NCBI GenBank assembly: GCA_048940925.1
Contig: JBHLOC010000024.1
Coordinates: 64,108-79,747 of the forward strand
Origin: Promethearchaeota archaeon
Lineage (GTDB): Archaea > Asgardarchaeota > Lokiarchaeia > Sigyniarchaeales > SOKP01
Direction of reading: 5' to 3'
Length of the DNA: 15,640 nt
The notes under the pieces are model-generated. The model was not told the origin of the DNA, did no database searches, and saw only the letters and a program-made list of their open reading frames with translations. Both the position numbers and the translations under genes were made by a program. Below are positions 1 through 15,640 of this stretch, one piece after another. Position 1 is the stretch's first letter, and each line of letters starts with the position of its first letter.

Positions 1-339
1 AGAATTATTTGAATTGTAATTAAAACTAAAAATAATTACTACTACATTAAAATAATAAATTTTATGAAGATTATATAGGAATAATAGAAATCAAAAGCAT
101 ATAATCATCTTTTTTACTTTTGAGAATCTCTAGAATTTATTAAAAAAAGGTTAAATATAAATAAATATAAAAAGAAAAAGTTTTGGGTAATATTGAAAAA
201 CTAATTTATAATTGATAGTAATCTGTATAATAATGATATCTTCTTTTTTTCATTGTTCTATTATTAATTGCAGGATAAATGAATTAATTTCTAATTTATA
301 TAAATATGATAATTAATTATTTAGATTAAACGGTCCCTG

Positions 340-1218
340 GTGTTATATATTACTGAAGATCCGAAATTAACTAAAGAAATGATAAGATATGAAAAAGAAA
401 CGGGAAAGAAAGCTATATGGCGTGGATCGATAACTGAGGGATTTAAAAAATGGCAAAGAGGGGAAAAGATTTATGATTTAGATAGAAAAGGGATAACAAT
501 TATGGTCCCTGAAGATATTAAAACTAATTGGGAAAACTTTGCTAACGAAAATGATTTTAGTACTATTTCTAAGCTAATTAGAAAGGCAGTTAATTTCTAT
601 ATAAATTTTAAATCAAAAGGATCTTATTCCAGGGAAATGTCTGAAATTTCTTCAGAACTAAAAAGACCACTTACTTCAATTAAAGGATTTTCACAATTAT
701 TAATCGATAAACATAAAGATGAGTTTAGTTGGGAAGCTTTATTGAAAATCAAAGAAATTATAGATAATAGTTTAATACTTGAAAATAAGATTAAAACTAT
801 CTTAGAACATCGTCCTGCCAATAAAAAAGAGTATGAAATATTAATTGTAGATGATGATGAATCAACAATTAACCTGCTACTCAATTTTTTTGAAGGTAAG
901 GGTTATAAATGTAAAGAATCATATTTGGGAACTGATGCACTTGAATTTTTAAATAAACATATTCCTAAATTGATATTACTAGATATTCTTCTTCCTGATT
1001 TGAATGGTTACGAGATTTGTAAAACCTTGAAATTTAATAAAGAATATGGAAAATTTAATGATATACCTATTTTTTATATAACTGCTGTTCCCGAAGTTGA
1101 GGTTGTTATGAAGTTGAAAGAAACGGGTGCTAATGGTTACTTTTTAAAACCTTTTGATTTTAGAGAGTTTAATATTTTGTTTGAATATCTTCAAGTAAAA
1201 AATGATGATAAAAAGTAA
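340..1218 (+). CDS. Response regulator with N-terminal ETGKxAIWxG motif, RHH DNA-binding domain, degenerate DHp (HisKA-like) helix and C-terminal REC domain (copy 1)
   Basis: RHH pattern RKGITIMVPEDIKTNWENFANENDFSTISKLIRKAVNFYI. H-box-like ISSELKRPLTSIKGF has Ser in place of His. REC motifs are intact: ILIVDDD, LILLDILLPDLNGYEIC, YITA, FLKPF. Start is uncertain (GTG 340, ATT 349 or ATG 379). Confidence 0.9.
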   Translation: MLYITEDPKLTKEMIRYEKETGKKAIWRGSITEGFKKWQRGEKIYDLDRKGITIMVPEDIKTNWENFANENDFSTISKLIRKAVNFYINFKSKGSYSREMSEISSELKRPLTSIKGFSQLLIDKHKDEFSWEALLKIKEIIDNSLILENKIKTILEHRPANKKEYEILIVDDDESTINLLLNFFEGKGYKCKESYLGTDALEFLNKHIPKLILLDILLPDLNGYEICKTLKFNKEYGKFNDIPIFYITAVPEVEVVMKLKETGANGYFLKPFDFREFNILFEYLQVKNDDKK

Positions 1219-1256
1219 TTGAGTAATTAATTTGACTCATTACAAGTTGAGAATTT

Positions 1257-3185
1257 TTAGTTTCTATTTAGTCGGATAGTAAATTTACTCCCTTTACCCC
1301 TTCCTTTAGATTTTACTATAATTTTACCATTATGTAGTTTAACAATTTCTTTTGAAATGTATAAGCCTAGACCAGGCCCTTCCATATCGATATTCAAATT
1401 TTTTCCATACCTTTCAACCTTACCGAATTTCTTAAATAAAAATTGTATCTCCCTTTTTGTTAATCCTACGCCATCATCTTTAATAATGATATCTACATAC
1501 CTAGGATGTTCAAAAGTCTTAATATAAACACTACCATTAGGATAAGTATTTTTAATAGCATTTGATAGTATATTAGATATTACATTGCTTATTTTTAATT
1601 TATCTACATCTAAATATAATTTTTTGATAAGTTCAACATTTATGAAGATTTTACGTTTATTAGCAATAAAAATTAAATCATCAACACAATTTTTAATAAT
1701 TGGAATTAAATTTTCTCTTTTAAAATTTAGGATAAGTTGGTTTGATTCTATACTATAAGTAATTAGTAGATTATCAACTATATTTTTTAATCGATATCCA
1801 CCCTCATGAATAAATTTAAGAACATATTGAAAATTTTCATTCAGTTGATTCTTGTATTTATCTAATAAATATTGAGAGCCACTAAAAATTGAAATTAAGG
1901 GTGTTTTTAATTCATGTGAAATCCTTCTTATTAAATCACTCCTGATCTGTTCAAGCTCTTTTAATTTTTCAATTTCTCTTTTCATCATCTTTTCAATTTT
2001 TCTTTTCTCAGTTATGTCGCTAATAAGGGCAAAGATTTTTAATTTGTTATCGATTTCTGCCAGACTGCCTTTTACAGATATTGGAACATAATATCCTTTT
2101 TTATGTAATAATCTTAACTCCAAAGAAAATTTATCTCCAGCTTCAGGAGCATTATTAATTAATTTCATATCCCCCAGTTTATCTTGTGGATGTAAAAGTT
2201 TACTAAAATTTAATCCAGTTAATTCTTTTGGGTGATATCCAATTATATCATAAATTTGATGACTTATGTAAATAATTGTACCATCTATATTACTTTCCAC
2301 CAAAACATCTGAAATATTGGTTATTATATTTTTGATTTTCTCCTCAGACTCTCTTAATTGTATTTGGGCTTTAAGACGTTCTGAAATATCACGAATATAT
2401 TCAATTACTCCTTTAATTTCACCAGTATCGTGATCTAGAAGTGGAAAAGTGTAAACGTCTAACATACCTATAATTTTTCCATCACGATTCCTTCTCTCTA
2501 TAATATTGGAAGATGATTTACATTTTTTTATTACTTCTTGGCAAGTACAATCTTCGCATGGTTGTAATTTATTAAAAAATACATTATAACATTTTTTACT
2601 TAAAATAGGTTTCATATGTGGATACCACTTAGCTATAGTAGGATTCGCACGGACAATATTATAATCCTTATCAATGATCAAAATGCCATCTTGAATACTT
2701 TTAAAAGTATTAGAAAGTAATTTTTCTCTGTATCGAAGTTCTTCTTCTGTTTGAATTTTATCTGTTTTATCCTGTAAAAAAGATAGAATATAATTTTTCT
2801 CTTTAACTTTTATATGATTGGCATTTACAAATATGGTTTTTATTTTACCATTCTTGGTTTTATACTTAGTTTCAAAAGAGTCATGACCTTTCTTAATAAT
2901 CTTCAAGATATGAGCTTTATATTCCTCAGAATTTTCTGTAATGTCAAAATCTGGTATTATTAACTTTTTAAATTCCTCAGGAGTATAACCAAGAGTTTCA
3001 TTCATTTTACTGTTAAAATCAATAATCTTACCTGTTTCAGTATCAATAAGAATGATTGAATGCGGTGATTGCTCAAATAATGTCTTATATTTTTTTTCAG
3101 ACTCTTTTAATTTACTTTCTATTCGTTGCAATTCTACATGCATACCTGCTCCCCTTTTTTTTAATGCATGCTCTTCATGCTTCAT
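1257..3185 (-). CDS. Cytoplasmic PAS-PAS-PAS sensor histidine kinase (copy 1)
   Basis: Three PAS domains, each preceded by an LKESEKKY-type linker. H-box ISHELKTPLISI, N-box NILSNAIKNT, G1 DDGVGL, F-box LFKKFG, G2 GPGLGLYIS, G3 GKGSKF. No TM segment. Confidence 0.95.
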   Translation of the reverse strand: MKHEEHALKKRGAGMHVELQRIESKLKESEKKYKTLFEQSPHSIILIDTETGKIIDFNSKMNETLGYTPEEFKKLIIPDFDITENSEEYKAHILKIIKKGHDSFETKYKTKNGKIKTIFVNANHIKVKEKNYILSFLQDKTDKIQTEEELRYREKLLSNTFKSIQDGILIIDKDYNIVRANPTIAKWYPHMKPILSKKCYNVFFNKLQPCEDCTCQEVIKKCKSSSNIIERRNRDGKIIGMLDVYTFPLLDHDTGEIKGVIEYIRDISERLKAQIQLRESEEKIKNIITNISDVLVESNIDGTIIYISHQIYDIIGYHPKELTGLNFSKLLHPQDKLGDMKLINNAPEAGDKFSLELRLLHKKGYYVPISVKGSLAEIDNKLKIFALISDITEKRKIEKMMKREIEKLKELEQIRSDLIRRISHELKTPLISIFSGSQYLLDKYKNQLNENFQYVLKFIHEGGYRLKNIVDNLLITYSIESNQLILNFKRENLIPIIKNCVDDLIFIANKRKIFINVELIKKLYLDVDKLKISNVISNILSNAIKNTYPNGSVYIKTFEHPRYVDIIIKDDGVGLTKREIQFLFKKFGKVERYGKNLNIDMEGPGLGLYISKEIVKLHNGKIIVKSKGRGKGSKFTIRLNRN

Positions 3186-3199
3186 TTTGGCTAATACAT

Positions 3200-3216
3200 T
3201 TATACATTTTTTAAGT
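3200..3216. repeat. 17-bp element TTATACATTTTTTAAGT upstream of kinase 1, identical to 7285-7301
   Basis: Direct comparison of the two kinase 5' flanks. An 8-bp tandem duplication (ATACATTT x2) sits next to this copy only. Confidence 0.8.
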
Positions 3217-3446
3217 GAATACTTCTCTTCCTTTATTAGAAAACCAATTATTATTTTCTTGTCCTGCTAAATCAAAAATTCCTAGATCATTATTGAATGT
3301 TGAATAAACACTTGAATTGACACCCCTAGATGGCTGTAAAGGATTTTGCAAAACTGAAATAGGACTAACATGGCTAAAAATACTTCTTTAATTGTTGTTT
3401 TTCCTACTCCTGGTGGTCCAGTAAATATAATTTTTTTTCTATTCAA
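3211..3446 (-). pseudogene. Frameshifted, 3'-truncated small GTPase (Rag/Gtr1-like N-terminal half)
   Basis: Manual translation gives (TTG 3446) NRKKIIFTGPPGVGKTTIKEVF, then a frameshift at the A5 run 3376-3380, then FSHVSPISVLQNPLQPSRGVNSSVYSTFNNDLGIFDLAGQENNNWFSNKGREVFT*. G1 (GxxGxGKT), G2-like (PSRG) and G3 (DxAGQE) are present. G4 and G5 are absent. Confidence 0.85.
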
Positions 3447-3510
3447 ATTTAAATTCTGAATTTATGATTAAATTATCCTATATATTTTAAGGAATTTTTC
3501 ATGTATTTTT

Positions 3511-3723
3511 CTAGGTGTTTAAAGCATCTCTTAAAAGATTTCTAATAAATTGCTGTTCCAATTCAACTTTAACTGAAGTGTATATTGCTCTTGGACCTAG
3601 AGTATGATCATATTTACCAATGATTATAACAAAAGGATAGTCTTCTAAAATAGATTGAAAATTATTATAGGTATCGGAAATTATATTTTTTACAGTATCT
3701 TCTACTTGTTTCCTGTCAACCAT
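3511..3723 (-). pseudogene. Probable truncated longin/uDENN-like domain protein directly upstream of the GTPase remnant
   Basis: 70-aa ORF containing FVIIIGKYDHTLGPRAIY, resembling the first beta-hairpin of NPRL2/Afi1/uDENN-type longin domains (hydrophobic strand, F/Y-D/H, xxxGP). It is too short for a whole domain. Confidence 0.5.
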
Positions 3724-3956
3724 TTCTTCATTCCACTTTGCTTTTCTCTAATGTATACTATGAATAATTTTTTTAGAGGAATTTTTTTGAATATTAATTC
3801 TAGTAAGTCCCAAATATACACTATTCTTGATCCTTTTTCGTAAAAATAATAACAAAATTTATTTATTAATTTTTTTATTTTACTATTAAAAAATATTTTA
3901 GCACTAAAAAAAAAAGTTAGTACCTTTTTACATTAAAATAAAAAGGATAATAAGAT

Positions 3957-4251
3957 ATGTCAGAATCAGTTAAAACAATTATTAAATATTTTTCTGATCG
4001 GTTTTTAAATTTAGATTATTATTCAAGTTCGAATAAATTAAAAGAGATTGAAATTGTCAGATTACCCGATCTCATTCAGTTAGAAGATTATGGATTTGAA
4101 AATCTAATTGAAAAATTGTCTCTTAACAGAACCACCTTGAAAAATGCCTTAATAGCTTTTAGTTTTATCAACCACACCTAAAGGGCAAATTCTTTCAGAA
4201 TTAAAAGAAATGTTCATAAAACGTGGTTTGGCTAGTCGTTATGATTTATAA
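3957..4251 (+). pseudogene. Divergently oriented gene remnant of unknown function, probably with an internal deletion or frameshift
   Basis: The 74-aa ORF ends at 4181. An overlapping frame (4162-4251) reads VLSTTPKGQILSELKEMFIKRGLASRYDL*, which looks like a genuine protein C-terminus. Confidence 0.5.
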
Positions 4252-4359
4252 TAAATTTAACTGGCTCAATAAGCTAAATCTCACATAAGATATCTTAATA
4301 TTATTTTTACCATTTTTTATTATTAAAAATGTTTTTAACTTGATCTTCATAATTTTTAG

Positions 4360-4384
4360 ACTTAAATAGATCATACTTAAATAG
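4360..4384 (+). promoter_or_regulatory. Direct repeat ACTTAAATAG x2 (4360-4369, 4375-4384) upstream of regulator 2, a candidate operator
   Basis: Perfect 10-bp direct repeat with a 15-bp period, about 80-130 bp before the gene. The AT-rich background weakens its significance. Confidence 0.3.
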
Positions 4385-4493
4385 TTTTTAGTGTATAATT
4401 CAAATATTTAATAGAATAGATAAATTGAAAATGGGATTAATTATTTTTTATAGGTGATAATCAATACCAAATTCTGAAAAAAAAAATAACGAA

Positions 4494-5321
4494 ATGAAGC
4501 GATATGAAGAAGAAACAGGAAAACAAGCAATTTGGCAGGGTAAAGTTACAAAAGGTTTTTTAAGATGGAAAGAAGGTGAAAAAAATTATTACGCTAATAA
4601 AAAAAGAATTTCTGTTTATGTCTCAAGTGAAACTGAAAAAATATGGGAAAGATTTTTAAAGATACACAAATACTCTTCCTTTTCTAAACTTATACGAGAG
4701 AGTGTTAACTTTTACATTAATGAAAAATCGAAATTTGGTGGAAATTTAATCTCGGATTTAGCAGAAGAGAAATCATCGAATATGGTTCATATATTAAAGG
4801 AAAGATTAACTACAATTAAAGGATTTTTACAATTAGCACTTGAAAAATTTAGTGATATCTTAAATGATGAAATAAAATCAATTATTAATAATGTTTTAAA
4901 TGAGGCAAGACAATTAGAAAATAATTTTGTAATAAAATTAGAGGAAAAAGAAGTAAAACCTTCCCAATATGATGTTCTCCTTATTGAAGATGATCTATCC
5001 ACTGTAGATTTATTAAAAAATTATTTTGAAAGTAAAGGCTATAGTTTTAAAGGAGTTTTAACAGGAGTGAAAGGAGTTGAAGAATTAAGTAGGTCTACAC
5101 CAAAATTAATTTTAATTGACATCATTTTACCTGATATTAGTGGATATGACATATGTAAAGATATTAAATCTCACAAAACATTAAAAAACATACCTGTTTT
5201 CTATTTAACAGCAGTACCTGGTGATAAGGTAGAGAATCGGATGCAAGACACAATGGCAGATGGTTTTATTCTAAAACCTTTTGATTTACTTGATTTGGAA
5301 ATTTTATTTAAATATTTATAA
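4494..5321 (+). CDS. RHH-DHp-REC response regulator (copy 2, paralog of 340..1218)
   Basis: YEEETGKQAIWQGKVTKGFLRW motif; RHH KKRISVYVSSETEKIW...SSFSKLIRESVNFYI; H-box-like MVHILKERLTTIKGF; REC VLLIEDD, LILIDIILPD, YLTA, ILKPF. The frame is open upstream to ATA at 4464. Confidence 0.9.
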   Translation: MKRYEEETGKQAIWQGKVTKGFLRWKEGEKNYYANKKRISVYVSSETEKIWERFLKIHKYSSFSKLIRESVNFYINEKSKFGGNLISDLAEEKSSNMVHILKERLTTIKGFLQLALEKFSDILNDEIKSIINNVLNEARQLENNFVIKLEEKEVKPSQYDVLLIEDDLSTVDLLKNYFESKGYSFKGVLTGVKGVEELSRSTPKLILIDIILPDISGYDICKDIKSHKTLKNIPVFYLTAVPGDKVENRMQDTMADGFILKPFDLLDLEILFKYL

Positions 5322-5376
5322 ATTTAATAGCATTAGTTTAATAGTTCTAATTATTACAGGAAACTTTAATATTAGT

Positions 5377-7278
5377 TTAATGCTTTTTATATGGAAGTGA
5401 AAAAGAGCAAGTAGTACCTTTACCTCTTCCTTCTGATTCAATCCAAATATTTCCTCCATGGAGCTCTATTATCTCTTTTGAGAGATATAAGCCTAATCCA
5501 ATACCATCAGAAATTATATCCCACCCTTCTCCATATTTCTCAATCTTACCAAATGGTTTAAATAATTGTTCAATTTCATTTTGATTTAATCCTATTCCAT
5601 TATCTTTAATAGATGTTATTACAGAACTCTTCAAGATTACAACCTGAATTAATATATTTCCACCTTTAGGAGTATATTTTATCGAATTCAAGAGAAGATT
5701 CGTAATCAAATTATAAATTCGAGTCTTATCTATTTCTATGATTAATATATCAGGAATATTTAAGCTAATAGTGTGTTTTCTTAATCTAATCATCCCATCC
5801 AATTCTTCTATTCCTTTCTTAATCAAATCAGATAGATTTTCTCGAGTCCTTGCTAATTCTACTAAATGTTTATCTAATAGTGAACTTTCTATGAAATTAT
5901 TTATCAAAATTCTAAGCCTCTCCGCTCCATCTTTAATTCTTTTTAAAAAAGATAATATTGTATTATTAAGACTTTCACTATAATCTGTTAATATTAAATC
6001 GGTAAATCCTTTAATGGATATGAGAGGAGTTTTGAATTCATGGGAAAATCTTGTTATTAGATTGGATTTCATTTCTGCAATCTCTTTTTTTTCAGTTATA
6101 TCTTTTAGCCATAATCTTGATTTAAGTAAATTCCCTTGATAATCAAATTCATTTCTTACTAATCCTGACAACCATATTATTTTTCCTTCTTTGTTCAATA
6201 GTTTAAATTCAATATTTTGTTCTCCATGGAAGTCTCTAATTTTTTTTAGATCTTTAGAAAATATAACTTTATAAAAAATATTTTCATCATTCAATTGTTC
6301 TTTTGAATAGCCAATAATATTCAGTAACCTAGGATTAATGTAAATAATTCCTCCTTTTACGAAGTCAATCTCCATTAAACCCATTGAAGATGTTTCAATA
6401 AGATTCCGATATTTTTGTTCAGATGCTCTTAATTTCTTTTCCATCATTTTCTTTTCAGTAATATCAACGACTATTCCTCTTACGCCTTCCCTTTTTTTTA
6501 TATTATCATAAAAGTATTGATTTAATTCAAGAATCCATTTAATTTCTCCATTTTTAGTGCTAATTCGATACTCTCTCTTACCTTTTTGGATATTAGGATC
6601 GTTATGAAACTTTTTTATATCTTTTCTTACTTTAGGTAAATCCTCTTGGTGAATTAAATCACCCCAATTTATATTTCCTGAAATAAAGTCATATTCAGAA
6701 TATCCTGTAATTTCCTCTACAGCACCTTGGAAGAAAGCAGCAGAAAAATCAGCGTAGCCTTGAAATGCAATCCCCTGAAAATTTTGTATCAATGCACGAT
6801 ATTTCTCTTCAGATTCTTTTAATTCCTGCTCAGCTTTCTTTCTATCTGTGATATCTCGTACTAATCCTCTAAAACCAATTATTTTTCCATTGGAATCATA
6901 TCTTAAATAAACAGAAGATTCAACAAATAATTTTTCTCCACTCTTCTTAATAACTTCATGATCAAATAAGTGCGATCCTTCTCCTGCTTTATATAGATTG
7001 TTAAATACAGTAAATACTTTCTTTTTAGTCTTTTCATCATATAATTGACTATAATGCATATTCAGTAATTCTTTTCTTGTGTACCCAATATATTTGGGTA
7101 AAGCACTATTGAAAAATGTGAAATTTCCCTTAATATCCACTTCATAATATAATTCATTGATGTGTTCGAGTATACTCTTATATTTTTCTTCAGATTCTTT
7201 TAGTTTTCTTTCTATTCGTTGCAATTCTACATTCATTTTTGCTTCCCTTTTTACTAATATATGTTCTTTATGTTTCAT
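5377..7278 (-). CDS. Cytoplasmic PAS-PAS-PAS sensor histidine kinase (copy 2)
   Basis: PAS domains end in RDITDRK, VDITEKK and KDITEKK. H-box FSHEFKTPLISIKGF, N-box NLLLNSIKYT, DNGIGL, LFKPFG, GIGLGLYLS, GKGTTC. Confidence 0.95.
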   Translation of the reverse strand: MKHKEHILVKREAKMNVELQRIERKLKESEEKYKSILEHINELYYEVDIKGNFTFFNSALPKYIGYTRKELLNMHYSQLYDEKTKKKVFTVFNNLYKAGEGSHLFDHEVIKKSGEKLFVESSVYLRYDSNGKIIGFRGLVRDITDRKKAEQELKESEEKYRALIQNFQGIAFQGYADFSAAFFQGAVEEITGYSEYDFISGNINWGDLIHQEDLPKVRKDIKKFHNDPNIQKGKREYRISTKNGEIKWILELNQYFYDNIKKREGVRGIVVDITEKKMMEKKLRASEQKYRNLIETSSMGLMEIDFVKGGIIYINPRLLNIIGYSKEQLNDENIFYKVIFSKDLKKIRDFHGEQNIEFKLLNKEGKIIWLSGLVRNEFDYQGNLLKSRLWLKDITEKKEIAEMKSNLITRFSHEFKTPLISIKGFTDLILTDYSESLNNTILSFLKRIKDGAERLRILINNFIESSLLDKHLVELARTRENLSDLIKKGIEELDGMIRLRKHTISLNIPDILIIEIDKTRIYNLITNLLLNSIKYTPKGGNILIQVVILKSSVITSIKDNGIGLNQNEIEQLFKPFGKIEKYGEGWDIISDGIGLGLYLSKEIIELHGGNIWIESEGRGKGTTCSFSLPYKKH

Positions 7279-7281
7279 TTT

Positions 7282-7302
7282 AACTTATACATTTTTTAAG
7301 TT
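7282..7302. promoter_or_regulatory. Inverted repeat AACTTA-N9-TAAGTT overlapping the 17-bp element shared by both kinase 5' flanks
   Basis: AACTTA at 7282-7287 and TAAGTT at 7297-7302, 3 bp from the kinase ATG. The equivalent site before kinase 1 is CATTTA-N9-TAAGTG. Confidence 0.45.
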
Positions 7303-7665
7303 GGATTATATTGAATTGTTAAATGAGCAAACAGCAATTTGTGATTTAAGTTGGATTTTATGCAAAAATTAAATTAACTTAATTAAACACCCTTACCCTT
7401 TTTGATAATGTAATGACTTAGAAAATATTATTAAATAAAAAACAAAAAAGTAGAAAATAGAAATAATATTTAATCTTTTGCATAATATTTTTAATCTGAA
7501 AAATAGTGCATTTAGTATATTTATTGGTTAAAAAAAGATTAATTAACTTTTATATATGTTTAAAAAATTTTAAACTATCAATCCTCATCGTATCATGTTT
7601 AAATCCATAAGAAAAAGAATTGCAATTCAACTTTTTTAAATTATTTTAAATGATTTAAATTTTTA

Positions 7666-7884
7666 TTAAGATTTCATTTCTGACCTGATAACTTTTATAA
7701 GTTCTTGAAAAATACGTTTTCTTTTTTTTCTACATTCAATGCAAACATAAAACTCTTTATTTAATAAGGGGGGATCATCATCAAAATTTCCTATTGAGAA
7801 AGAACTTATAGAAGTACCAAATAATAGCTTATAACTTCTCAGTACTTTATTTTTTTTACTACAAATCTCACGTTCTCCTCTCAT
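7666..7884 (-). CDS. Small putative zinc-binding protein, possibly degenerate
   Basis: 72 aa with REIC near the N-terminus and VCIEC near the C-terminus. It is a stand-alone ORF with an ATG start. Confidence 0.5.
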   Translation of the reverse strand: MRGEREICSKKNKVLRSYKLLFGTSISSFSIGNFDDDPPLLNKEFYVCIECRKKRKRIFQELIKVIRSEMKS

Positions 7885-8060
7885 ATCAATTTACATAATT
7901 AAAAATAAAAAACAAATCCATTCTAATAGAATTATTAAAAATTAAAATTGTTCATTAAATTGAGACGAAAAATAAAATAATTTCACATCTTTTTTAGCTT
8001 ACCGATTTATCAATTTCAATTCAATTTAATAAAAGGACTTGTTTTAGTCTTAATCCTTAA

Positions 8061-8377
8061 GAATCAGGTATTTTTCTTTCCAATATTGCTGCTAAATCTC
8101 AACAATTAAAAACTCGAAAGGGAAAATTTATAACTAATAATGAACCATTATTTCAGTTATTTTTAAAACTATTTTCAAAGAAAGGGTCAAAAAGTATGCC
8201 AAAGAAGTGAGAACTAGATATAAAGAGAAACTAATTATAAATGAATTCAATTAAAAAACAGGAGGTATATTAGGGATTTCAGTCTTTATAAATTTAGCTC
8301 GAGAATCTTTATTTGGATTAATCACTATTTCCTTGATTTTATACAATTCTTCAAGATTATTTAAGAAAAAGATGTAG
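8061..8377 (+). pseudogene. Possible decayed 3' fragment of a C-terminally membrane-anchored protein
   Basis: Broken frames: ESGIFLSNIAAKSQQLKTRKGKFITNNEPLFQLF / FKERVKKYAKEVRTRYKEKLIINEFN*KTGGILGISVFINLARESLFGLITISLILYNSSRLFKKKM*. The end is a hydrophobic stretch followed by a basic tail. Confidence 0.3.
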
Positions 8378-8584
8378 GTAAAGTGGCTAAAAATGATTGA
8401 TTTAGATACAAATATCTTTATTTATTCTTATTTTAAATTATTTCACTTTTTATATTGATGATTTTAAATAAAGACTTTTAAAAAATTTAAATGTGAACTA
8501 GAATATTTATTTCTAAATCAATTAAAATTTTTGACAAAAAAATCATTTTTTCCAATAAAAAATTGAAATACTAAATTTCTTCTC

Positions 8585-9637
8585 ATGAAAGAAAAATTAA
8601 AATCCCAACTTATAAGCATACTACTAATATCTGGATTATTTTTTTCAGTTCTCTATTTTATTAGTTATCTTAAAATAGTAAAATTAAAGAATAGAGATGA
8701 AAAACTTTGTCATTTTCAAAATTATTATTATGTTGATATATATGATGTGAATATGCCTTTTGAATCATTATATAAGAGATCGTTGGAAGAAATTCTATTG
8801 AATGAGATTAACTTCCTATATGGTTCTTTAATTGAAAGATTTGAAAATGTCTATAACATAATATTTGCTTTTGGAACCTCAACATTTTTCATATTTCTCG
8901 AATTCAATAACAATTTCATATTATCCAAAAAATCAGAAGGATGTTTATTATATGAAATAGAAGGAGTACTATTAACAGAGGAAGAAATAAAAGTTTTTAG
9001 ACTGATCGAAGAACAACTAAAGCAGAATAGAATCTTTAACATAGAAAAAGCAATTACATATATTCAATCAAGGTACAATAAAATTAAGGGCAATTTAAAT
9101 TATAACGGAATAATGGAAGTCATCAATTCTCTGATTAAAAAGAAAATTATTGTTGAAGGCTCAAAATTAACGAGAAAAACTGTATTACTAAATTCGAATA
9201 GAAATGATATATATAATCTAATAAAACTCAACCCTGGTATCTATGTGAATAGATTAGCGAAAACGTTGAAGATAAGCTGTTTTGTAATAAAATGGCACAT
9301 ACATATGCTTCTTAAATTTAACTTAATCAGGCAAAGGAATTTAAACGGTCATATTTCTTATTATGACAATTTATTAACCCCGACTAATGACATCATCTTT
9401 CACATCATTTCAAAAGAAAAATGTGTTAGAATTATTGAGCTTTTAAAGTCAAATAATAATGGTGTTACAAAATATCAAATCTCTAAGCAGTTACGCATGC
9501 ATTATAATACAATCGTAAAATATTTAGATAACCTTGATGCATTTAATTTGTTGATTAGAAAAGAAAATAATAATAGAGAGTACTTCTTTCTAAATACTAT
9601 GAATTTTGAAAATCTAATACTTAAAGGAGAAAACTAA
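8585..9637 (+). CDS. Membrane-anchored multi-winged-helix transcriptional regulator (ArsR/COG3398-like tandem wHTH)
   Basis: N-terminal hydrophobic helix LISILLISGLFFSVLYFISYL. wHTH units NRNDIYNLIKLNPGIYVNRLAKTL...WHIHMLLKFNLI and RIIELLK...GVTKYQISKQLRMHYNTIVKYLDNLDAFNLL. Confidence 0.85.
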   Translation: MKEKLKSQLISILLISGLFFSVLYFISYLKIVKLKNRDEKLCHFQNYYYVDIYDVNMPFESLYKRSLEEILLNEINFLYGSLIERFENVYNIIFAFGTSTFFIFLEFNNNFILSKKSEGCLLYEIEGVLLTEEEIKVFRLIEEQLKQNRIFNIEKAITYIQSRYNKIKGNLNYNGIMEVINSLIKKKIIVEGSKLTRKTVLLNSNRNDIYNLIKLNPGIYVNRLAKTLKISCFVIKWHIHMLLKFNLIRQRNLNGHISYYDNLLTPTNDIIFHIISKEKCVRIIELLKSNNNGVTKYQISKQLRMHYNTIVKYLDNLDAFNLLIRKENNNREYFFLNTMNFENLILKGEN

Positions 9638-9957
9638 AAGTTTAAATTTCCTTATCTTTTTTTAATTATTTTCTATTAATTTCCTTGCACTTTTCATATT
9701 GATGGGTTTAAATAAAGATATCTCTAAAAGTTTATTAGAGTTATTTACAATTTGATAAAACAAAGAAAACTTTAGGGCTTCTGATATTATTCTTCTATAT
9801 TCCCAAGATCAGGAATTTGCTAAATTAAATTGATCCTTGTATTTCTTTAGCTAAATTTTAATTAGAGAAGATCTGGACATTTATTTAAAGCTTAGTGATA
9901 AGTCGTTATATTATTTAAAAAGCAATATGATTTATCTTACTTCCCTGCTAAATTTAC

Positions 9958-10680
9958 TTATATTGATTTCTTTTTTTCCATACTATACCATACTATAATA
10001 AATGAGATGCATATTATGCTACTAAATAAAATAAACAATTCATAGCCAAGAACTTTATTGGAAGGCAGTTTATATGGACTATATTCGTTAGGAGCGACAT
10101 CAGCATAAACATACTTATCAGTTGAAGGATCACCACTCGTAGATATAGCATAAAAAGTAACATTATTAGGAATCTGCCAGGCCTGTATGGGTATTGTTCC
10201 ATTAATCGTATTATTTGAAATCGAGCCAATTGATTCTCCTTGAGATATGTTCCATGACCAATCTATGCCATTCCAAAATTGTTTAGTCTGTGAACCTTCA
10301 GCAAATTTAACAAAGAATACTTTCAAATTTTCATTTTGAGAGAAAGAAGAATAATTTGCATAAAAGATACCATATTCATATGAAATATTGTTAGGATCGT
10401 AATGTGAAAAGAAATAAATTGTACATGTCATTTCAGCACTCATTAATTTCGCCGCAAAACTTATTTTTGCAAATTGATCATCAAGTTTAATTGTAGTTAT
10501 GTCAATATCATCTTTAAAATCTCCCTGATCTTTTACTTTATAATTTTCAAAGCGATATATATCATCTACAGTGTCATATATCTCCTCTTTATTACCTTCT
10601 ACGGAGGGAATGTTATTAAATATGAAAAACATTGGAAGGATGAGTAATAAAATTGTCAAATGATAGTTTCTCTTAATCAT
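9958..10680 (-). CDS. Secreted/cell-surface protein with signal peptide and C-terminal sorting/anchor segment (Loki-CTERM/PGF-CTERM-like)
   Basis: Signal peptide MIKRNYHLTILLLILPMFFIFNNIPSVEG, a beta-rich acidic middle, and a tail VLGYELFILFSIICISFIIVWYSMEKKKSI (xGY motif, TM helix, basic residues). Confidence 0.8.
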   Translation of the reverse strand: MIKRNYHLTILLLILPMFFIFNNIPSVEGNKEEIYDTVDDIYRFENYKVKDQGDFKDDIDITTIKLDDQFAKISFAAKLMSAEMTCTIYFFSHYDPNNISYEYGIFYANYSSFSQNENLKVFFVKFAEGSQTKQFWNGIDWSWNISQGESIGSISNNTINGTIPIQAWQIPNNVTFYAISTSGDPSTDKYVYADVAPNEYSPYKLPSNKVLGYELFILFSSIICISFIIVWYSMEKKKSI

Positions 10681-11029
10681 ATTATAAAATTATTAGGTTT
10701 ATTTATGTGAATTTTTCTACAATTTAATCCATACTATATATAAGTGATACTATTTAGATATAAATATATAACACTACACAAATTGAAGCTATAATTATTT
10801 TTTCTATCTCTATAATATGGTTGTTATCTCAAAAGATCTACACATATTACATTTTATATATTGATGCTTTTTTATTTGATGATGAGTCTTCTTTTTATAT
10901 ACATTAAAATAACTTAATCAAAAAACTCAAACTAAATTAGATTATATAAAAATAATAGGTTTTAAAATGAAAAAAAAAAGAGTTTTTTCTTGACTAGTCT
11001 GAAAATTTTAAGAATTCAAATCTTTAGAT

Positions 11030-11578
11030 ATGATAAACATGGAAGCAAAGATTTTTAATGTAATATGTAAAATCGTGATATTGATTTTAGGAATTTTGGG
11101 TATTTTTTTAGGCTTTGAAAGGATAGAAATTTCAGGTGTTATTTCTAATCCACCAGTAAATTTTTATCATAATTTTTATTTTGGAGTGATTTATTTTCCC
11201 TCTCGTATTGTTGGTTCAGGGTATAGGATTTGGTATAATCTTATTGTCTATATTATATTCATAATAATTTTTATTACTGGATTTTTTCTTAATTTTGGCT
11301 ACTTCAATAAACAAAAGATGACCAGAATAAGAAAAAACTTAGATCTAATTAGTGCTGTCTTGATGAGCATTGGTTTATTTGGGAGTCTTATTTCTCCTAT
11401 TTTAACTATGTTAATAATTGAAATACCCCCTACAATTATTACATCATTTTCTATTAATTTATCGTTCTTATCTGGTTTTTATATGGCGATAATTGTTATT
11501 ATTCTTGTTTTAGCAGAATTTATTATCTTAGAGAAGACAAATTTTTTTAAAAAAATAGAAAGAACTAATAAGAAGTAA
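11030..11578 (+). CDS. Hypothetical four-TM membrane protein
   Basis: Four hydrophobic segments, a roughly 35-40 aa loop after TM1, and a basic C-terminal tail. Confidence 0.8.
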   Translation: MINMEAKIFNVICKIVILILGILGIFLGFERIEISGVISNPPVNFYHNFYFGVIYFPSRIVGSGYRIWYNLIVYIIFIIIFITGFFLNFGYFNKQKMTRIRKNLDLISAVLMSIGLFGSLISPILTMLIIEIPPTIITSFSINLSFLSGFYMAIIVIILVLAEFIILEKTNFFKKIERTNKK

Positions 11579-11792
11579 AAAGTCTTAAAATTCATGAAAT
11601 TTATATAAATCCTAAATTTTCCTACTTTTAATACTATGTAGATGTGACAAAATCTTTAAATAGAATAATTGTTGAAACTATATAGTAGATTTTAAGATAG
11701 AACTTAAAGTGCCATTTTAATTATCGTCCTACGAATAGACAAATATTTCAAATTAAATGAATTTAGAATTAATCTTAATTACATAAGAAAAA

Positions 11793-13184
11793 ATGAAAAT
11801 TCTATTATTATATCCTCCTTTTCAAGTTGGAAAGGGAATGGGAAAAGTGATGTGTAGTCCTCCATTGTCACTATTAACTCTAGCTGGAACAGTTAAAGAT
11901 CTATTTCATGAAATAGAAATACTCGATTTAAATATAGATCATTCTTATGGAATTGAAAAAATAGAACAAAAGATAAAGCAATATGACATGGTTGGAATCA
12001 CTTGTATGACAAATACTTTTAAAGTAGTATTAAATATTTGTAAAATTGCTAAGAGAAATGGTGTTAAAACTCTATTGGGTGGATTTCATCCAACATTAAA
12101 ACCAGATATTATTGAAGAATTTAATTGTATTGATATGTTATGTAGGGGTGAAGGAGAAATTACCTTTAGAGAATTATTAGAAGGCAAACCGAAAAGTGAA
12201 ATTTTAGGGTTATCATATAGAGTTAACGGAGAAGTATTTCATAATCCAGATCGACCTTCTATTAAAAATTTGGATGAGTTATCCTATCCAAGTAATAAAC
12301 TTTTTCCTTCTGATGCTTATCATTATTTATGGATAAAAGCTTGGGTTGTTGAATCCAGTAGAGGATGTCCTTTTAACTGTAATTTTTGCTGTGTAACTAA
12401 ATTTCATAAAGGAAAATATAGAGTAAAATCTCCTCAAAGAGTAATTAATGAACTCTTTAATGTACCTCCAGATGTTAAACTAATATTTTTTGTAGATGAT
12501 AATTTTTCGCTAAATTCTAAGCGTATTCTTCGTATTTGTGAATTAATAAGAAAAAATAGGTTACATAAAAGATTTATGTTTGTTTGTCAGAGTCGAGTTG
12601 ACGATTTAGCAAATAACCCTAATATGGTTAAAGCGATGTCAGAAGCCGGATTTATATGTGTTTTTCTCGGTATCGAGTCAACAAAACAGATGAGTTTAGA
12701 TCAAATGAACAAGCGATATTCACTTGATAAACTACGTAAGTGCATTAATCTCTGTCATAAAAATGGAATAATTGTGTTTGGATCTTTTATAATTGGCAAT
12801 TTAGGAGAAAATTCAGCAGATACATGGGAGACTCTTCATATGATGAAAGAACTTGAAATAGACCTCATGATGACTAATCCAATAACACCATTTCCAAATA
12901 CTCCTCTATATGATGATGCTGTGGCTAATAATTGGATATCTAAGGATTTTAAATGGGAAAAATGGGATCTAACGCCTGTAATGAGTACACCTGATATGTC
13001 TAAAGTGGAAATACAAGATCTACTCGATGAGAGTTATAGATTCTTCTATAATGATATTGGTTATTTCTTATTTGGAAAACGATTATTAAGATTAATCTTT
13101 AATCCAAAATTTTGGTGGTTTGGTAAAGTTGCATTTTCTTTTCTAATCAATGGATTGACAAAATTCGTATTACAATTAGATTAA
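11793..13184 (+). CDS. B12-binding domain radical SAM protein (class B methyltransferase/BchE-like superfamily)
   Basis: N-terminal B12-binding domain (LLYPP, PPLSLLTLAG, VGIT, GGFHPT, GEGE). SSRGCPFNCNFC carries the CxxxCxxC motif. Also FVDDNF, FLGIES, FIIG and TPFPNTPLY. Confidence 0.95.
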   Translation: MKILLLYPPFQVGKGMGKVMCSPPLSLLTLAGTVKDLFHEIEILDLNIDHSYGIEKIEQKIKQYDMVGITCMTNTFKVVLNICKIAKRNGVKTLLGGFHPTLKPDIIEEFNCIDMLCRGEGEITFRELLEGKPKSEILGLSYRVNGEVFHNPDRPSIKNLDELSYPSNKLFPSDAYHYLWIKAWVVESSRGCPFNCNFCCVTKFHKGKYRVKSPQRVINELFNVPPDVKLIFFVDDNFSLNSKRILRICELIRKNRLHKRFMFVCQSRVDDLANNPNMVKAMSEAGFICVFLGIESTKQMSLDQMNKRYSLDKLRKCINLCHKNGIIVFGSFIIGNLGENSADTWETLHMMKELEIDLMMTNPITPFPNTPLYDDAVANNWISKDFKWEKWDLTPVMSTPDMSKVEIQDLLDESYRFFYNDIGYFLFGKRLLRLIFNPKFWWFGKVAFSFLINGLTKFVLQLD

Positions 13185-13251
13185 TATTAATTCATTATAT
13201 ATAGAGAAACATTTTTTTCAATCTTCTGAGATGTTATTAAATTTTTTCTTT
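13133..13251 (+). repeat. Direct repeat copy 1: last 16 codons of the radical SAM gene, its stop codon and 3' flank
   Basis: 13133-13225 aligns to 14199-14292 with about 9-10 differences over about 93 bp. Similarity resumes after an indel (13230-13251 vs 14339-14364). Confidence 0.9.
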
Positions 13252-14136
13252 ATTTATTTTTGCAATATTGCATGAAAAAAAAGTTCAAAAGTATCTTAGA
13301 TCTCTGAGAAAAATACCAATTCTTTTCAAGTAAAATAAATTAAGATTAACCAATCACCTTTTAATGGTTTCTTCTAAATTTTACTGCTCGAACATTTAAT
13401 TTCTCGAAAATTCCTGTTCTGTTAGTCAAGATTTTATTTATCATTATTTTTTTATACTTAAATTCTATTATATAGAAATTCCTTAAAAATTACCTCCAAT
13501 TCTGCTTTCAGGAATCCTCAAAAAAATTTAATTTTAATATTTTGCATTCCAAACTTGAGTTTTTGCGATATTATCTTGCCATTACCATGTTTATTGCCAA
13601 TAAACGATTAAAGCTTTATTTAATGTTATGGATTCATATTTTTATAAAAACAAATCAAATCAATAAAATTATCATCCAGAAAATTTCAATTAAGGCTGAT
13701 TCTTGATAAATTGGAACTAAAGAACCAGGAAAAAAGTCCGGTCCTAAAGGATCAGAATAATCCTCTTTTTAAATCTTTTTGAGCAAAAAAAAAGAATACA
13801 TTCATTAAAAACAAAGGGAATTAGTATCCATAAAAAAAGTATATTATCGTTAGAAATCACCCACATAAAACTCAAGTTAAGATCTATGCTATTTCTGCCT
13901 TGTCAAAGGATATATTTTACTTACATCCTCCTTGAAAAATTGAAGATTAACATCATATGGCGATCCCAAGAATTTATCTCCTTACGCATACAGGGAAACA
14001 CTTCAACAGAGTTATCTTCTTTTTTTAGATTAAAATCTTGTGAGCTTTGCTTTACTCCCTGCTGTATGATGATCTTCCCTTTTTTGGATTTTCTTTTTCC
14101 TTTATTTGACATTCTATATGGTTTAATTATTTTCAT
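13250..14136 (-). pseudogene. Heavily decayed gene of unknown function between the two direct repeats
   Basis: It starts with ORF 13921..14136 and continues in broken frames: DKFLGSPYDVNLQFFKEDVSKIYPLTRQK*, KEDYSDPLGPDFFPGSLVPIYQESALIEIF, LNKALIVYWQ*TW*WQDNIAKTQVWNAKY*N*IFLRIPESRIGGNF*GISI, INKILTNRTGIFEKLNVRAVKFRRNH*. The 3' boundary is approximate. Confidence 0.55.
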
Positions 14137-14198
14137 TAACTAAATTAACATCTAAATGTGAATTATTCTGAGATCATAATAATCATTGTAGTATTTAT

Positions 14199-14364
14199 AT
14201 TTTCCTTTTTAATCAATGGATTGACAAAAATCCTATTACAATTAGATTAATATCAATTCATTATAAATAGAGAGATATTTTTTTATAATCTTGATTCTCT
14301 ATAGATTGTAATTGAAGTCTTTAATTAAAAGCAGGAATGATGTTATTTATTAAATTTTTCTTTT
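14199..14364 (+). repeat. Direct repeat copy 2: orphan radical SAM 3' end (FSFLINGLTKILLQLD*)
   Basis: Offset 1066 bp from copy 1. It translates to a near-identical C-terminal peptide with the same TAA stop. Confidence 0.9.
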
Positions 14365-14644
14365 AATGAATTCTCCATTATATTATTCATCAGTTCGATT
14401 TCCTTATTAAATAATGATTAGAAATTACTTAAAGAATTAGAATTTTTACCAAGCAAAAGATATTGAATTAATATTGCGTCGGGAGAGAATGTAGGAGAGG
14501 CAGAATTTCTTTACCATAGGCAATTCATAATAATTTGGTTTCATTAAAACTCAAATCGTATTCAGTTAAACAGTAAATTTATAAATTAAAATTGCATCAA
14601 CTCCTTTGACAGAAAGAGATTAATTTTTTAAGAAAATAAAACTT

Positions 14645-14989
14645 ATGAGAAATTTTTCTGGATATTTATCAGATTCAGAACGTCTACATACAATAATCAA
14701 ATATTACTTATTAAATAATGCAAAATTAATTGAGAAGATAAAGAAAAAAATTGAGACAGAGAATGTTTCTAGATTTTTTAATTATTGTTTGAATTGCGAA
14801 AGAAAACTTGACCGAACAACTAGGAGGAATCATCATTTTCATGAAAATATTGAAATTTTTGAATTGAGGTTTTGTTGTTATTGTTATGAGCGATTTAAAG
14901 ATAAATCATTTGATGAATTCCCAACCACGATAATTGAAAACATTCATAAAAAAATAAAGGCATATAAGAAATATTATTCAAAAGAATAG
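14645..14989 (+). CDS. Small putative zinc-finger protein (CxxC...CCxC)
   Basis: 114 aa containing YCLNCERKL, NHHFHE and FCCYCYE. Confidence 0.75.
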   Translation: MRNFSGYLSDSERLHTIIKYYLLNNAKLIEKIKKKIETENVSRFFNYCLNCERKLDRTTRRNHHFHENIEIFELRFCCYCYERFKDKSFDEFPTTIIENIHKKIKAYKKYYSKE

Positions 14990-15029
14990 TTGGATTGGTA
15001 TAAATTGGAATTAAAAAGATATTAAAGAA

Positions 15030-15640
15030 TTATAAATCACTAAACAGTTCTTCCCATTTACCTTTATGGGCATACAATTCTGCTTCTCTTAGTATCTCAA
15101 GAAATTTATTTAATTCGCTACTCGAATACTCTTCTAATATAGAAAGTAGGTTATATATTCCATGATATAAAAGTCTCTTCTTATCTAAGAAGTAGATTAC
15201 TTGACTGAAGAAAGTTATTACAGCTCGATCCCAGCTACGAATCTCAATTTTATCAAATATAAACTCTACGAGGTGTTCAATTAAGTTTCCTTTTATAGGT
15301 TTGCCCCAATTGAAATTCCAGTATTTCATAAGAATTACTAGTTTTGTTATTCTTCCATTTTGCTTTCTATTTATTTTAGAATGTGTTTGTTCTTCTAATT
15401 TCGGTTTTATTTTTTTTGTTTCTCTAAGTCCATTAGGAATAATAAGATAGCCGTTAGGTAATTCAATTGCAGGAATACAGTTATAAAGGATTGAGATGCC
15501 CTGATAATCCATTCGAATAGGAATAACATGTCTATAAGGCGGTTCCTTTAATAGTTTCATATATTCTCTATAATTCAATTGATAAACTTTAAGATGAGAA
15601 TAAAGAAATTCGAAAAGTATGCTTCCAACTATATTATTTT
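15030..15640 (-). CDS. cGAS/DncV-like (CD-NTase/SMODS/OAS-related) nucleotidyltransferase, C-terminal part; 5' end lies outside the window
   Basis: The frame is open from the window edge (NNIVGSILFEFLYSHLKVYQLNYREY...). Motif order matches the family: HVIPIR strand, YNCIPAI (xDxxPA strand), GYLIIPNG, KIKPKLEE (TNP-like), INRKQNGRITKLVILMKYWN, KPIKGNLIEHLV, and terminal KWEELF. Confidence 0.7.
   Translation of the reverse strand, partial: NNIVGSILFEFLYSHLKVYQLNYREYMKLLKEPPYRHVIPIRMDYQGISILYNCIPAIELPNGYLIIPNGLRETKKIKPKLEEQTHSKINRKQNGRITKLVILMKYWNFNWGKPIKGNLIEHLVEFIFDKIEIRSWDRAVITFFSQVIYFLDKKRLLYHGIYNLLSILEEYSSSELNKFLEILREAELYAHKGKWEELFSDL

Follow-up and report, generated by a model that had tools for sequence, protein, structure and literature searches.

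Paralogous kinase-regulator cassettes with reverse-order RHH-DHp-receiver regulators in a Promethearchaeota lineage

Introduction

How PAS-domain histidine kinases are coupled to gene expression in Asgard archaea is a question on which, to our knowledge, almost nothing is known. The stretch of Promethearchaeota archaeon DNA analysed here (the window; 15,640 nucleotides, GCA_048940925.1 JBHLOC010000024.1:64108-79747) poses it twice, as positions 340 to 7,278 hold two cassettes in which a regulator gene and a PAS kinase gene meet tail to tail. The original prediction, made from the sequence, described a duplicated cassette whose regulators carry a ribbon-helix-helix (RHH) domain first and a receiver (REC) last, joined by a kinase-type DHp helix that either dimerises the RHH or relays phosphate. 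We favor, with a probability of about 0.6, a reading as two paralogous two-component pairs, in which reverse-order regulators of transcription-factor type, built around a DHp scaffold, would be phosphorylated by the kinases encoded tail to tail with them.

Gene layout and domain anatomy

Regulator 1 (P0001; 340..1218, plus strand; 292 aa, GTG start) converges on kinase 1 (P0003; 1257..3185, minus strand; 642 aa) across a 38 bp gap (1219..1256) carrying a short hairpin-like inverted repeat, and regulator 2 (P0002; 4494..5321, plus strand; 275 aa) converges on kinase 2 (P0004; 5377..7278, minus strand; 633 aa) across 55 bp (5322..5376). Full-length identity between the two regulators is 43% (E 7e-67), and the two kinases are 32% identical (E 9e-75). 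Pfam finds three PAS stretches, HisKA and HATPase_c in both kinases, making them PAS histidine kinases of the HisKA family, with the H-boxes S-H-E-L-K-T-P-L (kinase 1) and S-H-E-F-K-T-P-L (kinase 2); kinase 1 bears a Cys cluster in PAS2, which kinase 2 lacks. The maximal Kyte-Doolittle scores in a 19-residue window are 0.96 and 1.47 in the two kinases; because no segment is hydrophobic enough for a membrane span, both are taken to be soluble, and the open reading frames agree with the predicted convergence of each regulator on a soluble triple-PAS kinase. An Rfam scan of the window returned no RNA family.

Predicted folds and profile searches bear out the proposed order of both regulators, namely a small N-terminal module, RHH, DHp and REC. 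In regulator 1, the N-terminal module spans residues 14-46 (379..477, plus strand) and the REC residues 166-284 (835..1191, plus strand); in regulator 2, the corresponding residues are 1-33 and 160-275. The REC is recognized by Pfam in both (1.8e-20 and 7.3e-18 for regulators 1 and 2), with D172, D173, D215, T248 and K270 in regulator 1 matched by D166, D167, D209, T239 and K261 in regulator 2. Across the family, D215 and K270 are present in 121/121 members, D172 and T248 in 120/121, and D173 in 113/121, a pattern suggesting that the receivers are fully intact and competent.

The RHH, originally placed at residues 49-90, was confirmed by fold comparison at residues 49-93 of regulator 1 (484..618, plus strand) and lies at about residues 36-80 of regulator 2. 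An AF2 model of regulator 1 residues 1-95 (pLDDT 84) has the strand-helix-helix fold of ~45 residues that defines the RHH superfamily, whose members are obligate dimers that contact the major groove of DNA through an inserted two-stranded sheet. The Foldseek matches listed at probability >=0.8 are RHH proteins (PrpA, CopA(SO), ORF56, NikR, CopG, ParD, PutA, MazE), with rmsd 0.9-2.6 A over 37-48 columns; their E-values exceed 0.1 because the domain is only ~45 residues long. Independently of Foldseek, RHH domains make up nearly all of the best 50 VIA-align matches, aligned over residues 47-95 with Z reaching 6.9. No Pfam RHH model matches either regulator at E<=1, and a family profile against PDB chains aligned four CopG-type chains in register at E 0.25-0.7, below significance.

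The DHp, a HisKA-type helical hairpin, occupies residues 98-157 of regulator 1 (631..810, plus strand) and about 92-151 of regulator 2. The family profile matches both helices of the HK853 DHp (E 1.5e-8), AF2 models helices at 76-128 and 131-156 of regulator 1, Foldseek retrieves the DHp domains of GacS, CpxA and ERS1 at probability 0.97-1.0, and VIA-align ranks HK853 first (Z 9.3). Pfam HisKA scores stay below the gathering score of 26.9 bits, at 21.4 (2.7e-4) for regulator 1 and 17.2 for regulator 2, and many homologues carry a precomputed PF00512 match. Pfam finds no HATPase_c in either regulator, so that the prediction of an ATPase-less DHp at residues 98-155 holds; a search of proteins of 512-2000 aa for longer, ATPase-bearing relatives of RHH-DHp found none at E<=1e-5, although this is weak evidence. 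The DHp descends from a histidine kinase, with the ATPase absent from both regulators and every relative found. The AF2 model runs a single helix (76-128) from the RHH into the DHp, but a rigid helical coupling was rejected: the linker varies from 0 to 9 residues, is Gly-rich in many members and dips to pLDDT 64, and is treated as flexible.

A lineage-restricted family with a catalogued architecture

The regulator family was found in 64/68 sampled genomes of one GTDB family, with 1-12 matches in each, and in 0/232 other Asgard genomes, which upholds the prediction of a lineage-specific family. A homologue search gave 1,823 family hits, and the homologues' names mark them as MAG proteins of Promethearchaeota (Loki-type). 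The original prediction had left open whether the architecture was already catalogued, and it was: in 2018, Galperin, Makarova, Wolf and Koonin (J Bacteriol 200:e00681-17; PMC5847659) devoted one sentence to an Arc-type RHH-HisKA-REC architecture in four proteins of Lokiarchaeum GC14_75. By domain order and taxon, the regulators in the window are members of this catalogued architecture. A 2023 survey (PMC10343646) further tabulates a 34 kDa Lokiarchaeum HisKA+REC protein in the row beside a giant PAS kinase. For RHH-HisKA-REC, the 2018 census checks no fold and reports neither distribution nor gene context nor mechanism, and the N-terminal module, the variable His, the tandem-pair core and the connection with a GTPase-roadblock island (see below) are absent from it; no functional study of these regulators was found in the literature searched. 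New here are the distribution, the variability of the H-box His, the case against local duplication together with the island link, and the occurrence of the N-terminal module in an RNA polymerase tail.

Partnership and history of the cassettes

A neighbourhood survey of 22 loci, extended by loci in the genome that holds the window and in related genomes, shows the convergent regulator-kinase adjacency recurring at L002, L009, L010, L011, L012 and L052, and at L051 with a 2-kb spacer, while at L027-L029 and L043 the two genes run in one direction. In two congeneric genomes, orthologues of regulator 2 (70-76% identical) also face a P0004-like kinase, and the GTG start of regulator 1, with about 60 bp of promoter-like upstream sequence, is conserved in the 87%-identical orthologue L009. 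The proposed linkage of homologues to PAS kinases therefore stands for both regulator types in orthologous loci, but does not extend to the tandem regulator pairs, the most conserved family members, which have no kinase in the flanks examined. As convergent genes are not co-transcribed, conserved adjacency is the sole argument for partnership, and with at least 20 PAS kinases in the genome, cross-talk is possible.

The cassettes are duplicated only in part of the sense first proposed, being paralogous and laid out alike without being each other's closest relatives. The best paralogue of regulator 1 (58% identity) adjoins the best paralogue of kinase 1 (40% identity) on another contig, C51, and pair 1 was therefore duplicated as a unit. 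Local tandem duplication of the whole cassette was rejected, given this duplicate on C51, the position of regulator 2 on a long branch outside the kinase-linked clade, and the nearest paralogues of kinase 2 lying elsewhere, seven other kinase matches in the genome outscoring its match to kinase 1. The two kinase genes share their 5' ends and adjoining upstream flanks, 3070..3201 matching 7163..7294 (both minus strand; 132 nt at 81% identity); a within-genome search returned 119 nt at 84% identity in only these two genes.

Cassette 1 closes a conserved island of ~10 genes, the GTPase-roadblock island, likewise duplicated on another contig, which encodes roadblock proteins, one small GTPase, HEAT-GNAT and, besides kinase 1, two PAS kinases, and which is most likely the regulatory context of this cassette. 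In gene content, the island resembles the actinobacterial conservon (CvnA histidine kinase, CvnB roadblock, CvnC, CvnD MglA-type GTPase), which likewise combines histidine kinase, roadblock and small GTPase; in contrast to the conservon, it has three PAS kinases, HEAT-GNAT and a predicted DNA-binding response regulator.

Scaffold, relay, decoy or adaptor

What the DHp does turns on its H-box. That of regulator 1 reads S-S-E-L-K-R-P-L-T-S-I-K-G-F, with Ser at residue 105 replacing the phospho-acceptor His, whereas that of regulator 2 (V-H-I-L-K-E-R-L-T-T-I-K-G-F) keeps the His and has lost both Glu at +1 and Pro at +5. In the clade of regulator 1, whose close orthologues are 64-90% identical to it, the position holds S (1), Q (4), H (13), R (2), L (2) or Y (1), and in the sister kinase-linked clade (L002/L010) it is His in 28 and Tyr in 33, about half. 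Because the His varies among such close orthologues of the kinase-linked clades while the receiver Asp is invariant, the DHp of these two cassettes is probably a dimerisation or docking scaffold and not a phosphate carrier; of the two roles originally offered, dimerisation fits and relay does not. A true His-Asp phosphorelay, in which the DHp His takes phosphate from the ATPase of the partner kinase in trans or, by back-transfer, from its own REC and hands it on in the manner of Spo0B or ChpT, is accordingly unlikely here, being at odds also with the lack of an ATPase domain in any relative found and with the residue after the His, often Ala or Thr and thus non-acidic; position +4 is Glu instead of Thr or Asn, again unlike catalytic HisKA. 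Its appeal lies in an H-box that is canonical save for these catalytic details, in a DHp-REC fusion as known from hybrid kinases, and in the retention of the His in regulator 2, in 35/38 species representatives and in 19/19 members of two tandem-pair clades, a conservation from which we infer that the His is probably functional somewhere in the family. Still less probable is a DHp-DHp heteromer in RetS-GacS style, by which the regulator would modulate its partner kinase besides or instead of receiving phosphate. A DHp that lacks an ATPase and whose gene neighbours that of a kinase looks as a kinase-binding decoy would, the top structural matches include the GacS DHp and the RetS-GacS complex (7n0e), at probability 0.99-1.0 and rmsd 1.2-1.5 A, and the H-box surface (L-K-x-x-L-T-x-I-K-G-F) stays fixed in the family while its His varies freely. 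However, the regulator DHp shows no specific similarity to that of its own partner kinase (9 pairs, permutation p 0.12), the most conserved members are the tandem pairs, whose examined flanks hold no kinase, and the presence of an intact REC and RHH favours a conventional output.

The nature of that output depends on the RHH, which could instead be a protein-binding or structural module, making the regulator a non-transcriptional adaptor in the GTPase-roadblock pathway. In keeping with this, the operator search upstream of the regulators found no repeats above chance in shuffles, the N-terminal module also occurs in proteins that do not act on DNA (an ABC ATPase, small GTPases), and archaea have few DNA-binding response regulators (PMC5847659). 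Two candidate operators were discarded as chance-level in shuffles: ACTTAAATAG, an exact direct repeat with two copies 15 bp apart upstream of regulator 2 (4360-4384), and the 11-mer TTTAGATTAAA, which the promoter of regulator 1 (320-330) has in common with the divergent promoter of the island, at about 60.6-60.9 kb on C82. In promoter alignments, the only conservation is TATA-like. Against an adaptor, the strand-helix-helix of regulator 1 resembles RHH structures solved with DNA, among them PutA, CopG, TacA and AmrZ, within the same rmsd range (0.9-2.6 A), and helix B begins with two invariant residues, S77 and R81; if known RHH proteins are a guide, these residues lie where the helix would presumably touch the DNA backbone. 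The strand-position residues differ by clade (G-I-T-I-M versus R-I-S-L-Y), which, if they face DNA, would fit paralogues reading different operators. We consider the adaptor the least probable of these readings, and DNA binding by the regulators the better expectation.

A working model and its relatives

Under the preferred two-component reading, the soluble PAS kinase whose gene meets that of the regulator tail to tail would sense a cytoplasmic signal, which for kinase 1 may be a metal or redox cue perceived through the Cys-bearing PAS domain, and would then autophosphorylate and pass the phosphoryl group to the receiver Asp (D215 in regulator 1, D209 in regulator 2). The DHp would form a four-helix-bundle dimer that holds two RHH chains and may also offer a docking surface for the receiver. 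Phosphorylation would alter receiver docking or receiver-receiver pairing, and thereby the oligomeric state of the RHH and its occupancy of operators at putative target genes.

Parts of this scheme have parallels in known systems. In NikR, an RHH is joined to a metal-binding tetramerisation domain and controlled by ligand binding, and AmrZ likewise has a C-terminal oligomerising or sensing domain, so that in both a C-terminal domain sets the oligomeric state and thereby governs the RHH dimer at the N terminus. NikR is also the top VIA-align match to the regulator 1 RHH (Z 6.9, rmsd 1.2 A, 46 residues); by analogy, control here would come from REC phosphorylation through the DHp four-helix bundle instead of from ligand. 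The DHp fold is similarly used outside a working kinase in Spo0B, ChpT and RetS-GacS. Spo0B and ChpT depend on their phosphotransfer His, whereas the His is repeatedly lost here (S, Q, R, L and Y in close orthologues), which sets the regulators apart from that type of phosphotransferase; unlike Spo0B, ChpT and RetS, the regulators keep no remnant of a CA domain and have their DHp fused to RHH and REC. The reversed order, DNA-binding domain first and REC last, is shared with two archaeal regulators that each have a partner histidine kinase, FilR1 of Methanosaeta harundinacea (wHTH-DUF1724-REC) and LtrR of Methanococcoides burtonii (HTH-REC) (PMC5847659). They differ in having HTH rather than RHH domains and no kinase-type DHp in the middle, and are unrelated in sequence beyond the REC.

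The N-terminal module and its other carriers

The ETGKxAIWxG motif singled out in the original prediction is real and belongs to a small (~33 residues), basic and aromatic module, nearly invariant in the family, which in regulator 1 reads Y-E-x-E-T-G-K-x-A-I-W-R-G-x-x-T-x-G-F-x-x-W-x-x-G-E-K-x-Y. AF2 models it in regulator 1 as a helix (12-21), a beta-hairpin (26-31) and a second helix (33-39) at pLDDT 85-90. It has no match in Pfam, NCBIfam or ESM Atlas, and no fold match in the PDB when modelled inside a longer fragment. RNA polymerase subunit A' carries the same module as its C-terminal tail, where 1-3 copies follow a Lys-rich linker in essentially every genome of this Asgard family, and small GTPases, one ABC ATPase and proteins with multiple repeats contain it as well; no description of its sharing between the regulators and the A' tail was found in the literature searched. 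The module (E-T-G-K-x-A-I-W-R-G-x-x-T-x-x-F-x-x-W) could conceivably be a lineage-specific adaptor tag coupling regulators and GTPases to the polymerase tail, a speculative idea to which we give only a small chance. If it were true, binding of the module to itself, to a common hub protein or to nucleic acid would couple its carriers physically to the polymerase tail, providing a recruitment platform loosely comparable to the polymerase CTD in close archaeal relatives of eukaryotes.

Implications

In the island that ends with cassette 1, a predicted DNA-binding response regulator directly adjoins a eukaryote-like G-protein switch. The reuse of a kinase dimerisation domain as the joint between receiver and RHH would offer a clean test of conformational signalling by a DHp without catalysis. 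The family as a whole is a near-universal, multi-copy and lineage-restricted candidate for the link from PAS kinases to gene expression in these archaea.

Gene content of the window

The AT-rich window (22-31% GC; contig C82:64108-79747) belongs to a 4.8 Mb Asgard genome, and its close homologues carry the names of Promethearchaeota (Loki-type) MAG proteins. Two regulators, each converging on a kinase, occupy its first half: regulator 1 (340-1218, + strand; 292-aa ORF) faces kinase 1 (1257-3185, - strand; 642-aa ORF) across 38 bp, and regulator 2 (4494-5321, + strand; 275-aa ORF) faces kinase 2 (5377-7278, - strand; 633-aa ORF) across 55 bp, in agreement with the four ORFs and gaps of the original prediction. 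The regulators are 43% identical and the kinases 32%. Pfam recognizes three PAS stretches, HisKA and HATPase_c in each kinase, and neither has a membrane-spanning segment, bearing out their description as soluble triple-PAS enzymes. A P-loop (G-P-P-G-V-G-K-T) is read at ~3385-3420 (- strand), upstream of kinase 1 and outside every listed ORF. Downstream of the cassettes lie a 350-aa protein with two HTH domains (HTH_11 and HVO_0163 N-terminal type; 8585-9637, + strand) and a B12-binding radical SAM enzyme (11793-13184, + strand), neither with an evident link to them.

Domain architecture of the regulators

In each regulator, Pfam detects a strong receiver domain (REC), a sub-threshold HisKA and nothing in the first 95 residues. 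An AlphaFold2 (AF2) model of regulator 1 residues 1-160 (pLDDT 82.7) has helices at 76-128 and 131-156; with this model, Foldseek returned the helical hairpins (DHp) of GacS, CpxA and ERS1 as best matches (probability 0.97-1.0), and VIA-align, which is independent of Foldseek, placed HK853 first (Z 9.3). Helical hairpins being common folds, the weight of the DHp assignment is carried by a sequence profile, built from residues 1-160 of 38 members from species-representative genomes, which matches the Thermotoga HK853 DHp across both helices (E 1.5e-8). With another model, covering residues 1-95 (pLDDT 84), the listed Foldseek matches of probability ≥0.8 were ribbon-helix-helix (RHH) proteins. 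Moreover, the top 50 VIA-align matches consisted almost entirely of RHH domains aligning over residues 47-95, among them NikR (Z 6.9; 1.2 A over 46 residues) and PutA (0.9 A over 44). Structural E-values exceed 0.1 because the domain is tiny, and sequence-level RHH matches are in register and non-significant. On these models the RHH fold can be regarded as established, and we infer that it binds DNA. Across 121 members, D215 and K270 of the REC never vary and D172, D173 and T248 hardly do; judged by these residues, the receiver is fully competent. The predicted order of RHH, DHp and REC is thus upheld by the structural comparisons, the HK853 profile and Pfam together.

Relay or scaffold

The DHp had been proposed either to dimerize the RHH or to relay phosphate to the REC. 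The surroundings of the histidine are those of a canonical H-box (L-K-x-P-L-T-x-I-K-G-F-S-Q-L), and the histidine is kept throughout both clades of tandemly paired regulators (see below); it may have a function in family members other than the two of the window. Regulator 1, however, has Ser at this position, and the orthologues that are 87-90% identical to it have Q, Q and H; its whole clade shows S1, Q4, H13, R2, L2 and Y1, and a sister kinase-linked clade H28 versus Y33. The following residue is often Ala or Thr, and position +4 is Glu, where active HisKA domains have Thr or Asn. A search of proteins of 512-2000 aa found no ATPase-bearing relative at E≤1e-5. Furthermore, the linker between RHH and DHp differs in length by as many as nine residues and, in many members, is rich in Gly, which argues against a rigid helical joint despite the single helix that AF2 draws there. 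Taken together, the clade-variable histidine, the +1 and +4 residues unlike those of active HisKA domains, the missing ATPase-bearing relative and the variable linker mean that the DHp of both window cassettes is best read as a dimerization and docking scaffold; of the two proposed roles, dimerization agrees with these observations and a relay in these cassettes is unlikely.

Distribution and gene contexts

Public data hold more than 120 full-length homologues (52-100% identity). Among 301 sampled Asgard genomes, the RHH-DHp part was detected in 64 of the 68 from the window's own GTDB family (1-12 matches each) and in 0 of 232 from 29 other Asgard families (E≤1e-10), supporting the predicted lineage specificity; same-family genomes being non-independent samples, these figures map where the family occurs and should not be read as a statistical test. 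The window's genome encodes at least six full-length copies plus a divergent seventh member on contig C33 (L043; 850-2901, - strand), which has an RHH-like N-terminus and a REC, lacks the N-terminal module described below, and immediately follows, on the same strand, a kinase with one PAS domain, a classical operon layout.

Phylogeny and gene maps distinguish three contexts. The most conserved is a tandem regulator pair in which the two positions form separate orthologous clades (L003/L004 at C40:173313-175417 in the window's genome; loci L014, L017, L018, L020-L022, L024 and L030), with genes for TFB, ribosomal protein L2, GatD/E, a JAB protein, DUF2110 and profilin as neighbours. Regulator 1 belongs to a kinase-linked clade (support 96/90) whose members lie either tail to tail with a PAS kinase (L002, L009, L010, L011, L012) or ahead of one (L027-L029). 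Regulator 2 falls outside this clade on a long branch, and its orthologues (70-76% identical, in two genomes of the same genus) face a kinase resembling kinase 2, 73 bp away in L052 and beyond a 2-kb spacer in L051. The expected linkage to PAS kinases therefore holds for the kinase-linked clade and regulator 2 orthologues but not for the tandem pairs, whose examined flanks contain no kinase. An intact Gtr1/RagA-type GTPase gene directly follows a family regulator at L012:10135-11442 and L016:7021-8328, and a 94-aa fragment of one occupies the same place in L015.

Origin of the cassettes

The cassettes had been described as duplicated, and they are indeed paralogous, but not each other's closest relatives. 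The best paralogue of kinase 1 (40% identity) lies on contig C51 and adjoins that of regulator 1 (58%), while seven other kinase matches in the genome outscore kinase 1 as relatives of kinase 2. Because the closest relatives lie elsewhere in the genome, the two cassettes are, by sequence comparison, old paralogues placed side by side. The kinase 5' ends and immediate upstream flanks (3070-3201 and 7163-7294) nevertheless share 81-84% DNA identity, including a 119-nt stretch at 84%, against 32% for the proteins overall; within the genome only these two genes share it, which suggests local gene conversion.

Cassette 1 closes a conserved island that occurs twice in the genome with its gene order kept (C82:52000-67300, L050; C51:3900-16900, L049). 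It comprises two PAS kinases, a 221-aa gene (C82 only), a HEAT-GNAT gene, a roadblock gene and a small GTPase, followed on the opposite strand by a 158-aa gene, a roadblock gene, a 151-aa gene, a ~500-536-aa gene without Pfam family, the regulator and its convergent PAS kinase; the part from roadblock gene to convergent kinase recurs in L009 and L010. The second PAS domain of kinase 1 contains five Cys (residues 199-222; 2520-2591, - strand), three of which (K-C-Y, nine residues, P-C-x-x-C) are kept in the partner kinases of L010, L002, L009 and L012; kinase 2 lacks such a cluster. The pattern suggests a metal or redox-sensing PAS domain.

Upstream of regulator 1, ~60 bp (276-339) are roughly 90% identical to L009:5938-6002, with divergence further upstream. 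The conserved stretch takes in a TATA-like TTTATATAAATAT and the G-G-T-G start context, and favours the GTG at 340 as start codon. Upstream of the regulator 2 ATG, 4461-4493 reads S-I-P-N-S-E-K-K-N-N-E in frame after a stop codon, without ATG, GTG or TTG, and resembles the N-terminal extension of other members; this is either a decayed remnant of the extension, or translation begins at a non-canonical start. An operator search was negative: a candidate about 110 bp 5' of the regulator 2 gene, the exact 10-bp direct repeat ACTTAAATAG (two copies 15 bp apart, 4360-4384), is no more frequent than expected by chance when counted over the whole window.

The N-terminal module

Residues 14-46 of regulator 1 (379-477) are modelled with high confidence as helix, hairpin and helix, unmatched in every sequence and structure library tried. 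A profile of residues 1-95, run against 1.84 billion proteins, retrieves just 191 cluster representatives. In some of these the module has other surroundings: it stands between an Arf/Rag-like GTPase and a REC, in one or two copies on Ras-like GTPases, in eight copies with Lys-rich linkers in one protein, and in a NosD-like protein; occurrences include C62:5235-5483 (- strand; L042:1489-1740), L040:1489-2658 and proteins P0196, P0237, P0240 and P0269. In the window's genome it also forms the N-terminus of an ABC ATPase and, behind a Lys-rich linker, the C-terminus of RNA polymerase subunit A' (Pfam: Rpb1 domains 2-5), with one copy here and three in P0269. Of 40 other family genomes, 39 have this tail, most often on 865-1040-aa ORFs; in a wider sample it occurs in 50/51 family and 3/4 sister-family genomes, and in 0/145 other Asgard genomes at least 85% complete. 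A literature search found no description of it.

A catalogued, uncharacterized architecture

The RHH-HisKA-REC architecture was catalogued in the census of Galperin et al. 2018 (PMC5847659), and in a 2023 survey (PMC10343646) one such HisKA+REC protein is tabulated, uncommented, in the row adjacent to a giant PAS kinase. Since the census lists it and our literature search found no functional study, the architecture is catalogued but uncharacterized. The window adds two more members to it; the analysis contributes fold checks, the family's distribution, its three gene contexts, the histidine pattern and the N-terminal module.

Follow-up and report, generated by a model that had tools for sequence, protein, structure and literature searches.

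The window, a stretch of 15,640 nt at the end of a contig in a 90-contig assembly (100% complete, 8.4% contamination), carries at 3211–3723 of the minus strand a pair of neighboring gene remnants, which we are confident represent a pseudogene pair for a longin protein of the FLCN/NPRL2 type and a Rag/Gtr-like GTPase. They are flanked by an intact histidine kinase gene on one side, and by the remnant of a third gene and an intact gene for a HisKA-like/receiver protein on the other. The original prediction had described a longin/uDENN-like and Rag-like GTPase gene pair in decay; decay turned out to be correct but understated, as there are large deletions in both genes and the third remnant at 3957–4181 (plus strand).

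The longin gene is represented by a 70-aa ORF at 3511–3723 (minus strand), which includes IIIGKYDHTLGPRAIY and corresponds to codons 1–70 of a ~227-aa FLCN/NPRL2-type longin protein. Comparison with residues 1–70 of intact proteins of 226–227 aa gave 81%, 69%, and 67% identity for the genomes G005, G003, and G008, respectively. The ATG and the upstream region of the ORF are still present, and the stub retains the N-terminal helix, strands β1–β2, and helix α1, including at 3592–3618 (minus strand) the segment GKYDHTLGP (G36 to P44; β1-loop-β2), which we recognize as the GP motif by family conservation and its place in the model; GP itself is kept at 3592–3597. Strands β3–β5, three of the five in the sheet, and the Arg loop are absent. 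Deletion boundaries were set by alignment to the intact genes of the relatives G003 and G005. Window positions 4026–3515 match 2760–2248, and 3514–3210 match 1805–1497, of contig L012, which carries the G003 longin/GTPase locus, so that the window lacks 442 bp present in the G003 gene. Inspection of the junction sequences placed the junction of this internal deletion at 3514/3515, where the TAG stop codon of the 70-aa ORF arose. The last ~13 codons of the gene (LEKYMKNSLKYIG and the stop codon) survive out of frame as a 3′ relic at 3473–3514 (minus strand; alignment to L012).

The GTPase gene is read in two frames. Frame 1 (3381–3446, minus strand) starts with TTG, as does the intact G003 ortholog, reads MNRKKIIFTGPPGVGKTTIKEV, and aligns to the N-terminus of the 293-aa ortholog with the P-loop (G1) GPPGVGKT. 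Frame 2 (3211–3375, minus strand) reads SHVSP...DLAGQENNNWFSNKGREVFT and, by ortholog alignment, runs from switch I to G3 (DLAGQE) and ~14 residues further, ending with TAA. Both frames abut an A5 run (T5 on the coding strand) at 3376–3380, which according to the ORFs and the ortholog alignment is one base short of the ortholog frame; one added base would fuse them, as had been predicted. The read-through peptide (X at the break) aligns in one piece over residues 2–78 to a same-genus 293-aa protein with 62% identity (E 6e-32). Taken together, the two frames (3211–3446, minus strand) cover roughly residues 1–78 of a GTPase of ~293 aa. Homology to the G003 GTPase gene ends at position 3210, about codon 80 of 293; the remnant has no G4, no G5, and no C-terminal domain. 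The spacer between the stop of the longin ORF (3511) and the TTG (3446) is 64 nt, which agrees with the predicted co-oriented ORF 64 bp upstream.

The GTPase remnant takes its stop codon from a 15-nt element, ATACATTTTTTAAGT (3202–3216), that marks a rearrangement junction and is also found in the 5′ flank of a second kinase gene at 7287–7301 (alignment of 3060–3240 to 7153–7333). The leader of the intact kinase gene at 1257–3185 (minus strand), which according to Pfam encodes a triple-PAS histidine kinase of 642 aa, is now fused to the GTPase remnant. A repeat, D1, relates 3070–3201 to 7163–7294 with 81% identity, indicating a similar kinase leader and excluding a recent exact duplication; an exact 119-nt second copy of 3083–3201 was rejected by this direct comparison. 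Derivation of this kinase from the GAF-PAS kinase of the cluster by loss of the N-terminus was likewise rejected, since the identity to the 711-aa kinase is 25%; its best match is a paralog of the second kinase.

The third remnant, a 74-aa ORF at 3957–4181 (plus strand), belongs to a gene of the same locus that is transcribed divergently from the pair and encodes an Arf/Rag-like GTPase of ~499 aa. It shares 51–54% identity over residues 1–94 with the proteins of G003 and G005, which have 498–499 aa; the intact protein matches Pfam Arf with 82 bits and Gtr1_RagA with 78 bits. This gene has lost ~1.2 kb in total. A 60-bp deletion left 4027–4062 in place of 96 bp in G003, and a larger one of ~1.14 kb has its inspected junction at 4152–4166. 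In the alignment to the relative contig L021, 4063–4151 corresponds to 12825–12914, and the sequence from 4167 onward to that from 14074 onward. Further along, the HisKA-like/receiver gene (4494–5321, plus strand; 275 aa; Pfam) is intact, with 76% identity to the 287-aa G003 protein at the same position, and is a conserved neighbor of the locus. Microhomologies, AAAAAT and ATC-AAC, are present at the deletion junctions and are too common in DNA of 25% GC to prove a mechanism.

Intact longin and GTPase genes in related genomes

Searches with the remnant peptides retrieved an intact 293-aa protein from a genome of the same genus and intact proteins of 226–227 aa. Genomes of this genus have both genes whole and side by side, with the GTPase gene 20–50 nt downstream of the longin gene in the same orientation. 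Of the 29 genomes with a full-length longin homolog, 19, from several genera, have the two genes next to each other in one orientation; the genomes compared are relatives, and these counts are therefore not independent. Usual companions are a GAF-PAS histidine kinase (711 aa) and two Rag/Gtr-like GTPases (~440 and ~515 aa), the 438-aa and 516-aa representatives of which have Gtr2 and Gtr1 as best matches and thus resemble a Rag pair; the divergent Arf/Rag-like GTPase (~499 aa) and the HisKA-like/receiver protein accompany them. The remaining ten of the 29 genomes, including G005 and G024, have the longin gene without an adjacent 293-aa GTPase gene, and the copy in G240 is degenerate. In G005 and G024, the 711-aa kinase and the 440/515-aa GTPases remain beside the longin gene.

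In a search of 301 genomes, the longin family turned up only in two families of one order, which includes Lokiarchaeum (Promethearchaeota). Even within the genus the module is patchy and found in nine of the 22 genomes searched. Four longin members have only 33–45% identity; three of them adjoin a Gtr1_RagA GTPase and all four adjoin PAS-kinase/receiver genes. The predicted gene pair thus holds up in 19 of the 29 genomes and beside the distant longin P0247 (36% identity), which has a 293-aa-type GTPase adjacent to it, and another distant longin, P0240, stands after a 512-aa Gtr1_RagA GTPase. Our search of the available literature found no described Asgard cluster of a longin, a GTPase, and a histidine kinase.

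Assignment of the GTPase was made via the intact ortholog, as the 78-residue stub is too short for a Pfam test of its own. The ortholog matches Gtr1_RagA (PF04670) with 57.5 bits (1.7e-15; cutoff 22), compared to 35.5 for Ras and 28 for Arf, and the profile of the 293-aa family (30 members) retrieves Gtr1 (1.6e-15), RagA (6e-15), RagC (6e-10), and Arl6 (4e-6) from the PDB. H123, K124, D126, T159, and S160, which form G4 (HKxD) and G5 (TSI), are invariant in all 30 members, and in the alignment Gtr1 and RagA have HKMD and TSIWDE where the family has HKiD and TSI; both segments are deleted in the window. The best Foldseek matches are all Gtr1, Gtr2, RagA, RagC, RagD, or the Lokiarchaeota RagA-like protein 8yl2. 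Profile and fold ranking thus support a grouping with Rag/Gtr, as far as sequence and model can tell. Rags dimerize via a C-terminal roadblock domain. Pfam gave no roadblock match in the intact 293-aa GTPase; in the AF2 model (pLDDT 89), residues 190–286 form helices and one β-hairpin in a winged-helix pattern, weak winged-helix Pfam matches are found at the C-terminus, and superposition on Rags over the full length gives an rmsd of ~11 Å. Without the roadblock domain, the protein is Rag-like in its G domain only, so that the predicted label stands for this part and fails for the C-terminal half, where a winged helix takes the place of the roadblock domain.

The intact longin gene encodes a protein of ~227 aa in which the longin domain lies between a helix at the N-terminus and a helical hairpin at the C-terminus. 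Its AF2 model (pLDDT 83) has the β-β-α-β-β-β-α-α topology of a longin, with DSSP elements E32–39, E43–49, H54–69, E74–78, E82–92, E100–110, H118–130, and H141–156. Structural comparison (VIA) yielded Z scores of 13.7, 13.4, and 12.9 for NPRL2 of GATOR1, 12.7 for a Lokiarchaeota longin, 12.5 for yeast Npr2, and 12.3 for FLCN, followed by generic longins (adaptin sigma, VAMP7, Sec22) at ~10 and DENND1B at 9.6. The lead over generic longins is only ~3 Z units, and the solved Lokiarchaeota longin scores equally high. With Foldseek, GATOR1 NPRL2 was the best match (4e-5), and LOV-kinase chains also matched; neighbors in the ESM Atlas include eukaryotic NPRL2 (TM 0.60), a Heimdall cluster with Folliculin matches, and longin-GTPase fusion proteins. 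The upstream protein is thus a longin as predicted. "uDENN-like" is the weaker label, since Pfam finds no core DENN domain, DENND1B and DENND10 rank beneath NPRL2 and FLCN, and DENND proteins are reported to have no GP motif (PMC12290439).

At the sequence level, the relationship to FLCN is faint. Pfam Folliculin (PF11704) matches at 20.5 bits, below its curated cutoff of 23.3, and sub-threshold matches occur in 21 of the 27 aligned longin members (best E 3.8e-5). NPR2 (PF06218) gave no match to the family in Pfam; the family profile run against the PDB retrieved neither FLCN nor NPRL2 and returned only weak MIF and histidine-kinase matches. D39 and G43 of the GP motif are invariant in the 27 members, and P44, at least 90% conserved, lies with them at the start of β2 in the model. 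A candidate for the arginine finger of FLCN/NPRL2, R97 (ARG, β4–β5 loop), falls within the Folliculin match (residues 83–131) and is present in 24 members and absent in three; the segment is deleted in the window, and a phmmer search of the PDB with 61 aa around the Arg loop gave no match. The C-terminus (residues 164–226) is modeled as a helical hairpin with weak similarity to HisKA (PF00512) in eight of the 27 members. In the alignment with the histidine kinase 4jas, Leu occupies the position of the phospho-acceptor His, indicating that the hairpin is at most a DHp-like scaffold without a phospho-acceptor role.

Possible client GTPases of the longin protein

At its position between β1 and β2, the GP motif has been described as specific to GAP longins (PMC12290439). 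In addition, the best structural matches are NPRL2 and FLCN, and the tight co-oriented spacing, kept across several genera (19 genomes) and also at P0247, argues for co-expression. The longin protein may therefore be a GAP, or another regulator of the nucleotide state, for one or more of the neighboring Rag-like GTPases; a GAP mechanism appears plausible to us, at somewhat less than an even chance. Along with this activity, we infer binding of the longin to the GTPase and a link to kinase signaling. The protein would probably be dimeric via its hairpin, and the module might be wired to a PAS/GAF-kinase phosphorelay. In eukaryotes, GAP longins are heterodimers with a second longin subunit, and no such second subunit was identified in the cluster maps of the relatives. 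Co-folding of the G domain (residues 1–185) with the longin, GTP, and Mg gave a score of 0.00 in runs without controls and is neutral on binding.

The same three observations speak against another reading, which denies the longin protein a GAP role toward the neighboring 293-aa GTPase and instead makes it a GEF or scaffold, or gives it the ~440/~515-aa or the divergent Arf/Rag-like GTPases as its clients. Under this reading, too, the locus in the window would be dead. Most longin and roadblock proteins are GEFs or scaffold platforms. The persistence of the longin gene in the ten genomes without the 293-aa GTPase gene indicates that this GTPase may not be its main or only client. Several features of the relatives fit such a choice of partners, namely the retained kinase and 440/515-aa GTPases in G005 and G024, the degenerate 293-type gene of G240, the 512-aa GTPase before P0240, and the Rag-pair-like matches of the 438/516-aa proteins; moreover, R97 is not universal. 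Weighing these against the motif, the structural matches, and the spacing, we consider this reading possible, if rather unlikely.

If the longin is indeed a GAP, the intact locus could be a prokaryotic counterpart of Rag-GATOR1/FLCN, in which a GP-motif longin GAP governs several Rag-like GTPases and docks onto PAS/GAF histidine kinases or HisKA-receiver proteins via its His-less DHp-like tail, thereby joining GTPase switch and phosphorelay into one sensing circuit. This extended model is speculative and, in our view, rather unlikely as a whole.

Loss of the module in this genome

Both genes carry disabling lesions relative to their orthologs. When the genome itself (100% complete) was searched by tblastn for the longin, the 293-aa GTPase, the 711-aa kinase, and the 438/516-aa GTPases, no further copy of any of them turned up; with no intact copy found elsewhere, the remnants are pseudogenes, and neither stub can yield a working protein. 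The longin gene has the 442-bp internal deletion, and the GTPase gene has a 1-nt frameshift and lost everything beyond codon ~80 in its fusion to the kinase leader. The module has been lost from this genome and only stubs are left.

Could the stubs be kept as functional short products, such as a 70-aa longin microprotein or a GTPase product of programmed −1 frameshifting? In the 70-aa ORF, the ATG, the sequence upstream of it, and the best-conserved motif of the family are still in place, and the remnant DNA is, with 73% identity to G003, no more diverged than the intact flanking genes (74–76%). However, similar divergence would also be predicted for recent deletions, and a ~94%-identical relative in the mangrove metagenome X11 still carries the 60 bp that the window has lost at 4027–4062. 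The longin fragment stops after helix α1 with three of five strands absent, and the GTPase stub has neither G4 nor G5. Moreover, in the 301 genomes searched, no other one has a similarly shortened version as a conserved gene. Retention as short products is thus very unlikely.

The sequence of the breaks is reproduced outside the assembly. A Logan contig of X11, a separate study, spans 3335–3501 without a difference or indel and thus shows the same A5 run, flanked on either side by over 31 nt. X1 (depth 20) and X2 (depth 10), which may be the source samples, gave contigs that are identical across 2900–4500; junction 3514/3515 is bridged by X1 and X2 only, X8 and X11 not reaching across it. Sequencing or assembly artefacts (a miscounted homopolymer, a collapsed or chimeric contig) in an organism with intact genes, as might be suspected from 90 contigs, 8.4% contamination, a position at the contig end, and a break inside a homopolymer, are extremely unlikely given these contigs, given that both the 5′ and the 3′ end of each gene survive the large deletions in their proper order, a pattern not produced by assembly errors, and given that repair of the frameshift alone would still leave a 78-residue stub.

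Decay of the pair thus remains our reading of 3211–3723. The module is dispensable and has been caught in the middle of deletional erosion, which bears on how eukaryote-like modules are gained and lost.

Comparison with known regulatory systems

Small GTPases are numerous in Asgard archaea, and so are longin and roadblock proteins; pairing the regulators with their GTPases has so far been hard. The conserved longin/Rag-like GTPase pair of the relatives, together with three more Rag/Arf-like GTPases, offers a testable answer to the question of partners, and the DHp-like tail suggests an unexpected link with PAS histidine kinases. If the proposal is true, gene order would have predicted the first cognate longin-GTPase pairs of Asgard archaea, and Rag regulation by longin GAPs would predate eukaryotes and would originally have been coupled to two-component sensing. 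In the cultured strain MK-D1, GTPase genes generally do not share an operon with genes for longins or roadblock proteins (PMC10933270).

A bacterial precedent is MglA/MglB with RomR-RomX, which comprises a small GTPase, a roadblock GAP, and a receiver-domain GEF (PMC10933270; 10.1101/2022.03.17.484758). It shares with the present locus a prokaryotic Ras-superfamily GTPase, a regulator of the roadblock/longin class, and two-component-type domains. In contrast, its GTPase belongs to the MglA family, its regulator is a roadblock protein rather than a GP-motif longin, and it is without a PAS kinase operon of such layout.

With RagA-D, Gtr1/2, and the Asgard RagGtr proteins (8yl2 "LokiRagO", 9m28 "LokiRagM"), the GTPase shares G-domain sequence and fold, DxxGQ followed by (E)NxF, HKxD in place of NKxD, TSI at G5, and a length of ~290–310 aa; its C-terminal half differs, being a helix and a winged helix and not the Rag roadblock. 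The longin resembles NPRL2 (GATOR1) and FLCN with Z scores of 12.3–13.7 and an rmsd of 2.7–3.0 over ~130 residues at a sequence identity of 7–16%, and shares with them the GP motif and the association with Rag/Gtr-type GTPases, here by gene neighborhood. In contrast to these proteins, it has neither DENN nor C-terminal NPRL2 domain and ends in a helical hairpin, and counterparts of NPRL3, FNIP, or DEPDC5 were not identified at the locus.

Closest to the present family are the FLCN/SMCR8-type GP-motif longins reported in Asgard archaea, for which the GTPase partner was left open and Rag-like or Arf-related GTPases were raised as a question (Traffic 2025, PMC12290439). Both have the longin fold, the GP motif at β1-β2 and a candidate Arg nearby, structural likeness to FLCN/NPRL2, and weak or sub-threshold Pfam Folliculin matches. 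That paper, with 15 sequences, highlights Heimdallarchaeia, whereas the present family was found, among the 301 genomes, only in two families of one order. Unlike the longins described there, the present one carries a His-less DHp-like hairpin, and its gene immediately precedes that of a Rag-like GTPase in a histidine-kinase cluster.

Truncated genes and lesions in the window

On the minus strand of the window, which forms the end of contig C82 in a 4.8-Mb genome (29.6% GC), an ORF at 3511-3723 encodes 70 residues, among them IIIGKYDHTLGPRAIY, followed 64 nt downstream by a TTG-started frame (3381-3446) that reads MNRKKIIFTGPPGVGKTTIKEV. A second GTPase frame (3211-3375, minus strand) continues with SHVSP...DLAGQENNNWFSNKGREVFT up to a stop codon, and the junction of the two frames is the A5 run at 3376-3380. 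A triple-PAS histidine kinase of 642 aa (1257-3185, minus strand) starts 25 nt beyond this stop codon. Intact counterparts were recovered among 40 related genomes: the 70-aa ORF corresponds to residues 1-70 of 226-230-aa proteins (identity 81% in G005 and 69% in G003), and the GTPase peptide, with an X at the break, aligns in one piece to residues 2-78 of ~293-aa proteins (62% identity, E-value 6e-32 for G003). In G003, a genome of the same genus, and in G008 and G012, the longin and GTPase genes adjoin in the same orientation. This bears out the original prediction of a GTPase frameshifted at the A5 run, paired with a longin-like ORF 64 bp upstream. As the window genes match only the N-terminal parts of the intact proteins, both are stubs, rather than one frameshifted gene alone.

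Lesions were mapped by DNA comparison with G003 and G005. The 5′ portion of the longin gene is matched collinearly by positions 4026-3515. After these, 3514-3210 take in 33 nt from the gene's end, the spacer and codons 1 to ~80 of the GTPase gene, so that 442 bp of the longin gene are gone; a relic of its last codons, LEKYMKNSLKYIG, remains at 3473-3514 but in the wrong frame. The match to the GTPase gene ends at 3210, a 15-nt element (3202-3216) reappears at 7287-7301, flanking the second kinase gene on its 5′ side, and the leaders of the two PAS kinases, each made up of ~16 nt upstream and the first ~35 codons, share 81% identity over 132 nt (3070-3201 and 7163-7294), compared to 32% for the whole proteins. 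Together, this indicates that the GTPase gene was cut by a rearrangement importing a kinase cassette. The likeness of the leaders points to the LKESEKKYK linker as a site of gene conversion or recombination. The HisKA-like/receiver genes beside the two kinases are 43% identical to each other, so this convergent cassette as a whole goes back to an old duplication. What is left of a ~499-aa Arf/Rag-like GTPase gene is the divergent 74-aa ORF at 3957-4181 (plus strand), with deletions of 60 bp and ~1.14 kb. Hence, the pair is in decay as predicted, but three genes were hit by deletions, not two by frameshift.

Logan contigs from two runs, possibly the source samples, span 2900-4500 with zero differences. 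A contig of an independent mangrove metagenome study (run X11) is identical over 3335-3501, including the A5 run, where an inspection of reads had been proposed. In X11, a ~94%-identical relative also covers 3777-4030, and its contig runs past 4030 encoding LKDILDLEL, so the 60-bp deletion is absent there, which suggests a recent, strain-level erosion of the locus. No other copies of the longin gene, the 293-aa GTPase, the cluster kinase or the larger GTPases were found by tblastn in the whole genome (completeness 100%). In this organism the locus is dead, the window copy being a pseudogene pair without function. Elsewhere, the window carries an intergenic 86-nt direct repeat (13133-13218 and 14199-14284; 91% identical, 1066 nt apart) and a second repeat pair (13234-13268 and 14347-14381).

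The longin protein and the Rag-like GTPase

The longin family is small, with 283 proteins in 5.8 billion and 24 clusters (50% identity) in 1.84 billion; none of them has a Pfam annotation, and every one is listed as hypothetical. The AF2 model (pLDDT 83) shows an N-terminal helix, a canonical longin fold and a C-terminal two-helix hairpin. Foldseek placed GATOR1 NPRL2 chains on top (4e-5), and VIA Z scores were highest for NPRL2 (13.7, 13.4, 12.9), a solved Lokiarchaeota longin (12.7), yeast Npr2 (12.5) and FLCN (12.3), compared to ~10 for adaptin sigma, VAMP7 and Sec22b and 9.6 for DENND1B. Thus, of the predicted longin/uDENN-like character, the longin fold holds, but the protein is of FLCN/NPRL2 type rather than uDENN. 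The ESM Atlas returned eukaryotic NPRL2 clusters (TM 0.60), a Heimdall cluster with Folliculin hits, and Promethearchaeota fusion proteins that combine such a longin with an Arf/Ras-type G domain. Below threshold, Pfam Folliculin matched 21 of 27 family members. The best-kept motif, GKYDxxLGP (D39 and G43 invariant), occupies the GP-motif site at b1-b2, a motif present in FLCN, NPRL2, SMCR8 and C9orf72 but not in FNIP2, NPRL3, DENND, adaptin or TRAPP longins (PMC12290439). An ARG triplet in the b4-b5 loop (24/27 members) is a candidate counterpart of the catalytic arginine. The hairpin carries an H-box-like motif, NLQIRSGINTIQGF, and matches HisKA weakly in 8 of 27 members; aligned to a histidine kinase, it has Leu at the phospho-acceptor position.

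The intact 293-aa protein matches Pfam Gtr1_RagA with 57.5 bits (cutoff 22); its Ras and Arf scores are 35.5 and 28. A profile built from 30 members of the family retrieved Gtr1 (1.6e-15), RagA (6e-15), and Gtr2 and RagC/D (~1e-10) ahead of the first Arf-like protein, Arl6 (4e-6), and its alignments share the HKxD (G4) and TSI (G5) motifs with Gtr1/Rag. The best Foldseek matches of the AF2 model (pLDDT 89) are solely Gtr1, Gtr2, RagA, RagC, RagD and a solved Lokiarchaeota RagA-like GTPase. In contrast to Rag/Gtr GTPases, the defining roadblock domain is absent; residues 190-286 instead form helices and one hairpin in a winged-helix pattern. The prediction of a Rag-like GTPase thus holds for the G domain only.

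The window's genome retains a further Rag-like module at C45:47001-54000, where a 304-aa Gtr1_RagA GTPase (3132-4046, minus strand of that locus) is directly followed by a 349-aa protein (2055-3104, minus strand) that joins an N-terminal domain of ~120 aa to an Arf/Ras-type G domain. A Rab/Ras-like GTPase gene of this genome, outside the window (C78:59434-60045), contains one in-frame TGA, WDIAGQSN*ALLYCVYPQFYMLHRPYFNGADG, inside an unusually long switch II insert, with the frame unchanged beyond it; a nonsense mutation would be one explanation, read-through or recoding others.

Conservation of the locus and a putative role

In the same genus, the cluster comprises the longin (227 aa), the Rag-like GTPase (293 aa), a GAF-PAS-PAS histidine kinase (711 aa) and two larger Rag-like GTPases of ~440 and ~515 aa, whose best PDB matches are Gtr2 and Gtr1, respectively, as well as the divergent Arf/Rag-like GTPase (~499 aa) and a HisKA-like/receiver protein. 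In a survey of 301 genomes from the phylum, longin homologs of full length occur in just two families of one order, and in 9 of 22 genomes of the window's genus. The 293-type GTPase lies directly downstream on the same strand in 19 of the 29 genomes with a full-length copy, and not in the other 10, although such counts overstate independence as the genomes are related. In a genome of another genus (G240:C10:670528-674151), the longin gene is followed by a degenerate 293-type GTPase with LVGEEN instead of DLAGQE at G3, a lost HKxD and a frame ending after ~148 residues, which would be an independent decay of the same gene. The longin-GTPase linkage persists through deep divergence of the longin family: among four distant members (33-45% identity), three lie beside a Gtr1_RagA-type GTPase and all four beside PAS kinases or receiver proteins. 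On two metagenome contigs, a 391-aa longin-family variant, whose N-terminal extension has a faint PAS hit, is encoded divergently from a 472-aa Gtr1_RagA GTPase; next after the GTPase comes a CARF-type gene (Cas_NE0113/Cas_APE2256).

The longin protein may set the nucleotide state of the neighbouring Rag-like GTPases, most likely as a GAP, to judge by its GP motif, Arg loop and resemblance to NPRL2/FLCN. The 293-aa gene is often absent beside the longin gene, which is the basis of a reading we consider less likely, namely that the longin acts as a GEF or platform, or has the larger GTPases as its true clients. The DHp-like tail might serve dimerisation or docking to the kinase and receiver proteins of the locus.

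Comparison with known Asgard systems

The observation behind the original prediction is confirmed, and its interpretation is supported with corrections to the longin type, the roadblock domain and the extent of decay. Our literature searches found no description of a conserved longin and Rag-like gene pair, of such a pair set amid PAS kinases and three further Rag/Arf-like GTPases, or of the His-less DHp-like tail. The window stubs, functionless themselves, matter as a pointer to this undescribed locus in relatives. Its components are of known kinds, since Asgard archaea are already reported to have Rag/Gtr-group GTPases as well as GP-motif longins of the FLCN/SMCR8 type (PMC12290439, PMC10933270, 10.1101/2024.02.28.582541). 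The GTPase partner of GP-motif longins was left open (PMC12290439), and in MK-D1 GTPase genes generally lie outside operons with longin or roadblock genes (PMC10933270).
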